In this document: piece after piece, positions 1 through 37,912 of the stretch | How positions within the stretch are numbered: the first letter of the stretch is position 1 | Layout: every line of letters starts with the position of its first letter | Source: a virus | Length of the DNA: 37,912 nt | Strand: one strand, 5' to 3' | IMG/VR virus record: IMGVR_UViG_3300022746_000010 | Span: 1 to 37,912 of that record | Notes under the pieces: generated by a model | Database searches by the model: none | The model's input: only the letters and a program-made list of their open reading frames with translations | What the model was told of the DNA's origin: nothing | Translations under genes and position numbers: made by a program

Positions 1-121
1 GTGTCAGCGTTGCGGACTGTGCGGCGGTGATCGTGGTCGACCAGCCTGGACCGTTGGCCGAAGCCACCAGGTCAAGCGCCTGCGCGCCGCGAATGAAGTA
101 ATGCAGCGCCCAGTCTGCGCT
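1..121. repeat. Terminal direct repeat, left copy (identical to 37792..37912)
   Basis: Read directly: gtgtcagcgttgcggactg...cccagtctgcgct occurs at both ends. Confidence 0.95.
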
Positions 122-208
122 GGACAACACGTTGCCCAGGTTGTCTTTCGTCTGGTCGTCCAACCAGGTGAAACTGTCGCCAGCAGATATTTGTTCGGGG
201 ATTCGCAT
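1..208 (-). CDS. N-terminal segment of a wrap-around gene (gpW-like head-tail joining protein with N-terminal extension); continues at 37791..37439
   Basis: ATG at 208 lies 3 nt after the terL stop. Hand translation gives MRIPEQISAGDSFTWLDDQTKDNLGNVLSSADWALHYFIRGAQALDLV. This is in frame with the ORF-track product starting at 37858, which is the same base as position 67. Joined length is 186 aa. Confidence 0.6.
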   Translation of the reverse strand, partial: MRIPEQISAGDSFTWLDDQTKDNLGNVLSSADWALHYFIRGAQALDLVASANGPGWSTTITAAQSATLT

Positions 209-211
209 GCT

Positions 212-2110
212 TTACCAGTTCGTGACGAATGAATTGCGCTTTTTCGGGATTATAGGCTTCGCAGGTTTGACCGCCAATTCAGCGGCATTTTCACCGTCTT
301 TCACGGGTTTCAATTTTAATGCCCGTTCGAACTGTTCCCAGATCGTGCGCCGGTTGAACCGCATGTAAAGCGACTGCATCGCGGCATAGGCATACACCGC
401 CGTGTCCAGCGCTTCGTTGCGCGCGCCTGGTTTCTTCACCCACTCGCGCACGGGGAAGCCCTTCACGTACTTGGTGATCTGCTTTTCAGCCGTCAGCTGC
501 GCGAAATACTCGGCGGTCAGTTCAGCGTGAAAGTGAACGTACCCAGCGCCTGGTTCGTTGTGCTTCAGGCGCGAATAAATCACCGACTTCACGGTGTCGA
601 CGCCCACCGGCCAGACTTCGGCGCTGCCCTTCATCACCTTGCCCTTCCAGTTCAGGTCGACGCGGCTGGGCTTTCCGATGGCCGGTTTGCCGCGCTGCGA
701 CTGGCCTTTGATCGCGTAGTAGTGCTTCGACCGGCGTTCGCGCGCGTAGGCATAGACGTCATGGGTGTGGTGGCCACCACTGTCGATGCAGGCCGCCATC
801 ACGGTCAGCGGTTCGGCCAGTTCGTGCTCGATGGGCGTGCCCAGCATGTCGTCCAGCTGGCGCCAGACTTCGGGCCGCGCTGGGTCGCCGTAGATTTCCT
901 GGTGCGCCACGGCCCAGCATTCTTCATCGCGGCCCCACCCGTACAGTGACACGGCCAGGCGGTTGTCCTGCACGTCCACGCCAGCGGTGACGGCCAGCAC
1001 GCGGGCTGGCAGCACCTTCGGGTCGTAGAACTCGGCGCGCGCCTGCAGGCTGTCGGCCCCGACCTTCGCCGAATATTCTTCTTCCCAGGTTTCGCCTAGG
1101 ACCGTGTTCACCCAGCCCTTCAGCAGCGGTGCGTCGCCCTTGGCCGCGATGAATTCTTCGACGATGGAACGCCAGGACTTCCAGCCCAGCGGTGAATACA
1201 GCGACGACAGGTGGAAGCCTGCGATGCGGCCATTGCCTTCGGCCGTAGCGCGCCATTCGCCCTTGGCCAGCATGCTGGTCTTGTGGCGTTCCTCGATCAG
1301 CGTGCCGCAGTCTTCGCAGGCGTAGGCTGCCGTCGTCGGGTCGTCGTCCTGCCACTTGATCTGCGCCCAGCGCAGCCACTGCATGTGGTCGCAGTGCGGG
1401 CAGGGGACGAAATAGCGCCGCTGGTCGGACACGTTAAATTCGCGCTCGATGCGGCTGACGTCCTTCACCGTCGGCGTGCTGCACATGAAAATCTTGCGCC
1501 GCGCGAACGTGGTGGTCCGTCGGATCGCCAGGATGACGGGGTCGCCTTCGCCATCGACGTCGACAGGGAAACCGTCGATTTCGTCCAGGAACAGGTAACG
1601 CACCGGCATCGAACGCAGGCCGACCGCGCTGTTCGCGCCGGTGACAACCAGAACACCGCCCTGGAATTCCTTCACCAGCTGCGTGTTGCCGCCATCGCGT
1701 GAACGCTGGTCCGCGATGCGTTCTTTCAGCATCGGGGTTTCTTCCATCATCGGCGCCAGGCGCTGCTTGGAAAATCGCTTTGCCGTGTCGACCGTCGGCT
1801 GCACCAGCATCATGGGGCCTGGTGCGTGGCTGATCACGAAGCCCAGCCAGTTGTTGCCGGTTTCGGACTTGCCCACCTGGGCGCCAGCCATGAACACCAC
1901 CTGTTCGACAGGGCTGTTCGGCGACAGTTCGTCCATGATCTCGCGCAGGTACGGCGTGCGCTCGGTGCGCCAGCGGCCAGGTTCAGCCGACGCCTTTTGC
2001 GACAGCATGCGGAATTCGTCCGACCACTCGCTGACGGTGAAGTCGGGGTCGGGTGTCAGTCCAGCGCGAAACGCCTGGCGGTATAAAAACGAACCGTCAG
2101 GCTGCACCAT
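212..2110 (-). CDS. terL: Terminase large subunit, lambda GpA family
   Basis: 632 aa. GpA-type N-terminal pattern (TVSEWSDEF, PGRWRTERTPYLREIMD) and a Walker A-like MAGAQVGKSE. It overlaps terS by 14 nt. One gene (gpW-like) separates it from the portal gene. Confidence 0.93.
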   Translation of the reverse strand: MVQPDGSFLYRQAFRAGLTPDPDFTVSEWSDEFRMLSQKASAEPGRWRTERTPYLREIMDELSPNSPVEQVVFMAGAQVGKSETGNNWLGFVISHAPGPMMLVQPTVDTAKRFSKQRLAPMMEETPMLKERIADQRSRDGGNTQLVKEFQGGVLVVTGANSAVGLRSMPVRYLFLDEIDGFPVDVDGEGDPVILAIRRTTTFARRKIFMCSTPTVKDVSRIEREFNVSDQRRYFVPCPHCDHMQWLRWAQIKWQDDDPTTAAYACEDCGTLIEERHKTSMLAKGEWRATAEGNGRIAGFHLSSLYSPLGWKSWRSIVEEFIAAKGDAPLLKGWVNTVLGETWEEEYSAKVGADSLQARAEFYDPKVLPARVLAVTAGVDVQDNRLAVSLYGWGRDEECWAVAHQEIYGDPARPEVWRQLDDMLGTPIEHELAEPLTVMAACIDSGGHHTHDVYAYARERRSKHYYAIKGQSQRGKPAIGKPSRVDLNWKGKVMKGSAEVWPVGVDTVKSVIYSRLKHNEPGAGYVHFHAELTAEYFAQLTAEKQITKYVKGFPVREWVKKPGARNEALDTAVYAYAAMQSLYMRFNRRTIWEQFERALKLKPVKDGENAAELAVKPAKPIIPKKRNSFVTNW

Positions 2111-2612
2111 CTTCAGCCCCCAGCGCGCTTTCCAATGCCTTGCGGATTTCCTCGGTCAGACGCCGGTGGATCACGAAGTTGTCGGTCTGGCCGGTTAGTT
2201 CTGCAGCCACGCGGTCGGGGATGTTCAGCATGCCGTCGCGGATCATGCGCGCGACCTTGAACGCCTCTTTCTTCACAGCTTCGGCGTCGACCAGGGTGCC
2301 AGCTTTCTGTTCGTACTCGAGACGCGAAAGTTCAGCCTGATATTGCTCTTTCTTCGCCCTGCTTGCGGCGTAGGTCGCGGCCTCGCCTTCGATGCCAGCG
2401 TCGCCAAGCATCATGCGGTTGTTGTGTTCGCCACGGTCGATGCTGGTCGTGGCTGCCCATTCCTGGTCGGCCAGGTCCACGTCGATCTTGAAAGCCTTGC
2501 CGTCACGCGTGACCGACTTCGTCAGTCGACCGTCGCGGATTGCTTGCAGCACGGCAGGCTTGCTGACGCCACGGTGTGTGGCGTACTTGGCAGCCGAAAT
2601 GAAGTTCCCCAT
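2097..2612 (-). CDS. terS: Terminase small subunit (Nu1-like architecture)
   Basis: 171 aa. N-terminal HTH (AAKYATHRGVSKPAVLQAIRDGRL) followed by a coiled coil. It lies directly upstream of terL and overlaps it. Confidence 0.7.
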   Translation of the reverse strand: MGNFISAAKYATHRGVSKPAVLQAIRDGRLTKSVTRDGKAFKIDVDLADQEWAATTSIDRGEHNNRMMLGDAGIEGEAATYAASRAKKEQYQAELSRLEYEQKAGTLVDAEAVKKEAFKVARMIRDGMLNIPDRVAAELTGQTDNFVIHRRLTEEIRKALESALGAEDGAA

Positions 2613-2800
2613 GTGCTTGTTTGTTTAATTTATGAAGCTGGAATGCGATTTTGCACCAAATAGCGAAGGCGTGTCGTTGTTTAAATCGGGATTAAAAATG
2701 ATACCCAGTGACCCATCGGTGAAAAGCAAGTTAGTACGCACTCACTAGCGTTTTATCGCGGTCGCGCGTTACCCTCATTGGCCCTGCCCCTGGAGGGACC

Positions 2801-2820
2801 CAAAAGTTTCAATCTGAAAC
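2801..2820 (-). terminator. Weak hairpin plus T-run after the gp10-like gene
   Basis: Minus strand reads GTTTCA-GAT-TGAAAC followed by TTTTG, 9 nt after the stop at 2829. The stem is short and AT-rich. Confidence 0.3.
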
Positions 2821-2828
2821 CCTTGGTA

Positions 2829-3473
2829 TTACTTTGCAGTTTGCATGGCATAGAACACCGCGTCCTTCAGATTGCGGTCGAACTTCTTGGTCGCAACGTC
2901 AACGCCAGTGGTGTGCAGGCCCAGCCTGGCCTTCACGAACGCACGGGGTCGCAACGCGTACAGGAAATCCAGGCGGTTCTTGCGTCCTTTGTAGCCAGGC
3001 TTCACGCGCACCAGGTACTTCTTGGACGACTGGGTCGTCAGCACTGCCGTCAGCGTTCCACCCTTGTGGCCACCCTTCGGGGTCAATGTGTTTTTGATGT
3101 TCTTTGGCAGGTCCTTGGTGGCGATCATGCCGCGCTTGGTACGCCGCACTGCATCCAATGGGATGGCCACGTTGCTGCCATACATCGGCAGTTTGTCTGC
3201 GCCTTCTTCTTGTCGGTACATGAATTTGGCATCACGACTGAACACCACCGATTCCAGGTTTGTCTTCTTGGCCGGTGTGATCACGATGCCCTTCACGATC
3301 CACTCACGTCGCAGCGTGAACCTGTTGGGCATGTCTGCACGCACAGCGTCTTGCACATCCTTGGCCGTCTGTGTCAGCGCCTTGGCGATGGCAAAGGGCG
3401 CCTGGCTGGATGTGAAGCCAGACAGCATGGCTTTCATCTTGGAAAGATCGGCAGTTACTTGGAAGGTCAGCAT
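2829..3473 (-). CDS. Virion-module protein resembling the HK97 gp10 / tail-completion family (function tentative)
   Basis: I prefer ATG at 3473 (GGAG about 10 nt upstream), giving 214 aa. The ORF-track GTG at 3503 lies inside the iteron region. The N-terminal pattern DLSKMKAMLSGFTSSQAPFAIAKALTQTAKDVQDAVRADMPNRFTLR resembles the gp10 family. Confidence 0.5.
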   Translation of the reverse strand: MLTFQVTADLSKMKAMLSGFTSSQAPFAIAKALTQTAKDVQDAVRADMPNRFTLRREWIVKGIVITPAKKTNLESVVFSRDAKFMYRQEEGADKLPMYGSNVAIPLDAVRRTKRGMIATKDLPKNIKNTLTPKGGHKGGTLTAVLTTQSSKKYLVRVKPGYKGRKNRLDFLYALRPRAFVKARLGLHTTGVDVATKKFDRNLKDAVFYAMQTAK

Positions 3474-3493
3474 GATGGTATTTTCTCCGAAAG

Positions 3494-3737
3494 GGGGTGA
3501 CACGGGGTGTCACGCTGTAAGTCGTTGATTTATAAAGGGATGACGCCATAAGCGTGACGGGCGTGTACACCGTGACACTGATTTCCATATACGCGGGCGT
3601 TTTCGCGTTTTCCCCTTACTCCCCCTTTTTTCCTATATATATATAAAAGGGTGTCACACCTGTACACGGTGTCACGAACCCAGTGTTTATGCGGGTTTGC
3701 GGCGTGACGCCCCCGTGACGGGTGTGTACAGGTCACC
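3494..3737. promoter_or_regulatory. Iteron cluster with an AT-rich (TA)6 / polypyrimidine spacer (candidate ori, cos or late-control region)
   Basis: There are three 24-26-bp units. They are CGTGACGGGCGTGTACACCGTGACAC (3553-3578), its inverted relative (3651-3676) and CGTGACGGGTGTGTACAGGTCACC (3714-3737). GTGACAC-GGG-GTGTCAC lies at 3497-3513, and extra CGTGAC half-sites are present. tatatatatata lies at 3634-3645. Confidence 0.6.
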
Positions 3738-5814
3738 ACTGATTGCCCACTTTCGGTGGTGCCAGCAGCATTCGACCGTTGTGCGTGCGCTTGCCTTGGT
3801 TGCCGTTCTTCTGGCGAATGAACGCCGACGCCTTGTTCACGTCGCTGCTGTTTGGCTTCTCTAAGCCGACCTCGTACATGATGTCGGTGGCTGATCGCCA
3901 GGTCCATTCGGTCATGGGCACGTTCCACAACAGTCGGCTTTGAATGCGTTCGTGGATCGGGTCGATGACCGTGAAATCCTCGTTCGACTGGTTCAGTCGA
4001 TCCATTTCATCCGGCTGCAAATAATATGTTTCGCCTTTGTTGTATAAAAACAACACTTCAGCCCACACCTGCTGCATGTCCAGGCAGTGGCTGTGGTCGA
4101 TCCACTTGGCCTCGATGGTCCAGTATCGCCGGTTGCCGGTTGCGTCGTGCAGGAATTGCTTCGGGTTGACCGATGCGAAGAACACGGTGCGACGTGCGAA
4201 GTGGCTTTCTTTGCGTGCGTAAGGTCGGCGCAGAACGTCTGACTGGTTCGTGATGAACGACTTCAGGGCTGCGATGTCCGATTTCCTGAACGTCGCATCC
4301 AGTTCGCCAAGTTCGACCAGCCAAAAGCTACAGACCTGTTTCACGCTGTCCTTGTCGTGCGGCTGCAGCAGCATGCCGTCTTTCAGCAGGTTCAAGTGTT
4401 CGGGCACAAGGGTTTTGAACCACTTGGTCTTTCCCAGGTACTGGTCGCCCTGCAGCGTCAGCACACCATGCGCACTGACGCCGTCCGGCCTGAATGCGGC
4501 GGCCACCGCGCTGATCATCCAGCGCTTCATCAGCACGCACTTCAGTTCGTTGTCGACTGCGTCGATTGTGTCGAATAGGTCCTGCAGACGCGACTGGCCG
4601 TCCCAGGGCTTGGATTTGATCCACTCGGCGACTGGGTTGTACAGGTTCTGGTCGGCGATATAGGTCACGTAATCGCCCAGCGCGTCGGTGGGGTACTGAA
4701 ATCGCACGCATTCGCTGCGCAGCCACGCCAGTGATGCGTTGGCCTGGTTGTCGACGCTGAACGCCTGGCCAGGGATCAGGATTTCGTCTTCTTTCTTGAT
4801 GACGTTGTAGCGAACGCGCGCGCCCATGCGGTCGATGATCTCGTACAGGTTCGCGATGATGCCCAGCGGCTTGCCCTTCGGGTTTGCATGCGCCAGGGGC
4901 GTGAAGTAGTCCACCAGGTGGTGGTTGTCGTTGGCTGGCACCAGTGCGGCCACGGCTTCCAGTCCTTGGCTGACCGCCAGGTCGTTGAAGTCGCCACCGG
5001 CTTCGGGTGCGACCACGGTGGCGCCGATTTTCTCTGCTGCTTTGGTCGCCTTGGTCATGCCTGGGTTGCCTGGTGTGTTCACGTCGTTGTCGGCCCACAG
5101 TTCGATGGCGATGTTGCTGGGCAGCTTCAGGCGCAGGGCTTCACAGACTGGTTCCAGGTTGCCAGCGTCGAACGCGATGGCCACGGGCGTGCCGGTTGCC
5201 TGGCAGACGCTGGCGCCGGTGGCGAAGCCTTCCACCACGATCAAGCGGTCAACGGGCTTGGTGCCGATGCCGAAATAGCAGCCGCGTTTCTGGCCACCGG
5301 ATAGAAACCGCTTGTTGCCTTCGTCGTCGATGAACTGCAGCGACTGCAGCGTGCCGTCTGACGAATACATCGGCAGCACCAGCTTGCCACGGCTTTCGCG
5401 CAGTCCGTGGGCTTTGATCTGTTTGCGCACCAAATACGGGTGGTTGTCGTTGGCCGGTGTGGACTGTGCCCAGATTTCGGCAGCCTTGGCCCTGGCTTCG
5501 GCGCGCACGCGCTGCTGTTCGGCTTCGTTCTGTTTGCGCACATCGTCCATGCGCTTGGCGTATGCCTTGCGTTCGTCCGGTGTGAATTCGTGTTCGGACT
5601 TGGCCGACCACGATGCCTTCACGTCGTGCTTCCAACTGCCGAAGGCGCCAGCGGGTATGCCGTCGCCGTGCAGGATGTACCAGCCGTTCTTCGCTGTTCG
5701 CTTATCGCCGTCGATGTGAATTCTGTGGCGAACACCGTCGTCGATGATTTGTTCGTCGGTGTTCAGGCCCGCCGCGATCATTGCGTCGCGGAATTGCTCG
5801 ATGTGGTTGGTCAT
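3733..5814 (-). CDS. Bifunctional DNA primase (Toprim type) / VirE-P4-alpha-like NTPase-helicase
   Basis: 693 aa. Toprim-like segment: VVEGFATGASV...AFDAGNL...WADND. C-terminal VirE-like segment: Walker A GDQYLGKTKW and Walker B-like FWLVELGELD. Confidence 0.9.
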   Translation of the reverse strand: MTNHIEQFRDAMIAAGLNTDEQIIDDGVRHRIHIDGDKRTAKNGWYILHGDGIPAGAFGSWKHDVKASWSAKSEHEFTPDERKAYAKRMDDVRKQNEAEQQRVRAEARAKAAEIWAQSTPANDNHPYLVRKQIKAHGLRESRGKLVLPMYSSDGTLQSLQFIDDEGNKRFLSGGQKRGCYFGIGTKPVDRLIVVEGFATGASVCQATGTPVAIAFDAGNLEPVCEALRLKLPSNIAIELWADNDVNTPGNPGMTKATKAAEKIGATVVAPEAGGDFNDLAVSQGLEAVAALVPANDNHHLVDYFTPLAHANPKGKPLGIIANLYEIIDRMGARVRYNVIKKEDEILIPGQAFSVDNQANASLAWLRSECVRFQYPTDALGDYVTYIADQNLYNPVAEWIKSKPWDGQSRLQDLFDTIDAVDNELKCVLMKRWMISAVAAAFRPDGVSAHGVLTLQGDQYLGKTKWFKTLVPEHLNLLKDGMLLQPHDKDSVKQVCSFWLVELGELDATFRKSDIAALKSFITNQSDVLRRPYARKESHFARRTVFFASVNPKQFLHDATGNRRYWTIEAKWIDHSHCLDMQQVWAEVLFLYNKGETYYLQPDEMDRLNQSNEDFTVIDPIHERIQSRLLWNVPMTEWTWRSATDIMYEVGLEKPNSSDVNKASAFIRQKNGNQGKRTHNGRMLLAPPKVGNQW

Positions 5815-6056
5815 TCGTCACCCCGACCAGCAAGACGTTGGGCGCGGTCACGCGCTTCTAGGATGCCAGCCAGCGCGACTACATCGGACGCAGTAAATTC
5901 GCGCACCCTATGCTCTAGCAGGATGCGTTTTGCGATGTCGACGTATTCGTGAACTGTGTAGGCAGCCTCAAAGCTGATGACACTTGCAGAACTGTCAAGC
6001 AGTTCGCGCATTCTCGTTTTGAATGGTAGGGATGACGGGGAAATGTCGTGTGACAT
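5811..6056 (-). CDS. Hypothetical protein (81 aa)
   Basis: ATG at 6056 with AAAGG upstream. Its stop overlaps the primase start (ATGA). Confidence 0.5.
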   Translation of the reverse strand: MSHDISPSSLPFKTRMRELLDSSASVISFEAAYTVHEYVDIAKRILLEHRVREFTASDVVALAGILEARDRAQRLAGRGDE

Positions 6057-6134
6057 ACGGACCTTTCGAATGACGCGCACTTGTATTGGTGAAGGGCCGC
6101 GCGTCACAGCCCCTCGGATGCAAACTATACCCGA

Positions 6135-6314
6135 TCACCGACTGTTGTTTTTTTGCGACAGATATTTCATGGCCAGGCCCACAGCGACTGGCACTGGCCA
6201 CCGGCCAGCCTTCCACCCGCACAGCGTCGTTTCTGCCACGCCAAGCCTGGTGCACAGCTGGGCATTGGTCAGTTTCATGTCGCGCTGTGCCTGGCGCAGT
6301 TGTTCGCCGGTCAT
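6135..6314 (-). CDS. Small HTH DNA-binding protein (Cro/C1-XRE-like, 59 aa)
   Basis: ATG at 6314 overlaps the stop of the upstream peptide (ATGA). HTH pattern: LTNAQLCTRLGVAETTLCGWKAG. Confidence 0.6.
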   Translation of the reverse strand: MTGEQLRQAQRDMKLTNAQLCTRLGVAETTLCGWKAGRWPVPVAVGLAMKYLSQKNNSR

Positions 6315-6427
6315 TCCTGGCCGCCGATCTCGTGACGAACCCAGCACAGCAGCACCACGACGAACGCAAGCACCGAACCGAAGATCAGCGCCAGCAGCGT
6401 CAGCAGCGATTTAAGTTCCTCGGGCAT
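6311..6427 (-). CDS. Small single-pass membrane peptide (38 aa)
   Basis: Below the ORF-track cutoff, so hand-translated: MPEELKSLLTLLALIFGSVLAFVVVLLCWVRHEIGGQE. AGGAAA lies upstream. ATGA coupling to the next gene. Confidence 0.4.
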   Translation of the reverse strand: MPEELKSLLTLLALIFGSVLAFVVVLLCWVRHEIGGQE

Positions 6428-6602
6428 TGTTCTGTTTCCTGTTTTTGTGCGCGTTGCTGTTGATGTCGATGCGTGCAGGCTCGATGCCTTTGGCGCGGGC
6501 TTTCTCGACGATGCGCGACACGCTGCGGCTGCGGCGTGCGTTGCGCTCCATGTCTGTGGTGTCGATGTTCGGTTTGAACCGTGGGTCGAATGCGTTGATC
6601 AC
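6411..6602 (-). CDS. Hypothetical basic protein (63 aa)
   Basis: GTG start preceded by AAGGGGC plus 4 nt. GTGA overlap with the upstream stop. Confidence 0.5.
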   Translation of the reverse strand: MINAFDPRFKPNIDTTDMERNARRSRSVSRIVEKARAKGIEPARIDINSNAHKNRKQNNARGT

Positions 6603-6820
6603 ATCAGCCCCTTCGCACGCAGTTCTTCCACTTCGCGCTGCAGCCGGTCGGTGCGCGCTTTAAGCAGGCGGTGTTCGGTTTCCAGTTCTTCGATGACTTC
6701 GCAGGGTGTCGGCGCGACCACGGGTGGCTTGCGTCCGAATATGCGGTCGAAGTTGTGCGCGAATGCGCTGTGGTTTGTTGGGCGTTGCTTGTCGCCTTTG
6801 CCGCCGTCGCCGTGTGTCAT
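6599..6820 (-). CDS. Hypothetical protein (73 aa) with C-terminal coiled coil
   Basis: GAGGAAG plus 4 nt precedes the ATG. ATGA overlap with the upstream stop. Confidence 0.6.
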   Translation of the reverse strand: MTHGDGGKGDKQRPTNHSAFAHNFDRIFGRKPPVVAPTPCEVIEELETEHRLLKARTDRLQREVEELRAKGLM

Positions 6821-7080
6821 TTAGCTTCCTCGCATTGATTGAAAAAATCGGTTGCAGTCATTACAGCCAGTTCGCCGTCTTGGTTTCGAGTCAGCCATTC
6901 GCCTTGTTTGACCACGGCGTATTTATCGCCAGCATGAAACACGATGGTCATAGTTCCCTCGCCATCGCATTTGCAGTTGAACTGCTCTATGCGCGCCACG
7001 TTCTGCAGGTCTTTAATTGAATTGACGTCTTCGAATCGTGCGGCCCAAAGATACGGGCGCTTCCAGTAATATGCTTTCAT
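6817..7080 (-). CDS. Hypothetical protein (87 aa)
   Basis: ATGA coupled on both sides. Confidence 0.6.
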   Translation of the reverse strand: MKAYYWKRPYLWAARFEDVNSIKDLQNVARIEQFNCKCDGEGTMTIVFHAGDKYAVVKQGEWLTRNQDGELAVMTATDFFNQCEEAK

Positions 7081-7286
7081 TTCATGGTGTCCTTAAAAGT
7101 CTGCACCGCCGCGTCCAGCGCGATGCTGCGTGTGTTCTTCAGCAGTTCGCGCAGGTCGTTGATGATGTTGGCCTGCAGTCTGATTTCCATTTGCATGGCT
7201 TCAAATTGCGGGTTTGCGTCGTGGCTTTCGATGATCACGCCGTCAGCATTGCGCACCAGGCGCACGAAGTCGGTGGTCGTGGTCAT
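7077..7286 (-). CDS. Hypothetical protein (69 aa)
   Basis: ATGA coupled on both sides. Confidence 0.6.
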   Translation of the reverse strand: MTTTTDFVRLVRNADGVIIESHDANPQFEAMQMEIRLQANIINDLRELLKNTRSIALDAAVQTFKDTMK

Positions 7287-7786
7287 CGCATCAGCCCCGC
7301 GAATGGGTGCGACGTCATCATGCGCCAGGCCGTGCCGTTTCTGATCTTACCGACCAGGCCGTGGCTGACGCCGTACATTGCGCCGATCTCGCGTGATGGC
7401 AGCGTCGACGCGCGGATGTCTTGCACCTGTTCTTCGGTCAGCTTGGCGCGGTGTGTCCTGGCGTATGCCTGGATTTTCGCGTTGCGCATCGGGTTGCTGT
7501 TGCCTGCCTTGCTCATGGCTTTCATGTGCTGGGCGTGGCTGTGAATGACTGTGTGCGCTGGGTTCACGCATCGAAAGTTGTCGCACTTGGGCACGGCGTA
7601 GCTGTTCGGCTTCATGTCGCGGCCCAGCAGCGTGGTGAAGACGCGGCGCACCGGCTGCATCTTGCCGTCGTGAAACACCTGCGGCGTATTGTTGGCGATG
7701 TAGCGCTGCCATTCCCAGCAGTCGCCGATCTCGACGCAGTGCTGTTTCAGGCTGTCGACTGTGTGCGTTTTCTGGGTGCGCGTCAT
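7283..7786 (-). CDS. HNH_3-like DNA-binding protein with C-terminal HTH; first catalytic His apparently substituted
   Basis: 167 aa. GDCWEW is present. KCDNFRCVNPAH appears where HNH enzymes have HxCDNxxCVNPxH. C-terminal LTEEQVQDIR...REIGAMYGVSHGLVGKIRNGTAW is HTH-like. Confidence 0.65.
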   Translation of the reverse strand: MTRTQKTHTVDSLKQHCVEIGDCWEWQRYIANNTPQVFHDGKMQPVRRVFTTLLGRDMKPNSYAVPKCDNFRCVNPAHTVIHSHAQHMKAMSKAGNSNPMRNAKIQAYARTHRAKLTEEQVQDIRASTLPSREIGAMYGVSHGLVGKIRNGTAWRMMTSHPFAGLMR

Positions 7787-8208
7787 GCTGCACCGCCTGT
7801 GGCTTTCTTGATCGCCTGAATTGCTTTGTATTCAGCGTCAAATACAAAATCGCCAGCATCTTCGCCGTTGAAATTGATGGCTTTCAACATGAACTGCAAA
7901 GCGTCCAGCAACTCAGGCGCTGCGGCCATCAGGCGTGCGTCTGGGTGCGTGACAAGCTGGTGCCAACTTTTGTGATGCTCTCGACCAGGTTCTGGCGCGA
8001 TCCATTCCGGCTTGTCGCACAGCCGGTCCATCAGGTTCATTCCATCCACTGATGTATCACGGAATCGTGGAACTGCATTACCCATGCCCCAGCGGGCAAA
8101 ATCCATCACCGTCAAATCAAATATTGGACGACCGCCGACCAAGTCCACGGTTTTGTGTGCGGCGTTAAATTCCCAGCGCCACGGCCCAGGTGTGTGTGCT
8201 GTTGTCAT
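7783..8208 (-). CDS. Hypothetical phage protein (141 aa; N-terminal HTPGPW motif)
   Basis: Coupled by ATGA on both sides. The product ends GGAA. Confidence 0.6.
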   Translation of the reverse strand: MTTAHTPGPWRWEFNAAHKTVDLVGGRPIFDLTVMDFARWGMGNAVPRFRDTSVDGMNLMDRLCDKPEWIAPEPGREHHKSWHQLVTHPDARLMAAAPELLDALQFMLKAINFNGEDAGDFVFDAEYKAIQAIKKATGGAA

Positions 8209-8393
8209 TTCGCCTTGGCCCCCAGCAGTTTCTTCACGCTCTTGCTTTGCTCGGTGCTTGGCGGTTCGACGTACTCAGGACGCGGCGACAGTGGCACCCA
8301 TCCAAATCGCCGCCAGGTGGTGGTGACGTCGGTCTGTGCGCTGTTGCGATATTTAAAGTCTGGATGCGTTAGGTGCAGTGTTGGCTTGGCCAT
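8205..8393 (-). CDS. Hypothetical protein (62 aa)
   Basis: ATG at 8393 preceded by AAGGGG. It overlaps the upstream gene by 41 nt in another frame. Confidence 0.45.
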   Translation of the reverse strand: MAKPTLHLTHPDFKYRNSAQTDVTTTWRRFGWVPLSPRPEYVEPPSTEQSKSVKKLLGAKAK

Positions 8394-8619
8394 GAATAAC
8401 CCCTTGAATGAAGCCGTGTTCGTCCGGCGCAAATTGAATTTCAGGATGATCGCAGCGGCGCTGGGCCATCATGCGGTTTTTGTACTCGGGCGTGCAGTCT
8501 GTGCAGTGCCCTACGTCGAAGCAGCCGCCGGTATGCTTTGCGGCCTGCATCCAGATCGCGAAGTGCTTGTGCGTGGGAAAGCAGCGCGGTTTGGTTTGTG
8601 GGATGAAGTCTTCGGTCAT
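8353..8619 (-). CDS. Cys/His-rich hypothetical protein (88 aa), possible metal-binding
   Basis: ATG at 8619 (GGGGTG plus 4 nt, ATGA overlap). Sequence: MTEDFIPQTKPRCFPTHKHF...GGCFDVGHCTDCTPEYKNRMMAQRRCDHPE. Confidence 0.55.
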   Translation of the reverse strand: MTEDFIPQTKPRCFPTHKHFAIWMQAAKHTGGCFDVGHCTDCTPEYKNRMMAQRRCDHPEIQFAPDEHGFIQGVIHGQANTAPNASRL

Positions 8620-9038
8620 GCCGCACCCCGTGCAGGACGCACAGCCACGACCATGCGGTAGTTGCCCATCGCCAGCGGCTGCTTGGGTTCTGTCTCGATG
8701 GTCAGCACCACGCCTTCGCGCTTGGCTTGCTGCACCAGTTCCAGGGCCTTGGTGTAGATCACGTTCGACGCAGCCTGGTCGCCGACCACCTTGCCCCATG
8801 CTTTGTCGGCCTCGCCGCGCAGCTGGTCGATGAACGCTTCGAGTTCGTCACGGCTTTGAAAGTAGTTGGCGTAAATGTCACTGCCGACGCCCAGGCCGAC
8901 CACGGGTGGGTTGACTGCCAGCAGCTTTGCCGAACCCAGGCCGCCGATCCAGTCATGCACCCAGGTTTCAACACCATCGCCACCGCGACGGATGCGTGCC
9001 AGTTCGCGCTCTGAATAGGCTTTTTGTTCTGGTGTCAT
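8616..9038 (-). CDS. Hypothetical protein (140 aa)
   Basis: GGGGGTG-CAGC-ATG start with ATGA overlap. The product ends RGAA. Confidence 0.65.
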   Translation of the reverse strand: MTPEQKAYSERELARIRRGGDGVETWVHDWIGGLGSAKLLAVNPPVVGLGVGSDIYANYFQSRDELEAFIDQLRGEADKAWGKVVGDQAASNVIYTKALELVQQAKREGVVLTIETEPKQPLAMGNYRMVVAVRPARGAA

Positions 9039-9211
9039 GCTGCACCCCCAGGCAGTAATGTGCGTTCTTCCATCACCGCGTCGGCGATGCGTCGTGCAGC
9101 TGCTGCGATCTCAGGCGCCAGGTTCAGCGCAACGGCCAGACCTTCGGATTTGACGACCGCTTCGGCGATGCCGGTCAGTGCGGCTGACAGGAATGTGTCG
9201 CGCTCGTTCAT
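9035..9211 (-). CDS. Hypothetical protein (58 aa)
   Basis: ATG at 9211 overlaps the upstream peptide stop (ATGA). The product ends GGAA. Confidence 0.5.
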   Translation of the reverse strand: MNERDTFLSAALTGIAEAVVKSEGLAVALNLAPEIAAAARRIADAVMEERTLLPGGAA

Positions 9212-9315
9212 GCTGCCACCCGCCACACGTTGATGTCCAAGGCCACGACCACCAGTGCAACGACGGCCAGCACGTAGATCAACTTGTTCACTTCGAAAAT
9301 GTTGTCGGATTTCAT
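9208..9315 (-). CDS. Small single-pass membrane peptide (35 aa)
   Basis: Hand-translated: MKSDNIFEVNKLIYVLAVVALVVVALDINVWRVAA. TAGGGGA plus 4 nt precedes the ATG. Confidence 0.4.
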   Translation of the reverse strand: MKSDNIFEVNKLIYVLAVVALVVVALDINVWRVAA

Positions 9316-9327
9316 AAATTCCCCTAG

Positions 9328-9540
9328 TTAGAACGGCAGTGCGCCGTATTTGCGTTGTGCTGCCTGACGAACTGCGCGGTAAAACACATCCACAGGGGTG
9401 TAGTTGTCAAAGTCACGACCGGATGCCCAGTCAGAGCCAAGAATGTCGCTCATGTAACGGTCTTTGCAGGCGATCGCTTCGTCGTCGTCGTTGAAATCAA
9501 ATCGGCTTTGGATTTGTTCTGCTGCTTGGTATGCGTTCAT
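9328..9540 (-). CDS. Hypothetical acidic protein (70 aa)
   Basis: ATG at 9540 with AAGGGGA upstream. Confidence 0.55.
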   Translation of the reverse strand: MNAYQAAEQIQSRFDFNDDDEAIACKDRYMSDILGSDWASGRDFDNYTPVDVFYRAVRQAAQRKYGALPF

Positions 9541-9652
9541 TTCGTTTCCCCTTGCTAGTTGCTGCACGTCGTTGTGCAGTGCCTCTATTCTGCTGCAATA
9601 TTTGCAGGGTTTGAAAAATTCTTTTGCGGTGCGTTGTATTCACGCAACAAAC

Positions 9653-9997
9653 TCACTTGCTGAGTATTTCGACGGCTTCGTCTGGGCTGCGTGCGATGCC
9701 AGCAAAACCACCGGCGCGCAGCACGGTGGTGATGAAGTGCAGCTGGTCTGCTGTTGGCTTGCCGGTCGGTGTCTTCACCTCGACGGCAGTGAACACGGCG
9801 ACCTTGCGGCCCACCATGTCTGGCGTGATCTCGACTGACTTGAAGCCGATCAGGTCGCTGCCGCCAGGATTGCAAACGCCGTATCGGATCAGGCGACCGT
9901 CGGGCGTGTGCGTAGCCCCGACCTGGTTGCGAAACATCACAGCGCCTGCGTCAGACAGTGCCAGCCGGATGTGCTGCTGGATGGCGCCTTCTTTCAT
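9653..9997 (-). CDS. VRR-NUC domain nuclease
   Basis: 114 aa. Shows the GGSDLIGF ... AVEVKTPTGKPTADQLHF pattern typical of VRR-NUC (PD-(D/E)XK) nucleases. Confidence 0.8.
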   Translation of the reverse strand: MKEGAIQQHIRLALSDAGAVMFRNQVGATHTPDGRLIRYGVCNPGGSDLIGFKSVEITPDMVGRKVAVFTAVEVKTPTGKPTADQLHFITTVLRAGGFAGIARSPDEAVEILSK

Positions 9998-10440
9998 CGC
10001 TCGATGCCTTCCAGACGGTCGGCGATCAGCTTGGCATATCCAGCGATGTCGACCCAGCTGTCGGCGTAGTCTGGGTCGCCGTTGATGATGCGGCCCAGCT
10101 TATGCGCGATCATCTCCAAGGCTTCTTTTTGGTCGGCTGCCAGGCGATGCCACCGTTCACCCATGTGGCCACGAATGACGTTTTTCAGTTCTTGGGTGAC
10201 GTCCGCGTGGTCGATGAACTTGCCGTATCGTTCGCCGCGCTCGTTCAGCACCTTGGTGATGTCTGCAGGATTCGCGCCCTCTGGCACTTGCACGATCTCG
10301 CCAGGCTTGACGAACTTGTAAGTCGTCTGATCCGTCCAGTGTGGTCGATGGTCCTTGGATTTCATGCACTGCACGCATGTTGTCTTTGCATGCACTACGT
10401 TGCCGAAGTTGGCGCACGTTCCACAATGTTGTTCATTCAT
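9994..10440 (-). CDS. Zinc-ribbon plus helical domain resembling DUF6378 / dGTP-diphosphohydrolase N-domain-like phage proteins
   Basis: ATG at 10440 (AAGGGGA plus 4 nt). N-terminal CGTC...CVQC. C-terminal RGERYGKF...EMIAHKLGRIINGDPDYADSWVDIAGYAKL. Confidence 0.55.
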   Translation of the reverse strand: MNEQHCGTCANFGNVVHAKTTCVQCMKSKDHRPHWTDQTTYKFVKPGEIVQVPEGANPADITKVLNERGERYGKFIDHADVTQELKNVIRGHMGERWHRLAADQKEALEMIAHKLGRIINGDPDYADSWVDIAGYAKLIADRLEGIER

Positions 10441-10530
10441 AAATTCCCCTTGTTTGTGTTGGTGGGGTACTCGCTGCACCGACGGGCCAAGGCCCAGGAC
10501 AGGGACGGCATCCGCTTTCCCCCGAAATCA

Positions 10531-10875
10531 TCAGAACGGAATATCGTCGTCGCCGTATTGCTGCTGCGGTGCTGGCGCCTGGCGTGGTGCGGCTGGACGC
10601 TGCGCAGGCGCCGCCTGGCGTGGTGCAGCTGCAGGCGCCTGGCCGTTCTTGTCCTTGGGTTCGAACATGGACAACAGGATGCTTTCGCTGGTGGCGCCCT
10701 TGCCGGACAGGTCGGGCACACCGGCTGGGTTGAACCACTTCGCCAGCATGATGAATTTGCCGCCGTCGTTGTTTTGCATCACGGCGCCGACGTTCTGCCA
10801 GCGGCCCTTTTGTTGCCCTTGTCCGTCTGTGTATTCGCCGGTTTTGACCGCCAGGTCATAAAGTTTTGTAGCCAA
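10531..10875 (-). CDS. ssb: Atypical short single-stranded-DNA-binding-like protein with canonical SSB C-terminal tip
   Basis: TTG start at 10875 after AAGGGGA. 114 aa with a Pro/Ala/Gln-rich linker, ending DDDIPF. Confidence 0.6.
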   Translation of the reverse strand: MATKLYDLAVKTGEYTDGQGQQKGRWQNVGAVMQNNDGGKFIMLAKWFNPAGVPDLSGKGATSESILLSMFEPKDKNGQAPAAAPRQAAPAQRPAAPRQAPAPQQQYGDDDIPF

Positions 10876-11018
10876 TTTTTTTCCCCTTAAAGGTTGTTGA
10901 TGAATTGCCTGTCTTTCCAGGCTGTCCGTCACATCTCAAGGCCAGGAGAGAGTAAAACCCGTCACGTGACTGCTGCTGTTGTCCCGACCTGCAGCTGCGG
11001 GTGGCGTCGGCCCCTCAA

Positions 11019-11183
11019 TCATTGTCCTTTGTTTTTGTAAATCGCTCGCATTTTTGGCAGCAGTGTCGCCACGCTGCCTGGGTAGTTTTTCTTGATCCAC
11101 TCGGCTGTGCGTCGCACGTAGTCGGCTGTTTGATCTGGCCTGGCCAAGAACTTCAGCAGTGCGGCTTCGTCTTTGTGTTTCAT
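11019..11183 (-). CDS. Hypothetical protein (54 aa)
   Basis: Hand-translated: MKHKDEAALLKFLARPDQTADYVRRTAEWIKKNYPGSVATLLPKMRAIYKNKGQ. The ATG overlaps the helicase stop (GCAGCATGA). Confidence 0.45.
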   Translation of the reverse strand: MKHKDEAALLKFLARPDQTADYVRRTAEWIKKNYPGSVATLLPKMRAIYKNKGQ

Positions 11184-12556
11184 GCTGCCCTGCGTGATTG
11201 TCGTGATGCCCAGATATATTTTGCCCAGCCTGGCTTATAGCCGCGGCGTTTCGCCACCTCTTGCAGTTCTTCTAGCGTCTGCGCCTTGCCGATCTCGCGT
11301 TTTCGTTGGGCTTGGATCATAGCCGCATCAAGTTCTTGCAGTTCGCCTTCGACGTGTTTGACCTCGCGGGCCTTCACTTCGGGCACATGGCCACACTGCG
11401 GGCACACCGGCTGCGGCGTGAACACCGCGAAGCACTTTTCGCATTGCTTCACCGGCGGCACGTCGTCGTCTTTCTTGCGCTTGCCAGCATCGGGCAGTCC
11501 GTCCAGCGTCCAGTCGCGATCCTCTTGCGGCAGTCCGTGGCGCATGCAGTTGCCGACGTGGTCCAGGATGATCGCGCGGTCCTTGCCTGGTGCGGGTCGC
11601 AGCGCACGGCCCACCTGCTGGATGAACAGCCCCATCGACTGCGTGGGTCGCAGCAGGATGGCCGCAGCCACCACGGGAATGTCGGTACCTTCGGAAATAA
11701 TGTCGCAGCTGGTCAGAACGTGCAGGCGGCCATTGCCCAGGTCGTCGATGGCTTTTTTGCGTAGCGCGTCGTCCATGCTGCCGTCGATGGCCATCGCCGC
11801 ATAACCAGCCGCGCGAAATTGTTGTGCAACGTGTTGCGCGTGAACAACACTTACACAGAACGCGATGGCTGGCTGTCGGTCGCACAGTTTTCGGTAATGC
11901 TCTACAGCGCTGCCGGTGATGGTGGGTTTGTCCACGCGTTCGTTCAGCTGCTGCTTGTCATAGTCGCCCATTCGTCGGCGCACGCCGGTCATGTCCAGCT
12001 GCGTCGGTGGCGCGTACACCACCGGCTTGACCAGGTGGCCCATGTCGATCAGCTGCTGCACGGTCGGGCCTGTCACCATGCGGTCGAACACGTCGCGCAG
12101 CCCTTTGCCGTCGCTGCGCACTGGCGTGGCCGTGACGCCCAGCACCTTGGCCGCAGGGAATGCGTCGATGACCTTGCGCCAGCTGCCTGCGATGGCATGG
12201 TGCGCTTCATCCACGATGATCAGGTCGAAGTGAAACGGCTGTTTGTCCAGGCGCCGGATCAGCGTCTGCACGCTGGCCACCTGCACTGGGTCGCCGGTGG
12301 TGACGTGACCGGCGGCGATCAGGCCGTGCTTCACGCCCATCGCGGTCAGACTGCGGCTGGCCTGCATCAGCAGTTCTTGGCGGTGCACCAGGATCAGCAC
12401 GCGGTTGCCGCGCTCGACGGCTGACTGGCCAACGAACACGAATGTGAAGGTCTTGCCACCACCAGTTGGCAGCACAAACAGCGGCGCGCGGGCGCCCGAT
12501 GCGTATGCCTGGCGCAGTTCGGTGACTGCGTCGGCTTGATATGGGCGCAGGTTCAT
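11180..12556 (-). CDS. Superfamily 2 DEAD/DEAH-box helicase with C-terminal zinc ribbon
   Basis: ATG at 12556 (ATGA overlap), 458 aa. Motif I LPTGGGKT, motif II VDEAHH, motif VI QQVGRALR, and CEKC...CPQC. Confidence 0.9.
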   Translation of the reverse strand: MNLRPYQADAVTELRQAYASGARAPLFVLPTGGGKTFTFVFVGQSAVERGNRVLILVHRQELLMQASRSLTAMGVKHGLIAAGHVTTGDPVQVASVQTLIRRLDKQPFHFDLIIVDEAHHAIAGSWRKVIDAFPAAKVLGVTATPVRSDGKGLRDVFDRMVTGPTVQQLIDMGHLVKPVVYAPPTQLDMTGVRRRMGDYDKQQLNERVDKPTITGSAVEHYRKLCDRQPAIAFCVSVVHAQHVAQQFRAAGYAAMAIDGSMDDALRKKAIDDLGNGRLHVLTSCDIISEGTDIPVVAAAILLRPTQSMGLFIQQVGRALRPAPGKDRAIILDHVGNCMRHGLPQEDRDWTLDGLPDAGKRKKDDDVPPVKQCEKCFAVFTPQPVCPQCGHVPEVKAREVKHVEGELQELDAAMIQAQRKREIGKAQTLEELQEVAKRRGYKPGWAKYIWASRQSRRAA

Positions 12557-12753
12557 TTCAGCCCCAGCTGCCGTGACCGGTACAAGTAGTTTTTCTTCGT
12601 GGGCACGCGCTCGAGCATTCCCATCCGGTGCAGTCGGCCCAGCATGCCGTTGACGCTGCGCATGCCGACGCGCCTGCAAATATCGGATGGCTGTTCGAAC
12701 CTGGTGCTGCTGATTGCCGCCAGCAGTTTGCTGTCGGTCATGTTGCGGATCAT
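12553..12753 (-). CDS. Small winged-helix-like DNA-binding protein (66 aa)
   Basis: ATG at 12753 overlaps the stop of the leader peptide gene. Pattern: SDICRRVGMRSVNGMLGRLHRMGMLERV. Confidence 0.5.
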   Translation of the reverse strand: MIRNMTDSKLLAAISSTRFEQPSDICRRVGMRSVNGMLGRLHRMGMLERVPTKKNYLYRSRQLGLK

Positions 12754-12881
12754 GGAAGCGCTTCCCATCCGAACTTCACGACGTACCAGGCCAGGTGCGC
12801 GAAAAGCCCGAACGACGCCAAGCCCGCGACGACGTTCACCAGCACGAATGTGAACGTGATCAGAATATCTTTAATCTTCAC
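12750..12881 (-). CDS. Small membrane peptide (43 aa), first ORF of the early operon
   Basis: AAGGGGA-AATC-GTG start. Hand-translated: (M)KIKDILITFTFVLVNVVAGLASFGLFAHLAWYVVKFGWEALP. Confidence 0.4.
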   Translation of the reverse strand: MKIKDILITFTFVLVNVVAGLASFGLFAHLAWYVVKFGWEALP

Positions 12882-13023
12882 GATTTCCCCTTTTTATGAC
12901 CGCATATTCTATGGACAGCGCGTCGATTCACCTGTTGTATTTTCACCACTGTTGCGATCATCCAACAAACGAAATCGCATGTATTATTCGCGTCCTTGCT
13001 GATAACCAATGAAAGGGGATGAT
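12882..13023. promoter_or_regulatory. Divergent early control region
   Basis: AT-rich 140-bp spacer between the minus-strand early operon and the plus-strand exo operon. Direct repeats TTCACCTGTTG (12927-12937) and TTCACCACTGTTG (12942-12954). A TAGAAT -10 candidate lies on the minus strand. Confidence 0.45.
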
Positions 13024-13908
13024 GTGGCGAGAATACTAGAGAACTTAACCAATGCGGAATATCACGCCAGTGAAGGGATAAGTGCCAGCGGCCTGAAGCT
13101 GATCGGGCGCAGCCCGTTGCATTACTGGGCCGCGTACCTGGACCCGAAGCGCGAACCGCGCGTCGAAACGCCAGCCCTGAAGCTGGGCACGGCGATCCAC
13201 ACCGCTGTTCTGGAACCGATGCGGTTTGCTGACGAATACGTGGTGGTGCCAGACAGCGCGCCGCGCCGTCCGACGTCAGTTCAGCTGAACGCGAAAAAGC
13301 CCAGCGACGACACCGTGGCCGCCATCGAATGGTGGGCGAAGTTCGACGAAGACACGAAGGACAAAACGGTCATCAGCCGCGACGACCTGGCGACGTGCAT
13401 GTCGATCAGCGAACGCCTGCGCCAGCATCCGGCTGCCCAGGTGCTGTTTCGCGATGGCGTACCGGAACTGTCGATGTACTGGGAAGACGCCGAAACCGGT
13501 GTGGTGTGTAAATGCCGACCCGACTGGCTTATCCACAGCACGGCCATCGTTGACGTGAAGTCAACCCAGGACGCAAGCCCTGCGGGATTCGCACGCAGCG
13601 TTGCAAATTTCGAATATCACGTGCAGGCAGCCTGGTACCTTGATGGCGTGAAAGCCTGCACAAACGACCGTTCACCAAGCGCTTTCATTTTTGCGGCGTT
13701 CGAAAAAGACACACCGCACGCGGTAGCCTTTTACAACGCCGACCCCGACATGATCGAAATCGGTCGCCGCGAGTATCGACGACGCCTGCAGGTTTATGCG
13801 AACTGTTTGCAGTCCAATGTGTGGCCTGGCTATCCCGCTGCCATCACGAACCTGTCCCTTCCAGCTTGGGTGCTGAAGGCAGCCAACGACAACAACAACC
13901 AGGAATGA
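13024..13908 (+). CDS. PD-(D/E)XK exonuclease (DUF3799 / exodeoxyribonuclease VIII-like)
   Basis: I prefer GTG at 13024 because it is preceded by AAGGGGA plus 4 nt, the genome-wide SD spacing. The alternative is ATG at 13009. Motifs: NAEYHA, GTAIHTAVLEP, RPDWL...IVDVKST. Confidence 0.8.
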   Translation: MARILENLTNAEYHASEGISASGLKLIGRSPLHYWAAYLDPKREPRVETPALKLGTAIHTAVLEPMRFADEYVVVPDSAPRRPTSVQLNAKKPSDDTVAAIEWWAKFDEDTKDKTVISRDDLATCMSISERLRQHPAAQVLFRDGVPELSMYWEDAETGVVCKCRPDWLIHSTAIVDVKSTQDASPAGFARSVANFEYHVQAAWYLDGVKACTNDRSPSAFIFAAFEKDTPHAVAFYNADPDMIEIGRREYRRRLQVYANCLQSNVWPGYPAAITNLSLPAWVLKAANDNNNQE

Positions 13909-14873
13909 CCACCATGACCTTCGAAGTCCGCAAAGCGCAGCGCCAAGGCGCGCGCCTCTTGATCCAGCTGTCCGGCGTGTCCGGCAGCGGCAAAACCTAC
14001 ACAGCACTGCAGCTGGCCTATGGCCTGGCCAACCAGGACGCCAGCAAGGTGGTGATGATCGACACCGAAAACCGACGCGGTTCGCTCTACGCCAACGCGC
14101 TGCCAGGTGGTGCCCAGTTCAACATCATCGACTTTTATGCGCCGTTCAGCCCCGACCGCTACATCGAAGCCATCGACGCTGCGTGCAATGCTGGCGCCGA
14201 AGTGATCGTCATCGACAGCGTCACGCACGAATGGGAAAGCGAAGGCGGCTGTGAATGGATCGCCAACCAGACGCGGTTTCCCGACTGGAAGCGCGCCAAG
14301 GCGATGCACAAACGATTTATGACGCACATGCTGCAGTCACCGGCGCACATCATCGCCTGCACACGTGCGCGCGAGAAGGTCGATTTCAGCGACCCGAAAA
14401 ACCCGCGACCGCTGGGCATCCAACCGATCCAGGAAAAGAACTTTTCATTCGAAGCCACGGTGTCGCTGCTGATGCACAACCAGGGGTATGCCCAGGACGT
14501 GCTGAAGTGCCCAGCCGATCTGCAGACCGTTCTGGGTCGTGGCGAAGGGTACATCGGCGTCGACGAAGGCACCGCCCTGCGCCACTGGGTTGATGGCGCT
14601 GCGCCGGTCGACCAGAAGATCGAACACCATCGCGGCATGCTGCTGAACGCCACCGAAGGCGGCCTGCAGGCCCTGCAGGATGCGTGGCAGAACACACCGA
14701 ACCCAGTGCGCAAGAAGTTGGGCGCTGCGTTCTTGGAACAGCTGAAGGCCAGCGCGCGCGCCTATGACGACGCACGCCAGCCAGCAGCACCGGAAGTGCC
14801 CGCCGCAGTGGGTGCGTTGAACCAGGCTATCGAGAACGCTGCCAGTCAGCCGACAACTGATAACTGGGTCTAA
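13905..14873 (+). CDS. Sak4-like RecA-fold ATPase (AAA_24) with C-terminal extension
   Basis: ATG at 13905 (ATGA overlap); the alternative is 13914. Walker A GVSGSGKT and Walker B VIVIDS. Confidence 0.8.
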   Translation: MTTMTFEVRKAQRQGARLLIQLSGVSGSGKTYTALQLAYGLANQDASKVVMIDTENRRGSLYANALPGGAQFNIIDFYAPFSPDRYIEAIDAACNAGAEVIVIDSVTHEWESEGGCEWIANQTRFPDWKRAKAMHKRFMTHMLQSPAHIIACTRAREKVDFSDPKNPRPLGIQPIQEKNFSFEATVSLLMHNQGYAQDVLKCPADLQTVLGRGEGYIGVDEGTALRHWVDGAAPVDQKIEHHRGMLLNATEGGLQALQDAWQNTPNPVRKKLGAAFLEQLKASARAYDDARQPAAPEVPAAVGALNQAIENAASQPTTDNWV

Positions 14874-14886
14874 GGGAAGGACGACG

Positions 14887-15075
14887 ATGTCTGAATATCT
14901 CACACCAAACGAACTCGCCGCCCGCTACAAAGGCGCGATCACCGTGCGCACGCTGGCCAACTGGCGCAGCACCGGCCACGGCCCGCGCTTCACCAAAATC
15001 GGCGGGCGCGTCCTGTACCCAGTCGAAGCCGTCAACACTTGGGAGAAAAGCCGCACCAAGACTGATGCGGCGTGA
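14887..15075 (+). CDS. xis: Excisionase-type HTH_17 (AlpA/Xis-like) DNA-binding protein
   Basis: 62 aa. Pattern: LTPNELAARYKGAITVRTLANWRSTGHGPRFTKIGGRVLYPVEAVNTWE. AAGGGAAGGA lies upstream. Confidence 0.75.
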   Translation: MSEYLTPNELAARYKGAITVRTLANWRSTGHGPRFTKIGGRVLYPVEAVNTWEKSRTKTDAA

Positions 15076-15083
15076 TCTGCAGT

Positions 15084-15116
15084 GACCGGCTGGGTTCGCC
15101 TGGCCGGTCTTTTTTT
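15084..15116 (+). terminator. Intrinsic terminator after xis
   Basis: 11-bp stem GACCGGCTGG/CCTGGCCGGTC with a TTCG tetraloop, followed by 7 T. Confidence 0.85.
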
Positions 15117-15126
15117 GACTTTTTGC

Positions 15127-15150
15127 AAACCCTACCCTGAACCCTACCTA
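15127..15150 (+). repeat. Tandem 12-bp repeats (candidate integrase arm-type sites, one arm)
   Basis: AAACCCTACCCT followed by GAACCCTACCTA. Confidence 0.45.
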
Positions 15151-15199
15151 AACCGTTTTTCTCGTTTCTTGAAACCAGCCGTAAGTCCTTGATCTTGCT

Positions 15200-15252
15200 T
15201 GGTGAGCGCGCAGGGACTCGAACCCTGGACCTACTGATTAAAAGTCAACCCT
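15200..15252 (-). other. attP core: 3' portion of a tRNA-Lys(UUU) gene (not a complete tRNA)
   Basis: Minus strand reads GTTGA-CTTTTAA-TCAGT AGGTC CAGGG-TTCGAGT-CCCTG CGCGCTC A CCA. This covers the anticodon arm, variable loop, T arm, 3' acceptor strand and CCA. No D arm or 5' acceptor strand lies upstream. Confidence 0.7.
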
Positions 15253-15373
15253 GATGCCATCATCGCGCATCACGCTGGTTCCCAGAATATCCCATCAAGC
15301 CTTTGTAAACGCGTGATTTCCTATGAATTCCCACTGTAAGTGCCAGCGCCGGTTTGGGCTTTTGACTTCGGCT

Positions 15374-15397
15374 GAACCCTACCCTAAACCATACCCT
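15374..15397 (+). repeat. Tandem 12-bp repeats (candidate integrase arm-type sites, other arm)
   Basis: GAACCCTACCCT followed by AAACCATACCCT, in the same orientation as 15127-15150. Confidence 0.45.
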
Positions 15398-15414
15398 GGA
15401 AACAGGGGGTCGAC

Positions 15415-16629
15415 ATGCTAAGTGCCCGCCAGGTCAATGCCGCGCTGAAGTCAAAAAAGCCCGAGATTGTGCTGAACGATGGCGCCGCTGGTCGCGGCAC
15501 TGGCAGCCTGCAGCTGGTCGTTCGTCACAATGATGGCCGCACGTCGGCCACCTGGTTCGGCGCCTGGTACGTCGACGGGAAGCTGCGCAAAAAGTCGCTG
15601 GGCCGGTGTCCCGATCTGCCGCTGGTGAAGGCCCGCAGGCTGTACGAAACCCAGGTGCGTGACGCCCTGGCCGAAGGTCGTGACCCGCGCGCCCTGGCCA
15701 TCGAACAGGCCGACGCCACCGTCGAACGGATGTTCCAGGGGTACGTGGCCCACATGCGCCAGCAGGGGCGCAGCAGCGCCGCTGAAGTCGAACTGCAGCT
15801 GCTGACGGGTAAGAACAACGCAGCCGACAAGCTGGGGCGCCAGCGCCTGGTGCCCACAATCACGCCGAACGAAATTTCGGTTCTGCTTGGCCGGATTTAC
15901 GACCGTGGCGCCAGGTCGATGGCCGACCACATGCGGGCCTATCTGTCGGCAGCGTTCAACTGGGCGGCAGCCGCGACGCATGACTATCGTGCCAAAGACC
16001 GCCAGGACTGGGGTCTGAAGTCGAACCCCGTGGACGTGGTGCCCAAGGACAGCGGCGCGTCCAAACCTCGCGAACGTAACCTGTCGGCGGCTGAAATCCG
16101 CGCGCTGTGGCGCGACCTGGATGGCCCAGGCTTTGATCTTGAAACCGCAGCAGCCATTCGCGTGCTGCTGTCGTGCGGGCAGCGCGTGCGCGAAACCCTG
16201 CGCATCGAACGTGGCGAAGTCGACCTGGCTGCGATGGCCTGGGTGATGCCTGCTGAAAAGACGAAAACGAAGCGGGCGCAACACGAAGTCCCACTGCCGC
16301 CACAGGCTGTGCGTGTGCTGCGCCTGCTGATGGCCACCAGGAAAGGTGCCCAGCTGTTCACCATCCAAGACACGTCGATCAATCGGGCGCTGCGTCGGTG
16401 GGCTGAACGCGAAGGTGTCGAACCGTTCCAGACGCGTGACCTGCGCCGGACGTGGAAATCGCGGGCAGGGGACGCAGGCGTCGACCGCTTCACGCGCGAT
16501 CTGATCCAGCAGCATGCCAAGGTCAGCGACACGGGGTCCAAGCATTACGACCACACCGACTACCGGCCACAGCTGCGCCAGGCGATGGCACGCTGGGCCT
16601 GGTGGCTGCGCCGCACGGTGCGGGGTTAG
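15415..16629 (+). CDS. int: Tyrosine integrase, P4-type (DUF4102 arm-binding N-domain)
   Basis: 404 aa. N-terminal: LSARQV...LNDG...GSLQLVV...WFGAWYVDGKLRKKSLG. Catalytic region: GQRVRET, RDLRRTWKS, QQHAKV...SKHY. The usual HxLRRT box reads RDLRRT. Confidence 0.92.
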   Translation: MLSARQVNAALKSKKPEIVLNDGAAGRGTGSLQLVVRHNDGRTSATWFGAWYVDGKLRKKSLGRCPDLPLVKARRLYETQVRDALAEGRDPRALAIEQADATVERMFQGYVAHMRQQGRSSAAEVELQLLTGKNNAADKLGRQRLVPTITPNEISVLLGRIYDRGARSMADHMRAYLSAAFNWAAAATHDYRAKDRQDWGLKSNPVDVVPKDSGASKPRERNLSAAEIRALWRDLDGPGFDLETAAAIRVLLSCGQRVRETLRIERGEVDLAAMAWVMPAEKTKTKRAQHEVPLPPQAVRVLRLLMATRKGAQLFTIQDTSINRALRRWAEREGVEPFQTRDLRRTWKSRAGDAGVDRFTRDLIQQHAKVSDTGSKHYDHTDYRPQLRQAMARWAWWLRRTVRG

Positions 16630-16818
16630 AATTCGCGCACACCAAGACTGCTGTGGTTTGAATGGTTCACGCGGTTGCCGCCGTAAGGTTTGCGCTGCCT
16701 CTGGTAAATCCACCACAGACCACAGCCGTGTTGGTGAAAGCAGATTCCGAACCCGACTTGCATTCGCTTATGGCAGCCTGTCCTTCGGTGCAGTGAGTAG
16801 CCAACACCCCACGCCATC

Positions 16819-17034
16819 ATGGACATCGCAGACCAAGCCAACGACCTGATCGAAAAAGAAACCGCAGCGCGCCTGGCCACGCGCCAGGTGATGATGCTGC
16901 AGCCCTGCGGGTCGTGCCATAACTGCGGGGAAGACATCGAACCAGGCCGCGTGTTCTGCGCTGGCGTCGACTGTCGCAACGACTACGACAAACGCCTTCG
17001 GGCACAAAAAAACCGACCCGTAGGTCGGTTGTAA
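16819..17034 (+). CDS. Small zinc-ribbon protein (TraR/DksA-like helix plus CxxCG..I...R, then FCxxxxC)
   Basis: 71 aa. C33-x2-C36-G-E-D-I-x-x-G-R ... F-C47-x4-C52. No clear SD, so the start is uncertain. Confidence 0.45.
   Translation: MDIADQANDLIEKETAARLATRQVMMLQPCGSCHNCGEDIEPGRVFCAGVDCRNDYDKRLRAQKNRPVGRL
17006..17030 (-). terminator. Intrinsic terminator of the late/lysis operon
   Basis: Minus strand reads AACCGACC-TACG-GGTCGGTT followed by TTTTT. It lies inside the last codons of the convergent zinc-ribbon ORF. Confidence 0.75.
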
Positions 17035-17064
17035 AGGCCGGTTTTACCCAGCAAGGGGAAATCT

Positions 17065-17589
17065 TCAGGCGAACATCGTTTCGGCTGTCTGCTGAACGTG
17101 ATCGACACGCGCCAGCCAGCCTTTGATGAACTTCACCTGCGACGGGTCGCGGTCGACCAGTCCTTTGTAAAACGATTCTTTCGCAGCGCTGAACTGGTCC
17201 AGTGCGTGCTTCGGGTCGGCCTTGGCCACAGCGCCCATCGTGCCAGGACCGATGGCGCCGTCGGCGGTCACGCCCACAGCCTGCTGCAAGAACTTGGCAG
17301 CGCGGCCAGGTCCGGCGTTCACGGCGAAGTCGAACACAGCATAATCCAGGCCACCAGGCAGGTCGTCGCCGTGGACCTTGTCCCAGTAGAGTTTCTTGTA
17401 GAACGGCTTCACCGTATCGACGGTCAGCGCGCGCATTTCGCCGTCGGCGATGGGGCGGCCCAGGTACTCGGACCAGGCTTTCTTTGTGACGCCCAGGTTC
17501 GTTTCGCCGCCGTGGTCGTGCGGGTCGTTTACATAGCCGCCTTCGGATTTGATGATCTGCGCAAACGCAGCATCGAAGTTTTGTTTCAT
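17065..17589 (-). CDS. Endolysin: glycoside hydrolase family 108 plus PG_binding_3 domain
   Basis: 174 aa. Signature EGGYVNDPHDHGGETNLGVT. The C-terminal half resembles a peptidoglycan-binding domain. No signal or SAR segment. Confidence 0.88.
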   Translation of the reverse strand: MKQNFDAAFAQIIKSEGGYVNDPHDHGGETNLGVTKKAWSEYLGRPIADGEMRALTVDTVKPFYKKLYWDKVHGDDLPGGLDYAVFDFAVNAGPGRAAKFLQQAVGVTADGAIGPGTMGAVAKADPKHALDQFSAAKESFYKGLVDRDPSQVKFIKGWLARVDHVQQTAETMFA

Positions 17590-17592
17590 GGT

Positions 17593-18075
17593 TTACCTTT
17601 CAAGTAGTGTGCCGCGCACGTCGTTGTAAAAATCAATCAGGGCATTCAGTTGCCGGATGGCGTCGTCGCCTTCGGCTGCGATGTCGAGAAGTTTTCGAGC
17701 AGCTGCTGGGTCAAGTTTGCACTGCGCTTTGATGCCAGGTCGGGCGGCAGCAGGGGCGCTTGGGGCGGGTTGAACGGCACCACAGGGGACTGACAGCCAC
17801 ATAGAGCCAGACAGCAGGCCATCAGCCACGCGGTTGTTTTCAGTTTTTGCATTGTCTTGGGCCTTTCGTAATTCCAGCGCGTGGTTGTTGGCGCGCTCTT
17901 GCATTTCGCGCTCTTTTACCCGCGCTTCGTCGTTCAGCCTGGCGACTTCGATTTGCATTTCGGTCGTGGCGTCGTGGTGGCCTTTGTAGTAGCCACCGCC
18001 GAACGCGCTGCTGATCGCCAGCATCACACCGATGATCACCCAGGGGTTAGGCAGCAGGCCGAACATTTTCGTCAC
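17593..18075 (-). CDS. Rz: i-spanin (Rz-like)
   Basis: N-terminal TM segment (PWVIIGVMLAISSAFGGGYY), a coiled coil, and an embedded lipoprotein gene. GTG start at 18075, or ATG at 18066. Confidence 0.75.
   Translation of the reverse strand: MTKMFGLLPNPWVIIGVMLAISSAFGGGYYKGHHDATTEMQIEVARLNDEARVKEREMQERANNHALELRKAQDNAKTENNRVADGLLSGSMWLSVPCGAVQPAPSAPAAARPGIKAQCKLDPAAARKLLDIAAEGDDAIRQLNALIDFYNDVRGTLLER
17646..17852 (-). CDS. Rz1: o-spanin (Rz1-like lipoprotein) fully embedded in the Rz gene in another frame
   Basis: Sequence: MQKLKTTAWLMACCLALCGC-QSPVVPFNPPQAPLLPPDL. It has a signal peptide and lipobox, and the mature part is proline-rich. Confidence 0.75.
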   Translation of the reverse strand: MQKLKTTAWLMACCLALCGCQSPVVPFNPPQAPLLPPDLASKRSANLTQQLLENFSTSQPKATTPSGN

Positions 18076-18418
18076 CGTTGTCGTTGTCGATCACCACGGT
18101 CTGCGTGACCTGTGGTTCTGGTTCGGGTGCTGGTGCAGGTGTCGACATCGCCTTCGCGCCCAGAATGATGGCCAGCACAGAGAAAATCTGCACGGCGATC
18201 AACTCGAGTATGCGGTAGTTCTGCTTGTCCGCTGGCGCCATGTCCAGCATGGGCTGTTCGGAGAAAACCACGCTATATGCCAGCAAACCCGCGATCATCA
18301 CCAGAATGGTGACGAATCCACGCAGGATCATCCGTTTGCTGTTCGCTTCGATCTGTTCAGGCGTCAGGGCTGGGCCACGCCAGGCGTCGATGTACTGTTT
18401 GAATTCACTTGGGGTCAT
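18047..18418 (-). CDS. Candidate holin (two TM segments)
   Basis: 123 aa. TM1 ILRGFVTILVMIAGLLAYSVVF and TM2 ILELIAVQIFSVLAIILGA. It lies immediately upstream of Rz and overlaps it. The C-terminus is acidic rather than basic. Confidence 0.55.
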   Translation of the reverse strand: MTPSEFKQYIDAWRGPALTPEQIEANSKRMILRGFVTILVMIAGLLAYSVVFSEQPMLDMAPADKQNYRILELIAVQIFSVLAIILGAKAMSTPAPAPEPEPQVTQTVVIDNDNGDENVRPAA

Positions 18419-18590
18419 GGTTGCGTTTCCTTAAATATTCAGGGCAGGTTTGCGTGGCCTCGCAGATCGGCGGTTTGCAGTCTTCTTTTTCCCAGTTCTT
18501 CGGGTCTTGGCAGTGGTAGCGGTAGCGTTCTTGGCACGCTGTCGCGCCCATCATCACCACCAGCACCAGGATCAGTTTCAGTTTATTCAT
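18405..18590 (-). CDS. Cys-rich small lipoprotein (61 aa precursor)
   Basis: ATG at 18590 with AAAGG upstream. Sequence MNKLKLILVLVVMMGATAC carries the lipobox ATAC. The mature 42 aa contains 4 further Cys. Confidence 0.55.
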   Translation of the reverse strand: MNKLKLILVLVVMMGATACQERYRYHCQDPKNWEKEDCKPPICEATQTCPEYLRKRNHDPK

Positions 18591-18780
18591 CTTGGCCTTT
18601 CTTGAATCGTTCCCGTTCGTCACGCAGCAGCACGATGGCCTTGTCGACTTCTCGTTTGTGGTGCACCAGAACTGCGTCGACCGTCATCAGCCGCAGCAGC
18701 AAGATCACAAAGCACACAAACAAAATGCCGATGACCACGCACAGCAGAATGATCACCCCATTGTTGTCGTGTTTAGCCAT
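18583..18780 (-). CDS. Small single-pass membrane protein with a highly charged C-terminus (65 aa)
   Basis: ATG at 18780. Sequence: MAKHDNNGVIILLCVVIGILFVCFVILLLRL...HHKREVDKAIVLLRDERERFKKGQDE. Confidence 0.45.
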   Translation of the reverse strand: MAKHDNNGVIILLCVVIGILFVCFVILLLRLMTVDAVLVHHKREVDKAIVLLRDERERFKKGQDE

Positions 18781-19478
18781 ACGCAGCCCATCAAAACCCA
18801 AAAATAGAAAACCAGTCCAAGCCCGACAGACCAGGCGATGCTGCGGTCGATGCGGTCATTCCGTTCGTTCCACAGTTGCGCGTCGCGCTTTGCCTTTTCT
18901 CGCTTTTGCTTCAGCTGCCTGGCCTCTTGGCCAGCTTTCACCTTGTCGTTCATCGCGTTGAACCGCGTCCACAGCGGCCCCAGCTGTGACGGTGCGCGCA
19001 CGCGCATCATTTCGCTGAGTTTCATATACGCGCCGTCGACCTCGGCCTGCAGCGTTGTCAATTCCAGAACTTCTTTCGGGTCGATTACGTCCTTCCCGAA
19101 AACTTCGTCGTATCGCTTGGCGATGTAAGCCGCCAGCGTGCCGTGGTTTGTGAAGAACTCGCCCAGGTGTCCGATGAACTGCTGAACGATTTCGTCTTCG
19201 GTGGGGATGTGCGTTGTGTATTCTTCGCGCTTGCGTGACTTCGCGGCTGGCGCGGCTGCAGCGGCCACTGGTGCAGCTGGTGCGGGCGCTGGCTTGATGC
19301 CGAACAGCCCTCTGATGATCGACCAGATACCCTTGGCATCCTTGACGATCTGCTGTGCTTGCTCTGCAGCCTTTTTGATTTTTTGGACCTGCACGGTCCC
19401 TTCGCCCAGGCATTCGCAACAATACTGAATGCCGCTGTAAGCGGCCCGCAGTGCTGCAAGTGCTGTGAACGGGTCCAC
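18753..19478 (-). CDS. Tail-anchored membrane protein, unknown function (about 241 aa; start uncertain)
   Basis: GTG at 19478 (the alternative GTG is at 19550). It has a YCCEC cluster, an Ala/Pro linker, a basic coiled coil and a C-terminal TM segment IAWSVGLGLVFYFWVLMGCVWL. Confidence 0.5.
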   Translation of the reverse strand: MDPFTALAALRAAYSGIQYCCECLGEGTVQVQKIKKAAEQAQQIVKDAKGIWSIIRGLFGIKPAPAPAAPVAAAAAPAAKSRKREEYTTHIPTEDEIVQQFIGHLGEFFTNHGTLAAYIAKRYDEVFGKDVIDPKEVLELTTLQAEVDGAYMKLSEMMRVRAPSQLGPLWTRFNAMNDKVKAGQEARQLKQKREKAKRDAQLWNERNDRIDRSIAWSVGLGLVFYFWVLMGCVWLNTTTMG

Positions 19479-19479
19479 A

Positions 19480-19755
19480 TCACTTGGGCAGCGTGTTGAA
19501 CCAGGCTGATAGTTTGACCACCAGGCCGCCAACGGCAGCCGATGCGCCACCGACCATCATCAGCACACGCCAGCCACCCTTGGCTTCGGACAGTGTGGCG
19601 TTGATGGTCGCCAAGGCGGTGGTGAAGTCAGCGCGCATGCCTGAAAACTCGCGGCGTAATTCGGCGATTTCGTCACGTAGATCGCGCACGTCACGTTCCA
19701 ATGCTTCGATTTGCGCTTCATGTTTTCCAAGGTCGCGCTGAACTTCTTCGCCCAT
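19480..19755 (-). CDS. Coiled-coil protein with C-terminal TM anchor (91 aa)
   Basis: GAAGG lies upstream. Heptad region: EAQIEALERDVRDLRDEIAELRREF. C-terminal TM: WRVLMMVGGASAAVGGLVVKLSAWF. Confidence 0.6.
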   Translation of the reverse strand: MGEEVQRDLGKHEAQIEALERDVRDLRDEIAELRREFSGMRADFTTALATINATLSEAKGGWRVLMMVGGASAAVGGLVVKLSAWFNTLPK

Positions 19756-19757
19756 AT

Positions 19758-20006
19758 TTAGCCTTCAGTGGATGGGATGACGTCGACAGCGGGAATTGCC
19801 GCCGCATTCGGTTCTGTTGGGATCGCCGGTGCTTCAGGTGTCGCAGGCGGTGCGGGTGGCGCTGCAGGTGCGGGCTGTGCCTGCGCCTGGCACTGCTGCA
19901 GCACTTCGTCCAGCACGCGGCGGCTGATCTTGTGCGGCAGTTCTTCCAGGCCAGCCAGGATCACGTTGATCGCTTCAGGCGCCAGTTTGAGTTCGATGGT
20001 TTTCAT
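19758..20006 (-). CDS. Hypothetical protein with Pro/Ala-rich tail (82 aa)
   Basis: AAGGGGA-AACC-ATG start at 20006. Confidence 0.55.
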   Translation of the reverse strand: MKTIELKLAPEAINVILAGLEELPHKISRRVLDEVLQQCQAQAQPAPAAPPAPPATPEAPAIPTEPNAAAIPAVDVIPSTEG

Positions 20007-20033
20007 GGTTTCCCCTTTGTGGTTGTAAAACAA

Positions 20034-20321
20034 TTACCAAGGCTTGCCGCGCAACACGGGCGGGTTTTTCTGCGCCTCGATCTGTGCGGCCAGCGACTGT
20101 TCGACGTCGGCTTTGCCCAGCTTGGCTTGCACCCAGCTGATGACGTCGTGTTCGGTCAGCTTGTCGAACTCGATGAACGTGTCGGCGCGCTCAAAGCTAA
20201 CCGTGCCGTATGTGCTGGCGGTGAATTCGCCGTCCACTGCGGTCACGCTGTAGTGGCCGACAGTCACCAGGCCGTCGGTGGCTTCACGTTCAAGTTCGTT
20301 GATGGTCCAAGTGGTTTGCAT
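20034..20321 (-). CDS. Hypothetical acidic protein downstream of the tail fibre gene (95 aa; possible fibre accessory)
   Basis: AAGGAAA lies upstream. Assignment is by position only. Confidence 0.55.
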   Translation of the reverse strand: MQTTWTINELEREATDGLVTVGHYSVTAVDGEFTASTYGTVSFERADTFIEFDKLTEHDVISWVQAKLGKADVEQSLAAQIEAQKNPPVLRGKPW

Positions 20322-20333
20322 GGTGTGGTTTCC

Positions 20334-22205
20334 TTATTCGTACAGAATGTTAATCGAACCGGCGTCGAACGTGTCGGTGCCGTTCACGGTGGTGATGCGC
20401 ACAGCGGTCAGTGCGGCACCCAGCGACACCGCGCCAGCAGAAAACGACGCGCCGTTGCTGCCGTTGCGCGCCAGCGTGCCACCTTCGACCCAGGTGTTCG
20501 AACCGATGGTGCTGATCGTGATCACGCCGCTGGCTGTGTCACTGGCCACGAAGTTGCTCGACACGACAAAACCTGCGGTGCTGTTGCTTGCGGCCACAGA
20601 CGCCAAGCCGGTGACGACTTGCGACGCGTAGCCGCTGGTCGTGAATGTTGTCGAACCAGTGCCCAGCTGCACCAGCAGGTTACTGGTGCCGGACAGCGAC
20701 ACGCCACCGAAGTTGATCGTGATGCGCTTCACCCACGATGGGATGGCTGTGAAGTCTTTCGTCGTGCCAGATGTGGTTGCCTGGCTGGTGCCGGACACCA
20801 GCGGGCGCAGCGTTGCCGTGCCATCATTGATCGTGCCGCTGACGGACAAGTTCGTCGCGCCAGGGTCGGTGGTGTTGCCGATTGACATGCCACCGCTGGC
20901 GAAGATACGGGCGCGTTCTGTGTCATTAGTTTGGAAAGCAATATAGCCAGTCGAACGACCATCACCAATGATGCGTGTGTATCCACCAGTGTTTGTGGCT
21001 TGAAAATCTAAACGACTGTAATTTAAGGTTGCGTCATTAACTAATCCAAGTCCCGCACCATAAGTGCTTTCAGATTGAATTGTAAATTTTGAAAAGCCAG
21101 TAGTAAGACCAAGGTAAAGCTTCCCACTAGCATCAAGCGTCATTGCTTGGGTGAAGGTGATAGCTGTCCCTGCTGTGCCGGAAGGTGCGTTGTACCAGTA
21201 ATGTGCCCCGCTGCTTTGAACGTAGTTACTGGCTGCGGCAGTTGTCAGATACAAGTTACTAGAACCGTTGAAATAGTAATTGTCGCCAAAAGCTAAGTTG
21301 CCTGAAGCAAATCTCACAGACCCCGTTGTGCCAAACTGCTGCGCTTTATAACCACCACCCCAAGCACTAGGCGTAAGTCCCAAGCCTAGGTTGCCTACAG
21401 CATCAAGCGTCATTAAAGCAGTATTGCTGTCGTTCGTTGCCCAGTTAAATGATGGATTTACCGATGAACCACCGTTGATAAACCAAACTTTATGGTTCGC
21501 ATCATCAACAGCAAGAGATAGACGAGTTGCTCCGGCAGTGCCTGTCGTATTGGCGATTTTGAATTGAGCGCCGTTTGTGGTGCTTCCGTTTGCGCCAAAT
21601 ACTGTCAAAGGATTTGAAGGCGAACTCGTACCAATACCCAGGTTGCCAGCGCTATCCAGGCGCATCTTTTCAGCGCCGTTGATGCCAAATTGCAGAGCGA
21701 TGCTGCTATAGCTGGAAACAAAAAACCCAGTGCTTGTCGAGAAAATCGAGCCGCGAGTTGTGCCGCCGTCTTGAAAATCTATCTCGCCACCGCCTGTCGT
21801 TGCGGTGCCGTTGATGGTCAGTGTTTTGTAGCCTGCATAATTGTTTGGTGTTGCCGTTCCAAGGCCCAAATTTGTGCCATCAAAAACCAGTACCGCGCCA
21901 GTGGTTAGCTGTTTGCTTGCGTTCAGGTACGGCACGCCGTTCGCAGCACCACCAGACAGCGTCACGTTGCCCGATGCGCTTAAATCTTGGAATGCGAACG
22001 AAGTCGACAGGATTGCCCACACCGTGCCGTTGTACTTTTCGAACCGGTTGTTCGCGCTATTCCAGCGCACCGCGTTCGTGGGCACGTTGGTCGCGGTCGT
22101 GTTCGCAGGGTCCAGGCCCAGCGCCAGGTCTGCGATCTTCGCGTTCAGGTACGCCAGGAAATTGGCGTAAGTGTCAGTCGTCGCCGGTTTGTTGAAATCA
22201 GCCAT
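20334..22205 (-). CDS. Tail fibre / receptor-binding protein
   Basis: 623 aa, rich in Gly/Ser/Thr/Asn. Repeated motifs: MRLDSAGNLGIGT, MTLDAVGNLGLGL and MTLDASGKLYLGL. The C-terminal beta-rich domain ends FDAGSINILYE. Confidence 0.8.
   Translation of the reverse strand: MADFNKPATTDTYANFLAYLNAKIADLALGLDPANTTATNVPTNAVRWNSANNRFEKYNGTVWAILSTSFAFQDLSASGNVTLSGGAANGVPYLNASKQLTTGAVLVFDGTNLGLGTATPNNYAGYKTLTINGTATTGGGEIDFQDGGTTRGSIFSTSTGFFVSSYSSIALQFGINGAEKMRLDSAGNLGIGTSSPSNPLTVFGANGSTTNGAQFKIANTTGTAGATRLSLAVDDANHKVWFINGGSSVNPSFNWATNDSNTALMTLDAVGNLGLGLTPSAWGGGYKAQQFGTTGSVRFASGNLAFGDNYYFNGSSNLYLTTAAASNYVQSSGAHYWYNAPSGTAGTAITFTQAMTLDASGKLYLGLTTGFSKFTIQSESTYGAGLGLVNDATLNYSRLDFQATNTGGYTRIIGDGRSTGYIAFQTNDTERARIFASGGMSIGNTTDPGATNLSVSGTINDGTATLRPLVSGTSQATTSGTTKDFTAIPSWVKRITINFGGVSLSGTSNLLVQLGTGSTTFTTSGYASQVVTGLASVAASNSTAGFVVSSNFVASDTASGVITISTIGSNTWVEGGTLARNGSNGASFSAGAVSLGAALTAVRITTVNGTDTFDAGSINILYE
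20925..21900. other. Low-GC patch inside the tail fibre gene
   Basis: Hand counts: 38% GC (21001-21060) and 43% (21421-21480), against 68% (20401-20460). Confidence 0.7.
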
Positions 22206-22207
22206 TT

Positions 22208-25200
22208 TTAGTAACCCTTGATGGACCAGGACGCGGTGCCGCTTACGCGCGTTCCAGAACTATTGAATAAGTATATCCGCATGCCTTGCGAGTACGTCGA
22301 CACGTTCCCGCTGGTGTTTGCGGTCGTCAGGGCCACCGTGTAGCTGTTCGCGTTCACGACGCTGGCCACAGTATAAACACCCGACAGCGCAGTGCCAGAC
22401 GTAAAACTCAGTCGGACCTTTTGACCCACGACTAAACCGTGCGCTGTTGCAGACACGGTACAGACGTTGGATGTGATCGAGTATGTCCCGCTAATTACCG
22501 CGTCTAAGAAGTCATACACGGCAGTTACCGGTGTTGTACCCGCAGGCGTCAGCGTGATGCTGGTCACGTCGATGAACTCGCGCGCGAAGTTCGCCACCGT
22601 GCCCGATGCGTCGGTCGACGCGCATGCGGTCGAACCGGCGTCGTTCTTCAGCTTGGCGTCCAGTGTGACGGACATTGCACTCAGCGTGAAAATGCCTTTG
22701 CCGTCCGCGTCGGTCGCAGTAAGCCGCACCTTCACGTATCGGAACGAAGTCGCATAAATCTGCGCGCTGCCTGTGTTCGTCACCCAGGTGCTACCGTCAG
22801 CCGATGTGCTGATCGTGACCGCCATGTTCGGCGTGCCTGCGATGACGCTGGCGGTATAGGCGATGGTCACGCGTGACGAAGCCAGCTGTGTGCCGAAATC
22901 GAAGGTTTCTTCGTAATAGCCAGGGCTGCTTGACGGCTGGATGAACACGGGGAAGCCCGCTGTCACCTGGTCGCCTGGTGCTGCCCAGCTGTGCGATGTG
23001 AAGTGGCTGGCGAATGTCTCGGTCGTGTTGACCGGCATCACCACGGCGCCGTTTTCCAAGAACGCCGACGACTTCGTGCCTGAAAACGTGCTGTTGAACT
23101 GGCCGTAAAACGTGAAGTCAGGCGGTTCGGACACCTTGGCCGTCACGCTGACAGCCGTGGACGGGTTGCCGTCGGTGTCGACCGTTGCGATCCAATACGT
23201 GTACGTGCCGCCCTGGGCTTCGTTGATCGTCGTGAACAGGCCGTCTTTGCGCCCGAAGTCGACGTCGTAGGACGCCCAACTGGTGCCCCTGCGGATCAGG
23301 TAGTGGCTGATCGGCAGTGTGGTGTTCGCTGGCTGACCCCAGAACAGCATCACGGTGTTGTCGACGACTTCGGCGCGGAAGTTTGTCGGGCTGTTCGGCA
23401 GCTGCTTTGTGACGGTCTGCGAATAGCCCGTGCTGATGTTGCCAAGCAGGTCGACGGTTTTCACGGTGATCGTGCGGTCGCCCACCCAGTCGGCAGGCAG
23501 CATGATGCCGTTCGATTTCACTGTCTTGCTGACTGCGCCATAGCTGACGACGTAGCCAGCCAGACCGTACTGCGGCGCCACATCGGACCAGGACAGCGTC
23601 ACCGTCGAACTGGTTGCGCTGGTGGCGTAGAACGATGTCGCGAAGCTGGCGATATTCGTCACAGCGCTGGACGTGAATGTCACGCTGGCCGACGTGCTGC
23701 TGTAGTTGCCCAGCGCGTCGATGGCGCGTGCGTAGTAGGTGACAGACGAACCGGCTGCGGGTGGCGCTGCCAGGAATGTCAACGCATCACCCTTGAACAC
23801 AGCGGTGGACGATGTGCCCCAGCCGGTGTCGGCGGTGCGGACTTCGAACTGGGCGACGGGCACCTGGGTGGAAATCGGCGAAGCTGGCTTCGACCAGGTG
23901 ATCTGCAGCTGCGTGCCTGTCACCGAAGCGGCCAGGCTGGAAATCGCGTTCGGCGCCCCCAGGGTGAACGTAGTGGTGGCCGAAGCTGCGCTGTAGTTAC
24001 CCAAGAAGTCGATGGCGCGCAGGTAGTACGTCTGCGGCGTGCCTGCTGCTGGCGCTGCTGCCTGTGTGCTGGTGGCCGAACCGCTGAACACAGCGCCTGC
24101 CGTGCCCCAGCCTGTGTCGCTGGTGCGGATTTCGTAGCCCACCACGTCCAGTTCGACGTTGGCCGACCAGGTCAGCGCCACAGCGTTGCCGCTGACGGTG
24201 TTCGCGAATCCGGTGGGCGATGCGGGTGCAGCCGAATAGTTCACCGACGCAGACACCCAGGCGCCGCGTCCGATGTTCACGCCGGCCACGCGCACCGATG
24301 CGCTGGCGTTGTAGTTCGCGGCCCAGCGATGTGCCGTGCCGTACTCGGTGGCCACAGCCGACCAGGTGGTGCCACCATCGAAGCTGATTTCGACGGCGTA
24401 ATGCTCGGCGCCTGGTGCCGCCTGCCAGCTGGCCACGTACTGCGGGGTCGCGCCAGTGACGTCAATGGCCAGCGTCAGGCCGGTGACGGTGGGCAGCGGC
24501 GCCGTGATGGGCAGCTGCGAGTATTTCAGCGCCGGTGCGGTCTGGCCGGTGTCGGCGGTGTGAACCGATGGGTCTTCGTTCACCGCAGTGATTTCGACCT
24601 GGTACGGGCCACGCGGCACGACGGACACGACACGGGCAGGCTGACGCCAGGTGTCGGCAGGTCCGAAGGCGATGTGCGTGCGTTCTTCGTCCAGGCCAGT
24701 GTACGGGGTAAAGCTGGGCGATGTGGCCAGCACCAGCACGTTCGGGCTGGCGCCTTGGGTGGCCACGAACGGGCCGTCGATTGAACCGTCGCGCTTGCGG
24801 ATGCCGACATAGTGCGTCGCGCCAGCGGTCCAGGTCAGCGTTTCGTTGGTGGTCAGCGTTTTCGTGCCAGACACCCAGCTGGTGACTTCAGCAGTTTGGC
24901 CCCATGCGGGCATGTCGTGCGCGATGGCGATCAGGTCGCCAAACGATGGGATGAAGCCTTCAGCCTCGGTGCTGAACTTGATCACCTTGCGGCGGTACTT
25001 GTTCGCAGCGGCCTGATACAGACCTTCGCGGAATGCCTGGGCGCGTTCGCTGACACCCAGCAGGCTGATCTTCGCGGGGTTGTCCGATGTGCCACCGGCC
25101 AGGACGCACGACACCGTGGTCTGCTGCCAGGTGTTCTTGTCGAAGTACGTGACGTTCACGCTGTCAGCGGTCATGCTGGTCGCCGTCATGTACTGAATCG

Positions 25201-27148
25201 ACATGCTGTTTTGCACGATGTTGCGCATCGAAAACAGCGCCACAGGAACGGTCGCGGCCTGGTCGCGGCAGACGTGCAGGATGCCGCCTTGCATGAACGG
25301 CTTGGTGCGGGCCACGGCGCCGATCTGTGTCAGCGCTTCCCACAGCGTCGAAGCGGTGTCGAACCGAACGTCCAGGTAGTCACCACGCGCGGCCAGCGTC
25401 TGGTCCAGCGCATACAGGGCGGCCCAGTCGATGTTTGCCGACGACAGCTTGCCGCCGTAGACGGTATTCATCGCGGCGTCAGCAAGGGCTGCAGCCACCG
25501 AACGCGTGGCGCTGGTGGTGGACGACAGGCCGGTCGCTGTGACGGTTTTCAGCTTGCGGGTGGCGATGACGTTGATCTGACGGGCAGACTGCGACGACAG
25601 GTTGTTCGTGGCCTGCGCACGCACCGCCAGCAGCGTGATGTTGCCATAGTTCGCCGTGTTCGGCATGTACGCACGCATGCCAGCCCAGTCGATGTCGTGA
25701 CCTGCGCGGGTGCTGGTGTCTTTCGCATCCAAGCGGAATGCACGGACCTGGAAGCGTGGGTAAGTCTGGCCACCGCTGATCGCCGACACGTCGAACTTGT
25801 ATGAATTCCTGATCGGTGTCGTGGTGGCGCCAGTGATCGAAATCAAGCTGGATGCGACCAGCGTGCGCGTGCGCGTGATCACATAATCGCCGTCGTCGCT
25901 GCTGGCTGTCTGATACTGCGCTGTGTCAGTATTAGCTGGAACATGCGTCCAGTCCCATGAATAAAAATTCCAGTTGCCCCAGTCGGTGTACGCGTTGTCG
26001 CCGGTTAGTGTCGTCCACGAACCAATGGGACTGCCTGCCTGGTCGACCAGCCTGGCTTCCACTCTGAACTGGGCCGTCTTGCTGGCCAGGCTGCCGTTGT
26101 CGTTCGCGTAGTACAGGCCGCGCGGACACACCACGTCGATGCCGATGGATTTGCAGACTGTGGTCGGTGCGTTCACAGTGAACGGGCCGATGGACGTGGC
26201 CACGATCACGTTGCCGCTGGTTGTTCTCGATGTCGATGTGACGGTGAACGTGTCCAGCGTGGGCGCTGTGGCCACCGTGTAGACGCCGCTGGTGGCCGCG
26301 CCGCTGGTGATGTTCAAATAGACGTTGCTGCCGGTCGTGTAGCCGTGCGCGGTGGCGGTGACGGTGATCGTGGTGCCGGTCTGCGAGTATGTGCCAGCCT
26401 CGGACAAGAATTCCTGGCCAGACACTTCGGACGATTGCACCACGTTCGCAGGGAACAGGGTAGGGACTGCGCCAGGCAGAACCACTTCGTATTGCACGCC
26501 GTTGAACGAACTGATCGCGCTGTCAGCGATCTGGATCGCTTCGATGCTGTAGTCGCCCTGGCCAATGCACAGCAGCTGATACAGGTATTGCTCGTTGTTC
26601 GCGTATTCGACATACGGCTGCGCCGCGAAGTCAGGGAACACGCGCAGGCGACCGTATTGAACGGGGATGGCCTGGCCAAGCCGTGCGGCGTTGCCTTGCG
26701 CCTGGATGTTGTAGGTCGGGCTGGCGGCAGGTGTTGCCGCGTTCGACATACTGCTGGCCGTCACCGGTGGCGCGATGGCGTTCACCAGCATGGAACCTCC
26801 GACGACAATGGCAGCGGTGCCGATGGTGGCCGCGATGCCGGTCAGTCCCAGCATGGCAGGGCCGACCAGGTACGGTGCAGCGACAAGCACAGCCAGCAGC
26901 AGCACGGTGTTCAGTGGGTTCGATCCACCGCCACCACCGCCTTGCGGCAGCATCATAAACGTGACGATCTGATCGCCACCGACGCTGCGGTCCCAGTCCT
27001 TGCGCAGCACGATGTCGCCATCGACCATCGCGATGAACGGTTTGTCGGTCTTGGGCGCCAGGTTGCAAATACGGCGGCGGTTTTTCACCACGCGCACTTC
27101 GCGGTGGCGTAATGGATGGAAGGGATCGTGGACCGTTACGACGTGCAT
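22208..27148 (-). CDS. Central tail fibre / host-specificity protein: gpI-like N-terminal module fused in frame to a gpJ-like protein with an Fn3 array
   Basis: ATG at 27148, giving 1646 aa. The ORF-track start at 27232 would overlap most of the NlpC/P60 gene tail. The N-terminus is collinear with lambda gpI (G-rich QGGGGGGS, hydrophobic stretch, IPVQYGRLRV). J-like core segments and tandem Fn3-like repeats follow. Confidence 0.88.
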   Translation of the reverse strand: MHVVTVHDPFHPLRHREVRVVKNRRRICNLAPKTDKPFIAMVDGDIVLRKDWDRSVGGDQIVTFMMLPQGGGGGGSNPLNTVLLLAVLVAAPYLVGPAMLGLTGIAATIGTAAIVVGGSMLVNAIAPPVTASSMSNAATPAASPTYNIQAQGNAARLGQAIPVQYGRLRVFPDFAAQPYVEYANNEQYLYQLLCIGQGDYSIEAIQIADSAISSFNGVQYEVVLPGAVPTLFPANVVQSSEVSGQEFLSEAGTYSQTGTTITVTATAHGYTTGSNVYLNITSGAATSGVYTVATAPTLDTFTVTSTSRTTSGNVIVATSIGPFTVNAPTTVCKSIGIDVVCPRGLYYANDNGSLASKTAQFRVEARLVDQAGSPIGSWTTLTGDNAYTDWGNWNFYSWDWTHVPANTDTAQYQTASSDDGDYVITRTRTLVASSLISITGATTTPIRNSYKFDVSAISGGQTYPRFQVRAFRLDAKDTSTRAGHDIDWAGMRAYMPNTANYGNITLLAVRAQATNNLSSQSARQINVIATRKLKTVTATGLSSTTSATRSVAAALADAAMNTVYGGKLSSANIDWAALYALDQTLAARGDYLDVRFDTASTLWEALTQIGAVARTKPFMQGGILHVCRDQAATVPVALFSMRNIVQNSMSIQYMTATSMTADSVNVTYFDKNTWQQTTVSCVLAGGTSDNPAKISLLGVSERAQAFREGLYQAAANKYRRKVIKFSTEAEGFIPSFGDLIAIAHDMPAWGQTAEVTSWVSGTKTLTTNETLTWTAGATHYVGIRKRDGSIDGPFVATQGASPNVLVLATSPSFTPYTGLDEERTHIAFGPADTWRQPARVVSVVPRGPYQVEITAVNEDPSVHTADTGQTAPALKYSQLPITAPLPTVTGLTLAIDVTGATPQYVASWQAAPGAEHYAVEISFDGGTTWSAVATEYGTAHRWAANYNASASVRVAGVNIGRGAWVSASVNYSAAPASPTGFANTVSGNAVALTWSANVELDVVGYEIRTSDTGWGTAGAVFSGSATSTQAAAPAAGTPQTYYLRAIDFLGNYSAASATTTFTLGAPNAISSLAASVTGTQLQITWSKPASPISTQVPVAQFEVRTADTGWGTSSTAVFKGDALTFLAAPPAAGSSVTYYARAIDALGNYSSTSASVTFTSSAVTNIASFATSFYATSATSSTVTLSWSDVAPQYGLAGYVVSYGAVSKTVKSNGIMLPADWVGDRTITVKTVDLLGNISTGYSQTVTKQLPNSPTNFRAEVVDNTVMLFWGQPANTTLPISHYLIRRGTSWASYDVDFGRKDGLFTTINEAQGGTYTYWIATVDTDGNPSTAVSVTAKVSEPPDFTFYGQFNSTFSGTKSSAFLENGAVVMPVNTTETFASHFTSHSWAAPGDQVTAGFPVFIQPSSSPGYYEETFDFGTQLASSRVTIAYTASVIAGTPNMAVTISTSADGSTWVTNTGSAQIYATSFRYVKVRLTATDADGKGIFTLSAMSVTLDAKLKNDAGSTACASTDASGTVANFAREFIDVTSITLTPAGTTPVTAVYDFLDAVISGTYSITSNVCTVSATAHGLVVGQKVRLSFTSGTALSGVYTVASVVNANSYTVALTTANTSGNVSTYSQGMRIYLFNSSGTRVSGTASWSIKGY
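23140..24460 (-). repeat. Tandem Fn3-like protein repeats (5-6 copies) within the J-like gene
   Basis: Recurring pattern ...LTWS....V.GYE(I/V)RT(S/A)DTGWGT....F.G.......AP.AG....YY.RAID.LGNYS. Two adjacent copies are about 60% identical. Confidence 0.6.
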
Positions 27149-27525
27149 TTTTTGTAAAACTCCATGCCATGCCATCCGGCTGCACGCATTGCGCTGACGT
27201 TCTGGAAAACGACACCAGAACCTTCGAGACAATGCAGGACGCCACCACCGTCGGCGTCAATCCAAACCCCGACATGGGATGGGTGTTTTGACTGTGAAAG
27301 CAGTACCGCGTCGCCTTCCTGCGGCTTTTCCACATGATACCAGTTCGACCGTTCTTCATGCCCCGTGAACGCGCGCACGCACGCCAGCTTGTTGCAGGCG
27401 TCGACGTCGACAGCGGGCACGTCCTGGCCGAACTGTTCACGCCACACGCGGCGCGCAAACGCCCAGCAGTCGTGCTCGCCAGCCACCCAGGGTTCGCCGA
27501 TGTACTGGACGGCCCAGTGCGTCAT
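27136..27525 (-). CDS. Tail-associated NlpC/P60 cysteine peptidase (lambda gpK C-domain-like)
   Basis: 129 aa. Catalytic Cys context GEHDCWAF and His context PSHVGVW. ATGA overlap with the upstream gene. Confidence 0.82.
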   Translation of the reverse strand: MTHWAVQYIGEPWVAGEHDCWAFARRVWREQFGQDVPAVDVDACNKLACVRAFTGHEERSNWYHVEKPQEGDAVLLSQSKHPSHVGVWIDADGGGVLHCLEGSGVVFQNVSAMRAAGWHGMEFYKKCTS

Positions 27526-28046
27526 GGCTGCAAGCCTGGGAAGGTGTCCAGCGTGTACATCTGCGACGGGAACTTGCGGTTCACCATGTCGCCGAACGTG
27601 GCTGTGGCCGTCACCTTGAACACGTCAGCGGTCATGCTGATGACCGTCAGCGTCATGGGTGGGTTGTTCTGTGGCGCCGACAGGTCGGACGACAAGAACA
27701 GGCGGTAAATCACCGTGATGGGCTGATTGCTCGAAATCGCCAGTTCAAGATTCGAAACGATCTCGCGGCTGACGTTGTCGATGGTGATCTGGCACTGGGG
27801 CACACCGGTGGCCGACACTTCGGGCGGCACGATGTCGAACGCGAAGCCGACAAACAGAACCGTCTGGCTGGCATCGCGCGGCGCCGTGCTTTCCAGCGTG
27901 GCCGACAGGTCGACGAAGTCGCGCACGACGCGGATCGGCGCCGTGAATGCTGGGTGGTAAAGTTCCAGCGTGTGGTACGCCACCTGCGTGGTGGGCGCCG
28001 ACGCGTAGGCTTCTTTCAGGGCTTGGGATAGGGTGCTGTCAGGCAT
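27522..28046 (-). CDS. Minor tail protein, DUF1833-like (gpL position)
   Basis: 174 aa. Pattern: YHTLELYHPAF..PIRVV. It sits between the M-like and K-like genes. Confidence 0.65.
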   Translation of the reverse strand: MPDSTLSQALKEAYASAPTTQVAYHTLELYHPAFTAPIRVVRDFVDLSATLESTAPRDASQTVLFVGFAFDIVPPEVSATGVPQCQITIDNVSREIVSNLELAISSNQPITVIYRLFLSSDLSAPQNNPPMTLTVISMTADVFKVTATATFGDMVNRKFPSQMYTLDTFPGLQP

Positions 28047-28398
28047 ATCGCACTTCCAGCTGGGCCTGGACCTGCCACAGCAGGTTCGGCATCGGTTGCG
28101 CGTTGTAGGGCGCCAAGAACCGTGCCGTGACCGTTGTCAGGCCCGTCTGACCCACCGCCAGGTTGATCGCAAACCAGGACGCACCAGCTGCGCCGTCGCC
28201 GTAGAACCAGGTTTTGAACGTGGCCATCTCAGCGTCGGTGAACAGCCACTGCAGCGAAACGTGGTCGATCTTGGCAGTCGAACGCAGACGCGCGCGCGCC
28301 GTGCCGACTTCCATGTTTGTGCGAACGACCTGGTCCTGCGCCGACGTCTGATAGCTAGACGTCATGGGCGACGGTAGCGTCGATGGAAAAGTTGCCAT
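28039..28398 (-). CDS. Minor tail protein (gpM position / distal tail)
   Basis: 119 aa, immediately after the tape measure gene. Assignment is mainly positional. Confidence 0.5.
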   Translation of the reverse strand: MATFPSTLPSPMTSSYQTSAQDQVVRTNMEVGTARARLRSTAKIDHVSLQWLFTDAEMATFKTWFYGDGAAGASWFAINLAVGQTGLTTVTARFLAPYNAQPMPNLLWQVQAQLEVRYA

Positions 28399-30605
28399 TA
28401 ATATGCCCCTGCAGCGCGGTTTGCGCCGTATGTTCGTTCAAGCGCCGACGTAACCACGCCAGTGCCGCGTGTGATGTCAGCAGCGATGGCCGACTTCACT
28501 TGTTCGATCATCACGTCGATGACGCGGTTGCCGTTGTTGTCGGTGCGTTCTTTGGTGGTCGCTGTGCCGCCACCGTTGTTCATCACGTTGACGATGACAC
28601 CCTGGCCACCACCGCCGGTCATGTTGACAGGGATCGACCGGCCATCGGGCAGTGGCACGTATGCTTCGGGCGTCTTGCCTTCGCCGAACATGGCCAACTG
28701 CGGGCTGCTTGCGATGCCGCCGCTGGCGTATTTGTTCAGCGGCAGCGAACCGCTGCTGGTCATAATGCCGCCGTTTGCGAAGCCGAACATCTTGGCGATG
28801 CTGGCGCCCATGTCACCGCTGCCCATCGCAGCCGCCAGTGGCTTGGTGATGCTGTTCTGAATCTGGATGCGGATCAGGTCGCTGATGATGCTGTCGGCCA
28901 GTTTGCCAAAATCCAGTTTGCCGGTTTTCACGAAGTTCACCAGCGCGTCTTCCATGCCCTTGAACGCGTTCCCGAACAGCGTTTTCGCCTGGTTCGCTGC
29001 GCTGGCCGCGCTGTCGACGTAGTCGTTCATCGCCTGCTGCCAGCCGGTCGTGAACTGGTTCTGCTTGTCGTATTTTTGGTCGATCAATTCCTGGCGCTTT
29101 TTCAGCAGGCGGTCATATTCTTCGGTGTTCTTTTTGATGCCCGCGTTTTCCAACTCGATGCCCACCAGCAGCTTGTCGCGTTCGCGCGCCGACAGCGTCA
29201 TCGCCTCGGTTTCGGCGGCCATCTTCTTGTTGGCGTTCTCAAACGTCAGCGCGGCCATTGCCACGCGCAGTTTTTGCGAATAGTCGTCGACCTGCTTGGC
29301 CAGTTCGACCAGCTTGTCTTTTTGCCCTTGCGCCAGTTCGACGAACTTGCCCTGCTTCGCGGTGGTGTCGAACTGCATCTGCGCTTCTTTGGCAGTCGTG
29401 ATGCGGTCCTGGAATTCCTTGACGTGTTCAGCCTGGAACTGAAGTTTCGCAGCCTCGACACTCAGGTCGCGGATGGCGTTTTTGTATAAATCGACCTTGC
29501 CGGTATCCAGCGCACTGTCGTCGATGACCTTGCCGACTTTGATTTCGGGCGCGGTGTCGGCGCGCTGGCGCGCTTTGATTTCCTCGGTGGTGCCCTGGCC
29601 AAACACCAGCGAGTTTTTCAGCAGCTTGTCGTGGAACGCCCGCATGTCTTCGGCGCGTTCTTTTGCACGCTGCACCCATTCCTTGCCCAGCTGGTCAACC
29701 CTGTCGAAGTCGCCAGTCACGAACGCAAGGACTTGCTTGCCGCCGGTCAGCACCGTGTCGACCGTCTGTTTTAAACCGATCCACAGGTCATAAACCGCGA
29801 CCGTAGTCAGGCGCGCAGCCTCGCCCACGTAGTCCATGAACCCTGCCACGTCTGGCTTTGTTTTCGCCATGTCCAAGAACGCGCTGGCGATTTCCTGCAG
29901 CGTGGGCAGCAGTTCGCTGACCATCGACGTGGTCATCAGCTTCGTTTTGGCGCGGATCATTGTCAGCGTGTCGTTGAAATTCTCGGCGCGCGCGGCAAAG
30001 TCCTTGGACATCTTGACGCCCAGTTCTTCGATGGCGTCGCGGCCCATGTTCAGCATCGGGATCATCTCGATGCCAGCTTTGCCGAACAGGTCGACAGCCA
30101 GGCGCGCTTTCGTCGGGCCGTCGGCCATCTTGCTGAACGCGTCGGATGTGCGCAGCAGCAGTTCTTCGACCGACGTGCTTTTCAGGTCCTTGGCACTGAT
30201 GCCCAGGACGCTGAACGCCGCAGCGATTTCCTTGCTGCCGGTGTTGGCCTTGCTGACGGCCACTTCGTATTTGCCGAACGCCTTCGCCATGTCTTCGATG
30301 GCCACGTCGGACAGCTTGGCAGCCTGGGAAAACATCGACAGGGTTTCAACACTGACGCCGGTTTTCTGCGACAGCTTGTTCATCTTGTCGCCAGCGTCGA
30401 TCACGTTTTCGACCATGTCGGCCAACTTCATCACGCCAACTGCGGCAGCCAGGCCAGCGAACGCACCTTTCAGTGCGGTGAACTTGCCGATCATGCCGTT
30501 GACTGAACCGCTGACGCCTTCCAGTGAATTCTTCAGCTGGTCGACAGCAGACTGGCCAGTGACCTGGGCTGAAATCTTAAATGCGACGTCTTGGTTCAGT
30601 GCCAT
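28398..30605 (-). CDS. Tail tape measure protein
   Basis: 735 aa, helical and rich in Ala/Lys/Glu, with a Gly-rich C-terminus. It follows the chaperone pair. Confidence 0.9.
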   Translation of the reverse strand: MALNQDVAFKISAQVTGQSAVDQLKNSLEGVSGSVNGMIGKFTALKGAFAGLAAAVGVMKLADMVENVIDAGDKMNKLSQKTGVSVETLSMFSQAAKLSDVAIEDMAKAFGKYEVAVSKANTGSKEIAAAFSVLGISAKDLKSTSVEELLLRTSDAFSKMADGPTKARLAVDLFGKAGIEMIPMLNMGRDAIEELGVKMSKDFAARAENFNDTLTMIRAKTKLMTTSMVSELLPTLQEIASAFLDMAKTKPDVAGFMDYVGEAARLTTVAVYDLWIGLKQTVDTVLTGGKQVLAFVTGDFDRVDQLGKEWVQRAKERAEDMRAFHDKLLKNSLVFGQGTTEEIKARQRADTAPEIKVGKVIDDSALDTGKVDLYKNAIRDLSVEAAKLQFQAEHVKEFQDRITTAKEAQMQFDTTAKQGKFVELAQGQKDKLVELAKQVDDYSQKLRVAMAALTFENANKKMAAETEAMTLSARERDKLLVGIELENAGIKKNTEEYDRLLKKRQELIDQKYDKQNQFTTGWQQAMNDYVDSAASAANQAKTLFGNAFKGMEDALVNFVKTGKLDFGKLADSIISDLIRIQIQNSITKPLAAAMGSGDMGASIAKMFGFANGGIMTSSGSLPLNKYASGGIASSPQLAMFGEGKTPEAYVPLPDGRSIPVNMTGGGGQGVIVNVMNNGGGTATTKERTDNNGNRVIDVMIEQVKSAIAADITRGTGVVTSALERTYGANRAAGAY

Positions 30606-30610
30606 GTTGG

Positions 30611-31287
30611 TCAGTCTTTGGAGTTGATGATCTGCAGCGCGGTCACTTCCATGACCTGCAAGTCGGCCAGCATTTCGCGCTGGTTCTCGACACCTTCGAT
30701 TTTAAACAAGAACTCGATGGACTGGTAATTCAGGCCGACCACGCCGCCCATGCTTGTCAGCCATTGCGTCTGCAGGCGCATGAACATGGCCACCACCGGC
30801 CAGTTTTCTTCGTGGACTTCGAAGTCGCGACTAGGGCTTGAATCCTGAACGGCGACGACGATGTCCGATGATGCACCCATCACGGCCAAGTCGTCGGCCA
30901 TTTCGTCTTTGACGCCGCCACCTGCCCAGTGGCGTGCGGCGTCTTCTAGTTTTTTCGCTTTGCGCCGGTGAGAGAATTCATCCAAGCCATCACGACAGCA
31001 GACGCCACCAGTGGCACGTCCAGCAGCTGGTCGCGGGTGCCTTCAGCGAACGGCACAGCGTCGCCATTGGCATCGGTGACACCAGCCCAGCCGGTCAGCA
31101 CTTCACGCGCCAGGTCAATGTCGGTGATGTCGCCGCTTTCAATCTTCGCTTTGATCTCGGCCATGCGCGACTGGGGCACGCGCTTGAACTCAGCGTCGAA
31201 CGTCTGTTTCTCGCTCTTGCCACCGTCGACTGGGAATTCGACGGCGACCGGCCAGGTGTATGAAGTCTTTTGTGAAATTACGAACAT
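30611..31287 (-). CDS. Predicted -1 frameshift fusion of the tail assembly chaperones (GT-like, about 225 aa)
   Basis: The downstream ORF (DUF1799-like: ENWPVVAMFMRLQTQW...GLNYQSIEFLF) is open in the -1 frame from 30985. The slip site lies just before the G stop. Confidence 0.6.
30946..31287 (-). CDS. Tail assembly chaperone (gpG-like)
   Basis: 113 aa, located between the tail tube and tape measure genes. Confidence 0.7.
   Translation of the reverse strand: MFVISQKTSYTWPVAVEFPVDGGKSEKQTFDAEFKRVPQSRMAEIKAKIESGDITDIDLAREVLTGWAGVTDANGDAVPFAEGTRDQLLDVPLVASAVVMAWMNSLTGAKRKN
30949..30955 (-). other. Slippery heptamer A_AAA_AAC for -1 programmed frameshifting
   Basis: Minus strand reads GCA AAG CGA AAA AAC TAG. 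The -1 frame continues AAA AAA CTA GAA GAC (..KK LED..). Confidence 0.6.
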
Positions 31288-31350
31288 TTTTTCCCCTTCT
31301 TAAAAGCAGCAGCGGCCTGGTGGCCGCTGCGTTGTTGAACTCGTTGTCGC

Positions 31351-32280
31351 TTACTGGATCGACAAGTTAAATTCGTCGTTTCCTGCAGTGCTCGGCGTCA
31401 TCACGTAGCCGATCTGCAGCATTTGAACGCCGTTGTTGTCGGTGTACGTAGGCTGCAGCAAATCGACCGTGCTGGACGACAGGATGATTTTGTTGCCAGC
31501 AGTCGTGCCGTGTGTGATCGACAACGCGCCAAGGCCGTTCGCCAGTGCAGTGGTGAACCAGTCTTTCGTCGCGATGGTGTTGGCTTCGAACGTGACCTGG
31601 CCAGCGGCCTTGCGGTCGGTGATCTGGGCGTACTGCGTGCCGATCAGTGTGCGGTAGTCCACCTGGTTGCCCAACTGGAACGACAGGTCTTGCAACACGG
31701 GGGTGGCGCCGAAGAAACTGAAAGCCGGTGTGTTTGTGCTGTTGGCCACCAGTGGGGTCTGGAAGCTGCTGTAAGACACGGTCGGCAGTGCGGTGTCGGT
31801 AGGCGCGTTGTAAATGCCCACGAACTTGAATTTGAACACGGGGATTTGCGCGCTGTTGATCGTTAGTTCGACGTTGCCGCGCGAACCGGTGATCTTGTGC
31901 AAGACGCCGTCGACGTTGAAATAAATCGTTGCGCTTTCGAAGGCCGACGAAACAGGTTTGTAGTCGACCTTAGTGCTGGCCGTGATGTTTTCGGACAAGC
32001 CGCATGCACGAAGCAGAACACCATATCCAGGCGCAGTGCCAGCAGCGCCAGAACCAGCGGCTTCGACTTCGAAGTCAAGTTCGACGTGGGTGCTGGCCTC
32101 GAGTTGTTCGAAGTTGCCCAAGAACGGACGGATGATTTCGCGACCGACCAGCTGCGTGGCTTGCGGCTGCACGTTCAGGTTTCGAATCAGGATCGCGTTC
32201 GTCGCACCAGTCGGGGTGCTGTCGACGCCGTAGGTGGTTTCAATCTTCGCGAGAATTACGCGTTTTCTGGTTAATAGCAT
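31351..32280 (-). CDS. Major tail tube protein
   Basis: I prefer ATG at 32280 (TGATATG junction, GAAGG upstream). The ORF-track GTG is at 32289. About 309 aa, beta-rich, positioned before the chaperone pair. Confidence 0.68.
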   Translation of the reverse strand: MLLTRKRVILAKIETTYGVDSTPTGATNAILIRNLNVQPQATQLVGREIIRPFLGNFEQLEASTHVELDFEVEAAGSGAAGTAPGYGVLLRACGLSENITASTKVDYKPVSSAFESATIYFNVDGVLHKITGSRGNVELTINSAQIPVFKFKFVGIYNAPTDTALPTVSYSSFQTPLVANSTNTPAFSFFGATPVLQDLSFQLGNQVDYRTLIGTQYAQITDRKAAGQVTFEANTIATKDWFTTALANGLGALSITHGTTAGNKIILSSSTVDLLQPTYTDNNGVQMLQIGYVMTPSTAGNDEFNLSIQ

Positions 32281-32281
32281 A

Positions 32282-32437
32282 TCAGGCACCTTCGGCGGTT
32301 ACGGGTTGTTCTGCAGGAACCTGGGCTGGCTCCACGTTGTCCTGGCTGGCGGCCTCTTGCGTGCGCTCGATCAGCGTGCGTGCGCCCGTTTTCGGGTCGA
32401 CGTTGTAGCTGCCACCAAATCCTTCGAATTCGTCCAT
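32282..32437 (-). CDS. Small hypothetical protein (51 aa)
   Basis: Hand-translated: MDEFEGFGGSYNVDPKTGARTLIERTQEAASQDNVEPAQVPAEQPVTAEGA. GAGG lies 8 nt upstream. Confidence 0.4.
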   Translation of the reverse strand: MDEFEGFGGSYNVDPKTGARTLIERTQEAASQDNVEPAQVPAEQPVTAEGA

Positions 32438-32447
32438 ATTCTAAACC

Positions 32448-32876
32448 TCAAAGCGTTGTCTGATCTGTCAGGCTCGTTTTGTAGAGCACATTGTATTCGC
32501 AAGTGACGACACCTGCGGCCTGGTCTGCCTCGATCATTTCAAACGAAACGCCGTTCGGGTGAATGTCGTAAGACAGGCCACCCAGTGTCAGGTCCTGCAT
32601 CATCTTCGCGTGCAGGCTGGCGACGATGGGATCAGCCGCCTGGTCGGGCACCGGTGAACGCACCAGCACCATGACGGCGACGGTCAGCGTCCAGTCCAGT
32701 CGGGGAATTGTTGTCTGCGCAGCTTGGTCTTGGCGCGGTTCGACAATGACGGCGGGCGATTCGCCACGCGCGATGGGTTCGACGCGGCTGCGGTAGACGC
32801 GGCCATTCACGCCACCGTCAACGCTTTGCAGCTGGGTGACGATCTGCGCCAGGATTGCTTCGCGACGGGTCGTCAT
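32448..32876 (-). CDS. Tail terminator / tail completion-type protein (DUF3168-like pattern)
   Basis: 142 aa. N-terminal R.AIL..IV.QL....G..GRVYRSRV.P. ATGA overlap with the upstream gene. Confidence 0.5.
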   Translation of the reverse strand: MTTRREAILAQIVTQLQSVDGGVNGRVYRSRVEPIARGESPAVIVEPRQDQAAQTTIPRLDWTLTVAVMVLVRSPVPDQAADPIVASLHAKMMQDLTLGGLSYDIHPNGVSFEMIEADQAAGVVTCEYNVLYKTSLTDQTTL

Positions 32877-33148
32877 GTCTTACTCAAGAAAATCTGTGCG
32901 AACAGGCCGTCGTCAATTAGACGGCATTCGCGCACGGTGTACGCGGCGCCATTGATGGTCAGCGCGTCGCCGTATTTTTTAGAACCGAACTCGCTGGCCA
33001 AAATGGTCAGCGTGTAGTCGGTGGTCAACACCATGCCGCCTGCGATGATTTCCGAAGGCATGTCCAGCACGCCTTTGCCCGTCACCGTTCCGTCGGTAAC
33101 AGGGACACCGAAATCATTCAAAAAGACGGCAGGGCTTTCGGTAATCAC
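32873..33148 (-). CDS. Head-tail joining protein (gpFII / Phage_attach-like pattern)
   Basis: 91 aa. Pattern: FLNDFGVPV....G.GVLD.........TL....EF......GD.LTING..YTV.E...IDDG. Confidence 0.55.
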   Translation of the reverse strand: MITESPAVFLNDFGVPVTDGTVTGKGVLDMPSEIIAGGMVLTTDYTLTILASEFGSKKYGDALTINGAAYTVRECRLIDDGLFAQIFLSKT

Positions 33149-33324
33149 TTGGCTTCGTCGCCTGCTGGTTCGGTTTGCTTGGCAGCCTTCTTGGGCTTCT
33201 CTGCGGGTTCGATGGCGTTTGCGTAGGCTTCGGCCTGGTCTTCATCCAAGTCGACAACGTCGCCGCTGTGGAACACGTCTTTGCCGATCTTCACGGCGAA
33301 TTGGTCGCGAACGATGAACTTCAT
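33145..33324 (-). CDS. Small hypothetical protein (59 aa)
   Basis: Hand-translated: MKFIVRDQFAVKIGKDVFHSGDVVDLDEDQAEAYANAIEPAEKPKKAAKQTEPAGDEAK. GTGA overlap with the next gene. The SD is weak. Confidence 0.4.
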   Translation of the reverse strand: MKFIVRDQFAVKIGKDVFHSGDVVDLDEDQAEAYANAIEPAEKPKKAAKQTEPAGDEAK

Positions 33325-33344
33325 GTTTTGCTTTCGGGGTGGCT

Positions 33345-33373
33345 AGGGAAAAGGGGCGGCACTGCCGCCCCTT
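33345..33373 (-). terminator. Strong hairpin just downstream of the capsid gene (partial terminator or RNA stabiliser)
   Basis: Minus strand reads AAGGGGCGGC-AGT-GCCGCCCCTT followed by TTCCCT. The T-run is short. Confidence 0.55.
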
Positions 33374-33387
33374 CACTCACCTGCTGA

Positions 33388-35397
33388 TTAGGCAGTCAAT
33401 GCGTCAGTCATTGCAGAGAACGACTTGGCGTGGCGCAAGCCCATGTCAACAGACTGCAAGGCGCGGATGTCCACGCTGCCGTTGTTGTAGCCAGAACCGT
33501 ATGGGTTAGGCAGGACTTCCAAAACGCCCCACTCGCCGATGATCAATTCAGACCAGTTGCCGAACAAGACAGCAGACGCGACGCCGGAGGCGGTGCCCTT
33601 TGTCAATGTGCTAGACACTTGGTTCGAACGACCGAAGGTGTAGCCGTTGATCTCGCCAGGGGTGCCAGAACGCTGGCCGCCTGGGTAGTCGGTCCACAGG
33701 TACTGGCCGGTGGTCGACTTGAGTTTCTTCAAGGCGCCGACGACTTTGCTGTTCGACAAGTAGGCCAGGTTGCCTTCGTCCGCGTTGGCTGTGGTCACTT
33801 GGGTTTCCAAGTCGATCAGGTGGTCAATGGTGATGGCTGCACCGTTGGTGCCGCCAGCCACAGAACCGATGCCGCTGGTGTTCAAAATGCCAGTGGGCTG
33901 ACCGTTTGAACCAGTGCCTGCGATAGCTGCCAAGTCGATGGCCAAGGCCAACTGTGCTGCCAAGTCGCTGCGAACGATCATTTCGATGTCCGGTGTCGAC
34001 TGCATCATCATGTTGCGGGTCATCTGGCTGCGTGCGCCAACAGTCTTGGGCGACAAGCTGAGTTTGTCGAAGGCTGCTTCGGCTTCAGTCACGTCTGCAC
34101 CTTCCGACACCCAGTAGGTGGTGGTGGCGCTGGTTTGACGTGGGATGTCCACGTTGCCGACCAAGCCGGACAACATGCGGGCGCCCAACTGAACCACGCG
34201 GGCCTTGTTGCGCAACACTTCGATGAACTCGGAAGCCAACAAGTTGGTGGCCACCAAGGTGCCGCCAGTAGTGCCAGAACCGGCTGTACCGACAGCGTAG
34301 GCGCCAGACGATGCGTTTCGCATGCTGATGTTCATTGGCATGAAGAAACCGGCGGTGTCTTTGCCGCTGCGCTTGGCGATGGCTTCGGAACATGCACGCT
34401 CGAAACCGGCATCTTTCCAGTTGCCAGTCACTTGGGCGCGGATGGCGCGAACCAGGCTGTACTCTTGCTTTTCCTTGTCAGTCAAAGGCAGATCGGATGC
34501 GCCTTCGGTGACAGGGGTGCGCTTTGCGTCGGCGATCTTGTCCAAGAAAGCGGCGCGGGCTTCGTCGATAGAACGGCCACCTTCGACCAAGCTGCGTGCC
34601 AGGTCTTCGTTGCCGAACTTTTTGCCCAAGGCGTCGATGGTTGCGATGCGTGCGCGCTCGGCTGCAATAGCCTCGCCCTGCACGAGTTTGATGTCAACGG
34701 CTGGTGCAGCCGCAGTGTTTTCTTGCGTCATTGTGACCTCTGGAGGATTTGCTGCGGCAGCAGCGGGTTGGTGATCACGACGTACAAGTACGTCGCGTTC
34801 TTCCGCAGTCACAGACCGACCGACACCGATGGACGGGTCGGCTGGCACTGTAACCAGCGAAATTTCGTAAGGCGTCCAACTGGTCGCCGTATATGTGGGG
34901 ATGTCCGATTTTGCGTCGGTGATGTCCATTTCGTTCACGCGGTAGCCGAACGACACGTTCCGCATGATCTTGTCGTTCACCATGCCCATGCACTCGTCGG
35001 CCTGGGGCGTGTTCGCGAAACGCACGGTACACATGCCGCGCTTCGTCTTCGTGTCGATGCTGGCTTTCTCGATCACGCCGATGATGTCGTCCATGTTGTG
35101 GTTGAACAGCAGCGGGGCGCCATCGTTCAAGCGCGACAAGTCGGCAGCGCCAGCGGCGTGCGACAGCACTTCGTTGCCGAACCAGCGTTCGACGGGGTAT
35201 TCGCTGCTGAAGCTGAACGACAGCGTGCGGGTGTCCTGGTCGACCGCCAGGTCGCCTTCGGACATCGCGCGCACCAGCTGCGGCAGCTTAAAGCGCAGCT
35301 GGCCGTCCACCTCGGTGAACTCCACTTCGCGCTTGGCTTCAGGCGTGGCTTCGACAGGTTTTGCCTGCCACGGCATTGCGTGTGCTTGTTTTGTCAT
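33388..35397 (-). CDS. Prohead serine protease (S78/HK97 gp4-like) - linker - HK97-fold major capsid protein, as a single ORF
   Basis: 669 aa. Protease motifs LLFNHNMDDIIGV and NVSFGYRV. An Ala-rich/coiled linker follows. Capsid region: LVRAIRA...GFFMP... and LAIDLAAIAGTGSNGQPTGILN. Confidence 0.9.
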   Translation of the reverse strand: MTKQAHAMPWQAKPVEATPEAKREVEFTEVDGQLRFKLPQLVRAMSEGDLAVDQDTRTLSFSFSSEYPVERWFGNEVLSHAAGAADLSRLNDGAPLLFNHNMDDIIGVIEKASIDTKTKRGMCTVRFANTPQADECMGMVNDKIMRNVSFGYRVNEMDITDAKSDIPTYTATSWTPYEISLVTVPADPSIGVGRSVTAEERDVLVRRDHQPAAAAANPPEVTMTQENTAAAPAVDIKLVQGEAIAAERARIATIDALGKKFGNEDLARSLVEGGRSIDEARAAFLDKIADAKRTPVTEGASDLPLTDKEKQEYSLVRAIRAQVTGNWKDAGFERACSEAIAKRSGKDTAGFFMPMNISMRNASSGAYAVGTAGSGTTGGTLVATNLLASEFIEVLRNKARVVQLGARMLSGLVGNVDIPRQTSATTTYWVSEGADVTEAEAAFDKLSLSPKTVGARSQMTRNMMMQSTPDIEMIVRSDLAAQLALAIDLAAIAGTGSNGQPTGILNTSGIGSVAGGTNGAAITIDHLIDLETQVTTANADEGNLAYLSNSKVVGALKKLKSTTGQYLWTDYPGGQRSGTPGEINGYTFGRSNQVSSTLTKGTASGVASAVLFGNWSELIIGEWGVLEVLPNPYGSGYNNGSVDIRALQSVDMGLRHAKSFSAMTDALTA

Positions 35398-35401
35398 GGG
35401 C

Positions 35402-35788
35402 TTATTGTAGCTGTTCGATGAAGTAAATCGTGTCGTCGATGAACGAAGTCGCTTCGTCGATCAGGTTCTGGATTTCAGAACGCTGGTCGACTTCGGTGCG
35501 GGTTTCGTCCACGAACGCCAGCAGTGCGGCCAGGAATTCCAGCACCGCTTCTTTGCTGCCGTCTTGTGGCGGGTTCACATAGCCATCAGGATAGCCGACG
35601 ATGATCTGTCGATTGCGGCCCTGCCACGTTTCGGCGATGCTGTCGGCCTTGTCGATGATGCCTTTGTAGAAATCATCCAGCGCTTTGTGGCGCGCGAAGC
35701 TGCCGACACCCTGGCACTGCAGGTGCAGCACATGGGCTGCCGTGCCTGCGTGCATCAGCGTGATGATTAGTTTTGCAATAGCTTCCAT
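35402..35788 (-). CDS. Dps-like mini-ferritin (four-helix-bundle pattern with conserved ferroxidase ligands)
   Basis: 128 aa. H22-x11-H34-x14-D49-x3-E53 reproduces the E. coli Dps H51/H63/D78/E82 spacing. DKADSIAE matches DHLDTMAE, and C-terminal IYFIEQ matches LWFIES. Confidence 0.7.
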   Translation of the reverse strand: MEAIAKLIITLMHAGTAAHVLHLQCQGVGSFARHKALDDFYKGIIDKADSIAETWQGRNRQIIVGYPDGYVNPPQDGSKEAVLEFLAALLAFVDETRTEVDQRSEIQNLIDEATSFIDDTIYFIEQLQ

Positions 35789-35797
35789 ATGGCGCGG

Positions 35798-35826
35798 ATT
35801 ATCAGGTCAGTGAATCAACTGGTCAA
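35798..35826 (-). promoter_or_regulatory. Sigma70-like promoter candidate in front of the Dps-like gene
   Basis: Minus strand reads TTGACC, a 17-nt spacer, then GATAAT. The -10 ends 9 nt before the ATG and there is no SD, so the mRNA would be near-leaderless. Confidence 0.4.
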
Positions 35827-35842
35827 ATTGTAAGCCGTGAAC

Positions 35843-37429
35843 TTAGGTGGCATCCGATGATGCGTCGGCACTTTCGTCTTCGGCTGGCGCTGCTGCTGCG
35901 TCGTCGGTTGCGTCACCAGGCGCAGCTTCTTCGGCTGCGACAGCAGGCGCCACAGTTGCCTGCAGCTGCCCCTTGTCGTCGACCTGCGCCGTGTCGGTGT
36001 CGAACACCAGGCCCATGCCTTCGGCCATTTCGACTTCGCGCCGACGTTGCTCGAGCACTTCCTCGATGTCGCCGCCAGACTGGGCGATCACTTCGGACTG
36101 GGTCATAAAACCGCAGCGCACCGCGTCTTTGTAAGCGGCCACTTCTTTCGCGGGGTCCACCCACGACCAGCCGCGCGGCATCCAGCGCACAGCGCGGTAG
36201 GCGTCGGGGTTGATCTCATAGCCTGGCAGGTCCAACGCGCCAGACAAAACGGCCATGTCCAGCCATTCCTCGAAAACGCGCTGGTGGAAATTCTGGATCA
36301 TCCAGGCTTGCAGTGAACGCCAGTTGTCGCGGTCGTCCAACAAGGCCAGTCGGCTGCTGCTGTAGTTCGACTGCGAATAGTCCTTGCTCAGTGTCTCATA
36401 CGAAACACCCACGCCAGCGGCCACGGCACGCAGCTGGGCGCGCACGAACGGGTCGTAATTGCCGCCAGGACGGTTCGGCACGAATTCCTTGAATGTCTCG
36501 CCAGGGCCAAGCGCTTCGATCTTGCCTGGGCTGAAATCCGAAACGCGCTGGTTGTCCTGCACACCGTCGTCTTGCAGTTCGCCGTCGGGCGTCTGGATGA
36601 AACCCATGATCGACGCACTGGCGCGCGCGGCCACGACTTCGGCTTCTTCGAAACCGGCCACCTGGTGCATGCGCTTCAGCGCAGACGCGAACCACGGCAC
36701 GCCACGGGTCTGGCCTGGGCGTTCATGCTTGTAAAGGTGGATGATCTCGTCGGCGTCGACGCGCTTGTACTTCGACAGTTCGACCGTTTTGAAAAGGTAA
36801 TCGCCTGGATGGTACGGGTAAAACCAGTATGCGACCGGACGGCCCCATTCGTTCTTCTCGACACCCATGCGGATGATGTTGCCATTGTCGGCAGTGCCGT
36901 TGCGCTCGTCCATCAGCTGGTCGGATTCGATCACTTCCAGCGCCAGCGGCACGGGTGACGTGCCGAACGCAGTGCCACGCACCATGCGCACCAGCACTTC
37001 GCCGTTTTCGGCAGCCGATGTGATCAGCAAGCGCTCGATGTCGCTGAAATTCAGCAGGCCAGCGGTGTGGCAGTTCTGCGCCTTGCACCACTGTGCCCAG
37101 GCGTTTTCGATGGCTTCGTTCACGGCCTGGTTCATCACCTTGCCGTTGCGCTGGCGGGTCATCTTGACCTGCATTTGCATGTTCACGCCAGTGCCGATCA
37201 CGTTGTTCTGGATCGCGCGCAGTGCGTTCTTCACCCAGTCGTTGTCACGCGCCAGCTGGCGGGTTCGGTTGCGCAACACGCGCAAGCTGCTGCGAATTTC
37301 GCTGTCCTGGCTGGTGCCGATGCTGGCGTTCCAGTCGTTGGTCAAGCGGTTGAACGTCGCGCCGCCGAACATGCGTTTGCCAGCCTTCTTGGGCTGGTCG
37401 CCCTTTTTGCCGAATGGCCAAAATTTCAT
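35843..37429 (-). CDS. Portal protein, lambda (gpB) family
   Basis: 528 aa. N-terminal pattern: NRLTNDWNAS...LRVLRNRTRQLARDNDWVKNALRAIQNNVIGTGV. AAGGGGC-AACC-ATG start. Acidic C-terminal tail. Confidence 0.92.
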   Translation of the reverse strand: MKFWPFGKKGDQPKKAGKRMFGGATFNRLTNDWNASIGTSQDSEIRSSLRVLRNRTRQLARDNDWVKNALRAIQNNVIGTGVNMQMQVKMTRQRNGKVMNQAVNEAIENAWAQWCKAQNCHTAGLLNFSDIERLLITSAAENGEVLVRMVRGTAFGTSPVPLALEVIESDQLMDERNGTADNGNIIRMGVEKNEWGRPVAYWFYPYHPGDYLFKTVELSKYKRVDADEIIHLYKHERPGQTRGVPWFASALKRMHQVAGFEEAEVVAARASASIMGFIQTPDGELQDDGVQDNQRVSDFSPGKIEALGPGETFKEFVPNRPGGNYDPFVRAQLRAVAAGVGVSYETLSKDYSQSNYSSSRLALLDDRDNWRSLQAWMIQNFHQRVFEEWLDMAVLSGALDLPGYEINPDAYRAVRWMPRGWSWVDPAKEVAAYKDAVRCGFMTQSEVIAQSGGDIEEVLEQRRREVEMAEGMGLVFDTDTAQVDDKGQLQATVAPAVAAEEAAPGDATDDAAAAPAEDESADASSDAT

Positions 37430-37438
37430 GGTTGCCCC

Positions 37439-37912
37439 TTAAAAACGCACGTAAAGCGCGCGCGGATTGCCCAAGCCTTGCGCGATTTTCTGCGCCTGGC
37501 GTTCACGCACCACGATGGTTTTGTAGCGCGACTGCATTTCCAACAGGTCGCGCATGGGCGTTTTCTTCAGTGAACGGTTGCCGATTGTGTATTCCTCGGA
37601 CATGCCGCCATTCAGTCGGGCGGTGATCTCGGCATTGATCGCGTCCAGCGCGATCTCGGACGGTGTGCGGCCATCGAACGCGCCAGGCGTGCCGGTGAAC
37701 GCCATGTCCGCGATGATTTTGATCTGACCAGTGCCGATGGTGATGCGCTGGGTGCCCTTGGTCACGCTGGCCTGCCAGTAGAACTGGCCAGGTGTCAGCG
37801 TTGCGGACTGTGCGGCGGTGATCGTGGTCGACCAGCCTGGACCGTTGGCCGAAGCCACCAGGTCAAGCGCCTGCGCGCCGCGAATGAAGTAATGCAGCGC
37901 CCAGTCTGCGCT
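37439..37912 (-). CDS. C-terminal part of the wrap-around gpW-like gene (see 1..208)
   Basis: The C-terminal NGGMSEEYTIGNRSLKKTPMRDLLEMQSRYKTIVVRE resembles the gpW head-tail joining family. The frame is open to the window edge. Confidence 0.65.
   Translation of the reverse strand, partial: SADWALHYFIRGAQALDLVASANGPGWSTTITAAQSATLTPGQFYWQASVTKGTQRITIGTGQIKIIADMAFTGTPGAFDGRTPSEIALDAINAEITARLNGGMSEEYTIGNRSLKKTPMRDLLEMQSRYKTIVVRERQAQKIAQGLGNPRALYVRF
37792..37912. repeat. Terminal direct repeat, right copy (identical to 1..121)
   Basis: Read directly from the sequence. Confidence 0.95.

Follow-up and report, generated by a model that had tools for sequence, protein, structure and literature searches.

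Separately conserved modules between the tail fibre and lysis genes of a temperate lambda-like phage, and their possible part in an enlarged lysis cassette

The six small genes (A to F) between the tail fibre gene and the lysis genes of the phage described here are not a single six-gene system, as an earlier note on this DNA had suggested. They resolve into modules, each conserved on its own: fibre-A, sometimes A-B, C, D-E, and F together with the holin candidate hol (F-hol). Judging from gene order and predicted topology, the products of C to F are most likely late-expressed holin partners or regulators, and with a probability of roughly 0.6 these genes make up the upstream section of an enlarged lysis cassette that runs C, D-E, F-hol, Rz/Rz1, endolysin, with the roles proposed below. 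Lysis cassettes of Gram-negative phages are usually described as consisting of holin, endolysin and spanin, sometimes with an antiholin. The window, i.e. the whole stretch of 37,912 nt that was analysed (IMG/VR record IMGVR_UViG_3300022746_000010), is a complete, temperate, lambda-like siphophage of ∼37.8 kb, with an integrase gene (15415–16629) and an excisionase-like ORF (HTH_17). It probably infects freshwater Burkholderiales.

The six packed ORFs that the earlier note had described, with the features ascribed to each, are all present on the minus strand within 18405–20321. All six are true genes, situated at the 3' end of the late operon. Each of them has relatives at the protein level in contigs of other phages, so that spurious ORFs arising from the high GC content of the genome can be dismissed. 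These relatives are exclusively metagenomic, and the genome matches are MAGs only. Junctions across the cluster range from -29 to +27 nt. In the window, the start of each downstream gene overlaps the end of the preceding one at D/E (-28), E/F (-8), F/hol (-14) and hol/Rz (-29 nt), while D starts with GTG one base past the stop codon of C (+1) and the B/C spacing is +2 nt. GC3 reaches 0.78 in A, is 0.63 in both B and C, and lies at 0.68–0.69 in D, E and F. With values of 0.64–0.77 for hol, Rz and the endolysin gene, the range of C to F (0.63–0.69) marks no break in composition, the outlier being the fibre gene (0.59). A scan limited to sigma-70 consensus patterns revealed no minus-strand promoter-like site inside 18405–20321, and the sole terminator-like match in this interval is one weak hairpin (3 GC pairs; 18834–18812), lying within the D coding sequence. 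The single strong terminator is the one after the endolysin gene, an intrinsic-terminator-like hairpin (17011–17030, minus strand) with an 8-bp stem and 5 GC pairs, followed by TTTTTGTG, which ends the late operon.

The lysis genes named in the earlier note (a holin candidate, Rz, an embedded Rz1 and a GH108 endolysin) are all found, on the minus strand, although the holin candidate is without a family match. The endolysin (17065–17589) matches GH108 (PF05838, 9e-28), PG_binding_3 (PF09374, 7e-13) and phrog_315 (2.7e-53), and no signal sequence is seen in it. The Rz i-spanin gene (17593–18075; phrog_1327 at 8e-18, PF03245 at 3.5e-7) contains, in another frame, that of the Rz1 o-spanin (17646–17852; phrog_3198 at 1.3e-6), which has the lipobox LCGC. 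The product of hol (18047–18418) is a protein of 123 aa with two hydrophobic, putatively transmembrane (TM) stretches. Its C-terminus is Pro-rich and acidic, whereas that of holins is usually basic. PHROG and Pfam profile searches with the window's hol returned no holin or other family, and its relative in locus L010 matches phrog_25359 (function unknown) at 4.5e-7.

On the fibre side, gene A (20034–20321, minus strand) encodes an acidic protein of 95 aa (pI 4.6) belonging to DUF7936. It scores 95.5 bits with PF25590 (cut-off 27; E = 3.6e-27, residues 2–95 of 95 covered), matches phrog_7802 at 2.7e-24, and has relatives in 171 stretches of other phage contigs. A homologue of the window's fibre lies directly upstream of A in 55 of 80 A-seeded loci, while D was found in just 6 of the 80, the fibre-A unit usually occurring without a detectable D. 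Gene A goes with the tail fibre gene and stands outside the membrane set. Gene B (19758–20006, minus strand; ATG start with the ribosome-binding site GGGGA) encodes a small, soluble helical protein of 82 aa that sometimes accompanies A. Its helical N-terminal half is conserved (motif GLEELPHK.SR) and its Pro/Ala-rich tail is variable; no TM segment was seen, and no family was matched in PHROG and Pfam profile searches. IMG/VR contains fourteen relatives of B, of which 6 immediately follow a homologue of A, and none was detected among the 80 A-seeded loci.

Gene C (19480–19755, minus strand) encodes 91 aa, comprising a coiled coil and a hydrophobic stretch (residues 64–82), with no N-terminal signal peptide. 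It has 51 relatives, and in the 33 that were aligned the layout is kept, a junction motif (TLSEAKGGW) leading into a Gly/Ala-rich TM segment. In loci L001–L008, C directly precedes D. The top family in each library among the 33 relatives is phrog_1193 'hemolysin' (18 matches, best 2.2e-6) and Pfam XhlA, PF10779 (10 matches, best 1.7e-5), one XhlA score, of 14.3 bits, falling short of the gathering cut-off of 34.7. The window's C gave no XhlA match at E ≤ 0.1, and one to phrog_1193 at just 0.065. Coiled coils are prone to spurious matches, which limits the connection between C and XhlA. C may be a distant XhlA-like, tail-anchored coiled-coil protein, but the link is weak.

Gene D (18753–19478, minus strand) encodes 241 aa and belongs to an orphan, tail-anchored family of at least 572 proteins, every one unnamed and without Pfam domains, forming 95 clusters at 50% identity. 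These are all-helical proteins, with a conserved N-terminal amphipathic region, a Pro/Ala linker and a helical core carrying the motif P-x-E-L-G-x-L-Y/W. The core has a mean column identity of 70% among close relatives, which seems higher than is usual for holins. A TM segment is predicted near the C-terminus (∼residues 213–236), and an N-terminal signal peptide was not found. The YCCEC cluster pointed out previously is present in the window's D, along with the Ala/Pro linker, but is not kept across the wider family, which has only one common Cys, in a GCE motif. No match to D was obtained in PHROG, Pfam, NCBIfam, PADLOC or PDB, and its AF2 model, which is helical (pLDDT 68.5), retrieved only uncharacterised phage proteins with Foldseek.

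All 23 loci seeded on D have holin-like, spanin or endolysin genes starting 150–1750 nt downstream of D. The endolysins beside D vary, including peptidase M15, VanY-like, GH19-like (annotated 'chitinase A') and GH108 (the window) types, as well as a T4-lysozyme-like type (GH24) that was assigned by eye from sequence. Wherever a D-seeded locus extends upstream of D, the adjoining gene there encodes a small protein of 58–96 aa with one or two TM segments. In L010 and L011 it is a T7-type holin (PF10746 at 1.7e-6, phrog_920 at 3.5e-16), so that lysis genes flank D on both sides there. One of the records with D, L117, is labelled Podoviridae, and D is therefore probably not tied to one tail type.

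E (18583–18780, minus strand; 65 aa, TM at ∼residues 9–29) follows D in most relatives, and of the 55 loci holding both D and F, 51 have an E-like ORF between the two. E homologues overlap the end of D in L011–L018 and L058, and E occurs without F in L012–L018. No family was matched by E in PHROG and Pfam profile searches. Among 17 variants of E-like proteins, the N-terminal flank of the TM segment is neutral or acidic and, in most, the C-terminal flank is net positive. From these flanking charges the charged, helical tail that follows the TM (36 aa in the window, 18–45 aa in relatives) is predicted to be cytoplasmic (N-out/C-in). The bulk of C and of D should face the cytoplasm as well, since both combine the absence of a signal peptide with a single C-terminal TM. 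The topologies of C, D and E were inferred from simple hydropathy and charge counts.

F (18405–18590, minus strand) encodes 61 aa, with a signal peptide ending in ATAC and a mature part of 42 aa that has 4 further Cys. Relatives occur in 110 stretches, and alignments of 43 unique homologues and 7 database proteins show an invariant mature motif, RYRYHCQDP..W..(E/D)C..P.C....CP, which adds four Cys to the lipidated one. The lipobox reads L-x-G/A/S-C in most of the 43 homologues, those of L010 and L011 being without the lipobox Cys. F had been taken for an outer-membrane lipoprotein. That it is a lipoprotein precursor holds, but an outer-membrane location is less certain: positions +2/+3 after the lipid Cys carry Asp or Glu in many homologues, and an Asp at +2 promotes, in E. 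coli, retention in the inner membrane, a rule that may not apply to these hosts. Confidence in the AF2 model of F is low (pLDDT 57.6). Searches with F and a divergent homologue gave no PHROG, Pfam, NCBIfam or PADLOC match at E ≤ 0.05–0.1. The claim that four of the ORFs specify membrane proteins or lipoproteins without a described family is borne out, and the searches made for D, E, F and hol revealed no homologue of known function.

F adjoins the two-TM hol and Rz/Rz1 in nearly all loci seeded on it. In F-seeded loci, hol lies within 260 nt downstream of F in 68 of 77, Rz follows in 70 of 71, and a distant D (21–30% identity) is found upstream in 47 of 61. F proteins 45–76% identical stand beside unrelated fibre genes (e.g. 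L040, L044, L048, L097). F is absent from some phages with D-E, and the holin type there differs too.

A mechanism may be proposed for the enlarged lysis cassette, its steps ranked from the best to the least supported. C, D, E and F would be made late, along with holin, spanin and endolysin. C and the two-TM hol might then constitute a two-part holin, comparable to XhlA/XhlB of PBSX and gp24.1/gp26 of SPP1. The tail-anchored D and the N-out/C-in E would form a pair, with helical domains reaching into the cytoplasm, that sets or gates the timing of the inner-membrane lesion in an antiholin- or timer-like manner, and that could be combined with different holin and endolysin types. F, finally, might supply a small disulfide-bonded lipoprotein domain on the periplasmic side, acting on the holin family to which it is linked. 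The functional roles given here to C, D, E and F are all inferred. More tentatively, D-E, with F where present, could be an undescribed, widespread lysis-control module of freshwater Burkholderiales phages that gates or times holin triggering, D and E acting at the cytoplasmic face and F at the periplasmic face, by a mechanism unrelated to known antiholins. D-E are found together with a number of holin types that are unrelated to each other. A specific contact between antiholin and holin is harder to reconcile with this, and a target in the host or a function outside lysis is conceivable; being portable between unrelated holin and endolysin sets, the pair may target a conserved host membrane component, not the holin.

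The earlier note offered superinfection exclusion, receptor masking and lysis timing as candidate roles, of which lysis timing fits the findings here. It is unlikely that C, D, E and F are instead moron genes, prophage- or late-expressed, which exclude superinfecting phage or mask a receptor in the manner of Cor, Llp and Sie, F acting in the outer membrane and the other three in the inner one. Known exclusion factors such as Cor, Llp and Bor are small lipoproteins or membrane proteins encoded near tail and lysis genes, a point that speaks against a role in lysis. F likewise resembles Cor (phi80, T1, N15), Llp (T5) and lambda Bor/Lom in being a small lipoprotein, with a signal peptide and lipobox Cys, encoded between fibre and lysis genes of a temperate siphophage; it is Cys-rich, as T5 Llp reportedly is too. 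A lysis role is proven for none of the C to F proteins, and the independence of D-E from holin type makes a host or incoming-phage target conceivable. On the other hand, morons occur sporadically, while the positions of D-E and F-hol are constant in the D-seeded and F-seeded loci, next to holin, spanin and various endolysin genes in more than 100 contigs, which disagrees with the view that they are surplus to lysis. The supposed moron slot also lacks the marks expected of accessory genes expressed on their own: each gene from D through Rz runs into the next, neither a promoter (by the sigma-70 scan) nor a terminator, save the weak hairpin within D, appears inside the cluster, and GC3 is that of the lysis genes. 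In 0 of 80 F-seeded loci do the 5-kb flanks hold a homologue of the window's or L015's integrase. The cytoplasmic orientation predicted for C, D and the E tail is at odds with an envelope-spanning set, and receptor masking of the Cor/Llp kind is disfavoured because F co-varies with, and overlaps, hol and not the receptor-binding gene, being kept whatever the fibre type. F matches no family, exclusion-annotated or other, in PHROG, Pfam or PADLOC, and shows no similarity to Cor or Llp in these or NCBIfam, libraries that may lack Cor/Llp models.

Ranking behind exclusion, and doubtful, is the view that D-E, perhaps with C, are late membrane proteins concerned with neither lysis nor exclusion (e.g. 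virion assembly or DNA packaging at the membrane, or virion-borne ejection or pilot proteins), the lysis genes adjoining them merely because both end the late operon. Their place at the boundary of the tail and lysis modules would suit this, as would the strong conservation of the D core and the indifference of D-E to holin and endolysin type. Against it, the recognised holin upstream of D in L010 and L011 puts D inside the lysis block, the overlaps from D through Rz indicate expression coupled to the lysis genes, the fibre-A unit is usually without a detectable D, and the Podoviridae label of L117 makes a bond to one tail type improbable. A very improbable alternative is that E and F, as a type II membrane protein and a lipoprotein, constitute a further two-component spanin in miniature, or are modulators of Rz/Rz1. 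A single-pass protein with a charged helical tail, followed by an overlapping lipoprotein gene, does recall the separated/overlapped spanin arrangement and Rz/Rz1 themselves. Two-component spanins, however, have an N-terminal TM, a long periplasmic coiled coil and an outer-membrane lipoprotein, and the periplasmic domains of i-spanins are far longer than the E tail, for which a cytoplasmic location is predicted. F lacks the proline richness of Rz1 and has hol, not E, as its syntenic partner, many phages have E without F, and a bona fide Rz/Rz1 pair is already encoded immediately downstream of E-F/hol.

The enlarged lysis cassette would include three families without described relatives (D, E and F) and a distant XhlA-like protein in a phage of probably Gram-negative hosts; holin partners of the XhlA type are known mainly from phages of Gram-positive bacteria. 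Genes of C to F occur in hundreds of environmental phage contigs, many from freshwater phages, all matches being metagenomic, with no cultured host or isolate phage among them, which is a practical limit. If lysis control is true, the genes would add new components to the lysis-timing toolkit, account for the 'hypothetical membrane proteins' that recur where the tail and lysis modules of freshwater phage genomes meet, and warn annotators against moron or exclusion labels given from position alone.

Among known systems, T4 holin T with RI/RIII, P1 LydA-LydE and Mu releasin likewise use extra small membrane or periplasmic proteins to time or gate lysis. In P1, several holin-like proteins can exist alongside an antiholin (PMC9025707), and in Mu an unexpected accessory membrane protein can be essential (PMC9239132). 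Unlike those sets, D, E and F have no sequence or fold similarity to the proteins concerned, the 241-aa tail-anchored, helical D has no counterpart there, and the window's endolysin is without a SAR or signal sequence. The other comparison is with PBSX (XhlA/XhlB) and SPP1 (gp24.1/gp26), from which C differs in that the similarity of its family stays below the Pfam cut-off, the window's C itself being without a match, in that its phage has spanins and a probably Gram-negative host, and in that D, E and F stand between C and hol, C lying four genes upstream. XhlA and gp24.1, which are anchored by their C-termini, partner two-TM holins, and the two members of each pair are jointly required for lethality (PMC6316719; PMC10630273). 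Like them, C is a protein of ∼80–90 aa with an N-terminal coiled coil and a single C-terminal TM, and, as with XhlA/XhlB, it shares one operon with a two-TM holin candidate and an endolysin.

The window begins and ends with the same 121 nt (1–121 and 37792–37912), which marks it as the complete and circularly closed genome of a phage, ~37.8 kb long, not a host-chromosome fragment. A single long late operon occupies the minus strand, running from the large terminase through a lambda-type portal, a protease-capsid fusion, a lambda-type tape-measure protein, DUF1833, NlpC/P60, a 1674-aa J-like protein and a 623-aa fibre to six small genes, here called A to F (18405–20321), and on to a two-TM holin candidate (hol, 18418–18047), Rz (17593–18075) with an embedded Rz1, and a GH108 endolysin (17065–17589), after which comes a strong terminator-like hairpin (17030–17011). 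The protease-capsid fusion is a 669-aa ORF (33388–35397, minus strand) with a prohead protease domain (Peptidase_S78) and a major capsid domain (Phage_capsid) in one chain. Convergent with the terminator is a 71-aa Zn-ribbon ORF (16819–17034, plus strand; CxxC...C, weak PF13240 match), located between the integrase and the late-operon end. Beyond the terminator are the integrase (15415–16629), a tRNA-Lys and an excisionase-like HTH gene. The tRNA gene (anticodon TTT; 15200–15277, minus strand) sits between the integrase and the HTH_17 excisionase-like ORF (14887–15075), and could be an attachment-site marker or a phage-borne tRNA.

The features ascribed to the six small ORFs in an earlier note are all present in the window. 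A (20321–20034) has 95 aa and a pI of 4.6, B (20006–19758) 82 aa with a Pro/Ala tail, and C (19755–19480) 91 aa, forming a coiled coil with a C-terminal TM. D (19478–18753), which starts with GTG one base past the stop of C, has 241 aa and a C-terminal TM; E (18780–18583) is a 65-aa single-pass protein with a charged tail, and F (18590–18405) is a 61-aa protein with the lipobox ATAC and a 42-aa mature part holding four further Cys. All six are evidently genuine genes, since protein-level relatives of each exist in other phage contigs. A belongs to Pfam DUF7936 (95.5 bits) and has 171 related stretches in IMG/VR; F has 110, while B has 14 relatives and C 51, and an E-like ORF fills the gap between D and F in 51 of 55 loci. 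Homologues of D number at least 572 proteins (95 clusters at 50% identity), none of them named and none with a Pfam domain. Pfam, PHROGs, NCBIfam and PADLOC returned nothing for B, D, E, F or hol beyond coiled-coil and low-complexity noise. Among 50,697 deposited phage genomes the DNA of the region has no close relative, only short endolysin and fibre matches; no close isolate phage is deposited, the protein search with D giving a single record, uncultured phage MW202484 (28% identity), and that with hol none among deposited phages. A scan of genome collections for a cultured host found only four MAG contigs (Burkholderiales, Fluviibacter and ‘beta proteobacterium’), which point to freshwater Burkholderiales as the probable hosts.

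The six genes had been proposed to form a single unit, which presence/absence and synteny across related phage loci do not bear out: A goes with the fibre, D and E with the lysis genes, and F with hol. A homologue of the window fibre lies directly upstream in 55 of the 80 loci gathered from homologues of A (A-seeded loci), in which D was detected 6 times and B never. B directly follows an A homologue in 6/14 B-seeded loci, some in otherwise unrelated low-GC phages. The fibre gene itself (20334–22205) stands apart in composition from the rest of the late operon, with a GC3 of 0.59 against 0.73–0.80 in other structural genes and a GC of 0.488 in its central kilobase (21001–22000); these low values suggest a recent exchange of its receptor-binding part. 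The C-terminal ~150 aa of the fibre are found again in many related loci.

Holin-like, spanin or endolysin genes start 150–1750 nt downstream of D at each of the 23 loci gathered from homologues of D (D-seeded loci). The endolysin is GH108 in the window and elsewhere an M15 peptidase, a VanY-like enzyme, a GH24-like lysozyme (assigned by eye) or a GH19-like ‘chitinase A’. An E homologue overlaps the end of D in loci L011–L018 and L058. Wherever a D-seeded locus has upstream sequence, the gene directly upstream of D encodes 58–96 aa with one or two TM. Most often this neighbour consists of a coiled coil ending in a TM; L010 and L011 instead have a recognised T7-type holin at this place (PF10746, 1.7e-6; phrog_920, 3.5e-16), so that lysis genes flank D on both sides there. 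In F-seeded loci, hol lies ≤260 nt downstream in 68/77 and Rz downstream in 70/71, and a distant D (21–30% identity) is detectable upstream in 47/61. The putative periplasmic loop of hol carries a conserved ‘APID’ motif. Homologues of two integrases, that of the window and that of L015, were sought in the 5-kb flanks of 80 F-seeded loci and none turned up, a result that with flanks of this length says little about lifestyle. The fibre genes adjoining F cassettes differ widely, while the mature domain of F is strongly conserved.

Several loci depart from the window order. Downstream of D and E in L001–L008 and L015–L018, the F-hol pair is swapped for genes encoding a 161-aa DUF4337 membrane protein, a 109-aa multi-TM protein with a weak phrog_8226 holin match, and a 243-aa protein without a Pfam match, presumably the endolysin. 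An unrelated phage (L115, 4573–7288) has a miniature version of the window order: A-like (DUF7936), B-like, a 172-aa D-like tail-anchored protein (phrog_32327), hol-like, Rz and an endolysin that matches, by eye, the GH19-type enzyme of L117. L013 carries a second, divergent D copy on the opposite strand (5354–6031; 27% identity to the window D), ~2 kb from the syntenic one.

Members of the C family share a near-invariant motif, TLSEAKGGW, at the junction with a TM rich in Gly and Ala. Across 33 members, the most frequent family matches are phrog_1193 ‘hemolysin’ (18, best 2.2e-6) and Pfam XhlA (10, best 1.7e-5), and the window C itself falls under the thresholds for both; C is here called XhlA-like and not an established XhlA member. 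D is, on sequence comparison, unrelated to C, and an extended XhlA/C-type module formed by its C-terminal coiled coil and TM was dropped (hhalign probability 0.2%). The AF2 model of D (pLDDT 68.5) is all-helical; its conserved core comprises three long helices, of which the final one continues into the TM. A profile search against PDB sequences gave nothing under E = 0.5, Foldseek against PDB no match with E ≤ 0.001, and Foldseek against BFVD only uncharacterised phage proteins; weak Foldseek matches to syntaxin/SNARE, SH3BP5 and EmrA (TM-scores 0.12–0.2) were set aside as generic long-helix matches. Across its wide family D keeps an amphipathic N-terminal region, in which one Cys, within a GCE motif, is common, a core motif whose Pro is invariant (P-x-E-L-G-x-L-Y/W) and the C-terminal TM, and the Pro/Ala linker is variable. 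With only one Cys common to the wider family, the YCCEC cluster is not a family feature, and its reading as a metal or disulfide site was abandoned.

The mature domain of F carries a highly conserved motif, RYRYHCQDP..W..(E/D)C..P.C....CP, across 43 unique sequences. Its AF2 model was too poor for a fold search (pLDDT 57.6). Positions +2/+3 are occupied by Asp or Glu in many of the homologues; Asp at +2 tends to keep lipoproteins in the inner membrane of E. coli, a rule that may not hold for these hosts. The F homologues of L010 (8499–8690) and L011 (~1346–1500) retain RYRY.CQ.P together with three Cys, lack the lipobox Cys, and may be signal-anchored or secreted instead of lipidated.

C and D have no signal peptide and one C-terminal TM, so by standard tail-anchor logic the bulk of each is predicted on the cytoplasmic side. 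In 17 variants of E the residues flanking the TM are neutral or acidic on the N-terminal side and, in most, net positive on the C-terminal side, a charge bias suggesting that E lies N-out/C-in with its tail in the cytoplasm. The predicted topology of C, D and E argues against the envelope-spanning set envisaged earlier, in which two C-terminally anchored coiled coils were joined by a lipoprotein.

The position of the cluster between fibre and lysis genes, beside a complete lysis set, had led to its being read as a surplus moron set. The junctions (nt) are +12 for fibre/A, +27 for A/B, +2 for B/C, +1 for C/D, −28 for D/E, −8 for E/F, −14 for F/hol, −29 for hol/Rz and +3 for Rz/endolysin, the negative values making D through Rz an unbroken overlapping chain. 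A scan for sigma-70 consensus patterns found no minus-strand promoter-like sites in the cluster, and the sole terminator-like match, a hairpin of 3 GC pairs within the D coding sequence, is weak. GC3 is 0.63–0.69 in C–F and 0.64–0.77 in the lysis genes, with the fibre as the outlier. None of the testable moron hallmarks, in promoter, terminator or composition, is seen in the window, and that C–F serve as exclusion or masking morons is unlikely. What is observed directly is the order of the genes, their overlaps and the family matches; from these we infer that C–F are components of the lysis cassette, with a probability of roughly 0.6. C–F would be expressed late as parts of an enlarged cassette: C with hol would make a two-part holin, D and E would pair up facing the cytoplasm to gate the lesion or set its timing, and F, on the periplasmic side, would partner the F-linked holin family specifically. 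D and E are portable across different holin and endolysin sets, which hints at a host or general membrane target. Some other late membrane role, for D and E in particular, is unlikely; a mini-spanin formed by the single-pass E and the lipoprotein F, in a cassette that holds Rz and Rz1, is very improbable indeed.

XhlA (PBSX) and gp24.1 (SPP1) are anchored by their C-termini, and membrane lethality requires each of them together with a two-TM holin (XhlB and gp26; PMC6316719; PMC10630273); C and hol have the same architecture as XhlA/XhlB and gp24.1/gp26. The D, E and F families are widespread and uncharacterised, their proposed place supported by synteny and architecture, and no description of them was found in the literature on XhlA and holins, lysis cassettes with lipoproteins, DUF7936/DUF4337 or tail-anchored holins. 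Of the known systems, those nearest to this cassette are two-component holins of the XhlA/XhlB type and the multi-protein lysis-control sets (T4 RI/RIII, P1 Lyd, Mu releasin), with which D, E and F have no sequence or fold in common; the new element beside these is a lysis cassette carrying conserved accessory families not previously described.

Follow-up and report, generated by a model that had tools for sequence, protein, structure and literature searches.

A Dps-like protein encoded between the portal and capsid genes of a temperate phage, and its relatives fused to prohead proteases

Introduction

Dps proteins and ferritins are the textbook iron-detoxification proteins of cells, and some Dps proteins bind DNA. 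In iron-storage encapsulins, a ferritin-superfamily gene is found immediately upstream of the gene for an HK97-fold shell. Prohead proteases are packaged into the procapsids of HK97, T4, lambda and the herpesviruses, and the proteases of lambda (C/Nu3) and the herpesviruses carry a scaffold part at their C-terminus. Here, we describe a gene, hereafter mini-Dps, that encodes a small Dps-like protein and lies between the portal gene and a protease-capsid fusion gene of a phage (IMG/VR record IMGVR_UViG_3300022746_000010). The window, i.e., the whole stretch of DNA that was analyzed, is 37,912 nucleotides long and its two ends are identical over 121 nt, which indicates a complete circular phage genome of ~37.8 kb. 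The genome encodes a large terminase, a primase-helicase, an endolysin, Rz, a J-like tail tip protein, a tape measure protein, a tail tube protein and a tyrosine integrase (15415-16626, +), and this gene set points to a temperate, lambda-like siphophage.

The gene had been singled out earlier from the sequence alone (the original prediction) as a truncated Dps with four ferroxidase ligands behind its own promoter, with lysogenic conversion, protection of DNA during packaging, or a capsid-internal or decoration role as the proposed functions. As shown below, it belongs by sequence to the family DUF5856, for which we found no paper in the literature; other mentions were at the level of annotations or proteomic lists. 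Our literature search also returned no biochemical or structural study of any DUF5856 member and nothing that links a Dps-like protein to a prohead protease in a phage.

Results

The mini-Dps gene and its neighbors

The features on which the analysis is based are as follows.

35402..35788 (-): mini-Dps gene, an ORF of 128 aa assigned to DUF5856 / PHROG 858
mini-Dps residues 2-23, 30-59, 79-97 and 104-126: predicted helices A, B, C and D, respectively (AF2 model)
mini-Dps residues H22, H34, D49 and E53, plus the near-invariant H19: putative metal ligands
35798..35826 (-): promoter-like element of the sigma-70 type, with the -35 hexamer TTGACC at 35826-35821, a 17-nt spacer and the -10 hexamer GATAAT at 35803-35798
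35789..35842 (-): 54-nt spacer from the portal stop to the mini-Dps ATG, with no Shine-Dalgarno motif
35395..35404 (-): junction TAA-GCCC-ATG, i.e., mini-Dps stop and protease-capsid start, with no Shine-Dalgarno motif
33388..35397 (-): fusion of an S78 prohead protease with an HK97-type major capsid protein, 669 aa, downstream neighbor
35843..37429 (-): lambda-family portal, 528 aa, upstream neighbor (Pfam Phage_portal_2, 2.4e-108)

The mini-Dps ORF begins at the earliest possible start codon and its product contains every residue on which the original prediction was built, that is, H22, H34, D49 and E53, the motif D46-x-x-D49-x-x-A52-E53 and a C-terminus that reads TIYFIEQLQ. A chance ORF was ruled out based on homologues and conservation. 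The G+C content of the gene is 55.6%, compared to 59.3% for the genome, 59-61% for the neighboring genes and 56.7% for the tail tube gene. Downstream, the protease-capsid fusion matches Peptidase_S78 and Phage_capsid in Pfam, PHROG 617 and the NCBIfam model for prohead protease/MCP fusions. A gene at this position had been called unusual for the head type and this assessment was borne out: in Vibrio phage VP882 and Burkholderia phage Mica (36-39% capsid identity), the portal gene is followed directly by the protease-capsid gene and mini-Dps is absent. Since these phages carry the same head module without mini-Dps, the gene is accessory and not needed for assembly. For the same reason, an essential scaffold was considered and rejected.

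Fold, putative metal ligands and family membership

The AlphaFold2 (AF2) model of the monomer, based on an alignment of 83 family members, is a four-helix bundle with a pLDDT of 96.5, and all of its top 50 Foldseek matches in the PDB are Dps proteins (TM-scores of 0.59-0.78, normalized to the query). Similarly, nearly all best PDB matches to a profile of 83 diverse family members were Dps, including S. aureus Dps (2d5k; 2.2e-4, the best match) and H. pylori NAP (3.5e-4), with the His-His-Asp-Glu columns aligned. Profile and HH alignments alike placed H22/H34/D38/D49/E53 of mini-Dps on H51/H63/D67/D78/E82 of E. coli Dps, and thus the correspondence to H51, H63, D78 and E82 that had been read by eye was recovered in these alignments. 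The sequence scores, on the other hand, were weak. An hhalign comparison of the family profile with one E. coli Dps sequence (in agreement with the PDB alignment) recovered the ligand region only, with a probability of 6.5%, and mini-Dps missed the gathering threshold of Pfam Ferritin (PF00210; 18.1 bits vs. a cutoff of 24.5). Hence, the relationship to Dps rests on the fold and the ligand pattern, not on overall sequence similarity. Likewise, the proposed match between IYFIEQ and LWFIES of E. coli Dps was not recovered by sequence alignment, although the fold match places both segments at the corresponding end of helix D.

The four putative ligands are invariant in 22 close homologues and in 149/149 representatives, a diverse set drawn from 50%-identity clusters. 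H19 and Tyr41 are kept in 147 and 148 of these representatives, respectively, R97, N108, D111 and Y122 are near-invariant, and the residue after the first ligand His (L23 in mini-Dps) is Leu in 132 and Trp in four of the 149. In the AF2 model, helix A begins already at residue 2, leaving no N-terminal tail; that is, the DNA-binding tail is indeed missing, as the original prediction had stated. The short BC helix was not predicted in this model. H34 and D49 are located on the same helix, 15 residues apart, so the four ligands cannot make one site within a monomer. The joint invariance of the ligands, coupled to the lack of an intra-subunit site, suggests that mini-Dps may form a Dps-type two-fold dimer with metal sites between the subunits.

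Several databases imply a different activity. PHROG 858 and IMG use names such as "starvation-inducible transcriptional regulator" and "DNA-binding ferritin-like protein" and, with DNA binding established for some Dps proteins, mini-Dps might be viewed as a DNA-binding protein or a transcription regulator. However, mini-Dps is strongly acidic (pI of 4.6; 20 Asp+Glu vs. 10 Lys+Arg), with a pI below 6 also characterizing 92% of 194 short family members. Moreover, the Lys-rich N-terminal tail with which E. coli Dps binds DNA is missing, and both labels are therefore doubtful. Further, no DNA-binding domain was detected with Pfam, and the names appear to have been inherited from Dps (PexB) annotation rather than to derive from any test. 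We therefore regard this explanation as very improbable.

To judge from the profile matches, mini-Dps is not an orphan and belongs to DUF5856 (61.8 bits vs. a cutoff of 34.6; E-value of 1.3e-16; residues 22-122) and PHROG 858 (2.5e-19; residues 2-127). That is, the profile search by which the Dps assignment could be checked exceeded the threshold for a phage DUF family, but not the one for Ferritin. All near- or fully invariant residues of DUF5856 (H19, H22, H34, Y41, D49, E53, R97, N108, D111 and Y122) are present in mini-Dps. No model in NCBIfam or PADLOC matched mini-Dps and, hence, there is no sign of a known defense or anti-defense system. The family is large, mostly phage-borne, and includes the T-even gene rI.-1. 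Specifically, an exhaustive HMMER search returned 2,149 representatives of 50%-identity clusters at E <= 1e-3, and the family consensus matched 1,170 of 50,697 phage records (tblastn), including T2, T6, RB3 and RB16 (the gene being rI.-1), Vi01/CBA120-like phages and Klebsiella Jiaodaviruses, while a profile search of genome contigs returned three distant loci only.

Promoter and junction with the capsid gene

Upstream of mini-Dps, the arrangement given in the original prediction was found as described, with TTGACC, 17 nt, GATAAT and then 9 nt to the ATG, no Shine-Dalgarno motif in the 54-nt spacer, and, at the other end of the gene, a gap of 4 nt with no terminator before the capsid ATG. By comparison, the motif AAGGGGA, said to precede most other starts, was seen at two or three starts only. 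The pattern TTGAC-N17-19-ATAAT occurs once in the 37.9-kb window, with 0.05 occurrences expected; a looser promoter scan of positions 33000-37912 returned one site for 0.9 expected and is not significant by itself. Five lineages (the window, L100, L102, L004 and L010) have retained the two hexamers, as TTGACC (TTGACG in L004), 17-18 nt, GATAAT and 8-10 nt to the ATG. Across the lineages with conserved hexamers, the spacer is 33% identical and the third codon positions of mini-Dps are 54-73% identical. The conservation of the hexamers while the spacer diverged makes a functional promoter likely, and we conclude from these comparisons that the element is very probably real. A leaderless or near-leaderless mRNA is suggested by how close the -10 hexamer is to the ATG and by the lack of a Shine-Dalgarno motif, and the transcript is expected to start 0-3 nt before the mini-Dps ATG.

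The capsid-gene ATG also lacks a Shine-Dalgarno motif. Its junction with mini-Dps (TAA, 4 nt, ATG) is shared by L100, L102, L004 and L010; other lineages show an ATGA overlap (L011 and L013) or an ATG located 2 nt after a TGA stop (L003). The conservation of this junction without a Shine-Dalgarno motif suggests that the capsid gene may be translated by reinitiating ribosomes, with TAA-GCCC-ATG as the probable translational-coupling site, and reinitiation would imply that mini-Dps is made in amounts comparable to, or higher than, those of the capsid protein. By its arrangement, mini-Dps looks like the first cistron of the capsid message. The promoter of L004 is positioned after inserted accessory genes and thus appears to travel with the pair of mini-Dps and capsid genes, not with the portal gene. 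Accordingly, the proposal of independent, near-leaderless expression holds with respect to the gene having its own conserved promoter, but the tight junction with the capsid gene does not fit a stand-alone moron.

Gene context in other phages

The synteny of related phages was also consistent with a link to head genes. In the closest relatives (57-93% identity), the protease-capsid gene invariably comes directly after mini-Dps, and in some of them 3-6 accessory genes separate the portal from mini-Dps (the portal-to-capsid interval carries accessory genes in L003 and L004). In several more distant viral contigs, mini-Dps is adjacent to the portal gene. Further, and beyond the original prediction, the portals that precede the gene come from four unrelated families. 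It is found directly after a lambda-type portal in the window, L010, L011, L013, L018 and L019 (in the last four, which lack a separate promoter for the gene, its ends overlap the portal gene on one side and the capsid gene on the other), directly after an SU10-type portal in L014, L015 and L035, and directly after a T7-type portal in L009. One small gene separates a T7-type portal from mini-Dps in L023, L028, L032 and L038, with a protease just after, and in L090 mini-Dps follows a P22-type portal by ~1 kb and precedes the capsid gene. In other phages with P22-type portals, it is found just after the capsid gene (L068 and L084-L087) or, in the case of L092, between the portal and an uncharacterized 693-aa ORF downstream of the terminase. 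Overall, a portal, capsid or prohead-protease gene is located within 4 kb in at least 31/99 loci, which represents a lower bound since only relatives of a few seed proteins were recognizable. About half of the sampled loci have no recognizable head gene nearby, and in T-even-like and Kuttervirus phages the gene is found among early or middle genes. In 12 viral loci, an ORF of 960-1140 aa with no Pfam or PHROG match is located just upstream of the mini-Dps gene.

The promoter and the gene context bear directly on the hypothesis of a lysogenic-conversion moron, according to which the prophage expresses mini-Dps by means of the gene's own promoter and the product adds to the protection of the host against oxidative or iron stress, like the Dps of the host. 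The conserved sigma-70-type promoter directly upstream, the tyrosine integrase, the G+C content slightly below that of the genome, the cultured relatives of the same head type that do not carry the gene, and the accessory genes that gather between portal and capsid in L003 and L004 are all consistent with this hypothesis. However, of the own promoter and own terminator that characterize a moron, the former is present and the latter is absent, and with a 4-nt gap and no terminator, any prophage transcript of mini-Dps would also encode the capsid protein. Further, the gene has no promoter of its own in the four lineages where it overlaps its neighbors (above), many members of the family come from strictly virulent phages (among them T-even-like phages and Kuttervirus), and other phages have the domain attached to prohead proteases (below). 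Hence, we consider lysogenic conversion to be unlikely, and the least favored of the three roles originally proposed; protection of DNA or a capsid-internal role would fit better. Separately, given a temperate phage and a promoter of constitutive appearance, some expression in lysogens may occur.

Fusions to prohead proteases and detection in virions

The original prediction had not covered another arrangement, in which prohead proteases of other phages carry the domain as a C-terminal fusion. Of the 149 representatives, 146 end with the mini-Dps domain and 16 have, ahead of it, an extra N-terminal domain that spans 100 aa or more. This N-terminal part is Peptidase_S49 (lambda gpC type) in P0099, and DUF2213/PHROG 760 in at least nine proteins (P0028, P0044, P0049, P0052, P0055, P0093, P0106, P0123 and P0161). 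The fusions are real, since they recur on independent contigs (seven for P0123 and 11 for P0028), and the gene for P0028 belongs to a head module, in which it follows that of a Mu F-like protein. According to the AF2 model of P0044 (pLDDT of 88.5), the DUF2213 partner is a prohead protease: the N-terminal domain of the model is most similar to T4 prohead protease gp21 and to the assemblins of herpesviruses, and the C-terminal domain matches Dps. Consistent with this assignment, a viral structure library contains "prohead protease" entries of 333-763 aa that include the mini-Dps fold. Given that prohead proteases are packaged, a fused mini-Dps domain must enter the procapsid, at least until cleavage.

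Alternatively, it is possible that mini-Dps is a purely structural head protein (scaffold-like, core or decoration) that is built on the Dps fold, with the conserved residues forming a structural metal site or no site at all. A location behind the portal gene, which is usually that of a scaffold or protease gene, and the fusion to the C-terminus of prohead proteases, i.e., where the scaffold part of lambda C/Nu3 and herpesvirus proteases is located, would be expected under this hypothesis, as would the high copy number that coupling to the capsid gene implies. In addition, P0161 joins protease, mini-Dps and a charged repeat region of ~700 aa in one polypeptide, and one Kuttervirus homologue is annotated as "putative structural protein". 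Yet it is exactly the Dps ferroxidase ligands that are absolutely conserved, which points to metal chemistry; VP882 and Mica build the same type of capsid without the gene; and the gene is outside the head module in large virulent phages. Further, to judge from the domain positions, the region between protease and capsid in the fusion protein could itself serve as scaffold. A purely structural role therefore seems improbable to us.

Published proteomic data offer a few leads on association with virions. The Klebsiella Jiaodavirus protein gp108/100, annotated as "starvation-inducible transcriptional regulator", was represented by 26/27 spectra in CsCl-purified virions of two phages, comparable to neck and baseplate proteins (PMC13119998); in Jiaodavirus genomes, this label belongs to the rI-adjacent DUF5856 gene. 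In addition, the ferritin-like gp346 of phage G was detected in particle proteomics (PMC12484599) and the Dps-domain protein CDS67 of SU10 in phage preparations (PMC4281155). Since the three data sets also contain non-structural proteins (PMC13119998, PMC12484599, PMC4281155), these detections represent leads, not proof, and association of mini-Dps with the capsid is possible. As a side note, we also considered, and dropped, a role in supplying iron to iron-binding tail fibers or spike tips of the HxH type, given that the fiber, J-like and tape-measure proteins of the phage have no HxH motif.

Discussion

We favor, with moderate confidence, the hypothesis that mini-Dps is a phage-specific Dps with an inter-subunit iron site, whose own promoter drives its late production along with that of the capsid protein and which is possibly delivered to the head. 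The hypothesis combines metal binding, oligomeric state, ferroxidase activity, transcript start, translational coupling and capsid association as inferred above into the following sequence of events. The sigma-70-type promoter would start a message with little or no leader and with mini-Dps as its first cistron, and ribosomes that finish mini-Dps would reinitiate 4 nt further on at the protease-capsid gene, so that mini-Dps would appear late and at a level similar to that of the capsid protein. Two subunits would pair by the Dps-type two-fold and create two inter-subunit di-metal sites of the ferroxidase type, with binding and oxidation of Fe(II) as the most likely activity. Such oxidation may limit Fenton damage to phage DNA during replication, packaging and perhaps storage. 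The adjacency to the portal gene, together with the protease fusions found elsewhere, suggests that mini-Dps could be delivered into, or work at, the assembling head; that is, it may be an accessory protector of phage DNA while the head is being filled, possibly from inside the head.

A few observations count against this reading, namely, the weak sequence similarity to Dps and Ferritin, the replacement of Trp by Leu and the lack of a BC helix. In addition, the gene is dispensable in the same head module, and it is located outside the head module in T-even-like and Kuttervirus phages.

It is important to note that mini-Dps is carried by thousands of phage lineages, including T-even phages, and that its putative catalytic ligands are perfectly conserved while no function has been published, which represents a sizeable blind spot. 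The adjacency to portals and the protease fusions provide a testable idea, i.e., that phage heads may carry or use an iron-oxidizing protein, and family members are available in tractable phages such as T2, T6, RB16, CBA120 and the Klebsiella Jiaodaviruses. If correct, the idea would bear on the protection of phage DNA, the stability of virions in iron-rich or oxidizing environments, and how phage capsids and iron-storing encapsulins are related by evolution. Further, a leaderless-type promoter that apparently feeds translation of the major capsid protein would represent an unusual route of capsid expression.

Among the described systems, mini-Dps resembles the Dps proteins (E. coli Dps, Listeria Dps and H. 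pylori NAP), with which it shares the topology of the four-helix bundle, H/H/D/D/E at equivalent positions with the same spacings (+12, +4, +11 and +4), and a ligand layout that requires a site between subunits. It differs from them in being 20-40 residues shorter, with no N-terminal tail and no predicted BC helix, in having Leu in place of the Trp that follows the first His (W52 in E. coli), and in having an additional His, H19, at the position of K48 in E. coli Dps. Further, as opposed to these proteins, mini-Dps is phage-encoded, is linked to head genes and scores below the Pfam Ferritin threshold. Within DUF5856/PHROG 858, a length of ~118-128 aa, acidity and a free C-terminus are common to mini-Dps and the family, and the T-even-like member Mineola gp103 (Klebsiella phage; profile match of 1.8e-22) keeps all ligands. 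However, mini-Dps differs from other members by an insertion of ~10 aa (PDGYVNPPQDG) in the B-C loop, and neither the T-even-like member, which adjoins rI and tk, nor the Kuttervirus member, which is near the primase gene, is part of a head module.

The relatives fused to proteases are comparable to lambda gpC/Nu3 and the herpesvirus protease-scaffold proteins in that a protease domain precedes a C-terminal module which would enter the procapsid along with it, but the module is a Dps-like domain with a putative metal site instead of a coiled-coil scaffold. Also in contrast to lambda gpC/Nu3, mini-Dps of the window is a separate gene located before the protease, not after it. With the iron-storage encapsulins, mini-Dps shares its position immediately upstream of the gene for an HK97-fold shell, as evident here from the genes, and, in other phages, the tethering of the domain to a packaged protein, the prohead protease. 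The differences are that mini-Dps ends two residues after helix D and thus has no C-terminal targeting peptide of encapsulin cargo, that its fold is Dps-like as opposed to the two-helix fold of EncFtn (no EncFtn was among the top PDB matches), and that the shell belongs to a complete tailed phage with portal and DNA. It is intriguing to hypothesize, although we hold this broader view as tentative and rather doubtful, that in many tailed phages a Dps-like ferroxidase, free or tethered to the protease, is taken up by the procapsid, in the same way that encapsulins enclose iron-oxidizing cargo. If so, packaged or ejected DNA would benefit from a previously unrecognized protection against Fenton chemistry, and DUF5856 would represent the phage counterpart, and possibly the evolutionary forerunner, of the encapsulated ferritins.

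Fusions and large upstream genes in the mini-Dps family

Two kinds of fusion partner are found among the representative proteins of the mini-Dps family. In P0161 (1029 aa), which came from the representative search, a DUF2213 prohead protease is followed by the mini-Dps domain (residues 221-333) and then by about 700 aa of repeats rich in Ala, Lys, Glu and His (e.g., TSDEERKAAFAHMNDGGSDTQAAKAGS...), a region that looks scaffold-like. The second kind of partner is an N-terminal domain matching PHROG 3041/395, annotated as 'cytidyltransferase', which is fused to the mini-Dps domain in both P0166 (270 aa) and P0131 (336 aa). The family also has a Kuttervirus member, gp085c of Salmonella phage GEC_vB_GOT (L105, 4001-4354), which carries the annotation label 'putative structural protein'.

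Further, an ORF of 960-1140 aa ends about 10 nt ahead of the mini-Dps gene in 12 viral contigs (L047, L051, L054, L060, L062, L063, L065, L080-L082, L088 and L089; truncated in L080 and L089, where the contig stops), and Pfam and PHROG searches with this ORF returned no match. Two examples are:

L047, 543-3917: 960-1140-aa ORF
L051, 2566-5988: 960-1140-aa ORF

Flanks of the mini-Dps gene

In the close relatives L003 (3022-5915) and L004 (2615-5960), the portal gene is separated from the promoter-like element of the mini-Dps gene by an insertion of three to six accessory genes, which include Pfam Gp80, Gp77 and DUF7936 as well as unknowns. The interval seems to be a hot spot where genes are inserted. 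On the other side of the mini-Dps gene lies the major capsid gene:

33388-35397, minus strand: protease-capsid fusion (major capsid) gene, start region 35395-35420

Only 4 nt separate the upstream stop codon from the capsid gene start, and there is no Shine-Dalgarno motif in the start region. For the equivalent capsid gene of a cultured relative, the Burkholderia phage Mica, a ribosome-binding site is annotated.

Genome ends and integration region

Because positions 1-121 of the window are identical to positions 37792-37912, the window is a complete phage genome, circular and about 37.8 kb long. Across the circular junction, the terminase genes stand ahead of the head-tail joining and portal genes:

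212-2612, minus strand: terminase genes

The integration region contains the following gene:

15415-16626, plus strand: tyrosine integrase (Phage_integrase, Arm-DNA-bind_3)

It is antisense to a slightly longer ORF of 421 aa (15451-16716, minus strand), for which the family search gave no matches. Two strong terminators face each other at 15050-15109, and this pair may lie close to attP.

Tail genes

In one relative the tail tube gene is separated from the tail chaperone genes by an inserted HNH_3/AP2 homing-endonuclease-like gene (L004, 10452-10952; L005, 4824-5324), and the window has no gene of this type. Directly upstream of the tape-measure gene, the window has two overlapping ORFs, whose counterparts in relatives contain DUF1799:

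30611-30985, minus strand: first overlapping ORF
30946-31287, minus strand: second overlapping ORF

Their layout is similar to that of the G/GT tail-chaperone pair of phage lambda, which uses a programmed frameshift.
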